A stretch of DNA of 64,000 nucleotides from Tamlana algarum (GTDB lineage Bacteria > Bacteroidota > Bacteroidia > Flavobacteriales > Flavobacteriaceae): the NCBI GenBank assembly GCA_947495775.1, contig CANMAQ010000010.1:22693-86692 (forward strand), in the 5' to 3' direction. The position numbers were made by a program, and so were the translations under genes. The number at the start of each line of letters is the position of its first letter. The first letter of the stretch is position 1. Positions 1 through 64,000 of this stretch are shown here, one piece after another. Under the pieces are notes generated by a model that did no database searches, was not told the origin of the DNA, and saw only the letters and a program-made list of their open reading frames with translations.

Positions 1-1
1 G

Positions 2-1678
2 ATCTCAATTCAAATAAACACCAATACGAATTTAGGCTTAAAAAACACCTTTTTAGTAGTACACCAAAGAGGGCACTTGGTTTACGAAAAACTCCAAGAC
101 GAAGCCATTTCCTCTTATAAAATAGCATTAGATACCAAATTTTTACAAGATGGCGTAACTCATATTACACTATTTAATAATAGCGGAAAACCTGTATGTG
201 AAAGACTTGTATATGTAGACAATCCTGTTAACTCCGTAAAAGTGAATCTATCTATAGATAACAACACTCCCCACACAGAAGAAGATGTTCATATACAAAT
301 TGGGCTTAACGATCCTACGGGAACCCCTTTATATGGTAATCTTTCCATGTCTGTTACAGATATAGACGTTATAGATCATGATACTAAAAATGAAACTATT
401 AAAACCTATTTGCTCTTAAACTCAGATTTAAAAGGCACTATTGAAACTCCTGGTTATTTTTTTCAAAAAGAAAATGATTATAGAAGACGTTTTTTATTAG
501 ACCTATTAATGCTTACGCAAGGTTGGAGACGGTTTACTTGGCAAGAATTATTATACCAACAGACTACAAAAAACATAAACTTTGAAGCCGAAAAAGGCAT
601 TTATATTTCTGGGCGTACCACGGCATTAGGTGGTGGAAGACAACAGATCTCTGTTCCTACACGGTTAACTATTATGGGGAATACTCTACATCAAGAACGT
701 CAAACATCTAACACTAAGGGAGAGTTCAAATATGGACCGTTTATCTTTAGTGACACACTAAATATACTTTTAGAAGCCCGTAGAAATAGCTTCTCAAAAA
801 AAGACGCTCAAATAAAAACAAACAGAGATGTAACTATTTATTTAAACAACACCTTATCTAGCAGCCCAAAACTAAACGCAAGTTCTGCTTCTAACACATT
901 AATTTACAATGTATCTGACACCACTAAAATTACAAACTACCTAAAAACAGCCCAAAATAATGCAGTGTTTAGAGACGCTTTCTTAAAATCACAAGTACAG
1001 TTACAAGAGGTCATTATTAAAGCCAATAAAGCCTCAGTACAAGAAAAAAGAACACAAGAACTCAATGAAAAAACACTTTATGGAGTCCCTAACCAAAGAT
1101 TAGACTTGTCTGAAAATGAAACAAATCGTATTTACAACATTATAGATCTCTTAAACCAAATTCCTTCTGTACAAGCCAACAACGACCGAATATCTATTAG
1201 AGGGCAAGGCACGCCAGCCCTATTGTTAGATGGTTTTAATGTAGAATTTGATGCTATAGAATTTCTAACAGGAGAAGACATCGAATTTATAGATGTACTA
1301 GCAGGTCCTCGCGCTGCTTTTTTCAGAAATAGCGCTAATGGCGTTATCGCTATATATTCTAGAGAAGGAGGAATATCAAGCAATGCTAATATTAAACGTA
1401 AACCAGGTATTATAGATTTTACGGCTAATGGGTTCTATACGGCTAGAACATTTTACTCTGAAGGCAACAAGGAGTCTGACGATTTTTCTACAGCACCTCA
1501 AAAGATAAAAAGCACGCTTCATTGGGATCCTAAAATTGTATTATCCCCAGCTAACACAGGACAGGGTAAAACTACTTTTAAAACAACAAATCGCAAGAGT
1601 AATTATGCGATTAAAATTGAAGGTATTACAACAGAAGGTATTCCGTTTTTTCATTTTTCAACTATTCAAGTTGATTAA
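2..1678 (+). CDS. 5'-truncated Bacteroidota secreted protein with a macroglobulin-like region and a TonB plug-like domain, no beta-barrel visible
   Basis: The frame stays open from position 2 (ISIQINTNTNLGLKNTFLVVHQRGHLVYEK), so the start lies outside the window. Family-like motifs LLLNSDLKGTIETPGYFF, LDLLMLTQGWRRF, plug-like IEFIDVLAGPRAAFFRNSANGVIAIY, and C-terminal TLHWDP...IEGIT. Confidence 0.7.
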   Translation: MSIQINTNTNLGLKNTFLVVHQRGHLVYEKLQDEAISSYKIALDTKFLQDGVTHITLFNNSGKPVCERLVYVDNPVNSVKVNLSIDNNTPHTEEDVHIQIGLNDPTGTPLYGNLSMSVTDIDVIDHDTKNETIKTYLLLNSDLKGTIETPGYFFQKENDYRRRFLLDLLMLTQGWRRFTWQELLYQQTTKNINFEAEKGIYISGRTTALGGGRQQISVPTRLTIMGNTLHQERQTSNTKGEFKYGPFIFSDTLNILLEARRNSFSKKDAQIKTNRDVTIYLNNTLSSSPKLNASSASNTLIYNVSDTTKITNYLKTAQNNAVFRDAFLKSQVQLQEVIIKANKASVQEKRTQELNEKTLYGVPNQRLDLSENETNRIYNIIDLLNQIPSVQANNDRISIRGQGTPALLLDGFNVEFDAIEFLTGEDIEFIDVLAGPRAAFFRNSANGVIAIYSREGGISSNANIKRKPGIIDFTANGFYTARTFYSEGNKESDDFSTAPQKIKSTLHWDPKIVLSPANTGQGKTTFKTTNRKSNYAIKIEGITTEGIPFFHFSTIQVD

Positions 1679-1683
1679 GCTGC

Positions 1684-1953
1684 TTAGTTTGTATAAGGGT
1701 AAAAATACAATTCTAAACCTAAGAGCGTAATAAGTAATAATACAAACGTGACATCATGAACATACTTTAGTTTACTTTTTTCTGTAACGTGCCAATAGCC
1801 TATAGCAGATAAAATACCAGAAAACACGAATGATGGTATCGAAAGTATAAATATTAAAGAGGCACTCCCCCCTCTTATTGGGACAAAAAAGGTCATGATC
1901 AAAGTTAGTATTCCACTAATTATCAGGCACGATGTTCTTAATTTATGTTTCAT
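1684..1953 (-). CDS. small hypothetical membrane protein (about 3 TM segments)
   Basis: 89-aa ATG ORF with three hydrophobic stretches filling the gap between neighbours. Confidence 0.6.
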   Translation of the reverse strand: MKHKLRTSCLIISGILTLIMTFFVPIRGGSASLIFILSIPSFVFSGILSAIGYWHVTEKSKLKYVHDVTFVLLLITLLGLELYFYPYTN

Positions 1954-1967
1954 TCTAAATGAGTTTT

Positions 1968-1998
1968 AAAGCCTCATACATCGCTGTTATGAGGCTTT
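1968..1998 (-). terminator. intrinsic terminator downstream of yiaA
   Basis: AAAGCCTCATA-9 nt-TATGAGGCTTT inverted repeat with T/A runs on both sides. Confidence 0.6.
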
Positions 1999-2088
1999 TG
2001 GATACAACATGATATGACATAACCAACCATCAAAACGCTTTTAAGCTTTTGCTTTTCGTTTGCTTTGACTTCAATTTGTGTACATGGT

Positions 2089-2568
2089 TTATTTTGGTTC
2101 TAAATACCTGTCGATATATTGTATATCTCTAGTGTTTTTTTGCACTGCTATAGCAGAAAACAAGCTTAGTAGAAAAGCCAGCGCGTAAAACCCTTTTTCA
2201 CTCAGTTCTAAATCGGCATTCCATAAGCCTACAATAAGAAGTACTATAGATGTTAGTGTTGAAAACCAACTGATGCTATAATAAATATCTGTGACTGGTA
2301 TATGTTCTATTCTATCACGAACTGCTTTTTGTACAGATATCACAGAAAACAATCCAAAAAGTAAAAGTGTGAAATAATACCCCTTTTCATTTAATAACAT
2401 ATTAGCATTCCACAAGCCAATACAATAAGAAACCATTCCCACTAAAAGGGTAATCCATGACGCACTTACAAAAGCAGCTGTAGGCTTTTGGTCAAATACA
2501 TTTGTTTTTTCTATGTCGTGATGCTTATTCACATCTTCATCTGTAGATACTGTTGTTTGATAATTCAT
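2089..2568 (-). CDS. yiaA: inner membrane protein YiaA (two yiaA/B helix-pair repeats)
   Basis: Duplicated motif GLWNA..L.EKG(Y/F)Y...LL.LFS.I.VQK..RD. Confidence 0.85.
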
Positions 2569-2718
2569 AGGTTTTGTTTTAATGATTATGGCACAAAATT
2601 GTACTATATCGGTTCATTATGCAATACTAATTTTTATAAAAACTGACGACTTATTTTATAAAAATTCATAGTTTTACTATATTTAATTGTATAACATCTA
2701 TTTTTTACTGACGATTTA

Positions 2719-4215
2719 ATGACTGATTTAAGACAAATAGTGACTTCATTTTCTAATGAAGAACACCACGAATTCATTGCTTTCTTAACTAAAAAAAACA
2801 AACGGTTAGATGTTAAAAACATACAACTCTTCAAGCTTTTACGCGATGATGCCTTAAGCTCTAAAGATATTTGCATGCATTTGTATGGGAAATCGCAAAC
2901 ACAAGCGTATTACGCGCTTCGCAAACGGCTATTTCAATCTATCATTCGCTTTTCTGCAAATGCAAGTTTAGAAGACGAAAGTTCTGTTCAAATGGAAATC
3001 ATTACTTATATTTTGGCTTCGCGCTCCCATTTACAACGCAAGCAATACGCTGTAGCATTCAACATCTTAAAAAAAGCAGAAACTATTGCCTTAGAACATC
3101 ATTTGTTCGCTTTACTAAATGAAATCTACACAACTCAAATTCAGTATGCCTATACCTACCCTAATAGTGCTCTAGACACACTTATTCATAAACTTGAGGC
3201 TAATAAAAAAAAACAGCTTCTGGAAGAACAGTTAAATACGGTCTATGCTAAAATGCGGTATGAATTAGCGCGTAACCAAACCTCTAACTTTCAAACTATT
3301 TTCACAAAAACAATAGCGACATATGGTAATAATATTATAAACCAATTGTCATTTAAAGCGCTATACCAACTTACCTCCATTGCCAGCATATCGGCTTTTG
3401 CTACAAAAAAGTATCTGCAAATAGAACCTTTTTTAATAAACACCTACACCACTATACTCGCTAATAATAGTAAGGACTCTCAACCTTTTTTCCACATTCA
3501 AATGCTGTATTATATCGCCAATACGCTATTCCGAAATAAAAAATTTAAAGCCTCTCATACCTTTTTGGAAACGATGTATGTATACATGTTAAAACACAAA
3601 AAGAAATATTACAACACCTTTCAATTAAAATACAACTTATTACTAGCCTTAAATTACAATTACACCAATCAACAACCTAAAGCCATCCTTACATTACAAC
3701 CACTTACGTTATCGAAACATAGAGACACTGAAACTGCTTTAGACATCCAATTGTGCTTAATGATGTTTTTCTTTCAAAATAATGCGTTTAAAAAAGCGCA
3801 CCATATTCTCTCTCAATTTCGTCATAGTGACAGATGGTATAAAGACAAAGCTGGAATAGAATGGGTGATAAAAAAGAACCTTATAGAAATTCTTCTTTAC
3901 ATGGAGTTACAAGATGTAGATCTTGTGGCCTCTCGTCTATTACGTTTCAAAAGGCAGTATTATACTTATTTAAAATCCATATACCAAGAACGCGTTATTG
4001 TTTTTGTTGAACTCATAAAGACCTGTTTCGATACCCCAGAAATTATAAATTCTAATGCTTTTAAGCAACGCGTTAGCGCCTCTTTTAATTTCGTAGAAGC
4101 GCAGCAAGAGGATATTTTCGTTATGAGTTTCTATGCCTGGCTAAAAGCTAAAATGCATACAACACCTTTATATACAACTACACTAGAAATGCTACAAAAC
4201 GCCAGTACAGCTTAA
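2719..4215 (+). CDS. conserved Bacteroidota-type ~500 aa all-helical hypothetical protein (TPR-like; possible regulator)
   Basis: 498-aa ORF with no signal peptide and amphipathic helical repeats; divergent from yiaA. Confidence 0.75.
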   Translation: MTDLRQIVTSFSNEEHHEFIAFLTKKNKRLDVKNIQLFKLLRDDALSSKDICMHLYGKSQTQAYYALRKRLFQSIIRFSANASLEDESSVQMEIITYILASRSHLQRKQYAVAFNILKKAETIALEHHLFALLNEIYTTQIQYAYTYPNSALDTLIHKLEANKKKQLLEEQLNTVYAKMRYELARNQTSNFQTIFTKTIATYGNNIINQLSFKALYQLTSIASISAFATKKYLQIEPFLINTYTTILANNSKDSQPFFHIQMLYYIANTLFRNKKFKASHTFLETMYVYMLKHKKKYYNTFQLKYNLLLALNYNYTNQQPKAILTLQPLTLSKHRDTETALDIQLCLMMFFFQNNAFKKAHHILSQFRHSDRWYKDKAGIEWVIKKNLIEILLYMELQDVDLVASRLLRFKRQYYTYLKSIYQERVIVFVELIKTCFDTPEIINSNAFKQRVSASFNFVEAQQEDIFVMSFYAWLKAKMHTTPLYTTTLEMLQNASTA

Positions 4216-4277
4216 CGTATACTTTAGCACTTTACTCTTATAAAACGTTAACATTCTGTTAAATGCGCTTACCGTTT

Positions 4278-4305
4278 TAAACCTAACAGGTTTTGTGTGG
4301 TCTTA
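4278..4305 (+). promoter_or_regulatory. candidate ECF-sigma promoter TAAAC-N16-GGTCTTA
   Basis: Same motif and 16-nt spacing as the element upstream of the GLPGLI gene (62153-62179); resembles the generic ECF AAC...CGT pattern. Confidence 0.45.
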
Positions 4306-4333
4306 GATATGAAATCAAAACCATTTAAACATT

Positions 4334-4774
4334 ATGAAATATTTATTAGTCATTGCAATAGCACTTTTCTCAACTCAAGCATCTATAGCGCAGCATCATA
4401 AAGGCAAAAAAGGGATGAATTTTTCACCAGAAGACATTGCCTCTATAAAGACAAAAAAAATGACCCTTGCCTTAGATTTAACAGCATCGCAGCAAGATGC
4501 GATTTACAATTTAAATTTAGAACATGTTAAAAACAGAAAAGCAGAAGTAGCCGCAAGAAAAGCGCAAAAAGAAAATGGAGAGGGCAAAGCGCTTACAAAA
4601 GAAGATCGCGTTGCGCGTATCCATAAAGCCTTAGACCGTAAAATTGCAGCTAAAGCAAAATTAAAAACCATATTAAATAAAGCGCAGTATACAAAATGGG
4701 AAACCTTACAGGCTAAAAGATATGCTAAATCTAGAAAACATAACGACAAAAGAGGCCATCAACATAAAGCATAA
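4334..4774 (+). CDS. secreted Spy/CpxP-like helical periplasmic protein
   Basis: Signal peptide (TQASIA|Q), MTLALDLTASQQ and ILNKAQYTKW motifs resembling LTXXQ repeats, basic tail. Confidence 0.65.
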   Translation: MKYLLVIAIALFSTQASIAQHHKGKKGMNFSPEDIASIKTKKMTLALDLTASQQDAIYNLNLEHVKNRKAEVAARKAQKENGEGKALTKEDRVARIHKALDRKIAAKAKLKTILNKAQYTKWETLQAKRYAKSRKHNDKRGHQHKA

Positions 4775-4817
4775 TACATTCCAGCTTCAAGTGATGAGGT
4801 GATTTTTTTAGTTCGTC

Positions 4818-4845
4818 AAGGGCACCGTTATAAAACGGTGCCTTT
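4818..4845. terminator. bidirectional intrinsic terminator
   Basis: GGCACCGTT-ATAA-AACGGTGCC stem between convergent genes. Confidence 0.7.
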
Positions 4846-4861
4846 GTATATCTAATACCGC

Positions 4862-6148
4862 CTACAAGTTTTTAGATACGTCAGCGATAGCTCGAATTGT
4901 AAAATCTAAATCTTCATAACTCAAAGCATCTGTAATAAACCATGTTTCGAAAGCACTTGGTGCGATATATACACCTGCTTTTAACAAGCCGTGAAAAAAG
5001 CTTTTAAACGTTTCATTATTCCCCTTTGCAGACGTCTCAAAATCGCACACTTCACCTTCAGCAAAATGAACAGAAATCATAGATCCTACACGGTTAATGG
5101 TATGCACTACACCATTAGATGTTAACACCTTAGAGATGCCTTCATGTAAATATTTTGTTTTAGCTTCTAAACGCTCAAAAAGCGTAGTGTCTGTATGTAG
5201 TGCTGTTAACATTGCCAAACCAGCAGCCATCGCTAATGGATTCCCACTAAGTGTCCCCGCCTGATAAACAGGACCTAGAGGCGCTAAATGATTCATGATT
5301 TCTTGCCGTGCGGCAAAAGCACCAACAGGAAGCCCGCCTCCTATAACTTTACCAAAACACACGATATCTGCAGCGACACCATATAATTCTTGAGCGCCCC
5401 CTTTAGCTAAACGAAAGCCAGTCATAACCTCATCAAATACCAATACAACATTATGCGCATCGCAAATAACCCTTAAAGCTTTTAAAAAATTCTCTTTAGG
5501 GGGAATACATCCCATATTACCTGCTACTGGCTCTATTATAACACAAGCAATCTCTCCTGTATTCGCTTCAAAAAGTGCTTTAACGCTATCTATGTCATTA
5601 TAGGTTGCTAATAGCGTATCTTGTGCGGTTCCTTTAGTAACTCCAGGACTATTTGGCGTTCCAAAAGTACTAGCACCACTACCTGCTTGAATTAAAAACG
5701 AATCGGAATGGCCGTGGTAACAGCCTGCAAATTTTATAATTTTATCTTTTCCCGTATAGCCTCTTGCCAAGCGAATAGCACTCATACAAGCTTCAGTTCC
5801 TGAATTTACAAAACGAATTTTATCGATGTTGGGAACCATATCTACTGCTAAGGCAGCGATTTGCGTTTCAATTTCAGTAGGCATTCCAAAAGAAGTTCCT
5901 TTTTTCGCTTTTTCAACGACAGCATCTACTACAGGTGCATAGGCATGACCTAAAATCATTGGCCCCCAAGAATTGATATAATCAATTAAACGGTTACCAT
6001 CTTCATCATACAAATAAGCACCCTTAGCTTCTTTTACAAAAATAGGCGTGCCGCCTACACCTTTAAATGCTCTTACTGGAGAATTGACGCCTCCGGGGAT
6101 AACCTTTTCTGCTGCTGCGAATAATGCGCTGCTACGTTTGTATATCAT
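4862..6148 (-). CDS. hemL: glutamate-1-semialdehyde 2,1-aminomutase
   Basis: [37 protein letters not shown] lysine in [13 protein letters not shown]. Confidence 0.97.
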
Positions 6149-6156
6149 TTTACGTT

Positions 6157-6951
6157 TTATTTTATCTTAAGTACCTGCCCTAAAGAAAGTGCTGTACCAT
6201 TTATATTATTATGTTTTTGTATCTGCTCTACTGTCGTTTTGTAGCGTTTAGATATGCTGTATAAGGTATCCCCTTTTTTAACAACATGTACCACGCCAGA
6301 ATGTTTTATTTCAGGCTTGTTTTCAGGTCTAGAAATAGGCCCTCCAAGGACTTCATCATCATAACGGTACAACTGATAGCGTTCTATAAGTGCAATAAGT
6401 TTTTGTGGGTATTTTGGATCTGTAGCATAACCTGCCGCTCTCAATCCCTTAGCCCAACCTTTATAATTACTTATACTTAAATCGAATAAAGCAGCATAGC
6501 GCTTTCTCCCACTTAAAAATGTAGAATGGTCTCTAAATGAATATTTAGGATCGTTGTACTTCCTAAAACATTCTCCTTTTTTATCATCATCATGATAAAT
6601 TCTAGCTCCAGTCCAACTATGGCATTTAATACCAAAATGATTATTCGCTTTAACAGAAAGACGCCCTTTACCTGAAGCTGATTCTAAAATACCCTGTGCC
6701 AGCGTAATACTTGCAGGAATATTATACAAGGCCATTTCTTTTTGGGCAATTGTTTTATAGGTCTCTATATATAACGTTGTAGCATTACCTCCTGTTCGTG
6801 GCTTAGATACTACTGGCGCTGTTGTTGGCCTTTGTTTCTCTATCACAACTTTAGGCGTATGTCTTGGTGTACTTTTTCTAGTCACCACCTTCTTAGACCC
6901 ACAATTGCAGACGCTTAAACCGATTAAAAATACGATAAATATACGCTTCAT
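6157..6951 (-). CDS. glucosaminidase (GH73) + LysM lipoprotein, peptidoglycan hydrolase
   Basis: [27 protein letters not shown]-terminal [16 protein letters not shown] LysM. Confidence 0.92.
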
Positions 6952-7865
6952 TAGACTTGTATTAATGGTAAATTTTTATTTTTCAAAACGCTATTCATCC
7001 CTGCTATACCTTGCAAACCGCCTGTATGCACTGCTAGTATTTTAGCCCCATTGGGAAAATAACCTTTTTGTATTAAATCGTAAATTCCAAACATCATTTT
7101 ACCCGTATATACGGGATCTAAAGAAATGCCATGCTGGGATTTAAATGTATTTATAAAATGAATTAATTCTGCATTTAATTTTGCATAACCACCAAAATGG
7201 TAATCCTCAACCAACTGCCAATTAGATTGCTTGGCAAATTTACTAATATCTTCATGTAAAAACGAACCTTTTAAAGCAGGAAATCCTAAAATTTGTTGCT
7301 TGGGCAATGCGCCATTTATAAGTCCAGAAATAGTGCCTCCTGTGCCAACTGCACAGCATACAAAATCATAGTTAGAATCGGCATCTGTTAAAATTTCTTC
7401 GCAGCCTTTAACGGCTAAGGCATTCGTTCCTCCTTCTGGAATAAGGTAAAACGCATCATATGTTTTTTCTAAGGCACTTAAAAACGCATCTGATGTTTTA
7501 TTACGATAGTCTGTTCGGCTTACAAATTTAAACTGCATGCCATTTGTTTTTGCAAACCGAAGTGTGGTATTTTTTTCTACTTTATCATGAAGTTCTTCTC
7601 CCCTTATCACACCTACCGTTTTAAAACCATAGATGTGTCCTGCCATAGCAACTGCTGCTATATGATTAGAATAAGCCCCTCCAAATGTTAGCAATGTTTT
7701 AGCGCCTTGCGCTTTTGCTTTGATAAGATTGTATTTTAACTTTCTATACTTATTCCCAGAGACAAACTCATGCAACATGTCTTCACGCTTTAAAGCGAGC
7801 TTAACACTACTTTTAAACGGCAAACTCACCGCTTGAGTAATTACTGGTTTTGCATTAAACTTCAT
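6951..7865 (-). CDS. ACC deaminase / D-cysteine desulfhydrase family PLP enzyme
   Basis: LKRED...SGNKYRKL, TFGGAYSNH, CAVGTGGT, LDPVYTGK, HTGGLQG. Confidence 0.92.
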   Translation of the reverse strand: MKFNAKPVITQAVSLPFKSSVKLALKREDMLHEFVSGNKYRKLKYNLIKAKAQGAKTLLTFGGAYSNHIAAVAMAGHIYGFKTVGVIRGEELHDKVEKNTTLRFAKTNGMQFKFVSRTDYRNKTSDAFLSALEKTYDAFYLIPEGGTNALAVKGCEEILTDADSNYDFVCCAVGTGGTISGLINGALPKQQILGFPALKGSFLHEDISKFAKQSNWQLVEDYHFGGYAKLNAELIHFINTFKSQHGISLDPVYTGKMMFGIYDLIQKGYFPNGAKILAVHTGGLQGIAGMNSVLKNKNLPLIQV

Positions 7866-8193
7866 GACTGCGAATATACTTTAAAAAGCTCCAAAAATTA
7901 CGTTGCTCCAAATACGTCAAATCCGTTTCTTTAGCGTAAGCTTCGCGCTCAAAAGATAGCGTTCTGTACGCTTTTTGCCATTGTCTATGCCAACATAATC
8001 GTAATATAAACTCTAAAACATACCAAAGATAAAACCCGACAATAAGAAGTTCTAACTGTTGCTTTAAATGTATCCTCTCATGATTTATAATCGTTTTATT
8101 TTGTTTTAAAGTCTCTTGAGACAAAAAAATAAAAGGATATAATGCAAGTCCTAGATACCCTTTAGGTACGAGATATTTTGAAATGATAAGCAT
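7855..8193 (-). CDS. conserved hypothetical protein with an HExxH-like motif (INHERIH)
   Basis: ATG at 8193 (MLIISKYL) preferred over the GTG at 8217; LYPFIF, HERIHLKQQ, SFEREAY. Confidence 0.75.
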   Translation of the reverse strand: MLIISKYLVPKGYLGLALYPFIFLSQETLKQNKTIINHERIHLKQQLELLIVGFYLWYVLEFILRLCWHRQWQKAYRTLSFEREAYAKETDLTYLEQRNFWSFLKYIRSHEV

Positions 8194-8229
8194 AGTAACC
8201 TCTACTTCAAAAACCACTCCAATTTACTT

Positions 8230-8237
8230 TATCTTTG
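8230..8237 (+). promoter_or_regulatory. Bacteroidota sigma70 -7 box TATCTTTG
   Basis: Exact TAnnTTTG match upstream of the small Cys-rich ORF. Confidence 0.55.
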
Positions 8238-8292
8238 TAAAAACAAACGCTCTCTACTTTTTTGTATTGAGATTATCCAAGATCTAACATAC

Positions 8293-8457
8293 GTGAAAAA
8301 AAATATAACACCAGAAGCAGGAGACTATTACCTAACGCCTGAAGGGTACCGCTGTTTTACAGAACAGTACCATTTAAAACGCGGTTACTGTTGTGAAAGT
8401 GGGTGCAGGCACTGCCCTTATGGTTATAATAAAAAGACAAATTCTATAAAAAAATAG
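8293..8457 (+). CDS. DUF5522-type small Cys/His-rich protein (54 aa, absent from the ORF track)
   Basis: GTG start; MKKNITPEAGDYYLTPEGYRCFTEQYHLKRGYCCESGCRHCPYGYNKKTNSIKK; TAG at 8455-8457. Confidence 0.85.
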   Translation: MKKNITPEAGDYYLTPEGYRCFTEQYHLKRGYCCESGCRHCPYGYNKKTNSIKK

Positions 8458-8544
8458 TTTGATTTTATGGTATGGTTATTGATACTTAATACGTTATAAA
8501 CGCTGACTGTATTTTCTAGACTTTTAATATTAAAGTAAAACCCT

Positions 8545-9123
8545 ATGGCTATGAAAAAATTATCAAAAATGATGGCGCTTTTAGCATTACTAATTGTCGT
8601 GACATCTTGTTCCTCTGTTCGTGTATCTTCCGATTATGATAGAAAGGCAAATTTTGAAACCTTAAAAACCTTTGCTTTTTTTAAAACAGGTATTGACAAA
8701 GCAGAAATTAGCGACTTAGACAAACGTAGAATTCTACGAGCTATCGAAGCTGAAATGCTTGCCAAAGGCTTTACCAAGTCTGAAAATCCAGATATTTTGG
8801 TAAGCATATTTACAAAATCCAACCAACGTGTTGATGTCTACAACAACTCTTGGGGCTTTGGCGGTTGGGGCTGGGGCGGTTTCGGTCCCTGGGGTGGCTT
8901 TGGTCCTAGATGGGGCTGGGGATTTAACCAACCCGCTGTATCCACAAATGTAGAAGGTATATTATTTATAGACTTAGTACATACCTCTAAAAAAGAATTG
9001 ATCTGGCAGGGCAAAGGCACTGGCTATTTAACAGATAACGTTGAAAAGAAAGAGGAACGCATTAAAGAATTTGTGTCTAAAATAATGGCACAATACCCAC
9101 CGCAAATAGCAGCGGTTAAGTAA
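8545..9123 (+). CDS. DUF4136 family lipoprotein
   Basis: Lipobox VTSC, SDYD..ANF, G/W-rich middle, EGILFIDLV...LIWQG. Confidence 0.88.
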   Translation: MAMKKLSKMMALLALLIVVTSCSSVRVSSDYDRKANFETLKTFAFFKTGIDKAEISDLDKRRILRAIEAEMLAKGFTKSENPDILVSIFTKSNQRVDVYNNSWGFGGWGWGGFGPWGGFGPRWGWGFNQPAVSTNVEGILFIDLVHTSKKELIWQGKGTGYLTDNVEKKEERIKEFVSKIMAQYPPQIAAVK

Positions 9124-9126
9124 ACT

Positions 9127-9157
9127 AAAAAAGCGACTTTAAGAAGTCGCTTTTTTT
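9127..9157. terminator. bidirectional intrinsic terminator
   Basis: AAAAAAGCGACTT-TAAG-AAGTCGCTTTTTT between convergent genes. Confidence 0.85.
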
Positions 9158-9159
9158 AG

Positions 9160-9786
9160 TTAATTCATTTTTATAGTCAAGTTATCATATGAATCGGATT
9201 TAATTCCTAACAAACCATATTTAACGTCTCCCTTCTTTATCGTTTCTCCGTAAATGTTATTCCTTAACATTTCTTCTTTAAATTTGGTATTAGCCGTTCC
9301 TGCTACAATGATATTCGTAGCTGCTAAAGCAGGTCCAATGACCAACCCTATAGGAGTAGAACTTGTTTCTGTTAGCTGTCTTCCACCAACATTAGTTGAT
9401 GTTGTACTATTAAATTGCATTGGTGTTAACAATAAATAAAATAAATGAAAAGCCCCTTTTTGCTTTAACGCATTAAATGTTTGGTCAACATCTAAAACTT
9501 CTACAGCATTTCCATTGCCGTAAATAATTTCAAAATCCTTACCAAAAATCAAATCTTTATCAGACGTATTTGTAAATTTTACAGCGACTAATTTCACTCC
9601 TTTTTTAAGTTGCTTTCTGGCGTATTTTTTTGACAAGACATCAAATTTATACTGAAACACAAGATCACCTTCTTTAACCTGTGATTTGTAATCAACCGTT
9701 GTTGGATGTACAGGTTTGTACCCCGACGCACAGCTTAACATGAACATCATACCTATTACAACGACTCCATACTTTATAAAACTCAT
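9160..9786 (-). CDS. hypothetical lipoprotein
   Basis: Lipobox MLSC at residue 19, with an internal hydrophobic hairpin. Confidence 0.75.
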   Translation of the reverse strand: MSFIKYGVVVIGMMFMLSCASGYKPVHPTTVDYKSQVKEGDLVFQYKFDVLSKKYARKQLKKGVKLVAVKFTNTSDKDLIFGKDFEIIYGNGNAVEVLDVDQTFNALKQKGAFHLFYLLLTPMQFNSTTSTNVGGRQLTETSSTPIGLVIGPALAATNIIVAGTANTKFKEEMLRNNIYGETIKKGDVKYGLLGIKSDSYDNLTIKMN

Positions 9787-9935
9787 ATAATCTCTATTAA
9801 ATTAGCTTCGAAACTAAATCTTCATCAAAATAAACAACACTATAATCGTTAGAACTCTTTTTTCCTCGTTAACGCAAAACACAACATCTATAACAATCCA
9901 ATACCTACGAAAAGCAATTCATGCTCTTTAAGACA

Positions 9936-10685
9936 TCACCTAAAACGTTTCAATGTTTTCTTGGTAAATTCGCTTAACACTAATCTGCCACTTACCGCTG
10001 CTCGTTCTGCTAGTAACGCATCCCAATCTTCGGTACCTTGCCAGATTACTTTTTTCATTTCTAATAAAGCTTCAGGATTGTAACTTGCTAGTTTTTCTGC
10101 TAAGGTTTTCACTGCGCTATCAAGAGCTTCAGTAGTTTCAAAAACATCTGCATATAAGCCTTTATCTCTAGCGAATTCCCAAGAAAAAAAAGTTTCGGCA
10201 TCAATAGTCATTTGCGACATGGCTATTTTTCCTATTTTTCGAGATACCGCAGGTTCAATCACAAAAGGCCCAATACCTATACTCAATTCACTAAGACGTA
10301 TCGCCGCATATCTTGTGGCCAGACAATAGTCGGTTGCCGCAGCCAAACCTACACCTCCGCCTACAGTTTTACCTTGCACACGACCAATAATTAATTTAGG
10401 GCATTTACGCATGGCATTAATCACATTTGCAAAACCAGAAAAAAACGCTTTACCCATTTCTTCATTTTCTATAGCTATAACTTCGTTAAAACTGGCTCCT
10501 GCGCAAAATGTTCTGTCACCGCCACTTTGCAATACAATAACTTTTACCGCCTCGTTTTTCCCAGCAGAAACGATTGTATTTTCTAGTTGCGTTAAAACAT
10601 CACTAGGCATAGAGTTTCTATTGGGATGAAAAAACTCAACATACCCTACATTATTCTCAATTTTTAATGTTACATACGGTTCCAT
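9936..10685 (-). CDS. enoyl-CoA hydratase/isomerase family protein
   Basis: FCAGAS, GKTVGGGVGLAAATDY, LSELSIGIGP. Confidence 0.92.
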   Translation of the reverse strand: MEPYVTLKIENNVGYVEFFHPNRNSMPSDVLTQLENTIVSAGKNEAVKVIVLQSGGDRTFCAGASFNEVIAIENEEMGKAFFSGFANVINAMRKCPKLIIGRVQGKTVGGGVGLAAATDYCLATRYAAIRLSELSIGIGPFVIEPAVSRKIGKIAMSQMTIDAETFFSWEFARDKGLYADVFETTEALDSAVKTLAEKLASYNPEALLEMKKVIWQGTEDWDALLAERAAVSGRLVLSEFTKKTLKRFR

Positions 10686-10953
10686 AAAACAATTATTTTT
10701 AAGGGTTGAATATACATAAAAAATGATGCTCTACACACAAAACAGATACAACGCAATAACTTTTCGCGCTAAGAACTTGCCTTTCCAATCGTACTCTAAA
10801 AATGTTTTTAACGTTCCTTCTTTATAAAAAGAGGGTGAACTGAATTATTTTACGCTTTAGCGTTTTTTATAGTAAAGCATCCTACAAAGCACTATTTTCA
10901 CACCGCTAATACAGCTTTTAAGCTTTAATCTATTGTAGTTCTAAACGAGACAC

Positions 10954-11262
10954 ATGCATGTACTTCAATTTTTATTCAAAGGAAATTCTAAAAAAATAAA
11001 AACCTTTGTTAATAGAAACGCGCTGCTTTTAGATGTGCGTACACAAGAAGAGTGGGACGCGGCACATCTAGAAAACGCCATTCATATCCCCTTAAATAAT
11101 CTTAAAGCCCAAATTAATACCGTAATAGCATTAAACAAACCCATTGTCGCCTACTGTAAAAGAGGTGTCCGCTCAGACAGAGCAACTAAGCTGCTAAAAC
11201 AGCATGGTATTGAAGCCATTAATGGTGGTGCCATGACCGATCTACAACGTATTATAAGCTAA
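10954..11262 (+). CDS. single-domain rhodanese
   Basis: LLDVRTQEEW..AHL, active-site loop YCKRGVRS; 3' end overlaps the DUF4230 gene by 11 nt. Confidence 0.9.
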   Translation: MHVLQFLFKGNSKKIKTFVNRNALLLDVRTQEEWDAAHLENAIHIPLNNLKAQINTVIALNKPIVAYCKRGVRSDRATKLLKQHGIEAINGGAMTDLQRIIS

Positions 11263-11866
11263 TCGTTTCTAGACTTTCTGGGCTGTCAATAATATTTGTG
11301 TTGTATTTTAAAGTCCATCCTAAAGAATTCGTTAGGATGTATAATTTAGAAAGCTCACTTATAAGCCTATTTTTGGCATTTGCTTTTAAATCTGAGGCTT
11401 CTATTTTTTTAGCCAAAACGGCTTTTACTTTTTTATTTATAGCATTATAATCATTCGCTCCAAACGGATTTAAGTAATCTGCTTGAATATCATAATACTC
11501 TAAATCTGGATTTATTTTAAGTTCTGCTTCTGGAATCTGCGTTAATGTTAGCGTTTTTTGAACCTCATCGATCTCGTAATTGAGTTTACTCAAATCGTAA
11601 GCTAACGTTACCTCGGCATTGACAACAACTAAAGCTTTTTTTTCAGCAGAAAGCAAATCCCCAAAAACAGCCTTGGAACTCTTATAAGTAAATACTTCGC
11701 TAAAATACCCTTCGGTAACGACCAGTTTACCAACATTATTAATTTGCTTTTGAATAAGGGCTGAACGCTCTAGTAACATGGCCTGTTCATCAGTCTTGTC
11801 TTCACAATGTTTAAATGTAAAGACAATAACAAGTGTTAAAACGGCTCCTAATAATATTTTTCGCAT
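11252..11866 (-). CDS. DUF4230 family protein
   Basis: Start re-called at ATG 11866 (MRKILLGAVL, N-terminal TM); GKLVVTEG, AEVTLAYDLSK. Confidence 0.85.
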   Translation of the reverse strand: MRKILLGAVLTLVIVFTFKHCEDKTDEQAMLLERSALIQKQINNVGKLVVTEGYFSEVFTYKSSKAVFGDLLSAEKKALVVVNAEVTLAYDLSKLNYEIDEVQKTLTLTQIPEAELKINPDLEYYDIQADYLNPFGANDYNAINKKVKAVLAKKIEASDLKANAKNRLISELSKLYILTNSLGWTLKYNTNIIDSPESLETISL

Positions 11867-11952
11867 ACACGAATTTAAACAAAAAAACATTAGTTTCCTT
11901 CGACATAAGAAGTCTAACCAATGCATTTTTTTGCTACTATTTAATAACAGTT

Positions 11953-11960
11953 CAAAGATA
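11953..11960 (-). promoter_or_regulatory. -7 box TATCTTTG for DUF4230
   Basis: CAAAGATA on the + strand. Confidence 0.5.
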
Positions 11961-12206
11961 GATCTATATCCTGGGTCGTATATCACTTAAATGTTAAGCG
12001 ATGTTTAAATCATACAGAGGTCGCTTTCTAAAATATGAAAACGCACCCTCAATTCCTGAAAAACATATTTATCTTAATGTCTGATTTTAAAAAAAACTAA
12101 TAGTTTCAAAAAATCTTTTAGAAGTTCAATACTTATCCTAGGTATTAAATCTCATCCGCTTTACATCATTAATTTTTAACTGTAAGACCTCCCTTTAAAA
12201 TCATAA

Positions 12207-12327
12207 AAGCATCAACCCCTTAATTTTAATTAAGTCATTGATGCTTATTGTTTGAACTGATTAATAGCATTCTAAATGTATACAACAGATCTTGTAAAAA
12301 CATATTTACTCGATTAAATGCTATTAA
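12207..12327. other. two adjacent long stem-loops in a 525-bp intergenic region
   Basis: AAGCATCAA/TTGATGCTT enclosing CTTAATT/AATTAAG (12207-12246); TTAATAGCATT/AATGCTATTAA enclosing TACAA/TTGTA (12261-12327). Confidence 0.6.
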
Positions 12328-12391
12328 AAAATGTTAAAAAGTCGTTAAAAGTGTTGTTTGCCAACATTTTAAATGTTTTGAAATCAGCACT

Positions 12392-13360
12392 TTATCGAAA
12401 CTCAATATTTGGATACGTACGTTGAAGTTCTTGAATTTGAAGCCTTGTCTTTTTTAAAAAGGCTTGATGGGCTTCAGAATCTGGATGAAATGCTTTATGT
12501 TGTAAGCGCTTAAGGAGCGTTGCGATCTTCTTAAGTGTTGTAAGGGTTGCAGGTGTCATCCACACTGTAGTAAAGTGCTCCCAAATATAATCTATTGCTA
12601 ATGCACTTGGGTGTATCATATCCGACGTATAAAAGCGGTAATCACGCAATTCGTCCATCATGATTTCATAGGCTGGAAAATAATGAAGCTGCGAGGGGTT
12701 CTCTTTTTCTACAAGGTTTATAGTCTCATGAATTGCAGTAATTAAATGTGATTTACTTCTTGTATTTTCTATAAAACCATCTTTTAAATGCCGCACAGGC
12801 GATACTGTAAATATAATGGTAGCCTTTGGATTGATACCATGAATTAAAGCCACACAGCGCTTTAAACTCTCTCCTATAGCAGCTACCGGCAATAGTTTTT
12901 TTTGAAATGCGCTTTGAGGCACTTTATGACAATTCGCGACAACAGCCTGAGAGTCCAGATGCTGATATACCCATGCTGTTCCAAGAGTTATGGTAACGTG
13001 TGTCGCGTTTAGTAACGCATCTCGTGTGGTCTGTAACGCTGCGTTTAAATGGGCTAAAAGTGTTGCCTTAGAACTATTACTATGTACTGAATGTGCTTTA
13101 AAACTATGCCATTGCTCATGATGCTGAAACACATCTTTAGAGTTATATATTACATTTCCAACAGCATCTGCTATAAGCGTTTCTATCGCTTTGGGATGAA
13201 ACAAAATACCCATAGGGTTTCGTGTTGTTACAAACTTAAAGGCCTCTAGTTTTCCGCCAATATGATCGGAAAAACAAGAGCCAATAGTGACCAATTTAGA
13301 ATTGTAATCAATACAGTTATGAGACTGTTGTTCTAAAGGAATTTTAGTTTGTAATATCAT
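12392..13360 (-). CDS. GSCFA domain-containing protein
   Basis: Signature IGSCFS, ITLGTAWVY, VANCHKVP, TVSPVRH, YFPAYEIMMDELRDYRFY. Confidence 0.93.
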   Translation of the reverse strand: MILQTKIPLEQQSHNCIDYNSKLVTIGSCFSDHIGGKLEAFKFVTTRNPMGILFHPKAIETLIADAVGNVIYNSKDVFQHHEQWHSFKAHSVHSNSSKATLLAHLNAALQTTRDALLNATHVTITLGTAWVYQHLDSQAVVANCHKVPQSAFQKKLLPVAAIGESLKRCVALIHGINPKATIIFTVSPVRHLKDGFIENTRSKSHLITAIHETINLVEKENPSQLHYFPAYEIMMDELRDYRFYTSDMIHPSALAIDYIWEHFTTVWMTPATLTTLKKIATLLKRLQHKAFHPDSEAHQAFLKKTRLQIQELQRTYPNIEFR

Positions 13361-13462
13361 ATCTTAAATCCAATTACTTACACAGGTTAGGGTATACACA
13401 CCATTATAATTGATAATGGCACAGGTTTTAAAGCTTTCTTAGATGCATTCAAATTAAAACTT

Positions 13463-13505
13463 AAAATGGAATAACCCGTAGTTTAACTACCTGTTATTCC
13501 ATTTT
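13463..13505 (-). terminator. alaS terminator
   Basis: AAAATGGAATAAC / GTTATTCCATTTT 13-bp stem. Confidence 0.7.
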
Positions 13506-13542
13506 TTTTAGCATGCTGCACTAAACAGTTAACGCCTTAGTA

Positions 13543-16155
13543 TTATTGAATGTAGTGTTCTGCTTCTATTAGGGCTTTCGCAATACCTTCTGGGTTCTTT
13601 CCTCCAGCAGTAGCAAAGAACGGCTGGCCACCGCCACCTCCTTGGATGAACTTGCCTAATTCTCGAACCACCTGCCCTGCATTTAGGCCTCTATCTTCTA
13701 CTAAACCTTTAGAAATATAACAGGACAATAATGCTTTTCCATTTTGCTCTGTGGCTAATAAAAGAAAAAGGGTATCAAACTGACCTCCCAGTTCGAAGGC
13801 CACATCTTTTAAGCCCGCAGCATCTAAATCTAACGTTTTGGCTAAAAAATGTACGCCATTAATAACACGTAACTCTTCTTTAAGAGCTCCCTTTACATGT
13901 TGGGCTTTTTCCTTAAGAAGTCCCTCTATTTGTTTTTTAAGCGTGCTGTTTTCTTCTTGTAAGCTCTGTAAGGCCTTTACAGGTGTTTTTACATTATTTA
14001 ATAACGCTTTCATTTCGAAAAACGCTTCGTTATTCTGATGGTAAAAATCCTTAACAGCATCGTTTGTAATGGCTTCTATACGTCTAATTCCAGAGGCTAC
14101 TGCGCCTTCTGATATGATTTTAAAATGCCATATATCTGCCGTATTATCAACATGGGTCCCTCCACATAATTCAATAGAATTCCCAAATCGAATGGCACGT
14201 ACTGTATCTCCGTATTTTTCACCAAACAGGCTCATTGCTCCTTCTGCTATAGCCGCTTCTTTAGGCATATTGCGCTTTTCTACCAAAGGCAACTTCCCTT
14301 CTATACGTCTGTTTACAAAATCTTCTACATCTCGTAGGGCTTCATCTGTTAATTTAGAAAAATGAGAAAAATCAAAACGCAAATACTTAGAATGTACTGC
14401 ACTTCCTTTTTGCTCAACATGCGTACCGAGTACTTCCCGTAATGCTTGATGCAATAAGTGTGTTGCGGTATGGTTACATTCTGTTCTAAAACGTTGTTTC
14501 GCATCCACAACCGCTTTAAATGATACCTTTAAATCTTTAGGTAAATTCTTAGTAAAATGAATGATTACATTACTCTCCTTTTTGGTATCTAAAATATAAA
14601 CCACATCACCTTGAGGCGTTTCTAAATACCCTTTATCTCCAACTTGTCCTCCACCTTCGGGGTAAAACGGTGTGTTATTAAACACCAACTGGTACATTTC
14701 CCCATCTTTTTTCGTCGTTACCTTTCTATAGCGGGTTAACGTTACTTCAGCTTCTAGCGTATCATAACCTACAAATTGCTCTTCGGCATTTTCTACTAAA
14801 AATGTCCAATCGTCTGTAGACGAAGCACTGGCAGCTTTAGAACGGTCTTTTTGCTTTTGCAGTTCTATTTCAAATCCTTCTTCATCCAATTGAAGGCCTT
14901 TTTCAGAAAGAATGAGTGCCGTAAGATCTTTAGGAAAACCATATGTATCATACAATTCGAAAGCCTTTTCTCCAGAAACAGTAGTGCCCTTGGTAGCTTC
15001 TATAATACCATCTAAAAGCACCAAACCTTGATCTAAGGTTCTTAAAAATGAATTTTCTTCTTCCTTAATAACATTCTCTATCAATTGTTTCTGTGCGATC
15101 AGCTCTGGAAAAGCTGTTCCCATTTGTGTACTCAACACATCTACCAACCTGTAGATAAATGCTTCTTTTTTATTTAAAAACGTAAAGCCATAACGTACCG
15201 CTCTGCGTAAAATTCTACGAATTACATACCCTGCACCTGTATTACTTGGTAGCTGTCCATCGGCAATAGAAAATGCTACGGCGCGCACATGATCGGCGAT
15301 AACACGAACGGCGATATCTACTTTATCTTCACGACCATACTTGGTACTGGTAATTGTTTCTATTTCACGAATAATAGGAGTAAATACATCGGTATCGTAA
15401 TTAGACTTTACGTCTTGCAATACCATACACAAACGTTCAAAGCCCATACCAGTATCAATATGCTTATTAGGCAATACTTCTAAACTGCCATTCGCTTTTC
15501 TATTGTACTGCATGAACACCAAGTTCCAAATTTCAACAACTTGTGGATGATCCATGTTCACTAAATCCTTTCCTGGAACCTTAGCTTTTTCTTCTGCAGA
15601 ACGAATATCTACATGTATTTCACTACAAGGACCACAAGGACCTTGTTCTCCCATTTCCCAAAAATTATCCTTTTTATCACCTTTTAAAATACGATCTTCA
15701 GAGATATGTGCTTTCCAAAAATCGTAAGCTTCGGTATCCATATCTAAGCCATCATCGGTGCTACCTTCAAAAACGGTAACATACAAAATGTCCTTATCTA
15801 TACCATAAACCTCTGTTAGTAATTCCCAAGCCCAAGCAATAGCCTCTTTCTTAAAATAATCTCCAAAACTCCAGTTGCCCAGCATTTCAAATAAGGTATG
15901 ATGATAGGTATCGTAACCTACTTCCTCTAAATCATTATGTTTTCCTGAAACGCGTAAACATTTTTGCGTATCAGAAATTCTATTGTTTTTTGGTCTGGAA
16001 TTCCCTAAAAAGTATTCTTTAAATGGAGCCATTCCTGAGTTTACAAACATTAGGGTAGGATCATCTTTTAAAACCATAGGTGCAGATGGAACTATACTGT
16101 GTTTTTTACCCTCAAAAAAACTTAAAAACGTAGACCTTACTTCTTGAGATTTCAT
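13543..16155 (-). CDS. alaS: alanine--tRNA ligase
   Basis: [33 protein letters not shown], editing HTATHLLH and ELCGGTH, C-terminal GGGGG. Confidence 0.98.
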
Positions 16156-16526
16156 GTAGCTAATTGTGCGCTTTAACGTTAAACTCTAAAACTATCTTAC
16201 AGGTTTCCTATCACTGCAGGCTTCAATTTCAAATTACTTTTTAACTTTTTAAAGGGACAACGTGTACAACACAACCTTAAAAAAGCCTTTTGAAGCAACA
16301 AAACATTAGGTTTTACTGTAATCAAAACAACTTAAACCAATTCATTTACAAAACAATTTTTATCTTTACTCGCTAAGTTATCATCGAACTTTGGTAGAGA
16401 TAGCTCTATTTTAATACTGGTATTGTTGTATAACACCAATACTATATGAATAGTATTTATCGTTTAAGTTTAGAAATAACGGATTTCTATTAAATTATAA
16501 GCTGCAAAAATAGCATATTTTAAGTA

Positions 16527-17498
16527 ATGAGTAAGGTAAAATATTATTACGATCCAGAAACGTTATCGTATCGAAAAATAGAACGTAAAAAACGTGACAC
16601 TGCAAAGTACGTTATCGTCTTTCTTCTCGCTGCGGCATTATTCTCTTTTTTGTTTGTTTTTATTACGGGACATTATTTTGAATCTCCAAAAGAAAAAGCC
16701 TTAAAACGTGAATTGTCTAATATGGAGTTGCAATTTGATTTGTTGAATAAAAAAATGACTGAAGCCGAAACGGTTTTAGCCAATATTGAGGACCGCGATA
16801 ATAACATATACCGAGTATATTTTGAAGCTAATCCCATTCCTGAAGAACAAAGACGTGCTGGTTTTGGAGGCATCAATCGTTATAAAAACTTAGAGGGCTA
16901 TGACAACTCTTCATTGATTGTAGAAACCAGTAAACGCTTAGATGTTTTACAGAAACAAATCGTAGTACAATCTAAATCCTTAGATGAGATTGCAATTTTA
17001 GCAGAAGAGAAGGAAAAATTGCTTGCTGCTATCCCTGCTATTCAACCTGTAAGCAATGAAGATTTAACACGTATGGCTTCTGGGTATGGTATGCGATCAG
17101 ATCCTTTTACAAAGGCCAGAAAGATGCACTGGGGTATGGATTTTACGGCGCCTAGAGGGTCTGCTGTTTATGCGAGTGGCGATGGCGTTGTAGTACGTGC
17201 AGACTCTGGATCTAGCGGGTATGGGAAACACATACGCATAGATCATGGTTTTGGTTATGTAAGCCTATATGCCCATTTGTATAAATATAAAGTTAAGAAA
17301 AATCAAAAAGTAAGACGAGGCGATTTAATTGGGCTTGTTGGCAGTACTGGGCGCTCGCAAGGCCCTCACCTTCATTATGAAATCTTTAAAGACGGTAACC
17401 GCATTAACCCTATTAACTTTTACTACGGTAGTTTAACGGCTGAAGAATTCAACAAACTATTACAACACGCGTCTTTAGAAAATCAATCTCTGGATTAA
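16527..17498 (+). CDS. M23 family metalloendopeptidase
   Basis: N-terminal TM, coiled coil, HWGMDF (HxxxD), YAHL, GPHLHYE. Confidence 0.93.
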   Translation: MSKVKYYYDPETLSYRKIERKKRDTAKYVIVFLLAAALFSFLFVFITGHYFESPKEKALKRELSNMELQFDLLNKKMTEAETVLANIEDRDNNIYRVYFEANPIPEEQRRAGFGGINRYKNLEGYDNSSLIVETSKRLDVLQKQIVVQSKSLDEIAILAEEKEKLLAAIPAIQPVSNEDLTRMASGYGMRSDPFTKARKMHWGMDFTAPRGSAVYASGDGVVVRADSGSSGYGKHIRIDHGFGYVSLYAHLYKYKVKKNQKVRRGDLIGLVGSTGRSQGPHLHYEIFKDGNRINPINFYYGSLTAEEFNKLLQHASLENQSLD

Positions 17499-17827
17499 TG
17501 CAAATAGACCTACCCGAAAAACGATATTATGCTATTGGCGAAGTTGCCAAAGCTTTTGGCGTAAACGCTTCTCTAATTCGGTTTTGGGAAAAGGAATTTG
17601 ATGTTTTAAAACCTAAAAAGAACGCTAAAGGCAATCGAAAGTTTACCCCCGAAGATATTAAGCACCTAAAGTTTATATACCATCTCGTTAAAGAGCGTGG
17701 TTTTACATTAGAAGGTGCTAAGCTGCATTTAAAAGAAGAAAAAAAAGAAGCTTTAAGTAATTTTGAAATTATCAATAAATTAGAGGATATTAAAAATCAG
17801 CTGCTTAAAATTAAAGCACAGCTCTAA
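17498..17827 (+). CDS. MerR-family transcriptional regulator
   Basis: YAIGEVAKAFGVNASLIRFWE, GNRKF. Confidence 0.92.
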   Translation: MQIDLPEKRYYAIGEVAKAFGVNASLIRFWEKEFDVLKPKKNAKGNRKFTPEDIKHLKFIYHLVKERGFTLEGAKLHLKEEKKEALSNFEIINKLEDIKNQLLKIKAQL

Positions 17828-17902
17828 TTCTGAATTTTATAGTAACTTTTATAAAAAAATAGAGTCTAAATATATACATCAACTTAATAACACACTAAAA
17901 TC

Positions 17903-18499
17903 ATGAAGAAATTTTTACCATGGATTGTTATAGGAATCCTAGCTATCGGTCTTTATTCTTGGGGAAAAGGCTTTAACAATACGGCAGTAAATTATAAAGA
18001 AACGGCATCAAAAACATGGGCCAATGTAGAAAGTAGCTATCAACGTAGAAACGACCTTATTGGCAATCTTGTTAAAACGGTACAAGGCGCAGCAGATTTT
18101 GAAAGAGGAACTTTAAAGGATGTTATAGAAACTAGAGCCAAAGCGACATCTATGAATATTGACCCCTCTAATCTTTCTCAAGAACAACTGGCTAAATTTA
18201 GTGAAGTACAGAGTGGTTTATCCGGAGCATTAAAAAGTTTATTAGTAACTGTAGAACGTTATCCAGATTTAAAAGCAAATCAGAATTTTTTAGAATTGCA
18301 AAGCCAAATTGAAGGGACTGAAAACAGAATTAATGTTGCTAGAGATCGTTTTAACGAAACCGTAGAGCCCTACAATAAGCACATCAAAACATTTCCTAAC
18401 TCTTTATTGGCTGGTCTTTTCAATTTTGAAAGCATGAGTTATTTCAAAGCTGAATCTGGCGCTGAAAAAGCACCTGACGTTAATTTCGATTTTAAATAA
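17903..18499 (+). CDS. lemA: LemA family protein
   Basis: YQRRNDLIGNLV, ERYPDLKANQNFL, ENRI.VAR.RFN. Confidence 0.93.
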   Translation: MKKFLPWIVIGILAIGLYSWGKGFNNTAVNYKETASKTWANVESSYQRRNDLIGNLVKTVQGAADFERGTLKDVIETRAKATSMNIDPSNLSQEQLAKFSEVQSGLSGALKSLLVTVERYPDLKANQNFLELQSQIEGTENRINVARDRFNETVEPYNKHIKTFPNSLLAGLFNFESMSYFKAESGAEKAPDVNFDFK

Positions 18500-18516
18500 A
18501 ATAGCATACCTCTTAT

Positions 18517-18954
18517 ATGGCGAGTATTGAAAAATTCTTATCTTCTACCGAAGAACAAGCTATTGTAGAAGCGATTCGCTTGGCAGAGTTGGACACCTCT
18601 GGCGAAATTCGTGTACACATAGAGAACACCTTTAAAGGCGATGTTACACATCGCGCTTTAGAGGTCTTTCATATGCTTAAAATGGACAATACCAGACTAA
18701 GAAATGCAGTCCTTATTTACGTTGCTGTAGAAGATAAAACGTTTGCTATTTATGGTGACAAAGGTATAAACACTGTTGTCGCTGATAATTTTTGGGATGC
18801 TATCAAGGAAGAAATACTATTTTATTTTAAGACAGGAGATTTTAAACAAGGGCTTGTCGAGGGGATAACTAAAGCGGGGGCTGCGCTTAAATCGTATTTC
18901 CCTTATACTGATGATGATACTAACGAGTTGACTAATGAAATTTCTAAGGGCTAA
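18517..18954 (+). CDS. stand-alone TPM domain protein
   Basis: AELDTSGEIRVHIE, RNAVLIYVA, IYGDKGI. Confidence 0.9.
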   Translation: MASIEKFLSSTEEQAIVEAIRLAELDTSGEIRVHIENTFKGDVTHRALEVFHMLKMDNTRLRNAVLIYVAVEDKTFAIYGDKGINTVVADNFWDAIKEEILFYFKTGDFKQGLVEGITKAGAALKSYFPYTDDDTNELTNEISKG

Positions 18955-19822
18955 GATGTTAAGTACACGGTATTCTTTTTATAAATTACACATTGCAAGT
19001 TGTTTTAAAGACAGCTTAACACCTGTTTTATTAGGCATGGTATTGCTCATTTATGGCTTTTCGCATGCACAATACAATATCCCTAAAAAGCCAAAATTAC
19101 AAACAAGTGTCTATGATGAGGTGCAACTTTTATCGGCATCTCAAAATAAAAGTTTAGAACAAAAACTTTTAAACTATGCCGATTCTACCTCTACCCAAAT
19201 TGTAGTTGCCATTATAAGCTCTACGCAAGGCGAAAACATCAATTATTTGGGAGCCCAATGGGGACAAGCTTGGGGTATCGGCCAAGCTAAGGAGGATAAT
19301 GGCATCTTAATTTTATTAGCCAAAAATGACCGTAAAATTGCTATCAACACGGGATATGGTGTAGAACACCTATTAACAGACGCGCTCTCTAAACGCATCA
19401 TTACCAGAGATATCATTCCGTTCTTTAAACAGAATAATTATTATGGCGGATTGAACAATGGTATCAACTCCATTTTCAAAGTCATGAATGGGGAATATAA
19501 GGCGAAGCGCAAACCTAAAGCGCGCAACGAGTTTCCTATTGGCCTTATCTTCCTTCTTGTATTTATATTTATCATCATTTTAGTTTCTATTTCTAAAAAT
19601 AAACGCGGCGGCGGCGGACGTAATGGGGGCCGCAGGTCTAACTCTTCAGATATTCTCGAAGCTATTATATTAAGTGGCATGGGGCGCGGTAGTTATAACC
19701 GTGGTTCTTCTAGGGGCTGGGGTTCTGGTGGTGGTTGGTCTTCTGGTGGTAGTGGCGGTGGCTTTAGTGGTGGTTTCGGCGGCGGAGGTTTCGGCGGCGG
19801 CGGTGCTTCTGGAAGTTGGTGA
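18935..19822 (+). CDS. TPM domain membrane protein (YgcG-like) with Gly-rich tail; start uncertain
   Basis: TSTQIVVA, WGIGQAKEDNGILIL, TGYGVE, TM helix, GGGFGGGGASGSW terminus. Confidence 0.9.
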   Translation: MKFLRAKMLSTRYSFYKLHIASCFKDSLTPVLLGMVLLIYGFSHAQYNIPKKPKLQTSVYDEVQLLSASQNKSLEQKLLNYADSTSTQIVVAIISSTQGENINYLGAQWGQAWGIGQAKEDNGILILLAKNDRKIAINTGYGVEHLLTDALSKRIITRDIIPFFKQNNYYGGLNNGINSIFKVMNGEYKAKRKPKARNEFPIGLIFLLVFIFIIILVSISKNKRGGGGRNGGRRSNSSDILEAIILSGMGRGSYNRGSSRGWGSGGGWSSGGSGGGFSGGFGGGGFGGGGASGSW

Positions 19823-19855
19823 TTTGTCAACTTATTTTATGAACTAGCACATAAC

Positions 19856-21646
19856 CTACTTCCCCCTTTCATTTAACATTTCTAGATATTTAAAAACAAA
19901 AGGCGTTTTAATTTTTTGACGCACGACTTCTAGTCGCGCTTTCGAATACACATAAAATGCTAACATATATTCGCTTACGCTTTGAGATATCATGAGATCG
20001 AAAACTAACCCCTCAGAAACGCCATAATGTGCTTTAAAACCATCTATTCCTGCATCGCGTTCTCGACTCGCCTTTATTTTAGGTATTTCATTTTTATACC
20101 TCTTATAAAATTCTTTTTCAAACCCTCCACAAATTTGTTTGAATACGTTTACTGCTGTAGTTGCTTCGCCTTCGTGTCGATAGTTAAGGCTCTTTATAAA
20201 ATTTTGTTCTTCTAGACTAATACTATCACGTGCTTTTAAATACCTAGCTACACTGGCTGAAATACTTTTATTCTTTATAAAATCCCCCAATGTTTCACCG
20301 TAATATTTTAAATAGTTCTCGCGATGTTCGTTAATAATTTGGGCTTGTGCTTCTACTATAGAAAGCGGCAATCTCTCATTTAATCTACCAATTTTTCTAT
20401 AGACTTCTAATAAATACACCTCTTGGTCTGTTAACGTATACCCTATTTCCTGTAAAGCATTACCTATTTCTGGGAGGTCTAATCTAGCCCCCTTTTTTCT
20501 AAATAAACGTTTTTTATGTCCTAATCGATCTATAAAATCATAATAATTTTTAGACAAAACAGCTACTTCCTTTTTTAAATGGGTTTCATTTATAAAATTA
20601 TAATAGCCTTTTTTTACCCTAACCTTTTTATAAGGTTTTTTGCTTTCCCCATTCTTTATTTTTTTGTTTTCTCTCACTAGTGTAAATCTATATCTTTGAT
20701 ATTCTAAAATATTACAAAGTGTTTTATAGTCTATATCTAAGGTTTTAATTTGAAAAGCTTTAGCACATATAGCATATTTATTTTTAATCGCTTTTAATTG
20801 TTGTTTTGCTGCATCTCGTTTATCAAAACACAATTTCTTATAGACTTTTGGAGACATTGTACCTATTCGCTCTATAACGTTGTGCATTTGAAGTACGTCA
20901 TCTAAATCTACCAAATTTAAATCTGAATTTATTTGCGCACAATCCCCCATAAAATAAGACGCTTTATCTTGAACAACATGAAACGTTTCTTTATCTGGAA
21001 TCACAAAAACATGCATTTGATAATGCGGTAATTTAATCTTTACTTGTTGTGGGTGTGTCACAGGAAATACTGTAGAAAAATATCCGTTTGGTGTTATTTC
21101 TGCCTTATACGTTTCTTCTACACCAGTAATTATGTTATTCACTAAAACAATAATGCCTTCATTCGTTTTTCCCTGCGTTTCATAGTCTACAATTACACCC
21201 GAATACATCACCATTCCACTTTTAAACAATGTGCCTTTATAGGGTATATCGTTTTTCTCTTTATATCTTGAATTTGCTTTAGGCTTAAGACTGTACATTT
21301 TTAAATTGTTTGGTGTATCACCAATGTATGCCTTTTTATTTCTTTTTAATTCTGCATAAATATGTTTTTCTTCGTTATTGTTTTGTAAAGTAATTTTTAT
21401 ACGTTTCCCATTGACATCTACTGACTTATAATCCCATATTTTGCGACTAAAAACGGCCTTTTTAGTATAAAAACCATAATAAAATTGACGACTGCCATCT
21501 GCTAAAAGCCAACTTCCTATTAATTCGTCTGGCAATTGCACTACCGCATCTTGAATTTTAGATATACTTTGCGATATAACTAATGTCTTAACAAACAGCA
21601 AAGCCATTAACAATAGGCTCTGTTTACTTTTTTTTACTGTTATCAT
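19856..21646 (-). CDS. secreted protein, Y + Z + helical domains; thioredoxin-less paralogue of the upstream TlpA-like protein
   Basis: ATG at 21646 preferred (the ORF track starts at TTG 21670). Signal-like N-terminus, LPDELIGSW domain, middle region aligns with 21679..23841. Confidence 0.8.
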   Translation of the reverse strand: MITVKKSKQSLLLMALLFVKTLVISQSISKIQDAVVQLPDELIGSWLLADGSRQFYYGFYTKKAVFSRKIWDYKSVDVNGKRIKITLQNNNEEKHIYAELKRNKKAYIGDTPNNLKMYSLKPKANSRYKEKNDIPYKGTLFKSGMVMYSGVIVDYETQGKTNEGIIVLVNNIITGVEETYKAEITPNGYFSTVFPVTHPQQVKIKLPHYQMHVFVIPDKETFHVVQDKASYFMGDCAQINSDLNLVDLDDVLQMHNVIERIGTMSPKVYKKLCFDKRDAAKQQLKAIKNKYAICAKAFQIKTLDIDYKTLCNILEYQRYRFTLVRENKKIKNGESKKPYKKVRVKKGYYNFINETHLKKEVAVLSKNYYDFIDRLGHKKRLFRKKGARLDLPEIGNALQEIGYTLTDQEVYLLEVYRKIGRLNERLPLSIVEAQAQIINEHRENYLKYYGETLGDFIKNKSISASVARYLKARDSISLEEQNFIKSLNYRHEGEATTAVNVFKQICGGFEKEFYKRYKNEIPKIKASRERDAGIDGFKAHYGVSEGLVFDLMISQSVSEYMLAFYVYSKARLEVVRQKIKTPFVFKYLEMLNERGK

Positions 21647-21678
21647 AATTAAATTAAAAAGCGTAAACAATTATCGAT

Positions 21679-23841
21679 CTATTTATAGGTTTCTAAAATA
21701 GTGTCGAGTTGCTCATTAAAACGATACATAGAAAAATTGGTATTCACTACATTACCGTTTTTATCTACCAAAATATAACGCGGTATCCCATTGAATTCAA
21801 ACAATTGTCGTAAATAATTAAATTCATCTTCAGACAAACGTGTTGTATTTTTTAAGTCTTGATCTGCTATAAAAGCATTATATTTTTTTTCGGGAGATGA
21901 CTCGCCTGTTATAAAAACAAAATCAAAATCGTTTTGATTAGCATATTTCTTACGCGTCTCTTCCATATTCTTAATTCCAAAAACACAAGGCCCACACCAA
22001 GTCGCCCAGAAATCTACAAACACTATTTTACCTTTATGAGGCGCTATTATCTTTTCAAAGATAGATTTACCCTTACCTTCTGGTAAATCATGTACAGTAG
22101 GTTCTATTTTCGCAGTATGACGCGCTTTACCATCTATTCCTGTTTTAGACATTTGCGGTATATTAGGGTACATTTTAGCCACAAAACGCGCACCTTCTTC
22201 CTTTAAAAAAGGGTGTTTTATCTGCGCACTTAAAGCCTCCCAATAGGTCTTGGCGTTTTCCGCATTATTAATTTGTTTTAAATCGTAATCTAGCGCTCTA
22301 ATTTTTGTAACATCGTAAACTAAACCTTTAGCTTTATGAAACGTATTAACAAGTACGGAGTCTCTTAAACGCCATTTCTCAAGCAAAAAATTACCCGCAC
22401 CATCTTCACGTAAAGGCGTCACGTATTTTGCAACGTAGTCTACATGTGCTTTCTTGTAAATAGCACTAAATTTATCGAAATGCGCATAATATTCTTTTGT
22501 CGATACGATTTTCTTACTGCTACGGCTGGCTTGATGCGCTTTATCTGCCGCTGTTATCGTAATACCTTCTTCTTCAAGATAGGTTTCAAATGTTGTTTTG
22601 GACCGTATAATATCACGTTTAGGTGAAACAATTAGAGGATTAGAAAATTCTAAACGGTTAATAAATTTTGAAAAATCTTCTAATACCAAAAGACTTTTAG
22701 CATTAAAATCAATATTCTGTAAAAAATCATAATACGATGCATCTGCTGTAGTCTTTAACACTAAATTAGTGCTATCCTTTTCTAGAGCCCTACTTCTTCT
22801 CTTTTCAAAATCTATCAAGTTACTTGCATTTGCCATTTCATTTTTATGCCGCAACAAAATCGCAGATTTAGAATTTGGTTTTATATTATGCGCCTTTAAA
22901 TAAGCCTCTATTTTTGCCTCATTGCGTTTATAAATTGCAAGTTGACGCTTTTTAAATATTTTTGGTTTTAATGTTGTTATGTGTTTTTTAAAGTTACGGC
23001 CAGACATTCGTATCAATCGAAATGCAGATAATTCTTTAGCTGTTTCTGCTAAAGCCCCTAAATAGTAATTTTTAGCACCAACTATAACTGCAAGAGTTTG
23101 TTCGGGTTCTAAGTACACTGAACACCTTTTTATCTTACCAAATTTTAATGAAAAAGAAGAGGGATGCGACAGTGGCACATCAATTTCAAAACGTCCATTT
23201 TCAGCAACGGGCACCACAATAGGGTATTGTTCTCTTGTAACCTTATTTTTAGCATATATTATACCTGTTTTAAATCCTAATCGAGAAGAATACCCTTTTA
23301 TATATCCCACTAATCGCCCTTTGTTTTTATTAAAAAAAGCATCTGTTGTGTAATCTTTTAAAGGCGCTTTGGTAGGCGTTGACACCTCTTTATCTAACCA
23401 AGTCTTCACAGCTTTTGGAACAGCTTTATCCTTTTCTCCTAAAAAAGCAGCATATATAAACCAACTTTTCTTTGTTTTACCCGAAATAAAATCAATCCAT
23501 TTTGTTTCAGGTTTTAACTTAGGAAATTGTAATGTATACGAAAGCACTCCTGTGCTGGGCATTGTATTTTTTGCCCCTAAACGAATGCCCTCTGCCTTAA
23601 TAACCTTTAATTCTATTTGAGTCGCAACATCTACGATGTAAGCATTTTGATGCTCTGGAAGTGTTTCCCCTGGCTTTCCTTTAAGCTTAAAATACACCAA
23701 CGTACTTTGCGCTAAAACTTCCACTTTAACAATATCTCCAGGATAATTATTAATTCCTAAATCTGGACGCTCTATTATTTTTTGGCTATATACTAGGCTG
23801 CAGTACAAACTTAATAGTAGCATGAGGTATTTAACATTCAC
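21679..23841 (-). CDS. large TlpA-family thiol-disulfide oxidoreductase (X + Z + helical + thioredoxin domains)
   Basis: GTG start, signal peptide (LVYS|Q), C-terminal GKIVFVDFWATWCGPC and GIPRYILVDKNG. Confidence 0.88.
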   Translation of the reverse strand: MNVKYLMLLLSLYCSLVYSQKIIERPDLGINNYPGDIVKVEVLAQSTLVYFKLKGKPGETLPEHQNAYIVDVATQIELKVIKAEGIRLGAKNTMPSTGVLSYTLQFPKLKPETKWIDFISGKTKKSWFIYAAFLGEKDKAVPKAVKTWLDKEVSTPTKAPLKDYTTDAFFNKNKGRLVGYIKGYSSRLGFKTGIIYAKNKVTREQYPIVVPVAENGRFEIDVPLSHPSSFSLKFGKIKRCSVYLEPEQTLAVIVGAKNYYLGALAETAKELSAFRLIRMSGRNFKKHITTLKPKIFKKRQLAIYKRNEAKIEAYLKAHNIKPNSKSAILLRHKNEMANASNLIDFEKRRSRALEKDSTNLVLKTTADASYYDFLQNIDFNAKSLLVLEDFSKFINRLEFSNPLIVSPKRDIIRSKTTFETYLEEEGITITAADKAHQASRSSKKIVSTKEYYAHFDKFSAIYKKAHVDYVAKYVTPLREDGAGNFLLEKWRLRDSVLVNTFHKAKGLVYDVTKIRALDYDLKQINNAENAKTYWEALSAQIKHPFLKEEGARFVAKMYPNIPQMSKTGIDGKARHTAKIEPTVHDLPEGKGKSIFEKIIAPHKGKIVFVDFWATWCGPCVFGIKNMEETRKKYANQNDFDFVFITGESSPEKKYNAFIADQDLKNTTRLSEDEFNYLRQLFEFNGIPRYILVDKNGNVVNTNFSMYRFNEQLDTILETYK

Positions 23842-23855
23842 AATCGATATGGGTT

Positions 23856-24068
23856 TTAAATTACATTTTCAGGAGCAGTCTTTACGTATTCTAAACTATG
23901 CAAAAAACATTTATTTTCAACTTGTTTTCTTGAAAGTAATTTATATTTCGCACTACTGCTTGCTTCAATATTTATAGGCTCTACTGCAATATTTTTTGCT
24001 TTAGGAGCGCATCTACTAGATAAACACAGCAATAATAAGATTACAAATTTCATTAAAGTTGACATCAT
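23856..24068 (-). CDS. small putative lipoprotein (70 aa)
   Basis: MKFVILLLLCLSSRC signal-like N-terminus; lies 15 nt before the TlpA-like gene. Confidence 0.5.
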   Translation of the reverse strand: MMSTLMKFVILLLLCLSSRCAPKAKNIAVEPINIEASSSAKYKLLSRKQVENKCFLHSLEYVKTAPENVI

Positions 24069-24264
24069 AGGATTCCTTTCAATTTAGTTTTTTCCTAAAT
24101 TGATATTATATTTAAACATTTTAGTGTTACTGTACAGCAATCTACATGCACTACTATTTGAGTGCTATAATTGTACTAAATATAAACATCTCAATTAGTT
24201 AAATACAGCAACAATTAGTCCATTGCAGTGTTTACTTAGAATTCTATCCTATTTATCTAGAATT

Positions 24265-25017
24265 TTATTTTAAAGACACCAACAGGTTTAATGTTTGCTC
24301 TTTCCTTTGTTTAGAGACATTTACCTTACTTCCATCCTTCATTAAGATATAACCTCCATCTTTTTTAACATAGGATTTTACATAGTTTTTGTTAACTAAA
24401 TGCGATTGATGTGTTCTAATAAAAGCATGACCTGCCAACAAGTTGTCCCATTCTTTTAGTGTACGAGACACCAATATGGAGGTTTCATCTGCAAGGTAAA
24501 ACATGGTGTAATTATTCTCTCCTTTGCAGCGCACAATATCATCTACTGCCACAAAAAAAAGTTGTTCGGCTGTTGGAAGTGCTATTTTTTGAGGTGCGTT
24601 AACACTTCTTAAATTCTCAACCAACATTTTTAATTTTTCATTTTCTTTTTGACTGTATACAATGTCGGTTACCTTTGCTACGGCACTGGTTAATTCATCG
24701 ATAGCAATAGGCTTCATTAAATAATCTAAAGCACATGATTTGATCGCTTTTAAAACATATTTGCTATAGGCCGTGACAAATATAATTTGAAAATCAACTT
24801 TATCTAAACTTTCTAGCATAGCAAACCCATTCATCTTAGGCATTTCAATATCTAAAAAAACAAGATCTGGAGCTTCACTTAGAATTAGAGTTTTTCCTTC
24901 TTTAGCCGATGCTCCCATACCAACAACTGTAATATTAGGACAATTCAAAATCAATAAACGCTTAAGATTTTCTAAATTATGAGGTTCGTCGTCTATTATA
25001 ACACATTTAATTTGCAT
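24265..25017 (-). CDS. LytTR-family response regulator
   Basis: IIDDE, VFLDIEMP, FVTAY, DYLMKP, C-terminal FIRTHQSHLVN. Confidence 0.95.
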   Translation of the reverse strand: MQIKCVIIDDEPHNLENLKRLLILNCPNITVVGMGASAKEGKTLILSEAPDLVFLDIEMPKMNGFAMLESLDKVDFQIIFVTAYSKYVLKAIKSCALDYLMKPIAIDELTSAVAKVTDIVYSQKENEKLKMLVENLRSVNAPQKIALPTAEQLFFVAVDDIVRCKGENNYTMFYLADETSILVSRTLKEWDNLLAGHAFIRTHQSHLVNKNYVKSYVKKDGGYILMKDGSKVNVSKQRKEQTLNLLVSLK

Positions 25018-25040
25018 ACTAAATCTTTAATTTACGTTTA

Positions 25041-26384
25041 CTAATATTTTAAAGGCAACCTTATCTCAACTCTTGTTCCTGTTAACTTACTATCTTTTGC
25101 AGAAAGGTCTACAATTTTAATTTCTACATCTGTTTTATAGCTATCCTTGATAAGTTGTATTCTATCCTCAGCTAATTTAAGTCCATAAGGCGCCCTATCT
25201 ATTCCTAAATTCTTTTTCTCCTTCAGTGTTGCGTTTATACCTATACCATTATCTTCAATGATAGACAACAGGCTGCCTTTTACTATTTCAAACTTCAAAA
25301 TCAAATGTTTTTCTCCTTCCGTTTCTTTTAGTCCATGAATAATGGCATTCTCAACATAAGGTTGAATTAACATTGCAGGAATTTCTGTTTGATATATATC
25401 TACATTAGTATCTACTTTAATACAGTAATTAAAAAAAAACCGCAATTTCTCCAACTCTAGATACTTTTGTATAGACTCCAACTCATCCTCCAGAGGCACT
25501 ACTCCTTTTTCCGACTTGTCTAATGTTAACCGCATTAACTGTGCAAATTGAGTTAAATAGTGATTGGCCTTTTCTGTATCATTTTTATTTATAAGATTTT
25601 GAATCGCACTTAAGGCATTAAATAAGAAATGAGGATTCATTTGAGAACGTATACTTTTCAACTCCATCTCAACCAATACACGTTTGGTCATTTCCTTTTT
25701 CTTTGTGATTCCTATTTTCATTCTAAAAACATAATAGGTTATAAGCATAACCAATAAAATAAACAATAGTATACTATGTGTTTTGTATTTTTCAAAAAAT
25801 GAAGCTTTTTTAAAAATTTTTATTTCTGAAAAGTTTGTATTTAAATAATGGCCTCTTTTATTCAAAAAATTATGAATCAAACTATATACTCCGTTATGGT
25901 AAGCTATAATTTTATAATTAACTTCATTAGCAGAAAACACATTATCTATTCGATAAAACGTATCTAAAAATAGAATCCCTTCTTCTTTTAATATTATCTT
26001 TTGCGTCTTTAAATACCATTCATCTATTATAAATTCAGGCAATCTATTTTGCTTTACAAACTTTAATTTGGTGAGTACTTTTATATTATCACCTGTATCT
26101 AAATACAATTTTGATGTACTTATTTTTTCTGTATTAAGATATTTAATACCATATTTATAAACACATGTAAAGTATGTTTTCTTTCGTTCTGTTACAATAT
26201 CATTATAAGAATAGAGCTGATCTTCTATAACTATGTAATCTCGTGAAATGATAAGTACAATGTCCTCTTTATCATCAACCCATGCCCCAATAATATGATC
26301 TGGCAAATCAGATGGAACTCTACTTCTTGCTTGTCCTAAGCCTACATATGGCACTAAAATAAAAAAGAATATAAGTAGTCGCAT
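25041..26384 (-). CDS. LytS/YehU-type sensor histidine kinase with a tandem-Y periplasmic region
   Basis: Signal peptide, TM (HSILLFILLVMLITYYVF), RSQMNPHFLFNAL, IQPYVENAIIHG, IEDNGIG. Confidence 0.93.
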   Translation of the reverse strand: MRLLIFFFILVPYVGLGQARSRVPSDLPDHIIGAWVDDKEDIVLIISRDYIVIEDQLYSYNDIVTERKKTYFTCVYKYGIKYLNTEKISTSKLYLDTGDNIKVLTKLKFVKQNRLPEFIIDEWYLKTQKIILKEEGILFLDTFYRIDNVFSANEVNYKIIAYHNGVYSLIHNFLNKRGHYLNTNFSEIKIFKKASFFEKYKTHSILLFILLVMLITYYVFRMKIGITKKKEMTKRVLVEMELKSIRSQMNPHFLFNALSAIQNLINKNDTEKANHYLTQFAQLMRLTLDKSEKGVVPLEDELESIQKYLELEKLRFFFNYCIKVDTNVDIYQTEIPAMLIQPYVENAIIHGLKETEGEKHLILKFEIVKGSLLSIIEDNGIGINATLKEKKNLGIDRAPYGLKLAEDRIQLIKDSYKTDVEIKIVDLSAKDSKLTGTRVEIRLPLKY

Positions 26385-26401
26385 TCGTTTCTAAAGTCTA
26401 T

Positions 26402-27505
26402 TTAGTTTGTAGTGTTCACTTTTTTATAAACAGTATCCTTTCTTCCTCTAGGATACAATTCGTAATTCCCATTTACTTGCCTAACATAAAACAGTTTATA
26501 AGTTCCTTTATGATACAGAACAAACGAAATTAAAGTTCCACCTTCTGAAGTGCTAATATAGTCTATGTGATGTTTCTCTATGCGTTCTGCTTTTTCATGA
26601 TCTTCGTCTGACATCAAAAAAGAATCCTCGGTCACCCTTATCTGTTTTAATTCTTCACCGTGTAACCATGTTCCTTGAAGTCGTCCAGGCACTTTTTGTA
26701 AATGAACACCTTTTTTTAAAGTCTCCATTCGATTTGTTCTAAGCGTCATGACATCGCCTTTTAAACTTAAAATCTCTATAACATTGAATGATGTTTCTAT
26801 TTGGTATTTTAAGACCCCTGTTTCCTGAATATTGAGATAGTATTGCACTCTTGAATTAAGTACAACATAATCTGGTGTAGCTATAAATAATAATGTTCCA
26901 AATTTATCATACCAGCTCCCGAAAAGCTGCTCTGGCAAATCTTTAGGTAACAGCGTCGTCTTTGAATTTATCAATAATGCCGATTCGTTATGGTTCTCTT
27001 TATTTTTATAGCGAATAATCGATTTCCTATAGTTTCGTACGCTATTCTCTATTTTGGAATTATCATAACGCTTCAAAAAATCTCTACCATTTTTAGTAAG
27101 ATTAAGCTTGTATATATACCAATTACCACCTGGATTAGACTCTCCATAATTTATCCTTCTCACCTCTTTTTTCAAAGGTGGAAAACACAAACGATACCTT
27201 AGTTCATCTGTATCTGGAATAACCGTTCTTACTCCAACATCAAGTTCTTCTGCTTTTACGACATAAATCTTAGACCCCTTTCCTGAAGCATCTTCTATAT
27301 AGGTTTCTTTAGGGATCGTAATATAATTCCCCCTTGGAAGCTTAACTAAAAAATGTAAAATGGTTGCACTAGAATTCACTTCTATTTTAGTTACAATAGC
27401 ACTAAAATTTTTTGAAACATAATCCGGATTGTAAACCACTTTTTGTGCAAAACTAATTTGAATAACACATAAAGTAACCCATAGAGCTACACCTATTTTA
27501 ATCAT
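26402..27505 (-). CDS. secreted protein, X + Y + Y domains
   Basis: Signal peptide (QISFA|Q). The N-domain aligns with the TlpA-like N-domain; two LP..L.G.W repeats align with the kinase sensor region. Confidence 0.85.
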   Translation of the reverse strand: MIKIGVALWVTLCVIQISFAQKVVYNPDYVSKNFSAIVTKIEVNSSATILHFLVKLPRGNYITIPKETYIEDASGKGSKIYVVKAEELDVGVRTVIPDTDELRYRLCFPPLKKEVRRINYGESNPGGNWYIYKLNLTKNGRDFLKRYDNSKIENSVRNYRKSIIRYKNKENHNESALLINSKTTLLPKDLPEQLFGSWYDKFGTLLFIATPDYVVLNSRVQYYLNIQETGVLKYQIETSFNVIEILSLKGDVMTLRTNRMETLKKGVHLQKVPGRLQGTWLHGEELKQIRVTEDSFLMSDEDHEKAERIEKHHIDYISTSEGGTLISFVLYHKGTYKLFYVRQVNGNYELYPRGRKDTVYKKVNTTN

Positions 27506-27617
27506 AAAGACTGTAATTGAATAACAAATATAATCGCTAAATCAATAACACATCCATTCAATTAGAATTCTAACACTATAAATGAGTAAAACACAACTTT
27601 TAAAGAGCGCTATTTAA

Positions 27618-28922
27618 CTACTTCTTACGCATATACACACTAATAGGCACACCTTTAAAGCCAAAATTTTCGCGAAGTTTATTTTCTAAATAACGCTTAT
27701 ACGGATCTTTTACGTACTGCGGTAAATTACAAAAAAATGCAAATTGCGGTTGCGGTGTGGGCAATTGCATGATATATTTAATCTTAACAAATTTTCCTTT
27801 ATATGCTGGCGGTGGATAATGTTCGATGATAGGTTGAAAGATATCATTCAACTGACTTGTTTTTATCTTTTTAGAACGGTTTTTATAAACCTCTACGGCT
27901 GTTTCTATAGCTTTGTAGATCCGCTGTTTTGTTAATGCTGATATAAATACAATAGGGACATCTGTAAATGGCTCCATTTGTTTTCTTATCATTTTTTCGT
28001 AGGCAGCCACAGATTTATGGTCTTTTTCTACCAAATCCCATTTATTAACCAAAACAACAATACCTTTTCTATTGCGCTCTGCCAACCAAAATATATTTTG
28101 AACTTGTCCGTCGAAACCACGATTGGCATCTAATACTAATAAACAAACATCACTATGTTCGATAGCACGAACACTTCGCATTACCGAATAGAATTCTAAA
28201 TCTTCTTTAACTTTAGATTTTTTTCGGATCCCAGCGGTGTCTACTAAATTAAATTCAAAACCAAAACGGTTGTATTTCGTATCTATAGCATCTCTAGTCG
28301 TTCCTGCAATGTCTGTTACGATATAACGATCTTCTCCTATCAATGCATTTATAAATGAAGACTTACCCGCATTAGGGCGTCCTACTACAGCAAAACGTGG
28401 CAGGTCTTCTTCTATAACGTCTTCGTATTCTGGTAATGCTTCTACAATCGCATCTAAAAGCTCTCCTGTACCACTTCCATTAATACTTGCGACTGTAAAA
28501 TACGCTCCAAGTCCAAGTGCATAAAACTCTACAGCATCTTCGGCACGTTTTCCATTGTCTACTTTATTTACAACTAAGAATACAGGTTTCGTTACTTTTC
28601 TAAGTAACTTTGCCACTTCCTCATCCATTCCTGTCACACCAGACTCTACGTCTACCATAAAAATAATAGCATCGGCCTCGTCTATAGCCAGCTCGACTTG
28701 CTTATCAATTTCGGCTTCAAAAACATCATCACTACCAACAACATAGCCTCCTGTATCAATTAAAGAAAACTCTTTACCGTTCCAATCGGTTTTTCCATAA
28801 TGACGGTCTCTTGTAACACCACTAACGGCGTCTACAATAGCTTCTCGCTTCTGTATTAATCGATTAAAAAATGTAGATTTACCTACATTTGGTCTTCCTA
28901 CTATGGCTACTATATTACTCAT
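27618..28922 (-). CDS. der: ribosome biogenesis GTPase Der (EngA)
   Basis: Start re-called at ATG 28922 ([16 protein letters not shown]); second G domain GRPNAGKS; KH-like C-terminus. Confidence 0.97.
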
Positions 28923-28939
28923 AAGCTGTAAATTGAGTG

Positions 28940-28947
28940 CAAAGGTA
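28940..28947 (-). promoter_or_regulatory. -7 box TACCTTTG for der
   Basis: CAAAGGTA on the + strand, 18 nt upstream of the re-called start. Confidence 0.6.
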
Positions 28948-29052
28948 GCATATAATACCAATTTCGCCTCTATCGCTTCTAAAATAATGCAGATTCTTAT
29001 CGTGTCGTTGTATGAACCCTCTCTATACAGTATAAAAAACGGAGCAAAACAA

Positions 29053-29080
29053 AAACGCCAAGGCAAATCCCCTGGCGTTT
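29053..29080 (-). terminator. terminator after the choice-of-anchor I gene
   Basis: AAACGCCA...TGGCGTTT stem with a T-run on the minus strand. Confidence 0.6.
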
Positions 29081-29102
29081 AGGTTATAAATTATTTAAAC
29101 GT

Positions 29103-30653
29103 TTATTTCGAATAGATATTTAGTTTTCCATCTTCAGGAAATTCGTTGGACACCACTAAAAGTGTTTTACCATTAGGACTATCGACAGCAGGGATTATAA
29201 GTAATCCTTCTGGTGAAGTATTTCTTAAACGCTGTACAAATATTGGATTATGTACATCTGTGATGTTGTACACTAAAACATCGCCACTACGTTCTAACCC
29301 TATTACAGCAAACGTATTACCACCTTCTTCATAAGTAGTTACGGCTTCTGGTTCTGTACCTTTATCATCTGATCTGCCCTCGGGGTAACTGCCAAAATCG
29401 AAAAGTGTTTTTAGTGTAAATTCATTTCCTGAATCGAATACCAAATCACCTGTAGTACTCCAAATGGAAAAAGAACGCCCCCCATAGCCATAAATTTCGT
29501 CAAAATCGCCATCGCCATCAGTATCACCATTAGCAGTCGTTACTTTTAAACGTCCTAAATTTTCTTCTTGCTGTAACTCTGCTGCATTTGGAAATGCTTC
29601 AGGATCCAGATTTAAATCGTCACCGCGCGCTTCCTCAGAATAGCCCTCATAATCTCTAGCATCACCTTCGTTAGCAGAAATTATATATCCAGTGCCCGCA
29701 ACTTCAAAATACGCAATGGCATCGGGCTGATAATAACTTAATACAGGCCATGTATTAAGGTTACCAACACGATCGTCTCTGTTGCTCACATCAAAAAACG
29801 TTTCAGAAAAATCTTTTGTACCTAATGGATAAATAGCGGTTATCGTTTTAGAAGCTATATCTAATTTTGCGATGCCATTATTTTCTTGTAATGCAATAAA
29901 AGCGGTTTTAGAATCTGATGCTACGGCAATATATTCGGGTTCTACGTCTGCACTTAAATTAGCGCCTGGTCCAAATACACGAAACCCTTGGGCTTCTAAT
30001 ACTGCTTCTTGGGAATTAAAGGCATTAAAAGAAATTTGAGACACTGCTTTAGTCGCCACTTCTATTAAGGTTATAGAACCTTCTGGATCTATAGAGTATG
30101 CATCGTTAGGCTCGCCTTCATTAGCTGCAATAATATACTTTGCATCTGGCGTAAAAGTAATCATATCTGGCAGAGCACCAGCGTTAGCTTCTAAATATGG
30201 TATTGTAAGATTATCTGTTTTAAAAACAATAATCTTTCCGTTATCTGTAGACGTTTCTGCTTCTACTGCAAGCGCTAAAAAGCCATTTTTACTGGCTACA
30301 GAATTTATATTCCCGCCAAAAGCTGTAATATCTATAGGGTTTTGAAGTTGAGGGGCATTAACTTCGGCAATACGAATAACTTCTACCTGTTTGGCGCCAG
30401 CATTTGTAGCATATAGTGTTTGAGTTGTTGCATCATAAGTAGAGATTTCTGGTGTGCCTTCTACAAATTCCACGCTTGCTTGTGTTGTAAAAAGGGAAAC
30501 CCCCTGTCCGTTTTCTCCATCTTGTCCATCTTGCCCATTAGCGCCATCCAGTCCATTAGCGCCATCCATGCCATCGTCGGCACATGAAGATACTATTATA
30601 AAAAGCCCTAGAAATAACGATTTAATTACTGTTAATACGTTTTTAAGTGTCAT
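29103..30653 (-). CDS. choice-of-anchor I (alkaline-phosphatase-associated beta-propeller) lipoprotein with collagen-like repeats
   Basis: Lipobox SSC-ADD, Gly-X-Y run GMDGANGLDGANGQDGQDGENGQG, GALPDM, ANEGEP, EPEYIA, GRSDDKGTEPE. Confidence 0.85.
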   Translation of the reverse strand: MTLKNVLTVIKSLFLGLFIIVSSCADDGMDGANGLDGANGQDGQDGENGQGVSLFTTQASVEFVEGTPEISTYDATTQTLYATNAGAKQVEVIRIAEVNAPQLQNPIDITAFGGNINSVASKNGFLALAVEAETSTDNGKIIVFKTDNLTIPYLEANAGALPDMITFTPDAKYIIAANEGEPNDAYSIDPEGSITLIEVATKAVSQISFNAFNSQEAVLEAQGFRVFGPGANLSADVEPEYIAVASDSKTAFIALQENNGIAKLDIASKTITAIYPLGTKDFSETFFDVSNRDDRVGNLNTWPVLSYYQPDAIAYFEVAGTGYIISANEGDARDYEGYSEEARGDDLNLDPEAFPNAAELQQEENLGRLKVTTANGDTDGDGDFDEIYGYGGRSFSIWSTTGDLVFDSGNEFTLKTLFDFGSYPEGRSDDKGTEPEAVTTYEEGGNTFAVIGLERSGDVLVYNITDVHNPIFVQRLRNTSPEGLLIIPAVDSPNGKTLLVVSNEFPEDGKLNIYSK

Positions 30654-30736
30654 AATTTTGTGAGATTAATTAATTCACAAATATGAAACTAGCGTATCAA
30701 GCAAAGGTTAAGCCTATGAAAAATTAAAGTTAGTTT

Positions 30737-31621
30737 TTAACGGTTATTGTAACCAAAACGTTTCAGCTGATTTTGGTTACTACGCCAATTTTTATTCACT
30801 TTTACATATAATTCTAAATGAATTTTCTTGTCAAAAAAGACCTCTAGATCTTTTCTTGCTTCTACCCCTACACGTTTAAGCGCGCTGCCTTTATGCCCTA
30901 TAATGATACCTTTTTGGGTCTCGCGCTCTACCATAATCACAGAGCGGATTTTAATGATATTGGCCTCTTCAAAAAATTCTTCTGTTTCAATTTCTACAGC
31001 ATAAGGAATTTCCTTTTTATAGTGTAGCAATATCTTTTCTCGTATTTTTTCATTAATAAAAAAACGCTCTGGTTTATCTGTTAATTGGTCTTTTGGATAA
31101 AAAGGAGGTGAGACTGGTAATAGATCTATGATGCGATGAAACACTTCTTTAACATTAAAACCTTCTAAGGCAGAAATTGGAAAGATTTCTGCATTGGGCA
31201 CTTTTTGTGTCCAGAGTTGCACTTGTGCTTCTAGCTGTTCTTGATTAGAAATATCTATTTTGTTTAAAAGTAATAATACAGGAATTTTAGAGTTTGTTAT
31301 TTTTTTAAAGAAAGCATCATCCTTTAATTGTTGCTCTCCAATCTCTACCATGTAAATAAGTATATCTGCATCTTCGAATGCCGATTTTACAAAATCCATC
31401 ATAGATGCCTGTAATTCGTAAGCGGGTTTAATAATGCCAGGTGTATCACTTAACACCATTTGAAAATCATCGCCGTTAACAATGCCCAAAATACGGTGCC
31501 GCGTGGTTTGCGCTTTCGAGGTGATGATAGAGAGTTTCTCTCCAACAAAAGCATTCATAAGGGTTGACTTTCCGACATTAGGATTTCCTATAATATTTAC
31601 AAAACCTGCTTTGTGCTCCAT
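30737..31621 (-). CDS. era: GTPase Era
   Basis: GNPNVGKS, AQTTRHRI, DTPG, NKID, KH domain GIIIGHKG. Confidence 0.97.
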   Translation of the reverse strand: MEHKAGFVNIIGNPNVGKSTLMNAFVGEKLSIITSKAQTTRHRILGIVNGDDFQMVLSDTPGIIKPAYELQASMMDFVKSAFEDADILIYMVEIGEQQLKDDAFFKKITNSKIPVLLLLNKIDISNQEQLEAQVQLWTQKVPNAEIFPISALEGFNVKEVFHRIIDLLPVSPPFYPKDQLTDKPERFFINEKIREKILLHYKKEIPYAVEIETEEFFEEANIIKIRSVIMVERETQKGIIIGHKGSALKRVGVEARKDLEVFFDKKIHLELYVKVNKNWRSNQNQLKRFGYNNR

Positions 31622-31655
31622 ATAATTAAAAATTGGTATGCATTAATCTATTTGG

Positions 31656-31663
31656 CAAAAGTA
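31656..31663 (-). promoter_or_regulatory. -7 box TACTTTTG for era
   Basis: CAAAAGTA on the + strand. Confidence 0.55.
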
Positions 31664-31671
31664 CAAACAAA

Positions 31672-31700
31672 AAAAACAGGAAGTAGAACTTCCTGTTTTT
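31672..31700 (-). terminator. terminator after the FKBP gene
   Basis: AAAAACAGGAAG-TAGAA-CTTCCTGTTTTT. Confidence 0.8.
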
Positions 31701-31724
31701 GATATCCGACTAAAGTCTTAATTT

Positions 31725-32432
31725 TTACTTTTTAATCTCTAATAATTCTACATCGAAAATTAAAGTAGCGTAAGGCTTAATAGCGCCTCCTGGTCTTGGA
31801 TTTGCACCGTAAGCTAAATCTTGAGGAATGAAAAATTTGTATTTCGCACCTTCTTTCATTAATTGTAGGCCTTCTGTCCAACCTTTGATAACTTGATTTA
31901 CACCAAATTCTGTTGGCTCTCCTCTATCTACAGAACTATCAAAAACAGTACCGTCTATTAATGTTCCGTGGTAATGTACTTTTACTTTAGAATCGGCAGC
32001 TGGTTTTGCACCTGTACCTTCTTTTAAAACTTTATACTGTAAACCACTCTCTGTTACTTTAACTCCTTCTTTAGCTAAGTTTTCAGTTAAGAATTGAGCG
32101 CCTTCTACCTTATTCTTTTCACCTTCTGCTTTTCTTTTAGCAACTTCTTCTTGTTGCTTTTTTTGAAAATAAGCTTGTACAACTTGTTGTGCTTGTGTTT
32201 GATCTAACAGAATATCTGTAGAATCTATGACATTGTTATACCCTTGTATGAACAAATCGTTTTCGAAATTGTCAAAACTAGATTTTACATTTCTAGCGAC
32301 ATCCATTCCAATAGCATAGCTTACAGAGTCTAAAGCTGTTTTTAATTCTTTTTTTGTTACTGCTCCTGGCTTATTTTGGCATGAAGCCAATCCTATAATA
32401 GCTACCAAAAGTGATACTTTAATTAGTCTCAT
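31725..32432 (-). CDS. FKBP-type peptidyl-prolyl isomerase (FkpA/Mip-like) lipoprotein
   Basis: Lipobox [43 protein letters not shown]. Confidence 0.95.
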
Positions 32433-32553
32433 TGTCTTGTTTTATTTTTAATTGTGGCCAAAAATAGCGAAATTAAACACATAAAAAAAAGTATTAACGT
32501 TCTATTTGGAAGAATGCCTTTTCATAAGAAAAAGCAGCGTTAACACACCAAAA

Positions 32554-35430
32554 TTAGTGCGGTGTAAATTCTACATCTGGAGTGAGTATAAATTTATCCA
32601 ATTCAAAACCATCTTCGCGCATAGAAAACATAACCACATGCTCTCCAGCGGTTTCAATATCCAAATAAATCGTTTTAGGTGTCCCACAATGGTTTTTCGG
32701 CACACGTTGCGCGGAAGACCAAGTCCACTTGCGTTTCCCTTTACACAGTTGAATTCTCTGTCCGCTTTCTGGCCAATGCCCGTCAACACCCACATGTACA
32801 CCATTATCTTCTGGACCGCTAGAATAAGCTTTTACCCAGACATAATAACGGCCAGGGGTTTTAATATGAACTTTATACCCAACGATACCTCCTGAGCCAG
32901 CTATAGGGAAAAAATTCTCTCCTCTAATTAACGGGTCCTTATGTTTTACTCTTGTATCTGGTAACGCTTCAATATAAGCTTCACCACTGGCTGTACTTGC
33001 ATGCAATTCGCTATTTAAAAAAGGGCTATGTGCTTTTGTTTTTTTAACATACCACTTTCGCAAACTCTTATTTGTTGTGTTCAAATGAAAGTGTTCTGCT
33101 TCAATTTCAAAAGTAGTACCACTTACCGCCTCTATGGCATTTGCAGCTTTCACTTTTTCTGCTTCTAAAATAGTGCTTTTAAGTAATGCCAAGCCATTCC
33201 AGCGCCCTCTAGACCAAGCCGTACCACCATGCTCTGGCAGTTTCCCATTGGTAGCCGCATTAGATCGTATGGTAATGGTATCGTTTGTTTTTAAATACAA
33301 GACCCCTAAATTAAGCTTTACATTTTCGAAAGATGCAGTCACTTCTGGATTTTCTACTTCCTTTACTAATGTTTTATTTAAATGTAAGCCATAAAGTGAT
33401 TCACCATCTTGTTCTGCCATACTATGTAAGACCACTTCATACATTCCTGTTTCACCTTTAAAAACAGTGTAGGCACTTGCAAAACCGTTTCGTTGTTCTA
33501 ATAAAGATGCTTTAATAGCTAGTGCTTTGTTTTTCTTATCCTTGTAATATATGGTTTTACCTTGAAGCGGAATAAAGTCGTTTAGTGCGTTTAATACCAT
33601 ACCTGGTGCTATATCTTTCTTTGTTTCGAGGCGTTCTGTGACATTAGTAATTAAAGCGACCCAATCTTTAGATTTTATTTTGTTTGGAGGCATCCCTATA
33701 GCAACCCATTTACCCCCCTTTATAAATTTGGCACTTCCATCTTGTAGTGCACCTCCAGTTCTAGGATTATACCATTGCACTCGATATTTACCAGAAAAGG
33801 CAGACAGGTTTAATTTTGTTTTTTCGATTTCAGGATAATACACAGCGTAAACCGCACCTTGTTTTGCAAACACATAGTCTTTAGGATTTTCTGTGAGTTT
33901 GTCTTGAGCACTCATTTCATGAAAAGGCAAGTGTGTCTTAAAAAAATCTAAAGCGTGCTTTGTTTGCTCCCAAAGTAGATCTCGAGAACGCCAATCTTCA
34001 CATTTTAAATCATTATGTGCAAATTTATAGCCAAAATACCATTCTACGCCAGCCCCACCAGCCATTAAATTCCCCCATAATACCTCTGTACGTATCTTAT
34101 TGTGTTCTGCATCGTCTGCATCTGGCTTTGCACCTTCGTGAGCTGGCCCTATCTCATCTTGAGTTACGACCCATGGTTGTCCAAATTCCTGCGAGGTGTT
34201 AATCCATTTTTTAGTAATACGATGCACATCTTCTGGTGCTTTAGTTTGCAAAGACGCCCCGTCTAAATATCTAAAACCTAATAATGGATTTAGTATGTGT
34301 TCTTGTGCATGAGGGGCCGCATGCGTATGTAAGGCTATAAAATTAGAATACGGATCGTGTGTTTTTATATAACGCGCCATAGCCCTTCTGTCTGCATCAT
34401 TCTGTGCTTTAGGCGACCAGTCTTGCCAGCCATTTTCTTCCCCTAAATTCCAGGTTATTCCTAAATGGTGCGCAAAACGCGCTATCAATTCGCGGTAATA
34501 CAATTTACGCTGCGTTTGCAATTCACCTATATCTAATAACAATTCATTTTCGGTCTCTTGCGTTACCATGTGTAGCATGATCCCTAAAGCATCCATATGA
34601 TCAAAAACCGCTTCCCATTGGTCTAGCTTACTACAATCAAAACGGTAACGTTCATTTTTAGAAGTCCAAGGCCAAACATCTTTACCGTCGCCTTGTACAT
34701 TCATTGTTAAAAAATATACCGAATTCATCCCTTTGGATGCCAAATAATTTAAAGCTCCAAAAATATTTTTCCCTTTGCCTTGCCCCCAAGTAGGATCCCC
34801 TATATTCCAATCTTTTGCGTGCGCTTCGTATTTATGAGACGCTGGAGTTTGGTCAAACTCATAATACGCTAAAAAATTCTCAGGACTGTCTGCGCCACCT
34901 TTCAAAAAAGGGGTTTTGCTACCTGTATATTTCAAATAACGTGTGCCATCATACTTTAACCGGCCTTTGGTTCTAAAATCAGATCCTGTTACATCTGCCT
35001 CCTCTACAACAAAACGCCCTTTAACACCGTTAAAACCTGTTGGAGTTCCTGCATACAAACTATCATTAATAGCGATATGCTTTCCTTTTCTAAAAAATAC
35101 TTCATACTCCCATTCACCAGAATCATCTGGTGTAAATCGCACTTGCCATACTTTACCCGATGACCCTCCTGTTGTTTTGGCATCACCATCTGCGGCATAA
35201 AACCCAGGCACTGTTACAGCATGTCCTTTATGTTTAAACAATACGTTTAAACGGTAATTCAAAAAAGGGTTATCGGCGTCATGCTCACTTAGAGTCTCGC
35301 CTTCAAAACTTAACGTTATTTTATGCCATTTCTTTAATGTCCCTTCTATTGAAACCTCTTGTGATAATGCTTCAAATCCTATAAAACTAGACAGGAATAA
35401 CATACAATTAAAAAACAATGCTCTGTTCAT
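32554..35430 (-). CDS. DUF5060 + TIM-barrel (DUF4038-like) + collagen-binding-like + two CBM-like modules; putative glycoside hydrolase
   Basis: WHKITLSFEG, PGFYAADG, WQVRFTPD, GADSPENFL, WNLGEENG, QDEIGP, WYNPRTGG, FEIEAEHF. Confidence 0.8.
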   Translation of the reverse strand: MNRALFFNCMLFLSSFIGFEALSQEVSIEGTLKKWHKITLSFEGETLSEHDADNPFLNYRLNVLFKHKGHAVTVPGFYAADGDAKTTGGSSGKVWQVRFTPDDSGEWEYEVFFRKGKHIAINDSLYAGTPTGFNGVKGRFVVEEADVTGSDFRTKGRLKYDGTRYLKYTGSKTPFLKGGADSPENFLAYYEFDQTPASHKYEAHAKDWNIGDPTWGQGKGKNIFGALNYLASKGMNSVYFLTMNVQGDGKDVWPWTSKNERYRFDCSKLDQWEAVFDHMDALGIMLHMVTQETENELLLDIGELQTQRKLYYRELIARFAHHLGITWNLGEENGWQDWSPKAQNDADRRAMARYIKTHDPYSNFIALHTHAAPHAQEHILNPLLGFRYLDGASLQTKAPEDVHRITKKWINTSQEFGQPWVVTQDEIGPAHEGAKPDADDAEHNKIRTEVLWGNLMAGGAGVEWYFGYKFAHNDLKCEDWRSRDLLWEQTKHALDFFKTHLPFHEMSAQDKLTENPKDYVFAKQGAVYAVYYPEIEKTKLNLSAFSGKYRVQWYNPRTGGALQDGSAKFIKGGKWVAIGMPPNKIKSKDWVALITNVTERLETKKDIAPGMVLNALNDFIPLQGKTIYYKDKKNKALAIKASLLEQRNGFASAYTVFKGETGMYEVVLHSMAEQDGESLYGLHLNKTLVKEVENPEVTASFENVKLNLGVLYLKTNDTITIRSNAATNGKLPEHGGTAWSRGRWNGLALLKSTILEAEKVKAANAIEAVSGTTFEIEAEHFHLNTTNKSLRKWYVKKTKAHSPFLNSELHASTASGEAYIEALPDTRVKHKDPLIRGENFFPIAGSGGIVGYKVHIKTPGRYYVWVKAYSSGPEDNGVHVGVDGHWPESGQRIQLCKGKRKWTWSSAQRVPKNHCGTPKTIYLDIETAGEHVVMFSMREDGFELDKFILTPDVEFTPH

Positions 35431-35627
35431 AATCTTTTATTTTTTCAAAAAGTGATACCTTAACACCACTAAAATTCGTTTCACGAAAATAAAAACATTT
35501 ATTAGTATTGAATCACTTATTCGTATTTTTAAACGCTGACACAAAATGGATTGCTTCGCGTATGTTCCTTTTTTCAGTCTCTACTAGCAGTCCTCTTTCT
35601 GTGCTATGCTCTAAATTTAAACATTAC

Positions 35628-36908
35628 ATGTGTCGTATACCTATATGTTTATGCCTGCTTTTTTGCGCTACTGGTTTTACTCAAAATGATGGCTGGATCG
35701 ATAAACACGAAGACGAAAATTATAGTGCCAGACATGAATGTTCTTTTGTACAAGCTGGCGTTACATTCGTTATGTTTGGTGGCCGGGAAGACGCGCAAAC
35801 ATTAGATGTCTATAACTTTAAAAAAAATACTTGGCAGAAAGGTGGTAAAGCACCAAAACCATTTAATCACTTTCAAGCCCTATTTTATGAAGGCTTTATT
35901 TGGGTAATAGGCAGTTTTGAAACCAACACATTTCCTAAAGAAATACCTGCAACGCATGTTTGGCTTTATTATCCGCCTACAAAATCTTGGATTAAAGGTC
36001 CTGAAATACCCGAAAACAGAAGACGTGGCGGCGCTGGCCTCGCAATTTATAATGATCTATTTTATTTGGTAGGCGGAAACACTATGGGTCATGATGGTGG
36101 CTATGTAAATTGGTTTGATCTTTACGATCCTATTGCTAATACTTGGACAATTCTTGACCATGCGCCTCATGCAAGAGACCATTTTAGTTTAATGGCTTAT
36201 AATAACAAACTATACACATTAGGCGGCAGACAATCTGGAGGTTTTGGAGGCGTTTTTCAACCGCTTATAGCTCCTGTAGATGTTTACGACTTAAAAGAGA
36301 AGTCATGGACTACTGAAACACAACTTCCTACACCGCGTGCGGCACCTGCTGTAGCTCTTTTTAATGACGAACTTTTTGTTATAGGTGGTGAAGGCACAAA
36401 AAAAGGTCCAGCATATCGTATTGTAGAAGCTTATAACCCCAAAACAAAACAATGGTCTCCTAAAGCAAAAATGACACACCCAAGACATGGCACTCAAGCG
36501 ATCACGTCTGGTCGTGGTATATACATTACAGGAGGCTCTCCTAAAAGAGGCGGTGGCAGACAGTTGCACATGGAAGTTTACAATAAAGACAACCCTCATG
36601 GCCAAACAATCGCTCTAACCAAATTGCAACTCCCTAGACGCATTACCTTTAAAAGAAATACAACACGTACGATTTTATTAAAACCAAAAAAGGGAAATAC
36701 AGGCTGTTTTATCTCTTCAATTGTTCTAAAGGGTAAAGACAAAAATGCATTTAAACTAAAAACACCGCATCATTTAACACTGTTAAAACACGGCAGCTCC
36801 TACCCCCTAATCCTACAACACAACGGCACCAATACGTTGGCCGAAGTTGAACTTGAAATCACATATAATGGAAACTTAACGACAAGCTCTAAATTACTTT
36901 TAGACTAG
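35628..36908 (+). CDS. secreted Kelch-repeat beta-propeller with a C-terminal Ig-like domain
   Basis: Start re-called at ATG 35628. Six GG...Y...W repeats (MFGGRE, VIGSF, LVGGN, TLGGRQ, VIGGE, ITGGS). Confidence 0.85.
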   Translation: MCRIPICLCLLFCATGFTQNDGWIDKHEDENYSARHECSFVQAGVTFVMFGGREDAQTLDVYNFKKNTWQKGGKAPKPFNHFQALFYEGFIWVIGSFETNTFPKEIPATHVWLYYPPTKSWIKGPEIPENRRRGGAGLAIYNDLFYLVGGNTMGHDGGYVNWFDLYDPIANTWTILDHAPHARDHFSLMAYNNKLYTLGGRQSGGFGGVFQPLIAPVDVYDLKEKSWTTETQLPTPRAAPAVALFNDELFVIGGEGTKKGPAYRIVEAYNPKTKQWSPKAKMTHPRHGTQAITSGRGIYITGGSPKRGGGRQLHMEVYNKDNPHGQTIALTKLQLPRRITFKRNTTRTILLKPKKGNTGCFISSIVLKGKDKNAFKLKTPHHLTLLKHGSSYPLILQHNGTNTLAEVELEITYNGNLTTSSKLLLD

Positions 36909-37117
36909 CAGTATTTTAAAAAGACGATGCCCCAAACTTTGCTTTATACATTTCTATTCCACGACTAAAACCCTATGAACTAAAAGGCTACAATGCTATT
37001 TAATGCTTATGATGCACCATGCGTTTTTAAATTGCATCATTTTTATCACATCTCTATTTTACATAAAGACACAATACTAATTATATTTACTACTCTACAA
37101 TAGAACATGATACTCTA

Positions 37118-38029
37118 ATGAAAATTGCTTTTATCAAAAGACTAACCCTACTCTGTTTTGCATTGAACGCTCTCGCATGTTCAAGCACTAAAGATCAAGA
37201 AGACCTCTTAAGAACAGAACGAGAAACACCTGAGACTCCAAAAATAACAGAAGCACCTGAGACTCCAGAAACTTCAGAAACCGACGGTGCTTGGGAACTC
37301 GTTTTCGAAGACGAGTTTAATACCAATTTAGACCAATGGAATATTTGGCAAGGCGGCGCTTTTAACAATGAAATTCAACTATACACTACAGAACAGTTAA
37401 CTTTAGAAAATGGACTATTAACCATAACTGCAGAACGTAAATCTGCTACTGGTGCGACCACCCCATTTAACACAACGCCAAAAGATTTTAATTATGTATC
37501 TGGTAGACTGGAAACAAAAACACAATTTGGGCCTTCTAATATAGAAGGTGAAAACGAATACCGTATAGTTTCACGTATTAAACTTCCTGAAGGCACTGGG
37601 ATGTGGCCTGCTTTTTGGACCTATGCAGATCCTTGGCCTACAAATGGTGAAATTGACATCTTAGAAGCAAGAGGCAATCGCAGAACAACCTTTCAATCAA
37701 ATATTTTTTATGGCACAGCACCTAACATGCCTTTGACAAAAGACGAAGACACTGCTAAAAACCATCAACTTAACACAGATATTACAGACAATTTTCACAC
37801 CTATGAATTGATATGGAAAGCCAATAGTTTGGACATTTTATTCGATAATGTGCTACTGCATACTTATATTGCAGACTCTAAGAATTTTGTGGCTGAACTA
37901 TTTGGCAAAAAACAACAAATAGCCCTCAATTTAGCTGTAGGCGGTGTATTTTTTGAAGGTATAAGTCAAAATCAATTTGTTAGCAGCGCTACCATGCAGG
38001 TGGATTGGGTACGCGTTTACAAAAAATAA
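37118..38029 (+). CDS. GH16 endo-beta-1,3-glucanase-like lipoprotein
   Basis: Lipobox LAC, ETP-repeat linker, WPAFW, catalytic EIDILE (ExDxxE), FHTYELIW, DWVRVY. Confidence 0.92.
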   Translation: MKIAFIKRLTLLCFALNALACSSTKDQEDLLRTERETPETPKITEAPETPETSETDGAWELVFEDEFNTNLDQWNIWQGGAFNNEIQLYTTEQLTLENGLLTITAERKSATGATTPFNTTPKDFNYVSGRLETKTQFGPSNIEGENEYRIVSRIKLPEGTGMWPAFWTYADPWPTNGEIDILEARGNRRTTFQSNIFYGTAPNMPLTKDEDTAKNHQLNTDITDNFHTYELIWKANSLDILFDNVLLHTYIADSKNFVAELFGKKQQIALNLAVGGVFFEGISQNQFVSSATMQVDWVRVYKK

Positions 38030-38165
38030 AATTATAAATCTACTATTGAAACTTTACAGAAGCTTAAAATTAAACGTTGCCAAACACTATAACCTTATTA
38101 ATATACAACCTCTTTTTTTAATACTATTAAGACGTTGTAACAAAGGTATAACACCTACATTATAT

Positions 38166-41100
38166 ATGTTTTCACTTTTAAAAACGAGACTTTTAACTTT
38201 TATTCTTTTTCTAAGCTTTTGTACTGTTTTTGGTCAAGAGTTAGACCTTAAAAATTTAAGTTTTGTAACTATAGAAAAAGGTGTTCCAAAAATGCCTATA
38301 TCCTCTATAACAGAAGACAACTCTGGTTTCATTTGGATTGGTACCAGAGGCGCAGGATTATACCGCTTCGATGGTATCAACTACTATCCATATGCTTATG
38401 ATGCTTTAGATGACACCTCTCTTAATAGCAACTTAATTTACACCACATATCTCGATTCTGAAAACAACCTTTGGGTAGGCACTAATGTTGGGTTAAACAA
38501 GTATAATCGTGATTTAGATGTTTTTGAACGTATCATTTTAAAGAAAAACCATCTGGATACACTTCAAAATATAAATGTAAAATCTCTTATCGAAGACGCT
38601 CATAAAAACCTAATTATAGGCTCTTACGACGATGGTATTAAAAAGCTATCTATAAAAGACCTTACAGTTTCAGACATTCAAATAGAAAATGACAGTAGTG
38701 ACGACTTATTTGTAAATCATTTATGCAGATCTAAAAACGGTATTGTTTACGCAGGGACTAATTTAGGCTTAAGACGTCTCAATTCTAAGTATAACACTCT
38801 AGAGGAAATTACTATAGCAAATAAAGCGCAACAACATCTTTTAGAAACCTATATCGAAACTGTTATTTTTGATAATGATGACAACCTCTGGGCAGGTACT
38901 GAAAACCAAGGCATCTACAAATTCTCTACTCTAGAACACAACCTTAAAATAGAAGTAAAACCTATTACAGACAAAAAAATATTATCACTATCCATTTTTA
39001 AAAACAAGATTTTGGTAGGCAGTGAGAATGACGGCTTATTCGTTTTAGATCCTAATGGTAAAATTCTTAAAAAGTATACCCATAAATTATATGATTCTAA
39101 AAGCATAGACTCCAATTCTATTTGGTCACTCTATGTAGACCACCAAAATAGATTATGGGTAGGCTATTACAATAGAGGTATTGGTATTCATGATAATTAC
39201 CGTAATAAATTCTACTCCATACAAAATCTCACGAATAACAACAACTCACTACAAGGGCAATCGGTAGCTGCTATAAAACAAGACCGAAGAGGGTGGTATT
39301 GGATTGGTGTAACGGGTGGCTTAGACATTTACAAACCTAAGACGAATGTATTTGAACATATTAATGGGTCTCCACACTCCCATTACAAAGGCTTAGATAG
39401 TGAATCTATACAAACCGTCTTCATTGACAGCAAAGAAAATGTATGGGTAGGCACTTGGGACAAAGGCATCTATCTTCTAAAAAAAGGCACAAAACGCTTT
39501 ATCAATTACAATCGCGAAAATACCAACGAAACATTAGCCTCTAATGGTATTGTAAGCTTTACTGAAGACTCTAATGGTAAAATTTGGATAGGCTCATTCT
39601 TAAAAGGGCTACATTATTACGATCCTGATACCGATACTTTTTTTCGTTGCGATTCAAAACCTTTCATAGATTACCACTTAACAAATTCGGATGTTAAAGT
39701 CGTAATGGCAGACCGTAATGATTATATATGGATGGGTACTACTAGCGGACTCTATCAAATAGAATTAATGGCTAGTGGTGCTTTTAAACTAAAATCCATG
39801 CGAGAAGCCATGGCCAAAATCACAAAAAACCATCCTAGTATCCACGATATACTTTCCATTTACCAATCTAATGATAATACCGTTTGGGTGGGCACCAATG
39901 GTGGAGGGCTTTTTTCTTATGATAAAACAACGGACACATTTACATCCTACGCAAATTTCGAAGGATTTACAGAAACCTCTGTAAACAGTATTATAGAAGA
40001 TGATACTAACGCCTTATGGGTAAGTGGTATTTCTGGTATTACCCATTTAAATTTACAACTAAAAAAAGCTATAAATTATACTATTGAAGATGGCTTAATG
40101 GATAACTATTTCAATAATGGCGCCGTGTTAAAGAATAAAGAAGGACACCTCTATTTTGGAGGCTATTCTGGGATCAATTATTTTAACCCTAAAAGCATAG
40201 AGACCAATGCTATTCCCCCAAAACTATACCTCTCGGCTCTAAAACTATTCAATAAAAATATTAAAATAAATGACGAAAAATCCCCTTTAAAAAAAGTCAT
40301 TTCACAAACCCAAAAAATCACATTAAAACATAATCAATCTGTTTTTACATTGTCTTATGGCAGTATTAGCTACACATTACCTAAAAAAAACCAATACTCT
40401 TACAAGCTAGAAGGGTTTGACAAGAGCTGGAATTATGTTGGCAATGCTACAAGTGCTACTTATACCAACTTACCACAAGGGGAATATATCTTTAAACTTA
40501 AGGCGGCCAATAACGATGGGGTTTGGACCGCGCAACCTTTAGAATTACAAATTAGTATTTTACCGCCATGGTGGAAAAGTATACCTGCATATATTGGTGC
40601 ATTGCTCCTTTTTTTAGCAGCTCTATTTTTAATTAGTAAATTTTTAAAAACACGGTTCCAACAACGCCAACTCATAGAATTTGAACGTGAAAAGCGACTA
40701 CAGGAAGAACACTTAAACAAAAAGAAACTTCAGTTTTTCACAAACATATCGCACGAATTTAGAACTCCTCTAACTCTTATTATAAATCCATTAGAAGATA
40801 TCATCAAAAACGAGGCTTTAGATTTACCCGAAACGGTTAAACACAAGCATAATATTATTCGTAAAAATGCAGACAGACTGTCGCGTTTAATTAATGAATT
40901 AATGGATTTTAGAAAGTTACAACTCAACAAAATTTTAGTACAAGCTAAAGAAATAGACATTATTTCTAAAGTTCAAGATGTTTTAGTCTATTTTGAAGAA
41001 GAAGCTAGGCAACGTCATATAGACATTACCTTTCAAACCTCTATAAGCAGTTTAAAAACATGGATTGACCCAGGCATGTTAGAAAAAATTCTTTTCAATA

Positions 41101-42320
41101 TATTATCCAATGCTTTTAAAATAACACCCGATAAAGGTAAAATTAGTGTCGTGATAAAAATAAGAGAAATTGCTGGAGCTGAAGACGTCGAACTATCTAA
41201 TACAATAGACATATCTATATCTGACACCGGCCCTGGATTAGATCAAAAAGAATACAAAAATATTTTTAAACGTTTTTATCAAGTTGGCAAAGACAATAAA
41301 GACTATTATGGCAGCACAGGTATAGGCTTAGAAATGGTTAAGAGTTTTACAAAGCTTAACAAGGGAAAAATTAATGTTAAGAGTATTATTGGAAAAGGCA
41401 CTACGTTTATCATCAGTTTTCCTATTGGAAAATCACAGTATACCAACGAAGAAATTGTAGATATTTCCATTCCTGAAGACATACAAAAACCTAGTTTTTC
41501 AAAAACAATCCATACACCAGAAGATTCCTTAAGTACGATTCCAGAAACAGAAGAATATGCTTTAGTAAAAAAAGAACATTCTGTACTTATTGTAGAAGAC
41601 AATATAGAACTTAGAGATTACCTTAAAAACGAATTAAAAAGCAGTTATACTGTTTTTACTGCCGAAAATGGAGCCTCTGGTTTTAAAATCGCCGAAACAG
41701 AAACGCCTAATATCATTCTCACAGATGTGGTTATGCCAGTCATGGATGGCTATGAACTTTGTCGTAACATAAAAACAAATGTAAAGACAAGTCATATTCC
41801 TTTACTCATGCTCACATCTAAAGTTATGACCGAGGAAAAAATAAAAGGCATAAACTCTGGTGCAGATGCTTATTTAAACAAGCCTTTCGACATGGGGATT
41901 CTAAAATCTACACTTTCTCAGCTACTCACAAGCAGGCAGTTGCTATTTGATAAATATAACGCAGGTTTTATTGCCAATGGCACTAAAACACAAACAACCC
42001 CTTTAGATAAAACCTTTATTGAAAAAGTTTTAGATTTTATTGGTTCAAACATTAGCGACACTAATCTTGGTGTAGAAATACTTTCTAGTGAATTTAACTT
42101 AAGTCGAAGTCAATTTTACAGAAAAATTAAAGCATTAACAGGGATTTCTGCGAACGAACTTATTCGGAAAATTAGATTAGAAAAGGCTAAACAACTTTTA
42201 AAAACAGGAAATTATAACGTAAATGAAGTGACGTATAAAATCGGGTTTTCTTCTCCTTCTTATTTTACAAAATGTTTTAAATCTGAATACGGCTACCTTC
42301 CTACTGATTCTATGAAATAG
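38166..42320 (+). CDS. hybrid two-component system (beta-propeller sensor, Y_Y_Y, HisKA, HATPase, REC, AraC)
   Basis: Start re-called at ATG 38166. Reg_prop-like repeats, YKLEGFD, ISHEFRTPLTLI, TDVVMPVMDG, GFSSPSYFTKCFK. Confidence 0.95.
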   Translation: MFSLLKTRLLTFILFLSFCTVFGQELDLKNLSFVTIEKGVPKMPISSITEDNSGFIWIGTRGAGLYRFDGINYYPYAYDALDDTSLNSNLIYTTYLDSENNLWVGTNVGLNKYNRDLDVFERIILKKNHLDTLQNINVKSLIEDAHKNLIIGSYDDGIKKLSIKDLTVSDIQIENDSSDDLFVNHLCRSKNGIVYAGTNLGLRRLNSKYNTLEEITIANKAQQHLLETYIETVIFDNDDNLWAGTENQGIYKFSTLEHNLKIEVKPITDKKILSLSIFKNKILVGSENDGLFVLDPNGKILKKYTHKLYDSKSIDSNSIWSLYVDHQNRLWVGYYNRGIGIHDNYRNKFYSIQNLTNNNNSLQGQSVAAIKQDRRGWYWIGVTGGLDIYKPKTNVFEHINGSPHSHYKGLDSESIQTVFIDSKENVWVGTWDKGIYLLKKGTKRFINYNRENTNETLASNGIVSFTEDSNGKIWIGSFLKGLHYYDPDTDTFFRCDSKPFIDYHLTNSDVKVVMADRNDYIWMGTTSGLYQIELMASGAFKLKSMREAMAKITKNHPSIHDILSIYQSNDNTVWVGTNGGGLFSYDKTTDTFTSYANFEGFTETSVNSIIEDDTNALWVSGISGITHLNLQLKKAINYTIEDGLMDNYFNNGAVLKNKEGHLYFGGYSGINYFNPKSIETNAIPPKLYLSALKLFNKNIKINDEKSPLKKVISQTQKITLKHNQSVFTLSYGSISYTLPKKNQYSYKLEGFDKSWNYVGNATSATYTNLPQGEYIFKLKAANNDGVWTAQPLELQISILPPWWKSIPAYIGALLLFLAALFLISKFLKTRFQQRQLIEFEREKRLQEEHLNKKKLQFFTNISHEFRTPLTLIINPLEDIIKNEALDLPETVKHKHNIIRKNADRLSRLINELMDFRKLQLNKILVQAKEIDIISKVQDVLVYFEEEARQRHIDITFQTSISSLKTWIDPGMLEKILFNILSNAFKITPDKGKISVVIKIREIAGAEDVELSNTIDISISDTGPGLDQKEYKNIFKRFYQVGKDNKDYYGSTGIGLEMVKSFTKLNKGKINVKSIIGKGTTFIISFPIGKSQYTNEEIVDISIPEDIQKPSFSKTIHTPEDSLSTIPETEEYALVKKEHSVLIVEDNIELRDYLKNELKSSYTVFTAENGASGFKIAETETPNIILTDVVMPVMDGYELCRNIKTNVKTSHIPLLMLTSKVMTEEKIKGINSGADAYLNKPFDMGILKSTLSQLLTSRQLLFDKYNAGFIANGTKTQTTPLDKTFIEKVLDFIGSNISDTNLGVEILSSEFNLSRSQFYRKIKALTGISANELIRKIRLEKAKQLLKTGNYNVNEVTYKIGFSSPSYFTKCFKSEYGYLPTDSMK

Positions 42321-42438
42321 GGTTAAAATTTTACAGCACGATTCTATTTCTTTTAAAAATCATGTCTATTCTAGACCTCATAGGTTTTAGAAGGAGCGCT
42401 ATATGTTTTGTACTGTACGCTCTAAAACCATTTAATAA

Positions 42439-42477
42439 GGCTACACTTAAAACTAATCCTTAGTTTTAAGTGTAGCC
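42439..42477. terminator. perfect 17-bp hairpin after the HTCS gene
   Basis: GGCTACACTTAAAACTA-ATCCT-TAGTTTTAAGTGTAGCC. Confidence 0.6.
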
Positions 42478-42642
42478 CCAAAATCAAGAACGCTAAATCT
42501 CACACTAAATACAGTACTATTCTTCAATAAAACTTGAATTAGTTATTACAAACTAAACCCAAGCACACCTAGTAGCCTTAACCTCTCAAAAGCACTTTCA
42601 AATGTTAAAAAAACCTACTTTTCATATGCTTAGTATTACATT

Positions 42643-42709
42643 TGCATCAAAAATACCAGTTATTGCTTCAATTCTTTTAGATCAAAACTCTAATCAGCAG
42701 GTAAATTTG
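42643..42709 (+). promoter_or_regulatory. susC promoter: TGCATCA/TGCTTCA direct repeat (21-bp period) followed by -7 box TAAATTTG
   Basis: Repeats start at 42643 and 42664; TAAATTTG at 42702-42709. Confidence 0.5.
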
Positions 42710-42768
42710 AAGAACTCATAATAAACTTTAACACAAATATTAACTATAACTAATTAAACTCAACATTT

Positions 42769-45700
42769 ATGACAATGTATTTTTTAAAAAAACTGCGCTT
42801 TGTTGTAGTCTTTATTTTTACCAGTACGGTGTTTTCCCAATCCGTAACCGGTATAATTTCTGATGGCACTAATCCGCTACCTGGTGCCAGTATAATAGAG
42901 AAAGGCACATCCAACGGTGTTACTACAGATTTTGATGGTAAGTACAAAATTCAAAACCTATCCGAAAACGCTATTTTAGTCGTTAGCTATATAGGCTTCC
43001 TTACACAAGAAATTCCTGTGGCAGGAAAAGAAGTCGTTAATATCGTTTTAGACGAAGATATAGCCACTTTAGATGAAGTTGTTGTAGTTGGATATGGTAC
43101 TCAAAAAAGATCCAATCTTACTACTGCCATTTCATCTGTAAAATCAGAAGAAATTAGTGAAATTCCTGCGGCAGATATTGCCCAAACATTGCAAGGTAGA
43201 GCTGCTGGTGTTAACATTACGAGCGGTGGCTCTCCAGGATCAAGAACTTTAGTCGCTATTAGAGGGTTGAACACCTTTGGAGATGGCGAGCCTTTATATG
43301 TTGTTGATGGCGTTTTTACAGGTAGTATAAATAGTATAGACCCCAATAACATCGAAAAAATAGATGTTTTAAAAGATGCAGCGGCGGCAGCTATTTATGG
43401 CTCTAGAGGTTCTAATGGTGTTATTATTATCACCACCAAAAAAGGTGTTGTAGGTAAAACATCATTTAAATTTGGCACCTATACAGGCTTCCAACGTTCT
43501 AATGAGAGGTACAATTTGCTAAATACAGAACAATATGTACAATACATTAGAGAAATAAATGCGCAACAACAAGGTGGTACCGAAATTGGTGTCATAAATG
43601 ACAATCCACTATTTAATGGTAATGGTATAGAAACTGATTGGCAAGATGCCTTATTTAGAACTGCACTTTTAACAAATTATAACTTTGGTGCTAATGGTGG
43701 AACAGAAAAAGCCAAGTATAATTTTGCATTCTCTGCATTCGATCAAGATGGTATCTATATAGACACGAACTTTAAACGCTACACCTTCAATGCCAATGCA
43801 GAAGCAAAAATAAATGACTTTTTCAAGTTAGGAGAAACTTTTGCTTATGGTTACACAGAAACCATAGCGCCTGAAGTAAGTGGAGGACGTGTACCGCTTT
43901 ACAATATTATTGCAGCGGCGCCATATATTCCTATTCGTAATGCCAACGGCACCTTTGGATCACCTAATGATGGAGATGTTAACAACTCTAGAAACCAAGT
44001 TAGAGTACAAGATACTGAGGATAATTTAAATAGAGCTACGTCACTTATTGGAAGTTTATATGCAGAATTCAAAATTTTTAAAGGTTTAACCTTTAGATCT
44101 CAATTTGGTTTAGATGCGACCTATAGTTTTCAAGATGATATCTCTAGAGCTTTTGCAACAAGTGGACAATTTAACCAAGCGAATACTGTAGTATCTAAGA
44201 GCCGTACAAATGATATATCAACGATATTAACCAATACACTTAACTACAATAAATCATTTGCAGGACACAATTTCGATCTAACCTTAGTTGCTGAAGAGCA
44301 AAACAGGACATTTGAAGTTTTAAGTGGTGACCTTTCTACAGACATTACTTCTGAAATTCCAGAGGTACAAAATGGATTTTCGGATAGTAGAACGATTCCT
44401 ATAAACTTAGTTTCTTATTTAGGGCGTTTAAACTACAACTATAAAGGTAAATATTTACTACAAGCCTCTATACGTAGAGATAAGTCTAGTTTATTTGCCC
44501 CAGAAAATAGTGTAGGTTGGTTCCCTGGTGGATCTCTTGGTTGGGTTGCTTCTAATGAAAGTTTCCTTCAAGATAATGATGTCATTAATAATTTAAAATT
44601 TAAGGCCAGTTATGGTATAACAGGTAATAATCGATTACCAAACCGCTTTAATCGCGTTAATCAATTTACGCCTGCTGTTGGTTCTGGCTTTAATTTTCCT
44701 ATAAATGGTATTACTGAAAACGGTTTTTCTGTTGTTGGTGCAAACAATCGTGATTTGGTTTGGGAAAGAGGTATCAACCAGAATTATGGCTTCGAAATAG
44801 GTTTATGGAATAATAAAGTCACTTTTGCCGCCGATTATTTTAATAATGCCAGTGATGGTCTAATCGTAGGAGAAGCACAAAGACCATCTGCAGGAATCCC
44901 AGGAGAGAAAATAAACGGTGTTGTTGTTCCAAAAAATGTGGGAGATGTTGAAGTTAGCGGTCTTGAACTTACTTTAGGATATAACGATTATGAAGGCGAT
45001 TTTAAATGGAGTTTCTGGGGTAATGTCTCCAACTCTAAAAGTGAAGTACGCTCCTTAGGTTCTATTACACAACAATTACGACAAGCTTCTTTTAATCCGC
45101 CTTTTTCAGAGCAATTAAGCCGTTTAGCGCCAGGAGAACCTATATTTCACTTCTTTGGTTTAGAATTTGAAGGTGTTTATGCTGATGAACAAGAAATCAT
45201 AGACCATTTAGGAGCTGACAACTTAGACCCAGAATCTGGACAAGTCTTAACTGTACAACCTGGAGATGTACGCTACAGAGATGTTAATGGTGATGGAGAT
45301 ATTGATGATAGAGATCGTTTTGTCATTGGAGACCCAAATCCAGATTTTACATTTGCTGCTAACATCAAAGCAGAATATAAAAACTTTGATATAAGTTTAT
45401 TATTCAATGGTGTTTATGGTGTAGATGCATTAAATTCTAATATATGGTTTTTACAAGGACAAGAAAACGTAACCAATCACGGTGTAGAGGTTTTAAGACG
45501 CTGGCAAAACCCAGGAGATATCACAGATGTGCCTCGATTTAGGTTTGAAGGTGGTAACCCTAATAACTTTATTTCTACACGTTACATCCAAGATGCGTCC
45601 TTTGTAAGACTTAGAAACGTAACTTTAGGCTATTCATTACCAGCGCCCTTGTTGAATAATACATTTAAAGGTGTTGTGAGTAAAGCTAGGCTATATGTTC

Positions 45701-45858
45701 AAGGTCAAAACTTATTAACCTTCACAGATTATGATGGCTTAGACCCAGAAATATCACCTTTCTATGGTGCAGATGGCTTACTACAAGGTACTAACATAGA
45801 TCGCGGTGAAGCACCAAGACCACAAACACTTATACTAGGTTTACAATTAGAATTTTAA
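42769..45858 (+). CDS. susC: SusC/RagA TonB-dependent transporter
   Basis: LDEVVVVGYGTQ, LYVVDG, LKDAAAAAIYGSRGSNGVIIITTK, SFVRLRNVTLGY, C-terminal F. Confidence 0.97.
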   Translation: MTMYFLKKLRFVVVFIFTSTVFSQSVTGIISDGTNPLPGASIIEKGTSNGVTTDFDGKYKIQNLSENAILVVSYIGFLTQEIPVAGKEVVNIVLDEDIATLDEVVVVGYGTQKRSNLTTAISSVKSEEISEIPAADIAQTLQGRAAGVNITSGGSPGSRTLVAIRGLNTFGDGEPLYVVDGVFTGSINSIDPNNIEKIDVLKDAAAAAIYGSRGSNGVIIITTKKGVVGKTSFKFGTYTGFQRSNERYNLLNTEQYVQYIREINAQQQGGTEIGVINDNPLFNGNGIETDWQDALFRTALLTNYNFGANGGTEKAKYNFAFSAFDQDGIYIDTNFKRYTFNANAEAKINDFFKLGETFAYGYTETIAPEVSGGRVPLYNIIAAAPYIPIRNANGTFGSPNDGDVNNSRNQVRVQDTEDNLNRATSLIGSLYAEFKIFKGLTFRSQFGLDATYSFQDDISRAFATSGQFNQANTVVSKSRTNDISTILTNTLNYNKSFAGHNFDLTLVAEEQNRTFEVLSGDLSTDITSEIPEVQNGFSDSRTIPINLVSYLGRLNYNYKGKYLLQASIRRDKSSLFAPENSVGWFPGGSLGWVASNESFLQDNDVINNLKFKASYGITGNNRLPNRFNRVNQFTPAVGSGFNFPINGITENGFSVVGANNRDLVWERGINQNYGFEIGLWNNKVTFAADYFNNASDGLIVGEAQRPSAGIPGEKINGVVVPKNVGDVEVSGLELTLGYNDYEGDFKWSFWGNVSNSKSEVRSLGSITQQLRQASFNPPFSEQLSRLAPGEPIFHFFGLEFEGVYADEQEIIDHLGADNLDPESGQVLTVQPGDVRYRDVNGDGDIDDRDRFVIGDPNPDFTFAANIKAEYKNFDISLLFNGVYGVDALNSNIWFLQGQENVTNHGVEVLRRWQNPGDITDVPRFRFEGGNPNNFISTRYIQDASFVRLRNVTLGYSLPAPLLNNTFKGVVSKARLYVQGQNLLTFTDYDGLDPEISPFYGADGLLQGTNIDRGEAPRPQTLILGLQLEF

Positions 45859-45864
45859 AAAATT

Positions 45865-47367
45865 ATGAAAACAGAATTTAAATTTAATTTAGTAATCTTA
45901 ATGATGGCTGCTTTATTTGCAGTATCATGTCAAGATGATGTTGCTGTACGTAACACAAATGACCTTTCAAGAGAAACTTTCTTTCAAAATATTGCACAAA
46001 TTGAAGCCTCTGCAAACGCAGCCTATGCACAGTTACAAAATGCAGGTTTGTATCAGCGCTTTGGTTATATATTACCTGATGCGTTTTCTGATGAATCTAT
46101 ATCTCGAGCTGATCCCAATTTCGTTACCGCATTCTTATTTGCTTTAACACCTTCTTTAGAACAAAGTTCACTTACATGGAACAATTGTTACAATGGTATT
46201 GGTGCTTGTAATTTCGTTATAGAAGGCGAGGAAGTTATGCGATCTAATTTAGACAATTCAGATTTTACCGAAGCTGATGTAGAAGATGCTGTAGGACAAG
46301 CTTATTTCCTTAGAGGTCTTTATTACTATTTTCTAGTTAAGCGCTATGGAGGTGTACCTTTACTTTTAGAATCTCAGGACAATATCACTCCAGAACCAAG
46401 AGCCACTGTAGACCGTGTATACCAAAGTATCATTAGCGATTTAAATACAGCTGTTGGACTATTGTATCCAAAGGGCAGTACTGAAAATGGTAGAGCAACG
46501 CGCGGTGCAGCATTAGGATTACTTGGTAAGGTATATCTACACAGAGAAATGTACCCTGAAGCACAAAGCACATTTGCACAAATTACAGACTATACTTTAT
46601 TACCATTAGAAGATTATGACGACAACTTTAATGATTCTGGAGAATATAACGACGAATCTATGTTTGAAGTTTCATTTAATGGAGATAGTATCGAAGCGGA
46701 TTTATGGTCTCAAACCGGTATTGGAGTATCTGAAGTCACTTTTCACGCTCAAGAATATACCGCATGGGGGAACTTATTTCCATCAGATAAACTTATAGAT
46801 GAATTTGAAGAAGGCGATCCGCGATTACAATCTGCTATTTTACAAGACGGTGATCTTTTTGGTCCCAATGATGATTTGGTTTGGTCTGAAGGTACAAGAT
46901 GGCATAAATTTTCTCAGCTATACGATAATCCCGCTGTAGTACAAAATGGCTCAACAAATGCACGTATATTAAGATATGCCGACGTTATATTAATGCAAGC
47001 CGAAGTAGAACACGAATTAGGTAACGATCCTGGAGCTATAGAGTTTCTAAATCAAATTCGTGCCAGAGTAGAAATGCCGCTATATGGCACGCCCGAAATG
47101 GATGCCGCTGGTTTCCCTGTCGATACTCCCGACGGCGTATTCAACGCCATTGTACATGAACGCATGGTCGAATTATGTGGGGAACAAGTACGATTTGATG
47201 ATTTGGTACGGTGGGATCTCGATGATCAGGAAATTAGTTCCAGTTTAGATATTCAAGGCAATACGAGAAACTATAATCCAGAAATACATCGTCTCATCCC
47301 TATTCCTCAGGTTGAAATTGATGCGAACCTTGCTATATCAGAATCTGATCAAAATTTCGGTTACTAA
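45865..47367 (+). CDS. susD: SusD/RagB glycan-binding lipoprotein
   Basis: Lipobox AVSC-QDD, GQAYFLRGLYY, LRYADVILMQAE, LNQIRAR, ERMVELCGEQ.RFDDLVRW. Confidence 0.96.
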   Translation: MKTEFKFNLVILMMAALFAVSCQDDVAVRNTNDLSRETFFQNIAQIEASANAAYAQLQNAGLYQRFGYILPDAFSDESISRADPNFVTAFLFALTPSLEQSSLTWNNCYNGIGACNFVIEGEEVMRSNLDNSDFTEADVEDAVGQAYFLRGLYYYFLVKRYGGVPLLLESQDNITPEPRATVDRVYQSIISDLNTAVGLLYPKGSTENGRATRGAALGLLGKVYLHREMYPEAQSTFAQITDYTLLPLEDYDDNFNDSGEYNDESMFEVSFNGDSIEADLWSQTGIGVSEVTFHAQEYTAWGNLFPSDKLIDEFEEGDPRLQSAILQDGDLFGPNDDLVWSEGTRWHKFSQLYDNPAVVQNGSTNARILRYADVILMQAEVEHELGNDPGAIEFLNQIRARVEMPLYGTPEMDAAGFPVDTPDGVFNAIVHERMVELCGEQVRFDDLVRWDLDDQEISSSLDIQGNTRNYNPEIHRLIPIPQVEIDANLAISESDQNFGY

Positions 47368-47418
47368 ATTCAATACCAACGATAGTTTAAGTGAATTACA
47401 ATTAACTTGTTTTTCTAT

Positions 47419-47452
47419 AGAGAGAGTAAGACGAAGAGTTCTTACTCTTTCT
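47419..47452 (+). terminator. intra-PUL hairpin after susD
   Basis: AGAGTAAGA-CGAAGAGT-TCTTACTCT followed by a T-rich tract. Confidence 0.55.
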
Positions 47453-47527
47453 TTATTTCAAAAAAACATCTTATATCCAACTAATACCATAATCATTTAA
47501 AAGATTATTTTTTTTGTATATTAAAGT

Positions 47528-50500
47528 ATGAAAATAACACACTACTTTATTCTGTTCTGCTTCGTTTTTAATTACACCTCTTGTAAAAAAAATGCAGTTG
47601 AAACACCCCCAAATAAAAACACGAAAAGCACGCCATTATTTCAACAACTAAAAAAGGACACTACAGGCATCACTTTTGCAAACATTCTGACAGAAAATGA
47701 TACGCTAAACTATTTCACTTATCCTTATTTATATATGGGAGGCGGCATATCTGCTGGAGACATTAATAACGACGGTCTTACAGATTTGTTTTTTACGGGC
47801 AATATGGTAGCCAACAAACTATATCTTAATAAAGGCAACCTAAAATTTGAAGACATCACAGATAGCGCTAATATTAGTGGTGATAACAGGTGGTATACAG
47901 GAACAACAATGGCTGATGTGAACAACGATGGTTTCTTAGACATCTATTGCCTTGTAGGAGGCCAATCCCAACCTAAACAAAATCAATTATTTATCAACAA
48001 TGGCGATCATACATTTACAGAAAGCGCTAAAGCTTATGGTCTGGACGATATAGGCAATAGTGTTGATGCTTCTTTTTTTGATTATGATAACGATGGTGAT
48101 CTAGATGTTTATGTCGCAAACTACCCCATCACGCCTTTTAACTATAACAGCTACAACTATAAAATGCGCATGGATCGCGTAACTGATGTAGAAACAGATA
48201 ACCTTTATAGAAATGACGGCAAAACTTTTACAAAAGTAACAGAAGCTGCGCATGTAAAATTATACAGTCTGTCTTTAAGTGTTACGGTCGCCGACCTTAA
48301 TAACGATGGTTGGTTCGACCTCTATGTTTCTAATGATTTTGGGACGCCAGATTGTATGTATATCAATAATCAAGACGGCACCTTTACAGACAAAATAAAG
48401 GAAACAACGCAACACACGTCGTTTTATGGCATGGGTGTCGATATTGCAGATTTCAATAATGATGGGCTATTAGATATCCTTCAAATGGATATGGATGCAG
48501 CTTCTAACAGACGCTCGAAAGCCAACATGGCAAGTATGAATCCTAAGTTATTCACCAATATTGAAAAAGCAGGATTTCAATACCAATACATGCAAAACAC
48601 ACTACAATTAGGCTTAGGGAATCATGGCGGTTCAACCCCTAAGTTTAGTGACATCTCTCGTTTAGCAGGATTATCCTCTACAGACTGGAGTTGGGCCCCT
48701 TTATTTGTCGATTTAGACAACGATGGTTGGAAAGACATCTTTATTTCCAATGGAACCCGACGTGAAATTAACAATAAAGACTATTTTGCAGCACTTCGAG
48801 GAAAAAAGAAACACAAAGACAGTTTGCTTTCTAAGAGCTTAAAAATACCCGCTGAAAAACTGGATAACTATGTCTTTAAAAACAATAAGAATTTAACCTT
48901 TGAAAAAGCAAATCAAGATTGGGGCTTAACTTATAAAGGATTTTCAAATGGTGCTGTTTATGTAGATTTAGACAACGATGGCGATCTTGAAATCTTAACG
49001 AATAACATTGATGACGCTGTCACGCTTTTTGAAAACAAAAGTGCAGAAAAGCACAATTACATCACATTTAATTTCACAGGGCACCCCAAAAACACCTTTG
49101 GTTTGGGGACTAAAGTCGACATTGATTTAGAAGAGTTTCAACAAACTCAAACCCTTACTTTAAGTCGAGGGTTTCAATCTTCAGTAGCGCCTCAATTGCA
49201 TTTTGGGTTGGGCACAGCAACTAAAATAAAAGCCGCTAAAATTTCATGGCCCGATGGTAAAATTCAAATTCTAAATGATGTAAAGGCCAATCAACATATT
49301 ACGGCAAACTATAAAGATGCGACTTTAGCGAAATCCAGTAATAGTGCTAAAACCGCGATAGACTCTCATTTATTTGATAGCTATGCAGATACCTTAGCAC
49401 TCTATAAACATAAAGAAAATGTATTTGATGATTTTAAATATGAAGTTTTACTGCCGCACAAAACATCTCAATTTGGTCCGGGCATCACTGTTGGCGATCT
49501 TAACGGAGATGGATTAGATGATTTTTACGTTGGAGCTGCTTCAAAATACCCTGGTGGTCTCTTTTTTCAAACCCAAGATGGTCGTTTCGAACAACAAAAA
49601 CTCAAATTACTTTTAGAAGACCGCTTTCATGAAGACATTGGCGCTCTTATTTTTGACGCTGATAACGATGGTGATAATGACCTTTATATTGTAAGTGGTG
49701 GAAACGAATTTGGAACGACTTCTAAACGCTTACAAGACCGCCTTTACGTAAACCGAGGTGATGGCCATTTTTATAAAAGTAAATTTGCATTGCCCGAATT
49801 CACATCAAGTGGCAGTCGTGTTGTTGCTAATGATTACGATAAAGATGGTGATATTGATCTTTTTGTTTGCGGTAGATTGACACCTGCAAACTATCCTTAT
49901 CCTGCGAACAGCTATCTGCTGGAAAACATTAGCAAAAGAGGAAGGCCTCAATTCAAAAAAGCCAACTCTAAAGAGGCAGATTTCTCAAAATTAGGCTTAG
50001 TAACAACAGCCTTATGGATGGATTATGACAAAGATGGTTGGGACGACCTTTTCGTGTCTGGAGAATGGATGCCAATAAAAGTGTTTAAAAACACCAAAGG
50101 GGCGTTTAAAGATGTAACAAAATCCCTCGGTTTAGAAGATACCGTAGGGTGGTGGTTTAGTCTTGCTAGTGGTGATTTTGATAAGGATGGAGATCTTGAT
50201 TTAATTTGTGGGAACCTCGGTTTAAATTATAAGTATAAAGCCAATGCCGAGGAAACTTTCGATATTTATTTTAACGATTTTGACGAAAACAACCGCAACG
50301 ACATTGTACTTAGCTACTATAATGAAGGTAAAAAATACCCTGTAAGAGGACGAGAGTGTTCCTCGCAACAAATACCGAGTATAAAAAAACAGTTTAAAAA
50401 TTACACCGACTTCTCTACAGCAACTTTAACCGATGTTTATGATGAAACTAAGTTGAAAAAGGGGCTACACTATCAAGTCAAATCATTTGCAAGTATCTAC

Positions 50501-50851
50501 TTAGAACGTACCCATAAAGGCTTTAAAAAACACATCTTACCTCAAGAAGCTCAATTTAGCCCTATCAATCAAATATTGGTTAGAGATATCAACAAAGATG
50601 GAAACTTAGACATTTTAACAGCTGGAAATTTATATGCATCGGAAGTCGAAACACCAAGAGCTGATGCTGGCTATGGTCTCTTCGCAAAAGGCAATGGCGA
50701 AGGTAAGTTTACCCCTTTATCACCCTCTTCAAGTGGCTTCTTTACGGGAGGAGATGTTAAAGACATGGCTTTTATTACCATAAATAAAATGCCATATATC
50801 TTGTCTGTTAAAAACAATGACTTTTTACAATTTATTAAAATAAAAAAATAA
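47528..50851 (+). CDS. FG-GAP/VCBS repeat lipoprotein with ASPIC/UnbV domain (CRTAC1-like)
   Basis: Many DxDNDGxxD repeats, GFQSS...LHFGLG...I.WPDG (ASPIC/UnbV), lipobox TSC. Confidence 0.9.
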   Translation: MKITHYFILFCFVFNYTSCKKNAVETPPNKNTKSTPLFQQLKKDTTGITFANILTENDTLNYFTYPYLYMGGGISAGDINNDGLTDLFFTGNMVANKLYLNKGNLKFEDITDSANISGDNRWYTGTTMADVNNDGFLDIYCLVGGQSQPKQNQLFINNGDHTFTESAKAYGLDDIGNSVDASFFDYDNDGDLDVYVANYPITPFNYNSYNYKMRMDRVTDVETDNLYRNDGKTFTKVTEAAHVKLYSLSLSVTVADLNNDGWFDLYVSNDFGTPDCMYINNQDGTFTDKIKETTQHTSFYGMGVDIADFNNDGLLDILQMDMDAASNRRSKANMASMNPKLFTNIEKAGFQYQYMQNTLQLGLGNHGGSTPKFSDISRLAGLSSTDWSWAPLFVDLDNDGWKDIFISNGTRREINNKDYFAALRGKKKHKDSLLSKSLKIPAEKLDNYVFKNNKNLTFEKANQDWGLTYKGFSNGAVYVDLDNDGDLEILTNNIDDAVTLFENKSAEKHNYITFNFTGHPKNTFGLGTKVDIDLEEFQQTQTLTLSRGFQSSVAPQLHFGLGTATKIKAAKISWPDGKIQILNDVKANQHITANYKDATLAKSSNSAKTAIDSHLFDSYADTLALYKHKENVFDDFKYEVLLPHKTSQFGPGITVGDLNGDGLDDFYVGAASKYPGGLFFQTQDGRFEQQKLKLLLEDRFHEDIGALIFDADNDGDNDLYIVSGGNEFGTTSKRLQDRLYVNRGDGHFYKSKFALPEFTSSGSRVVANDYDKDGDIDLFVCGRLTPANYPYPANSYLLENISKRGRPQFKKANSKEADFSKLGLVTTALWMDYDKDGWDDLFVSGEWMPIKVFKNTKGAFKDVTKSLGLEDTVGWWFSLASGDFDKDGDLDLICGNLGLNYKYKANAEETFDIYFNDFDENNRNDIVLSYYNEGKKYPVRGRECSSQQIPSIKKQFKNYTDFSTATLTDVYDETKLKKGLHYQVKSFASIYLERTHKGFKKHILPQEAQFSPINQILVRDINKDGNLDILTAGNLYASEVETPRADAGYGLFAKGNGEGKFTPLSPSSSGFFTGGDVKDMAFITINKMPYILSVKNNDFLQFIKIKK

Positions 50852-51060
50852 CACTATGTTCATAACAAACAGTTATATAAGCACTTCCAAACCTTTCCCT
50901 TAGAAGATAAGTACATAGAATTTATAACAAAAATAATGCATTTTATAGTAGACGTGTTGTATGTCTATATAAGACTCTAAAAGTTTTATTAGCTTTAAGA
51001 GCATTAAAATAAAACGAAGAAACTTCTAATTATAACTTTTAAACCAAAACTATTCTAGTG

Positions 51061-52677
51061 ATGAAAAAAACTCAAAAAATATTAACTTTTATATCGGTCC
51101 TATTAGTCATTTACTCGTGTAAAGATGATGAATTTGAAGCTACGCTGTTTGCTGCTGCTGCACCTTCTGAAGTGCAAACCGAAATTGAGGTCGCAGAAGA
51201 TAACTCTGGACTGGTTACTGTTGCTCCTTCTGCTGTAGGTGCGTCGTCTTTTCAAGTCTTTTTTGGAGACCCTAGCAATTCACAAGCACTCGTTGGAAGA
51301 GACAAAACACCTACAAACGTTTACCCTGAAGGCAATTACACCATACGAATAGTCGCTATAGCTCCCAATGATAAAACTACTGAAATCACACAAGATATTT
51401 TTGTGGAAACCACACGAATCTTAAATTTTGATAGTGGTTTAGTAAGGTCTGAAACCGCTAGAGAAGTGAGCGTAACGCCTGCCGCTGATAACACTACAGA
51501 TTTTGAAATTAACTTTGGTGATGGGACAACAGAAACTGTCGCACCTGGCGAAAGTGTAAGACACCTCTATCCTATGGGTGGCGATTTTGATATCGTAACC
51601 ACTGCCAGTAGTAGTGAAACTGGCAAATCGGAGCAATTCATGGAAACTGTAAGTTTTAATGCTGGTGATTTAGATCTATCATTATCTTTTGATGACCCTT
51701 TAACAGAATACGAGTTCTCTAATTTTGGAGGCGTGTCTACAGAAATTGTACCAAATCCTAACTTATCTGGAACTAACGATACAGCATCTAACGTTCTTGC
51801 AGTAACAAATTCTGGGACTGCCTTTGAAGGTTTCGCTTATGAATTATTGTCGCCTGTTAACTTTGGCGCTGCTTTAAAAGTAATTAATGTAGATGTCTTT
51901 TATGATGGTGAGAATACAATTCCTATCACGTTACAATTTGACGATGGGGTTAACGGCGAACGTGGAGCCGAAGTTGTTGCGCAACACACTGGATCTGGAT
52001 GGGAAACTTTAGAATTTGATTTTGCTAATGCTTCTAAAGTATTTATACAAGGAGATCCAGAAAACTCTCAACCTATCGCTGCAACAGGTCGATACACTAA
52101 AATAGTATTTTTTGCTGATGGGCCTGGCACCACGCAAGGTACGGTTCTTGTTGACAATATTAGACGTGCAATAGATAACAGCGTCCCTGAATTTGAGGTT
52201 AACTTTGAAGACGAAATATTAGAAGGTATTGTTGAATTTGGAGCGCCTATAAGAATTGTAGATAATCCTTTTTCAACAGGAATAAATACATCTGCAAAAG
52301 TCCTAGAAATCAACAGAGGAGAAGGTGAATTTCAAGGATCTGGATTCTCTATTCCTAATTTAGACTTGACTACAGAGGATAAAATAGTAACGGTAAAACT
52401 TTACTCTACCGTAGCTGGTATGTTTGCGGTAGATGTGAAAGAAGGTCTTAATGGTGCGCGATCTGCAAGTGTTTCAGCACCTCATAGTGGTTCTGGCTGG
52501 GAAGAATTAACATTCGACTATTCGAATGCTACAAAAGCCTTTGAACCAAACGACGACACAAATTTCTCTCCTCTGCCAGCCGAACAGGTTGGTGTTTATA
52601 CTCAACTCATTTTTATTGTAAATGGACCATCAACAGATTCTGGAATATTCTATATGGATGATGTTATCAAAAAATAA
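51061..52677 (+). CDS. PKD-domain surface glycan-binding lipoprotein with two tandem CBM-like domains
   Basis: Lipobox YSC-KDDE, two PKD-like FGD motifs, duplicated HxGSGWExLxFD(F/Y)xNA domains. Confidence 0.85.
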   Translation: MKKTQKILTFISVLLVIYSCKDDEFEATLFAAAAPSEVQTEIEVAEDNSGLVTVAPSAVGASSFQVFFGDPSNSQALVGRDKTPTNVYPEGNYTIRIVAIAPNDKTTEITQDIFVETTRILNFDSGLVRSETAREVSVTPAADNTTDFEINFGDGTTETVAPGESVRHLYPMGGDFDIVTTASSSETGKSEQFMETVSFNAGDLDLSLSFDDPLTEYEFSNFGGVSTEIVPNPNLSGTNDTASNVLAVTNSGTAFEGFAYELLSPVNFGAALKVINVDVFYDGENTIPITLQFDDGVNGERGAEVVAQHTGSGWETLEFDFANASKVFIQGDPENSQPIAATGRYTKIVFFADGPGTTQGTVLVDNIRRAIDNSVPEFEVNFEDEILEGIVEFGAPIRIVDNPFSTGINTSAKVLEINRGEGEFQGSGFSIPNLDLTTEDKIVTVKLYSTVAGMFAVDVKEGLNGARSASVSAPHSGSGWEELTFDYSNATKAFEPNDDTNFSPLPAEQVGVYTQLIFIVNGPSTDSGIFYMDDVIKK

Positions 52678-52735
52678 ATTCTAATTTTAAGTAATTATAG
52701 ACTAATATAACCTTAATTACTATACTTAAATTATT

Positions 52736-52763
52736 CCCCTAAGTACTCTAATGTGCTTAGGGG
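52736..52763 (+). other. intra-PUL hairpin before the GH3 gene
   Basis: CCCCTAAGTAC-TCTAAT-GTGCTTAGGGG, no clear T-tract. Confidence 0.55.
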
Positions 52764-52778
52764 TTAATAAAATTTCAG

Positions 52779-55082
52779 ATGAAACTAAAAACAAAAATTG
52801 CAGGATTATTGCCATTACTCACGGCTGTACTTTTATCATGTTCAGCACAAGGGCAACCAGACTCCTATTCTAAAAACCCTAAGATAAATAGAAAGGTAGA
52901 CTCCTTATTACAACTTATGACGCTTAAGGAGAAAATAGGCCAAATGAACCAATACAATGGTTTTTGGGATGTTACTGGCCCTGGACCAAAAGACGGTAAT
53001 GCAAAAGTAAAATACGACCACTTACGAGAAGGCTTAGTGGGGTCTATGCTTAATGTTAAAGGCGTAGAACAAGTTAAAGCCGTTCAAAAAATAGCCGTTG
53101 AAGAGACCCGATTAGGAATTCCGCTTATCATTGGGTTTGATGTCATACATGGTTATAAAACATTAAATCCTATTCCTTTGGCCGAAGCCGCCAGTTGGGA
53201 TTTAGACGCCATAAAAAAATCATCTAGTGTAGCAGCCGCAGAAGCTGCAGCAGCTGGTATAAATTGGACCTTTGCACCAATGGTAGATATTTCTAGAGAT
53301 GCCCGTTGGGGACGTGTTATGGAAGGCGCTGGAGAAGATCCGTTTTTGGGCAGTAAAATTGCCAAAGCTAGAGTAGAAGGCTTCCAAGGTAATGACCTGT
53401 CTGCTCCAAATACCATAGCTGCTTGTGCTAAACATTTTGCCGCTTATGGTTTTTCTGAAGCAGGAAAAGAATACAATACAGTAGATATAGGCAGTTCTAC
53501 ACTATACAACACGGTATTACCGCCATTTAAAGCTGCTTCCGACAGTGGTGTTAAAACCATGATGAATTCCTTTAACGAACTTAATGGTGTGCCAGCCACA
53601 GGTAACGCCTATTTGCTTAGAGACATTTTAAAAGGCAAATGGGGTTTTAAAGGTTTTGTGGTATCAGACTGGGCTTCAATAAAAGAAATGGTAACATGGG
53701 GCTATGCACAACATAAAAAAGACGCTTCTCGACTTGCAGCTCTTGCAGGCTGTGATTTAGATATGGAGTCTAATGCTTATGTTTTCGAACTTGAAACTTT
53801 AGTAAAAGAAGGTGCTGTTAAGGAAGCAATTATCGATGAAGCTGTTCGTAGAATTTTAACCGTAAAACACGAATTAGGTTTATTTGAAGACCCTTATAGA
53901 TACTGTGATGCGAAAAGAGAAAAAACCGTAATTAACAGTAAAGCCCATCACGCTGCAGCTCTAGATATGGCTAAAAAGTCTATCGTGTTGTTAAAAAACG
54001 AAAACCAATTACTACCGCTCAAAAAGAAAGGTCAAACCATAGCACTTATAGGTGGATTAGCTGCAGATACCAACAGCCCTTTAGGAAGTTGGAGGTTGGC
54101 TTCTAAAGATAGTACAGCGGTATCTGTACTACAAGGTATGGAGTCCTACAAAGGCAACAAACTTATCTATGCCAAAGGTGCTGATGTTAACAAAAGTGAA
54201 ACAGAATTCACCATACACATCAAATTAAATACAGATGACAAAAGCGGATTTAGTGAAGCTGTTGCTGCAGCTAAAAAAGCAGATGTTGTGGTTATGGTAT
54301 TGGGAGAGCATGGTTTTCAAAGTGGCGAAGGTAGAAGTAGGACAGAATTAGGATTACCTGGAGTACAACAAGAACTTTTAGAAGCCGTTTACGCTGTTAA
54401 CAAAAAAATAGTACTTGTTCTAAATAATGGAAGACCGCTCACTATAAATTGGGCTAATAACCATGTTCCTACCATTGTAGAAGCTTGGCAATTAGGATCG
54501 CAAACGGGGCATGCTGTAGCGCAAGTCTTGTACGGCGACTATAACCCTAGTGGAAAATTACCAATGACTTTTCCTAGAAACGTGGGACAAATTCCAATTT
54601 ACTACAACTACAAAAATACGGGAAGGCCTGTAAGCGAACAATCTAATAATCCTGATTTTGTATTTTGGTCTCACTATAGTGATGTAGAAAACTCACCATT
54701 ATTCCCTTTTGGACACGGTTTGAGTTACACGACATTTAAATACAAAAACATCAAACGTTCTAAAGCAACATACCGTCTTAATGAGACCGTATCGGTAACA
54801 TGCGATATATCAAATACGGGGAAACTTAAAGGTAAGGAAGTTGTACAGTTGTACATTAGAGACCTACACGCTAGTGTAACACGACCTATTAGAGAGCTTA
54901 AAGGCTTCAAGCAAATAGAATTAGCCCCTGGAGAAACACAAAAGGTAAGCTTTACCTTAACTAAAGACGAACTAGGATTTTATAACAATACAGGCAACTT
55001 TGTCGTAGAGCCCGGTAAATTTGAAGTATTTATTGGAGGAAGCTCCTATACGAGCCTTAAAACAACTTTTGATTTAAAGTAA
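52779..55082 (+). CDS. bglX: GH3 beta-glucosidase (BglX-like)
   Basis: LKEKIGQM, DVIHG, RWGRVMEGAGEDP, CAKHF, nucleophile FVVSDW, KEVVQLY Fn3-like tail. Confidence 0.95.
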   Translation: MKLKTKIAGLLPLLTAVLLSCSAQGQPDSYSKNPKINRKVDSLLQLMTLKEKIGQMNQYNGFWDVTGPGPKDGNAKVKYDHLREGLVGSMLNVKGVEQVKAVQKIAVEETRLGIPLIIGFDVIHGYKTLNPIPLAEAASWDLDAIKKSSSVAAAEAAAAGINWTFAPMVDISRDARWGRVMEGAGEDPFLGSKIAKARVEGFQGNDLSAPNTIAACAKHFAAYGFSEAGKEYNTVDIGSSTLYNTVLPPFKAASDSGVKTMMNSFNELNGVPATGNAYLLRDILKGKWGFKGFVVSDWASIKEMVTWGYAQHKKDASRLAALAGCDLDMESNAYVFELETLVKEGAVKEAIIDEAVRRILTVKHELGLFEDPYRYCDAKREKTVINSKAHHAAALDMAKKSIVLLKNENQLLPLKKKGQTIALIGGLAADTNSPLGSWRLASKDSTAVSVLQGMESYKGNKLIYAKGADVNKSETEFTIHIKLNTDDKSGFSEAVAAAKKADVVVMVLGEHGFQSGEGRSRTELGLPGVQQELLEAVYAVNKKIVLVLNNGRPLTINWANNHVPTIVEAWQLGSQTGHAVAQVLYGDYNPSGKLPMTFPRNVGQIPIYYNYKNTGRPVSEQSNNPDFVFWSHYSDVENSPLFPFGHGLSYTTFKYKNIKRSKATYRLNETVSVTCDISNTGKLKGKEVVQLYIRDLHASVTRPIRELKGFKQIELAPGETQKVSFTLTKDELGFYNNTGNFVVEPGKFEVFIGGSSYTSLKTTFDLK

Positions 55083-55103
55083 ATAATTATCTCTATTTCT
55101 TAT

Positions 55104-55134
55104 AAAAAAAGACTGCTACATGCAGTCTTTTTTT
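55104..55134. terminator. bidirectional intrinsic terminator
   Basis: AAAAAAAGACTGC-TACAT-GCAGTCTTTTTTT. Confidence 0.85.
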
Positions 55135-55771
55135 ATGTTTGGCTTCCTGATACCATTTGATTTGGAAACAACTTTGCGTACCTATCTTTCCCTAAATCTG
55201 TTAAATAAGGGTACAAACTTTGGCTCACTAGACTGCTATAGTCCTTTATTGCCTTTTTATGTAACGTATCTTCCTGAATAAGTATAGAGGAAAACCAAAA
55301 ATTACTAATCACTTCAATACGCTTAAAAACACTAAGGTATTCATCATGTAAAGCTTCTCTTCGAAATAATCCTTCAGCAATGAGTACCTGTATACTATCT
55401 AGAAATGCAATCTCCCGCTGTTTGGATACTTCAGAATAATGCGCTTTTATTTTACTATTATTTCTTATTATCGTTGTAAAATCTAATAAGAAAAAATGAT
55501 ACTCAAAAAGCATATGAATAAGTCCATCGGCACTATTAAAAAAAGATTTAAATACATCCTCTGATTCTAAAAAGACAATCGCATCTATTTTTTTTACTAA
55601 AGCAAAATAGTGTGCTTCTACTATAGCTTCTCGCTTTTTAAAATGGTACTGTAAATTCCCAACACTAATACCAACGCCTTCTGCTATCGTTCTTAAAGAC
55701 ACGTTTGAAATCCCATGCGTATTAAAAAGCTGTAACGAAGCCGCCAATATCTTTCCTTTTGTTGCATTCAT
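55133..55771 (-). CDS. TetR/AcrR family transcriptional regulator
   Basis: TKGKILAASLQLF...SLRTIAEGVGISVGNLQYHFKKRE. Confidence 0.95.
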   Translation of the reverse strand: MNATKGKILAASLQLFNTHGISNVSLRTIAEGVGISVGNLQYHFKKREAIVEAHYFALVKKIDAIVFLESEDVFKSFFNSADGLIHMLFEYHFFLLDFTTIIRNNSKIKAHYSEVSKQREIAFLDSIQVLIAEGLFRREALHDEYLSVFKRIEVISNFWFSSILIQEDTLHKKAIKDYSSLVSQSLYPYLTDLGKDRYAKLFPNQMVSGSQT

Positions 55772-55837
55772 AAGTACAAAGATATCTTTTTTAGTACAAT
55801 CGTACTAATTTAATTATTTTTAGTAGATTTGTACTAC
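55771..55837. promoter_or_regulatory. divergent promoters with TetR-type palindromic operators
   Basis: Perfect TTAGTAC-AATC-GTACTAA (55791-55808); variant TTAGTAG-ATTT-GTACTAC (55820-55837) covering the + strand -7 box TAGATTTG; minus-strand -7 box TATCTTTG at 55784-55777. Confidence 0.75.
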
Positions 55838-55854
55838 ACTAAAACTTGTATTTT

Positions 55855-56988
55855 ATGACTATAGATATTATAGGCGGCGGCATAGGGGGGCTAACGACAG
55901 CTATTGCGCTTAAAAAAAAAGGTTACAAAATTAGAGTTTTTGAACAAGCTAAAACCTTAAAAAACGTTGGAGCGGGTATTATTTTAGCAAATAATGCCAT
56001 GCAGATATACGAAAAATTAGGGCTAAAAAATGCCATAGAAAGTAAGGGAGAGCCTATTTCTGCAATGCATATTACAACGTTAAATTTAAACTCCATATCT
56101 AAAATTGACCTAACGTATTTTGAGAAAAAACAGATGGTTAAAAATATTGCCGTACATCGTGGTACTCTGCAAGACATTTTATCAAGCCAGCTCGCGTCCA
56201 CTGAATTATATTTGGAGCACCATCTAGACACGATTAAACCCTTTAACACAGGGTACATCTTAAAATTTAAGGATGGCATCTCTATAGAATCTTCTAAACT
56301 TATCGGTGCCGATGGTATACACTCTACAGTACGTCAACATTTATTTTCTAATACACGCATACGCGATGCGAAACAAATATGTTGGCGAGGACTTACGAAT
56401 TTCAAATTACCGAGCACTTATACTAATGCTCTGTATGAAGCTTGGGGTAAATCAGAACGTTTCGGATTCGTTAAAATCGCCGAAGATAAAGTCTATTGGT
56501 ATGCGCTAAAGTCTATCACTTCTGCCACAGAAATACACAATCCTAAAGCAATCCAGAACTATTATAAGTCATACCACCCTGTTATAAAAGCGCTATTAGC
56601 GGCTACTGAAACAACAGCTATTCATACCGCTAAAATATTCGACTTAAACCCTTTACACACATGGCATACAGGAAATGTATGTCTTATTGGCGACGCCGCC
56701 CATGCCATGACGCCTAACCTAGGTCAAGGTGCTTGCCAAGCCATTGAAGATGCCTATATTTTGGCAGAATGCGTAGACAAATATGATGACACTACTAGCT
56801 TTGCTACTTTTCAAAACATAAGATTACCTAAAGCGCATCGCGTTGTTAATACCAGTTGGAGACTTGGTAAAATTGCACATCTCTCTCACCCTATTTTAAT
56901 AGCTTTAAGAAATACACTTATGCGATGTATGCCGGCTGCTCTTAACAGAAAACAATCAGAATACATCTTTCAAATATCTAAATTATGA
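55855..56988 (+). CDS. class A FAD-dependent monooxygenase (UbiH/salicylate-hydroxylase-like)
   Basis: ATG at 55855; GGGIGG, VGAGI, IGADGIHS.VR, IGDAAHAMTPNLGQGACQAIED. Confidence 0.92.
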   Translation: MTIDIIGGGIGGLTTAIALKKKGYKIRVFEQAKTLKNVGAGIILANNAMQIYEKLGLKNAIESKGEPISAMHITTLNLNSISKIDLTYFEKKQMVKNIAVHRGTLQDILSSQLASTELYLEHHLDTIKPFNTGYILKFKDGISIESSKLIGADGIHSTVRQHLFSNTRIRDAKQICWRGLTNFKLPSTYTNALYEAWGKSERFGFVKIAEDKVYWYALKSITSATEIHNPKAIQNYYKSYHPVIKALLAATETTAIHTAKIFDLNPLHTWHTGNVCLIGDAAHAMTPNLGQGACQAIEDAYILAECVDKYDDTTSFATFQNIRLPKAHRVVNTSWRLGKIAHLSHPILIALRNTLMRCMPAALNRKQSEYIFQISKL

Positions 56989-57410
56989 TTTTAATACTTC
57001 TATCTATCGCTTTATGTATTGTGTACACACTATTTGGCGTTTTTCATTTTTATTGGTTATTTGGTGGTACTTGGGGCTTAAGTAAAGTTATTCCTTCTAC
57101 AACTGAAAAGGTTACGACTCTGGCAATTCCTAAGTTCGCTACAGTAGTCGTAGCTGTTGTATTCATCATTTTTGGAAGCTTTTATCTTATTAAAGCGAAC
57201 GTAATTAAGTTTAACATCCCCATTTGGTTGTCACCATATATCTATTGGTCGATTCCTTCCATTTTTATTTTGCGAGCTATTGGAGAATTTAAATATGTTG
57301 GTTTCTTTAAAACCATAAAACATACTGAATTTGCTAAAGCAGATTCGACATTCTTCTCGCCTTTGTGCTTAGGTTTAGGAAGCATTGGATTTCTAATAGA
57401 ATGCCTTTAA
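56985..57410 (+). CDS. DUF3995-type membrane protein
   Basis: HFYWLFGG.WG, LRAIGEFKYVGFFK, D...FSPLCL; 4-nt overlap with the monooxygenase gene. Confidence 0.8.
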   Translation: MILILLSIALCIVYTLFGVFHFYWLFGGTWGLSKVIPSTTEKVTTLAIPKFATVVVAVVFIIFGSFYLIKANVIKFNIPIWLSPYIYWSIPSIFILRAIGEFKYVGFFKTIKHTEFAKADSTFFSPLCLGLGSIGFLIECL

Positions 57411-57775
57411 TCCAATTATACCAATCATAAAAGAGGTCTACTTATTACTTAAAGTTTCCAATACTTTAAGGTGCACAAAGCGCGTACGCTGTATTTTATG
57501 TATTCTTTAATGTCTAGCCCCGCAAATATTAGCACTACTTTACAAACGACAACAGTCCCACTTATATACCATATCTAAATTCTAAAAACAGATCAAAGCA
57601 TACGGAAAAACCTTAGGTAATATCTGTTAAATTTCATGAAATGAGGGAAAAAATAAGATTTAAATGCTGCATGTTCTATTTATAAATTATTCCTTTGCAA
57701 CATAGACAGTTAACACATCATTAAATCATTTTTCTGATAGAGAAGAAACTATTTTATAATTTCAAATACCACCAG

Positions 57776-57920
57776 ACAACAACAAAATCGTAAAATCGAT
57801 ACAAAAAAGCCAAATTTCATAGATGATACCGTAGCAAAGCATTTAGTATTGCTATTTGCCTATTTCACTAAACCAAATACAATTAATTACCTCAATTTTA
57901 GGGTAATATATTGTCGTTGT
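57776..57920. repeat. 145-bp element bounded by imperfect inverted repeats
   Basis: ACAACAACAAAAT (57776-57788) vs ATATTGTCGTTGT (57908-57920), 11 of 13 complementary, with internal hairpins. Confidence 0.4.
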
Positions 57921-57993
57921 AAGATATATTCTATAAATTAGCACCCTTGTTACCTCATTTTATTTTTTTGAAGTAACAAACTATAAGCATTCT

Positions 57994-58497
57994 ATGGATA
58001 GAGAAATTATACCATTTGATCAATTGTACTTAAATGCCGTAGACCCTGACGGTGTTATATCTTCATTTATTTCTGGACATCTCATGATTGAATTCATGCT
58101 TATTAAATTAGTAGAAATAGATTCTTTCAAATTATCTGATTGTGAAGACAAAATTACCCATTGTAGACTTATAGTGCTTGCTGAAGGGCTTGAATTAATA
58201 TCTGAATCTCAAGCTAATGTTTTACTAAATATCAATACGGTACGAAATAAATTCACTTACAATATAGCTTATAGACCAACTGTAGAAGAAATTAAACATT
58301 TATTTATAATTGCAAAAGAAAGCTTCAAAGATTTAAATTGCGGTCTTATTAAAGGTATTGCAGAACTAGAAGGCAAAACGTCTATATACGAATGTAAACC
58401 TTATATCTATGCCAACCTCTTTACCCAAATAGCTTACGATCTTCATGAGATATATCAAGAATTTAGTGGAGACATCATACAAATCAAAAAACAATAA
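57994..58497 (+). CDS. orphan hypothetical protein, MtlR/HEPN-like fold with a degenerate RxxxxH motif
   Basis: GHLMIEFML helix and INTVRNKFTY (Y where RNxxAH has H). Confidence 0.6.
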   Translation: MDREIIPFDQLYLNAVDPDGVISSFISGHLMIEFMLIKLVEIDSFKLSDCEDKITHCRLIVLAEGLELISESQANVLLNINTVRNKFTYNIAYRPTVEEIKHLFIIAKESFKDLNCGLIKGIAELEGKTSIYECKPYIYANLFTQIAYDLHEIYQEFSGDIIQIKKQ

Positions 58498-58548
58498 CCA
58501 AAAGCGATAATCTCCTTTATTTAAAAGCAAAGACACGGCGCTACTTAT

Positions 58549-61254
58549 TTAAAGTTCGTAGCGCAATCTAAACGTTACAAAACGTGGCTGTATAAAATAC
58601 GCTGACGTAAAAACAGAAACATTTGTATTACCGTTCTGTATTTGAGATTGTGTATTCAATAAATTTGTAACCTTTATTGTGTACTCCCATTTCGCATTTT
58701 TAGATTTGCGATAAGACAGCGAAGCATCCCAAATTTCGAACTCTTGAGGGGAACTATTAGGATTACTTTGCCTATTATAAGTGTAACTGGTTAAAAATGA
58801 GAACGACTTCCAAATATAGACATCGAAAGACGCCGAGGGTGCATTCGTCGTAAATACTGTGCGTCTTCCGCCTTGGAGGTTCGTATTCACCCTATACCGA
58901 TAAGACATTTTAAAATTGGGAGCTTCTTTAAAATTAGAACGCAATTCTGGTATGTACGTTTGGCTATAACTTTCATTTAAAGCCCGTTCTCCTTGAATAA
59001 ACTGATTGAATTTAGTATAATCAAATCTTGTATTTAAACCCAACCTTAATTTCCCAAAGGTACGTTGTATACGTCCATTAGCTGTGATGTTTTCATCTGT
59101 AAATCCTGAATTGAAAAACGTATTTGTCCGAACGACATTCTCAAAACTGGACAACGATCGTATTTGATCTATCGTATTACTATAACTCACTCTCGCAAAT
59201 ACATTCGTGTAATTGAATAAATTAAAACTACGGTAAAATAAACTAACTGTATTAGTTATCGCATTTTGCAACTCTGGATTTCCTATAGCAATACTATTAA
59301 AATTATTCAAAACAATACCTCTTGCTAAATTAGTGACATCTGTAAATTGATTTTGCATCCTATAACGCAGTGTTAAACTTTCACTCTTTTTTAACTGAAT
59401 ACGAGTTTCAAAGCTCGGCAAGAGTAAAGAAAAGTCCTCTTGAACTTCTTGCGAAAATTGTTCATTACCGTACTTATAAATATGTCCCGACACTCCTGGC
59501 GTAAATGTAAACTTGCCTAACTTTAAAGTGTATTTGGCACCTACATAATAATCTCCAAAATTGTATTTCGCAGTATTAATAGCAATACCATTGTTTATAA
59601 TTGGTTCTGGATTTAAACGTGTTTCATTGTCTAATATTTGAAATAAATTAGAATCGAAATCTTGACGGCTTATAATAGTGCCCAAAGTAAAATTAATATT
59701 ACTTTTTGCATTTAAAACATACCAATAATCTAATTTAGCATCTAATTGATGGGTCTTAACCTGCCTATCTTGGTTTACATTGTAACCTATCTGGCTGGCG
59801 TCTAAACCCAAATTATCGGCCACATTCCTATAATTATCTTGATCCTCTAAAATTGCATTGTAAAACGGATCCTCGTTTTTTAACAAATGCTGTGTTTCAA
59901 AAGCAAAAATGTGAGCTGTACTTAACGTGTAATAGTAGTTTATATTTTGACTTACACTAAATGGCGTATTAGCTTCAAATTGACGCGTCGCTCCCAGAAC
60001 TGAAGAAACCAATTGTCTGTCTTGAGTCTCTTTTGTGAGACGCCCTAAAACATCATAATCCAATTGATGATTTGCATTTGGTTTGTAAACTGTACTAAGT
60101 TTAAGCAAACCTATATCTGAACGTTGACGGGTTAATTGATCTGTCTCTTCATCTGGGATTTCTAAATTAGGATTTGTAAATTGTATGGATTGTTTTTGAC
60201 GAATATCAACATGGCTGCTATTAAAAATCCCAAAACCACTTACATCTAAAGTTTTATAAGGTGCATAACTAAAATTACTAGCTGCTAATTGGTTTTCTAT
60301 ATTTTGTGCGCGATTATTTTGTACTGCTAGAAACCCCAAACCATTAGTTCCTAAATTTAAGTTTGTACCACTATCTCTTCCTGGCGCACGAAAACCGCCT
60401 CCAAAACCTCTTAAATCACTCCTAGAAAGCGCTGGTTCCCCTGTATTATTTAAATCGCCAATAAAATTCACACTATACTTAGGACTGTAGTAAAACAGTT
60501 TAGGTTGTGCAATATACAACTCATCTTCTGAAGATGTCCCTCCACCTGCCGTGATATTACCAAACCAAAAGTTTTTTTTACCTTCTTTTAATTTGATATT
60601 TATGGCATAGTTATCTTGGTTATTCGTAACACCTTTTAATTGATCTACTTCTGAAAAATTTTTAAGGACTTGTACTTTATCTACCGCATTAGACGGAATG
60701 TTTTTTGTTGCTAACTTTGTATCCCCATCAAAAAAATCTTTTCCATCTACCATAAGTTTGGTAACGCGTTGTCCTTCTACTTCTATTTGCCCTTCATCAT
60801 TAACTTCTACACCAGGCAATTTTTCTAAAATATCTTCTAATTTTCGTTCTGTACCATTTTTGAAAGCATCAGCATTATAAATTAAAGTATCACCTTTAAT
60901 CGTTACTGGTAAATCATAGGTTAACTCGACTGCTTCTAACGCATTGTCTAAAGTCATTGTTATATTTTTAGTTATAGCCGTAGCTTCTGTACTTATAGCA
61001 TCTTCATAGGTTTTCATTCCAATATAACTCACCTGTAACGTATAGCTAGAGTTTTTACTTAAAGTTAACACATACGCTCCTTTATCATTTGTTATTCCAT
61101 AAGACTCCATTGTAGAGGTCTTCTCGTTTATCGCTATAACATTTGCTAATTCTAACGGTTTGCCTATACTATCTGTTACAATCCCCCTAAGTTTTACCTG
61201 CGAAAACCCTAAAGTTACTATTAGGCTAAAAAGCAGTGTTATTTTATGTGTCAT
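58549..61254 (-). CDS. outer-membrane beta-barrel protein with carboxypeptidase-regulatory-like and plug-like N-terminal domains
   Basis: VTIKGDTLIYNA.AF, LEDILEKLPGVEV, VDGKDFF, INIKLKE, C-terminal aromatic strand QPRFVTFRLRYEL. Confidence 0.88.
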   Translation of the reverse strand: MTHKITLLFSLIVTLGFSQVKLRGIVTDSIGKPLELANVIAINEKTSTMESYGITNDKGAYVLTLSKNSSYTLQVSYIGMKTYEDAISTEATAITKNITMTLDNALEAVELTYDLPVTIKGDTLIYNADAFKNGTERKLEDILEKLPGVEVNDEGQIEVEGQRVTKLMVDGKDFFDGDTKLATKNIPSNAVDKVQVLKNFSEVDQLKGVTNNQDNYAINIKLKEGKKNFWFGNITAGGGTSSEDELYIAQPKLFYYSPKYSVNFIGDLNNTGEPALSRSDLRGFGGGFRAPGRDSGTNLNLGTNGLGFLAVQNNRAQNIENQLAASNFSYAPYKTLDVSGFGIFNSSHVDIRQKQSIQFTNPNLEIPDEETDQLTRQRSDIGLLKLSTVYKPNANHQLDYDVLGRLTKETQDRQLVSSVLGATRQFEANTPFSVSQNINYYYTLSTAHIFAFETQHLLKNEDPFYNAILEDQDNYRNVADNLGLDASQIGYNVNQDRQVKTHQLDAKLDYWYVLNAKSNINFTLGTIISRQDFDSNLFQILDNETRLNPEPIINNGIAINTAKYNFGDYYVGAKYTLKLGKFTFTPGVSGHIYKYGNEQFSQEVQEDFSLLLPSFETRIQLKKSESLTLRYRMQNQFTDVTNLARGIVLNNFNSIAIGNPELQNAITNTVSLFYRSFNLFNYTNVFARVSYSNTIDQIRSLSSFENVVRTNTFFNSGFTDENITANGRIQRTFGKLRLGLNTRFDYTKFNQFIQGERALNESYSQTYIPELRSNFKEAPNFKMSYRYRVNTNLQGGRRTVFTTNAPSASFDVYIWKSFSFLTSYTYNRQSNPNSSPQEFEIWDASLSYRKSKNAKWEYTIKVTNLLNTQSQIQNGNTNVSVFTSAYFIQPRFVTFRLRYEL

Positions 61255-61278
61255 ATCTTTTAAGAGGTTGTGTTTATA

Positions 61279-62124
61279 TTAACGTCTTCCACCTTGGTTT
61301 CCGCCGCGCCTTCTAAAAGTGCTGCGCATTTCCTGAAACTTTTTAATAGCGATTGTGCGATAAGCTTCTGGCGTTACAATCTTTCCTTTAGAAGGCGCCT
61401 TGAGTGTTAATTTATCTTTAGGATTTAATACAATTTTAGAACACAAAATTGTTGTACGATCTGTATTGATTTGTAAAATTAATCCTGGCAGTCCCCAAAA
61501 GCTAGCAGGTCCTTGATTTACGGGAATTTGTAGCGTATACCAAGCTTCAACAACAATAGGCTTAGGTGCTTCCTCTGTAACAGTCTCACTGTCTTCACCT
61601 GCTGTTGAAGCTCCTCTAAGAGCAGTAAAATCGAAATCTTCCCATGTTTGAATTGCTGTAGCTTTAAAACAGGTATACCCTCCAATTTGCTTAGTATCCC
61701 CAGTAATTTTCCATTCTAACTTAGGTAGTTTATCTTCAACTAAGAACACTTTTCCAAATAGCTCATGCTTATTTAGCAAAGCTTTAGTCTTTACATTTTT
61801 ATACGTCACACCATCTATAGCTCCAGACATCATGCCTCTAAAACGTCCCCTTTGATTTTCACCCTGAGTCACTAACTTTTCCTCTTCTTTATAAATAGAT
61901 TCTATACGATTAAAAGTTAAAATAAATGTTTTTTGAAACATTTGTTTTAGGCGCTCAGCCATACGTTGCTTTTGTACTTCTGTCATATCGGGACGTCCAA
62001 ATTTATTCATGTCTACCGATGTTCTAGATTGATAATACGCCTTGCCTTGAAAATCTTGGGCTAGCACTACAAAGTTTAGCCCGATACAACAAATTACCAA
62101 TACATACTTTAATCGTAAATTCAT
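61279..62124 (-). CDS. GLPGLI family protein
   Basis: WKITGDTKQIGGYTCFKA, AWYT.QIPV..GP..FWGLPGLI. Confidence 0.95.
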   Translation of the reverse strand: MNLRLKYVLVICCIGLNFVVLAQDFQGKAYYQSRTSVDMNKFGRPDMTEVQKQRMAERLKQMFQKTFILTFNRIESIYKEEEKLVTQGENQRGRFRGMMSGAIDGVTYKNVKTKALLNKHELFGKVFLVEDKLPKLEWKITGDTKQIGGYTCFKATAIQTWEDFDFTALRGASTAGEDSETVTEEAPKPIVVEAWYTLQIPVNQGPASFWGLPGLILQINTDRTTILCSKIVLNPKDKLTLKAPSKGKIVTPEAYRTIAIKKFQEMRSTFRRRGGNQGGRR

Positions 62125-62152
62125 AGTTCTATTTTAAAATGCACTTAAAATT

Positions 62153-62179
62153 TAGACGCCATTAAATCTTTTTAGTTTA
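62153..62179 (-). promoter_or_regulatory. candidate ECF-sigma promoter TAAAC-N16-CGTCTA
   Basis: Minus strand reads TAAAC TAAAAAGATTTAATGG CGTCTA; matches 4278-4305. Confidence 0.5.
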
Positions 62180-62296
62180 AACACTTTATCTTAAAAAAAT
62201 GTTAAAAAACAAATCAGGTTGCTTACACCTCTTTTTAGTATTAAAAACGTATGATATCCCTAAAATGGTTTGATTTTTGTATTTTTCACTACTAAT

Positions 62297-63079
62297 ATGA
62301 GGACACTATTCTATTTTTTTTTGTGGGTTAGCTTTTCAATTAAAGCACAAAGCACTATTCGTACAACGCTAATAAAGGAAACACCTGTAATTGCTGATGC
62401 TATTATTGGTATCGATAACTTTGGCACCGTTTTTTTCACCAAAACAAATACAATCTATAAAAAAAGTCTTGAAAAGACCATTAGCTACAACAACCTACAA
62501 TTAGGAGCGCTTACATCGGCTAACAGTTTCAATCCTTTAAAAATTAATCTATTTTACCAAGAACTCAACACGCTCATTATCTTAGATAACCGTTTAGCTG
62601 AAATTTTCAAAATAGATTTTAATACCATTGCCAACTACAAAAATGTCTCTCACGTTACTACAGGTTTCGATAATACCGTTTGGTTATTTAATCAAGATGA
62701 TCAAATATTAGAAGTCTTCGATTATAAAAAACAAAAAACCATAGCTAGAACCTTGCGTCCTATCGATAGCCCCATTTTAGACATGACTAGTAATTATAAC
62801 TATTGTTATGTACTAACACCTAAAAAACTTCTAGTTTATAATTATTTTGGAAGCCTTGTGAGAACCTTTGAAAACACTGGATTTGAAACTATTGAAGAGG
62901 ATAATGAAACCTTATACTTAAAAAAAGGAAACACCTTAGTTCTTATAAAACCAAAAGATAACACACTCACCCCTATCAACTTAGAAGATATTTTAATAAC
63001 TCAATTTTTTGTAACCAACGAAACCTTGTATATTTACAACAATAAATCCCTCCAAGAACTCCAAATAAACACTAAATAA
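62297..63079 (+). CDS. secreted hypothetical protein (beta-rich)
   Basis: ATG at 62297 gives a signal peptide (FSIKA|Q); 7 nt upstream of the kinase gene. Confidence 0.75.
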   Translation: MRTLFYFFLWVSFSIKAQSTIRTTLIKETPVIADAIIGIDNFGTVFFTKTNTIYKKSLEKTISYNNLQLGALTSANSFNPLKINLFYQELNTLIILDNRLAEIFKIDFNTIANYKNVSHVTTGFDNTVWLFNQDDQILEVFDYKKQKTIARTLRPIDSPILDMTSNYNYCYVLTPKKLLVYNYFGSLVRTFENTGFETIEEDNETLYLKKGNTLVLIKPKDNTLTPINLEDILITQFFVTNETLYIYNNKSLQELQINTK

Positions 63080-63086
63080 CACGACT

Positions 63087-63701
63087 ATGCATATCGCTGT
63101 TGCTGGAAATATCGGCGCTGGTAAAACAACGCTCACTAAACTACTTGCAAAACATTACAAATGGGAAGCTCAACTTGAAGATGTGGTGGACAACCCTTAT
63201 TTAGACGATTTTTACAATCAAATGGAACGCTGGAGTTTCAATTTACAAGTTTATTTTTTAAATAGCCGCTTTCGTCAAGTTTTACAAATTAGAGAAAGTG
63301 GAAAAGACATCATACAAGACCGTACCATTTATGAAGATGCCCACATCTTTGCGCCAAACCTACATGCCATGGGCTTAATGACGAATAGAGATTACGAAAA
63401 TTACAGATCTTTATTTGATTTAATGGAATCGTTAGTACAGGGTCCCGATTTACTAATTTATTTACGCAGCTCCATACCTAACTTAGTCTCTCAAATTCAT
63501 AAACGAGGTAGAGATTACGAAAATTCGATTAGTATCGATTATTTAAGCCGCCTAAATGAACGTTACGAAGCTTGGATTCATAATTATACCAAAGGTAAAT
63601 TACTTATTATCGATGTAGATAATTTAAATTTTGTAGACAAACCCGAAGACCTAGGACATGTTATCAATACTATAGATGCAGAAATTAACGGCCTGTTTTA
63701 A
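63087..63701 (+). CDS. deoxynucleoside kinase
   Basis: GNIGAGKTT P-loop, LQVYFL.SRF, QDRTIYED, RGRDYE. Confidence 0.94.
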   Translation: MHIAVAGNIGAGKTTLTKLLAKHYKWEAQLEDVVDNPYLDDFYNQMERWSFNLQVYFLNSRFRQVLQIRESGKDIIQDRTIYEDAHIFAPNLHAMGLMTNRDYENYRSLFDLMESLVQGPDLLIYLRSSIPNLVSQIHKRGRDYENSISIDYLSRLNERYEAWIHNYTKGKLLIIDVDNLNFVDKPEDLGHVINTIDAEINGLF

Positions 63702-63833
63702 ATCGCTTTGTTATTTCGTTAAAACTATATTAAAACAACTACAAATTTGCGTTTTAGTCAATTTCTTAATGTTAATTTGTAATGAACCTTACAACCAATC
63801 GCCTAACCCCTTAGATCACTTTAAGCTTTTAAA

Positions 63834-64000
63834 ATGAAACAGCTCTTATTCTTCTTCGTATTCATCTACTCAAGTCTTGGGTTTTCCCAAATTTTTAATC
63901 CTGTTTTATGGGAAACAAAAACAGAAAAAATATCCGATACGGAATATAAACTTATTTCTATTGCTAAAGTCGAAAAGGGCTGGCATTTATACGCACAAGA
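63834..64000 (+). CDS. 3'-truncated DsbD N-terminal-type protein
   Basis: MKQLLFFFVFIYSSLGFSQIFNPVLWETKTEKISDTEYKLISIAKVEKGWHLYAQ; the PV.W and GWHLY motifs match DsbD-N-like domains. Confidence 0.75.
   Translation, partial: MKQLLFFFVFIYSSLGFSQIFNPVLWETKTEKISDTEYKLISIAKVEKGWHLYAQ

What the first reader, a model, noticed from the sequence alone, without database searches (positions are those of the whole stretch)
25800..26950. The kinase sensor region is a copy of the Y-Y tandem in the secreted protein encoded just upstream
Seen: kinase Y1 PSDLPDHIIGAWVDDKEDIVLIISRDYIVIEDQLYSY aligns with A Y1 PKDLPEQLFGSWYDKFGTLLFIATPDYVVLNSRVQYY. Kinase Y2 LPEFIIDEW...YRIDNV...IIAYHNGVYSL aligns with A Y2 VPGRLQGTW...HHIDYI...FVLYHKGTYKL. 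A third protein (F) begins with QLPDELIGSW. A cleavable-looking signal peptide plus one TM places the kinase Y-Y in the periplasm. Inference: A is a soluble decoy or co-receptor that competes with, or pairs with, the sensor. This is not a Cache, PAS, 7TM or Reg_prop sensor type that I recognise.
Basis: partly seen in the sequence, partly recalled or inferred. Interest (0 to 1): 0.78.

Follow-up and report, generated by a model that had tools for sequence, protein, structure and literature searches.

The report
Kinase sensor duplicated as secreted partner
A marine flavobacterial sensor kinase detects its signal with two small lipocalin-like barrels of a previously undescribed family, and the gene just upstream encodes a secreted protein carrying an old copy of the same pair, so the two most likely work together as receptor and soluble partner.

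Summary
Kinase residues 21-200 and protein A residues 184-367 are collinear homologues: BLASTP E 7e-7, profile-profile E 1.4e-26 over 168 columns.

AlphaFold (pLDDT 93) models the kinase ectodomain as two 8-stranded beta-barrels, each opening with an LPxxLxGxW motif. The only convincing PDB fold matches are bacterial lipocalin-like proteins, and they are weak. Pfam, NCBIfam and PDB sequences give no match. An exhaustive profile search of 1.84 billion representative proteins finds 57 hits. Almost all are PF06580 kinases with 2-6 units, small secreted YY proteins, or large TlpA-like thioredoxin fusions.

In 17 of 18 distinct loci (Flavobacteriaceae plus one Carboxylicivirga) a secreted YY protein sits directly upstream of the YY kinase and its LytTR regulator.

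Three direct repeats with a 21-bp period precede A. A second set follows the regulator gene, ahead of the variable cargo (here T and F). These are the only two such sites in the 64-kb window. This implies autoregulation plus control of the cargo.

A recombination breakpoint in the regulator's inter-domain linker places A, the kinase and the receiver domain in one input module.

The decoy or co-receptor role of A is plausible but untested. The ligand is unknown.

The parts
27554..27613 (-). Promoter element upstream of A: three hexamer cores (CTCTTT, CTCATT, CTAATT) with an exact 21-bp period, followed by a Bacteroidetes-type -7 box (TATATTTG). Presumed LytTR regulator binding array, implying autoregulation.
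   Evidence: The same array lies 101-109 nt before the A start in 12 of 13 distinct loci; in L008 the search placed it one 21-bp period further upstream, at -123. A PWM built only from other loci scores this site 20.3 bits. The next best site in the window apart from the two arrays scores 3.8, and shuffled sequence scores at most 13.2.
26402..27505 (-). Protein A (367 aa). Signal peptide 1-20 with cleavage ...SFA|QK; X beta-sandwich about 20-140 (27448-27086); disordered linker about 141-183; YY tandem 184-367 (26956-26405).
   Evidence: ORF. No Pfam or NCBIfam hit. AlphaFold pLDDT 72, showing a beta-sandwich, a linker below pLDDT 50, then two barrels. X is 30% identical to the N-terminus of T, E 4e-15. 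Only 12 homologue clusters were found by word-indexed search of 5.8 billion clusters.
25785..26324 (-). Kinase ectodomain, the YY tandem (residues 21-200). Y1 = 21-108 (26324-26061) and Y2 = 109-200 (26060-25785). Each is predicted as an 8-stranded barrel that opens with LPxxLxGxW.
   Evidence: AlphaFold pLDDT 93.4, pTM 0.87, eight strands per unit. Foldseek matches: Tp0751 (5jk2) probability 1.00, target-normalised TM-score (TMt) 0.59; YxeF (2joz) 0.97; BT_0869 lipocalin-like (3hty) 0.91. Profile comparison with A YY gives E 1.4e-26.
25041..26384 (-). Sensor histidine kinase (447 aa). Signal-like segment 1-18; YY 21-200; transmembrane helix about 203-225 (25778-25710); PF06580 His_kinase 240-316 (25667-25437); HATPase_c-like 340-446.
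   Evidence: PF06580 E 5e-25; HATPase_c is weak at E 0.0036. About 48 full-length orthologues exist, mostly Flavobacteriaceae.
24265..25017 (-). Response regulator: receiver domain plus LytTR DNA-binding domain. A recombination breakpoint lies in the inter-domain linker, near 24600.
   Evidence: Response_reg E 8e-21 and LytTR E 2e-17. The receiver domain is 93% identical to L003 and 79% to L007. The LytTR domain is 97% identical to L007 and 82% to L003.
24207..24266 (-). Second triple direct-repeat array (CTAGAT, CTAAGT, CTAATT; 21-bp period), starting at the regulator's stop codon and followed by a -7-like box. Presumed regulated promoter of the cargo operon.
   Evidence: PWM score 23.1 bits, the top site in the window. 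The array is conserved at the same place in 10 of 13 loci whatever the downstream gene is.
23856..24068 (-). Small ORF (70 aa) with a hydrophobic N-terminus, lying between the cargo promoter and T. Status uncertain.
   Evidence: ORF. It is interrupted earlier in the near-identical L007 sequence, and L003 has an unrelated ORF at this position.
21679..23841 (-). T (720 aa): signal peptide, X domain (shared with A), a middle region of about 400 aa of unknown family, and a C-terminal TlpA/ResA-like thioredoxin domain with WCGPC.
   Evidence: Thioredoxin_8 and Redoxin hits at 604-701. TlpA and ResA models match below their cut-offs. X-domain homology.
19856..21670 (-). F (604 aa): signal peptide, one Y-like unit (about residues 40-125, 21553-21296), then the same middle region as T. 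It has no thioredoxin domain.
   Evidence: F residues 158-383 match T residues 179-397, E 2e-8. The Y-like unit matches kinase Y1 at probability 88%, E 3e-6. In other loci one protein carries X, the Y-like unit, the middle region and the thioredoxin domain together.

Best explanation
This is a conserved three-gene signalling cassette of marine Bacteroidota.

The kinase belongs to the PF06580 (LytS/YehU-type) family and probably crosses the membrane once. Its periplasmic part is a tandem of two small 8-stranded lipocalin-like barrels (YY), a sensor-domain family not described before. The gene directly upstream encodes a Sec-exported soluble protein, A. A carries an anciently duplicated copy of the same tandem. 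In most Flavobacteriaceae the tandem sits behind a beta-sandwich (X) and a flexible linker.

The LytTR regulator most likely binds arrays of three direct repeats spaced 21 bp apart. One array precedes A, so A, kinase and regulator would be auto-induced together. The other array follows the regulator gene and would switch on variable envelope cargo. Here the cargo is T, a TlpA-like thiol-disulfide oxidoreductase fusion, and F. Elsewhere it is an outer-membrane barrel.

My preferred mechanism is that A acts as the kinase's periplasmic partner through the shared module. Both keep the same conserved aromatic core, so A either binds the same ligand class or docks on the kinase ectodomain as a pseudo-dimer partner. 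Because the system induces A itself, A would set feedback: as a ligand buffer or decoy (negative), or as a co-receptor (positive).

Shown: the homology, the predicted fold, the rarity, the synteny, the repeat arrays and the modular inheritance. Inferred: regulator binding to the repeats, A-kinase contact, the direction of feedback and the ligand.
For: Homology: BLASTP E 7e-7; profile-profile E 1.4e-26, collinear.

Fold: AlphaFold pLDDT 93.4. The only high-probability PDB matches are lipocalin-like proteins. Tp0751 is described as a non-canonical lipocalin in PMC5040251.

No known family.

Rarity and restricted contexts: 57 hits among 1.84 billion representatives. These are PF06580 kinases, X+YY or YY-only secreted proteins, and Y(n)-thioredoxin fusions.

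Synteny: the order A, kinase, regulator holds in all 14 distinct Flavobacteriaceae loci including the window. It also holds in Formosa haliotis, Gaetbulibacter and Carboxylicivirga, where the upstream protein is X+YY or YY-only.

Age of the duplication: A-A identity averages 44%, kinase-kinase 40%, and A-kinase 22%, with no excess within a locus.

Shared residues: L/P/G/W of the N-terminal motif, Y50, Y60, I63, W123, Y162 and Y167 (kinase numbering) are conserved in both families. One position is conserved in both but with opposite charge: kinase D96 against A R256.

Repeat arrays. LytTR regulators are known to bind direct repeats upstream of promoters (AgrA, PMC4227749).

Modular inheritance: A, the kinase and the receiver domain group with one lineage. 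The LytTR domain, the cargo promoter, T and F group with another, at 95-100% nucleotide identity.
Against: No interaction, ligand or expression data exist. Only marine metagenome DNA runs hold this sequence.

A-kinase identity is not higher within a locus than between loci, so there is no sign of co-variation at the level of overall identity.

The Saprospiraceae kinases with 4-5 Y units have no stand-alone YY gene next to them. The partner is therefore not obligatory for every Y-type kinase.

Y units also sit on T- and F-type proteins, so sharing the module with the sensor is not unique to A.

The Foldseek E-values are weak (0.03-0.3).
Confidence: 0.55

Rival explanations
1. A is a regulated effector and not a signalling component. 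The Y unit is a substrate- or ligand-recognition module used by the products of the regulon (A, F, and the Y-thioredoxin fusions) and by the sensor. The kinase therefore detects the same thing that the effectors bind or act on. A would sequester or carry that molecule in the periplasm without touching the kinase.
For: Y units occur at the N-terminus of 1000-1233 aa TlpA-like oxidoreductases, and in F- and T-type cargo proteins of the same loci. Other PF06580 kinases use a whole T-like ectodomain of DUF4369-like, helical and AhpC/Redoxin parts (P0065, P0066, P0088). Thioredoxin genes flank the kinase even in Carboxylicivirga and Saprospiraceae.
Against: A is always in the input operon, upstream of the kinase. 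It is never among the variable cargo downstream of the second promoter. It is inherited with the kinase and the receiver domain, not with the output module. A keeps the whole tandem in the same order as the kinase, whereas cargo proteins carry a more divergent single unit.
Confidence: 0.3
2. Ligand-free mimicry. YY is mainly a dimerisation module. A docks on the kinase ectodomain in place of the second kinase subunit and holds the kinase off or on, in the manner of CpxP on CpxA. The real signal acts by titrating or degrading A.
For: One homologous position is conserved with opposite charge in the two families (kinase D96, A R256). That would favour hetero- over homo-pairing across a pseudo-symmetric interface. 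A is auto-induced with the kinase. CpxP-CpxA and QseG-QseE are precedents for accessory proteins that contact the sensor domain (PMC4160245, PMC12691602).
Against: No interface model could be computed. The conserved aromatic set common to both families looks like a barrel core or pocket more than a surface patch, although this could not be mapped in 3D.
Confidence: 0.12
3. The similarity is chance or compositional, arising from AT-rich, Lys/Asn/Ile/Tyr-rich proteins, and there is no real shared domain.
For: Pairwise identity is only 23%, and the genome is about 32% G+C in this region.
Against: The profile-profile E-value is 1.4e-26 over 168 collinear columns, with unit-to-unit correspondence. 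The shared profile gives a confident AlphaFold model. The profile retrieves both protein classes specifically from 1.84 billion sequences.
Confidence: 0.01

Closest known systems
LytS/YehU-BtsS-type two-component systems (PF06580 kinase plus LytTR regulator)
   Same: The transmitter module is the same: PF06580 with the NPHF histidine box, then a GHKL ATPase. It is paired with a receiver-LytTR regulator, and the presumed binding sites are phased direct repeats.
   Different: LytS, BtsS and YpdA sense through a multi-pass 5TM-LYT membrane domain. This kinase has one transmembrane helix and a periplasmic tandem of beta-barrels with no Pfam match. The cassette also has a third conserved member, A.
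Kinase accessory proteins: CpxP-CpxA, QseG-QseE, ZraP-ZraS
   Same: An exported protein is encoded with, or regulated by, the system and is thought to act on the periplasmic sensor. CpxP and ZraP are themselves induced by their systems, which gives feedback (PMC4160245, PMC12691602, PMC8534201).
   Different: None of those accessory proteins is a paralogue of its kinase's own sensor domain. Here the partner carries the same two-unit module in the same order.
VtrA/VtrC and ToxR/ToxS co-component sensors
   Same: They use a periplasmic lipocalin-like 8-stranded barrel as the ligand-binding input of a transmembrane signalling system. The barrel protein is encoded next to the signalling protein (PMC9214523).
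   Different: Those are one-component membrane-bound transcription factors. Their barrel sits on a separate membrane-anchored protein and pairs with a non-homologous domain. There is no sequence relation. Here the barrels are fused to a histidine kinase and also duplicated in a soluble protein.
Bacterial lipocalin-like proteins (Tp0751, YxeF, BT_0869) in the calycin-type fold
   Same: Each is an 8-stranded meander barrel of about 90-120 residues. These are the best structural matches. The GxW motif on the first strand resembles the lipocalin signature.
   Different: There is no sequence or profile match to any lipocalin Pfam family. No C-terminal helix is predicted. The units are shorter (about 85-90 aa) and arranged in tandem. 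No ligand is known.
Soluble decoy receptors of eukaryotes (e.g. osteoprotegerin, sFlt-1)
   Same: A secreted paralogue of a receptor ectodomain could compete for the ligand.
   Different: This is only a functional analogy. There is no evidence here for competition.

Membership tests
PF06580-type (LytS/YehU family) sensor histidine kinase | His_kinase (PF06580) dimerisation and phospho-acceptor domain with a conserved His | tested here: met
   PF06580 E 5.4e-25 at residues 240-316, with the motif QMNPHFLFN present.
PF06580-type (LytS/YehU family) sensor histidine kinase | GHKL ATPase domain (HATPase_c) | tested here: inconclusive
   PF02518 scores E 0.0036 and 18 bits, below the 26.4-bit cut-off. 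Many orthologues carry a precomputed PF02518 hit. The ENAIIHG and DNGIGI motifs are visible in the sequence.
PF06580-type (LytS/YehU family) sensor histidine kinase | 5TM-LYT multi-pass membrane sensor of LytS, BtsS and YpdA proper | tested here: not met
   There is no such Pfam hit. The protein has one internal hydrophobic helix and a 180-residue extracytoplasmic region. It shares the transmitter family but is not a LytS orthologue.
LytTR response regulator | Receiver domain plus LytTR DNA-binding domain | tested here: met
   Response_reg E 8e-21 and LytTR E 2e-17.
LytTR response regulator | Binds phased direct repeats upstream of its target promoters | not testable with these tools
   Conserved triple repeats with a 21-bp period lie at both promoters, which is consistent. 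Binding itself is inferred.
Lipocalin / calycin-like fold | Eight-stranded antiparallel meander barrel | tested here: met
   Met for the prediction only. AlphaFold gives pLDDT 93.4 with eight strands per unit. Foldseek probability is 0.91-1.00 to Tp0751, YxeF and BT_0869, with TMt 0.46-0.59.
Lipocalin / calycin-like fold | Sequence membership of a lipocalin family (any Pfam Lipocalin or Lipocalin_2-like model) | tested here: not met
   None of the 51 aligned members hits such a family at E<=1. A profile search of PDB sequences finds none.
Lipocalin / calycin-like fold | GxW on the first strand and a C-terminal helix packed on the barrel | tested here: inconclusive
   G33-x-W35 and W123 are nearly invariant. 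In the window's Y2 the Gly is replaced (DEW). No C-terminal helix is predicted beyond a 4-residue turn before the transmembrane helix.
Known extracytoplasmic sensor domains (Cache, PAS, 4HB, CHASE, Reg_prop / Pfam Y_Y_Y, 7TMR-DISM) | A match to the corresponding Pfam model | tested here: not met
There is no hit in the window kinase or in any of the 51 members. Other PF06580 kinases do carry PF07494 and PF07495, so the test can detect them.
Kinase accessory-protein systems (CpxP-like) | Exported protein co-encoded with the system and induced by it | tested here: met
   Met by inference. A has a signal peptide. It lies 17 bp upstream of the kinase. The arrangement is conserved in 17 of 18 loci. 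A conserved repeat array precedes A.
Kinase accessory-protein systems (CpxP-like) | Physical contact with the kinase sensor domain that changes its output | not testable with these tools
   No complex prediction or experiment was available.

The most novel reading that the evidence does not exclude
This would be a previously unrecognised type of bacterial receptor system. The sensor kinase and an auto-induced soluble paralogue of its own ectodomain, both tandem lipocalin-like barrels, form a receptor/decoy or receptor/co-receptor pair. The pair reads a hydrophobic or envelope-derived cue and governs periplasmic TlpA-like thiol-oxidoreductases that carry the same recognition unit. The input module (A, kinase, receiver domain) and the output module (LytTR domain, promoter, cargo) would be swapped independently between lineages by recombination at the regulator's inter-domain linker.
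Probability: 0.3. Interest if true: 0.78.

Novelty: new variant of a known kind. Interest (0 to 1): 0.62.

Why it matters
Most Bacteroidota two-component systems of the PF06580/LytTR type have no known signal. This finding defines a new extracytoplasmic sensor-domain family with a confident fold model. It is a rare case where the kinase's own sensor module is duplicated as a secreted operon partner. It also comes with a predicted operator and a predicted regulon of envelope thiol-oxidoreductase fusions and outer-membrane barrels.

That makes concrete experiments possible: binding assays, reporter fusions and ligand fishing from the barrels. It also offers a natural example of input and output modules of a signalling system being exchanged at a domain boundary.

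Tried and rejected
- Searching the 184-aa sensor fragment alone in the word-indexed 5.8-billion-cluster database returned nothing, not even the parent protein. I treat this as a tool limitation. The full-length query worked.
- The mixed YY alignment had no stretch conserved enough for a genome scan. I used the A alignment instead.
- Foldseek with the full-length A model gave only low-probability multi-domain noise, so X remains an unclassified beta-sandwich.
- The look-up of the Wenyingzhuangia kinase P0035 found no record.
- No RNA runs hold the locus, so co-transcription and start sites could not be checked.
- I considered the single periplasmic Cys in Y1 (FTCV) as a redox switch linked to the thioredoxin cargo. 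I rejected it as a general mechanism because it is Cys in only 37 of 48 orthologues and is replaced by A, G, L, I or Y in the rest.
- I considered A as an X-mediated adaptor between T and the kinase. This cannot be general, because several loci have A with X but no T-like protein, and distant loci have YY-only partners.
- The generic sigma-70 promoter and terminator scan gave counts no different from shuffled sequence and was not used.
- Cluster look-ups gave no taxon names for the multi-Y kinases or the Y-thioredoxin fusions.
Full report
**Anatomy**

The region holds five co-oriented genes on the minus strand.
- A: 27505..26402, 367 aa.
- A histidine kinase: 26384..25041, 447 aa, starting 17 bp after A.
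- A response regulator: 25017..24265, starting 23 bp after the kinase.
- After a 423-bp gap, T: 23841..21679, 720 aa.
- F: 21670..19856, 604 aa, starting 8 bp after T.

Pfam recognises only some of this. In the kinase it finds the transmitter (PF06580, E 5e-25) and a weak HATPase_c. In the regulator it finds Response_reg plus LytTR. In T it finds a C-terminal TlpA/ResA-like thioredoxin domain with WCGPC. Nothing matches A, the first 200 residues of the kinase, F, or the first 590 residues of T, and NCBIfam agrees. The flanking genes are housekeeping: der and era upstream; LemA, TPM-domain genes and alaS downstream.

**Check of the observation**

BLASTP aligns kinase 23-169 with A 186-338 at 23% identity, E 7e-7. 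I collected 48 full-length kinase orthologues and 12 A homologues.

Profile-profile comparison of the two ectodomain sets gives probability 99.7%, E 1.4e-26, over 168 collinear columns. Y1 pairs with Y1 (E 4e-17) and Y2 with Y2 (E 8e-16). The two kinase units are related to each other at E 1.5e-6. So the tandem arose before it was copied between the two genes.

F's N-terminus is a single, more distant unit: probability 88%, E 3e-6 against kinase Y1. In other loci the same unit sits between the X domain and the middle region of T-like proteins.

A's N-terminal domain X is homologous to the N-terminus of T (30% identity, E 4e-15). T and F share their middle region (E 2e-8). The five genes are therefore built from a small pool of shuffled extracytoplasmic modules.

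**Fold and family**

AlphaFold on a 51-sequence alignment gives a very confident model of kinase 21-200 (pLDDT 93.4, pTM 0.87). It shows two domains of eight beta-strands, each preceded by a short helical turn that carries LPxxL, then GxW on the first strand.

Foldseek against the PDB finds nothing at E<=0.001. The only matches with high probability are single-domain hits to bacterial lipocalin-like proteins:
- Treponema Tp0751: probability 1.00, TMt 0.59. It is described as a non-canonical lipocalin (PMC5040251).
- B. subtilis YxeF: probability 0.97.
- Bacteroides BT_0869 'lipocalin-like': probability 0.91.

None of the 51 sequences hits any Pfam family at E<=1 in a consistent way. A profile search of all PDB sequences is empty apart from two chance-level hits.

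I therefore call the unit lipocalin-like in fold but not a member of any described lipocalin family.

The AlphaFold model of A is of moderate quality (pLDDT 72). It shows a beta-sandwich X, a disordered 40-residue linker and the two barrels. Its fold search was uninformative.

**Topology**

A, T, F and the kinase all have an N-terminal hydrophobic segment followed by Gln...SFA|QK...VYS|QK...VIS|QS and ...GLG|QA. That Gln is nearly invariant in the kinase orthologues. In Bacteroidota, signal peptidase I substrates typically expose an N-terminal Gln (PMC5837995, PMC10653852). Cleavage itself is not shown.

A has no lipobox and no T9SS C-terminal domain, so it is most simply periplasmic and soluble. 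Some YY-only relatives do have a lipobox.

**Distribution**

An exhaustive HMMER search of 1.84 billion representative proteins with the YY profile returns only 57 proteins at E<=0.001. Apart from a few repetitive surface proteins that are probably spurious, they fall into a few classes:
- A-like X+YY proteins of about 350-375 aa.
- Short secreted or lipoprotein YY or YYYY proteins.
- PF06580 kinases with 2-6 units.
- Proteins of 685-1233 aa with N-terminal Y units, usually the T-type middle region, and a C-terminal Redoxin/Thioredoxin_8 domain.
- One F-like protein (P0160) with Y units and the middle region but no thioredoxin domain.

The unit is thus rare. It is tied almost exclusively to this kinase family and to TlpA-like oxidoreductase fusions.

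Conversely, some PF06580 kinases use a whole T-like ectodomain of DUF4369-like, helical and AhpC/Redoxin parts (P0065, P0066, P0088).

**Gene neighbourhood**

Scanning one genome per species (185,579 species) for A finds 11 loci, all Flavobacteriaceae. With the metagenomic loci and the window this gives 14 distinct loci. All of them have the order A(X+YY), kinase(YY), LytTR regulator on one strand. Two Formosa loci have small extra secreted genes inserted between A and the kinase.

More distant kinases tell the same story:
- Formosa haliotis has an X+YY gene directly upstream.
- Gaetbulibacter and Carboxylicivirga (a different order) have YY-only proteins directly upstream.
- A Saprospiraceae kinase with 4-5 units has a DUF4369-AhpC/TSA thioredoxin gene upstream instead, and no stand-alone YY.

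So 17 of 18 loci pair a secreted YY protein with the YY kinase, and X is optional.

Identity values show two old clades without gene conversion. A-A averages 44%, kinase-kinase 40%, and A-kinase 22%. The within-locus A-kinase value (21.8%) equals the between-locus value (22.4%).

Residues conserved in both clades are the LPxxLPxxxxGxW motif, Y50, Y60, I63, L104, P116, W123, Y162, G165, Y167, L181 and K193. One position is conserved in both but with opposite charge: kinase D96 against A R256. I flag this as a lead for a hetero-interface, nothing more.

**Regulation**

Phylogenetic footprinting shows three hexamer cores (consensus CT[A/C]A[T/G]T) with an exact 21-bp period upstream of A in all 13 compared loci. 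In 12 the array starts 101-109 nt before the A start codon; in L008 the search placed it one period further upstream, at -123. A Bacteroidetes-type -7 box (TAnnTTTG; promoter consensus from general knowledge) follows the third core by roughly 30-45 nt.

The same triple array starts at the regulator's stop codon in 10 of 13 loci. It is there whatever gene follows: T-F here, an outer-membrane barrel with CarbopepD_reg_2 and OMP_b-brl_3, or other thioredoxin proteins.

A weight matrix built only from other loci finds exactly two sites in the 64-kb window: 24207-24266 at 23.1 bits and 27554-27613 at 20.3 bits. The next best site scores 3.8, and shuffled sequence scores at most 13.2.

LytTR regulators such as AgrA bind as dimers to direct repeats just upstream of their promoters (PMC4227749). 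A 9-bp repeat with a 12-bp spacer, which gives a 21-bp period, is the classic geometry; this detail is from my own knowledge. I infer that the regulator auto-induces A-kinase-regulator and activates the adjacent cargo. Binding is not shown.

**Modular inheritance**

I compared the window with a Hyunsoonleella MAG (L007).
- Flanks are about 80-88% identical at the nucleotide level.
- A, the kinase and the 5' two-thirds of the regulator gene are only 55-81% identical.
- From about position 24600 through T and F to about 19800, identity is 91-100%, mostly 95% or higher.

At the protein level:
- The receiver domain is 93% identical to L003 and 79% to L007.
- The LytTR domain is 97% identical to L007 and 82% to L003.
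- T is 97% identical to L007 and 70% to L003.

The breakpoint therefore lies in the regulator's inter-domain linker. A, the kinase and the receiver domain travel together as an input module. The DNA-binding domain, its promoter and the cargo travel as an output module. This is independent support that A belongs with the sensor and not with the cargo.

**Interpretation**

The facts fit a signalling cassette in which A is the periplasmic partner of the kinase through a shared tandem barrel module. Because A is in the auto-induced operon, it would provide feedback. Either it sequesters the ligand or blocks the sensor (decoy or inhibitor, as CpxP does for CpxA, PMC4160245), or it presents the ligand (co-receptor).

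The main rival is that A is simply a regulated binding protein that shares a recognition unit with the sensor, as the Y-bearing oxidoreductases do. The position of A in the input operon, the conservation of the full tandem, and the co-inheritance argue mildly against that rival.

The ligand is unknown. The fold suggests a small hydrophobic molecule. The tight link to TlpA-like thiol-disulfide oxidoreductases and outer-membrane barrels suggests an envelope-related cue. Both are inferences.

**Comparison with known systems**

The transmitter and regulator are ordinary members of the PF06580/LytTR class, but the input is not the 5TM-LYT domain of LytS or BtsS. Accessory proteins of kinases are known (CpxP, QseG, ZraP; PMC8534201, PMC12691602), but none is a paralogue of its kinase's sensor. 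Lipocalin-like periplasmic sensors are known in the VtrA/VtrC and ToxR/ToxS co-component systems (PMC9214523), but those are one-component systems without sequence relation to this one. A broad review of kinase sensing does not mention lipocalin-type sensors at all (PMC8534201). I therefore rate this as a new variant of a known kind, carrying a new domain family.

**Limits**

There are no expression data, no complex prediction, and no access to model coordinates for cavity analysis. The fold-match statistics are weak. The taxonomy of the multi-unit kinases and fusions is unknown.

Noticed in passing
window 19800-24600 versus 24600-27580 (compared with L007 and L003): The locus is a recombination mosaic. 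The LytTR-domain half of the regulator gene, the cargo promoter, T and F are 91-100% (mostly >=95%) identical to a Hyunsoonleella MAG whose flanks are only about 85% identical. A, the kinase and the receiver domain are closer to a different lineage (L003, L006). The breakpoint falls in the regulator's inter-domain linker.
   Followed up: yes
P0065, P0066, P0088 (kinases): Other PF06580 kinases have an ectodomain built like T: a DUF4369-like beta domain, a long helical region and an AhpC/Redoxin thioredoxin fold. So whole oxidoreductase-type modules are also used as kinase sensors in Bacteroidota.
   Followed up: partly
window 23856-24068 (-): A 70-aa ORF with a hydrophobic N-terminus is the first ORF after the regulated cargo promoter. 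In the 95-98% identical L007 sequence it stops earlier, and L003 has an unrelated ORF there. It may be a small exported peptide or may not be a gene.
   Followed up: partly
L001, L002, L005, L011, L012, L016, L017 downstream of the regulator: The cargo at the same chromosomal site (between der and the TPM/LemA genes) varies. It can be a 908-939 aa outer-membrane barrel (CarbopepD_reg_2 plus OMP_b-brl_3), a 924-926 aa protein with no Pfam family (faint MG2), or X-Y-middle-thioredoxin fusions. All lie behind the same triple-repeat promoter.
   Followed up: partly
L008 11186-11884; L014 11135-12005: In two Formosa species, one or two small secreted proteins of unknown family are inserted between A and the kinase.
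   Followed up: no
window 21679-23841 (T) residues about 172-586, and F residues 151-604: A shared middle region of about 400 residues in T and F has no Pfam, NCBIfam or other annotation. It recurs in the 1000-1233 aa Y-thioredoxin fusions, so it is an uncharacterised module of TlpA-like envelope proteins.
   Followed up: partly
window 29103-30653 (-): A choice-of-anchor I domain protein (516 aa) has an N-terminal collagen-like run (GxDGxNGxDGQDGENG). It sits between era and der.
   Followed up: no
L017 (Formosa haliotis) flanks: The YY cassette there is surrounded by oxidative-stress-type genes (catalase, a CCP_MauG peroxidase, MbnP). This could be coincidence or a hint about the cue.
   Followed up: no
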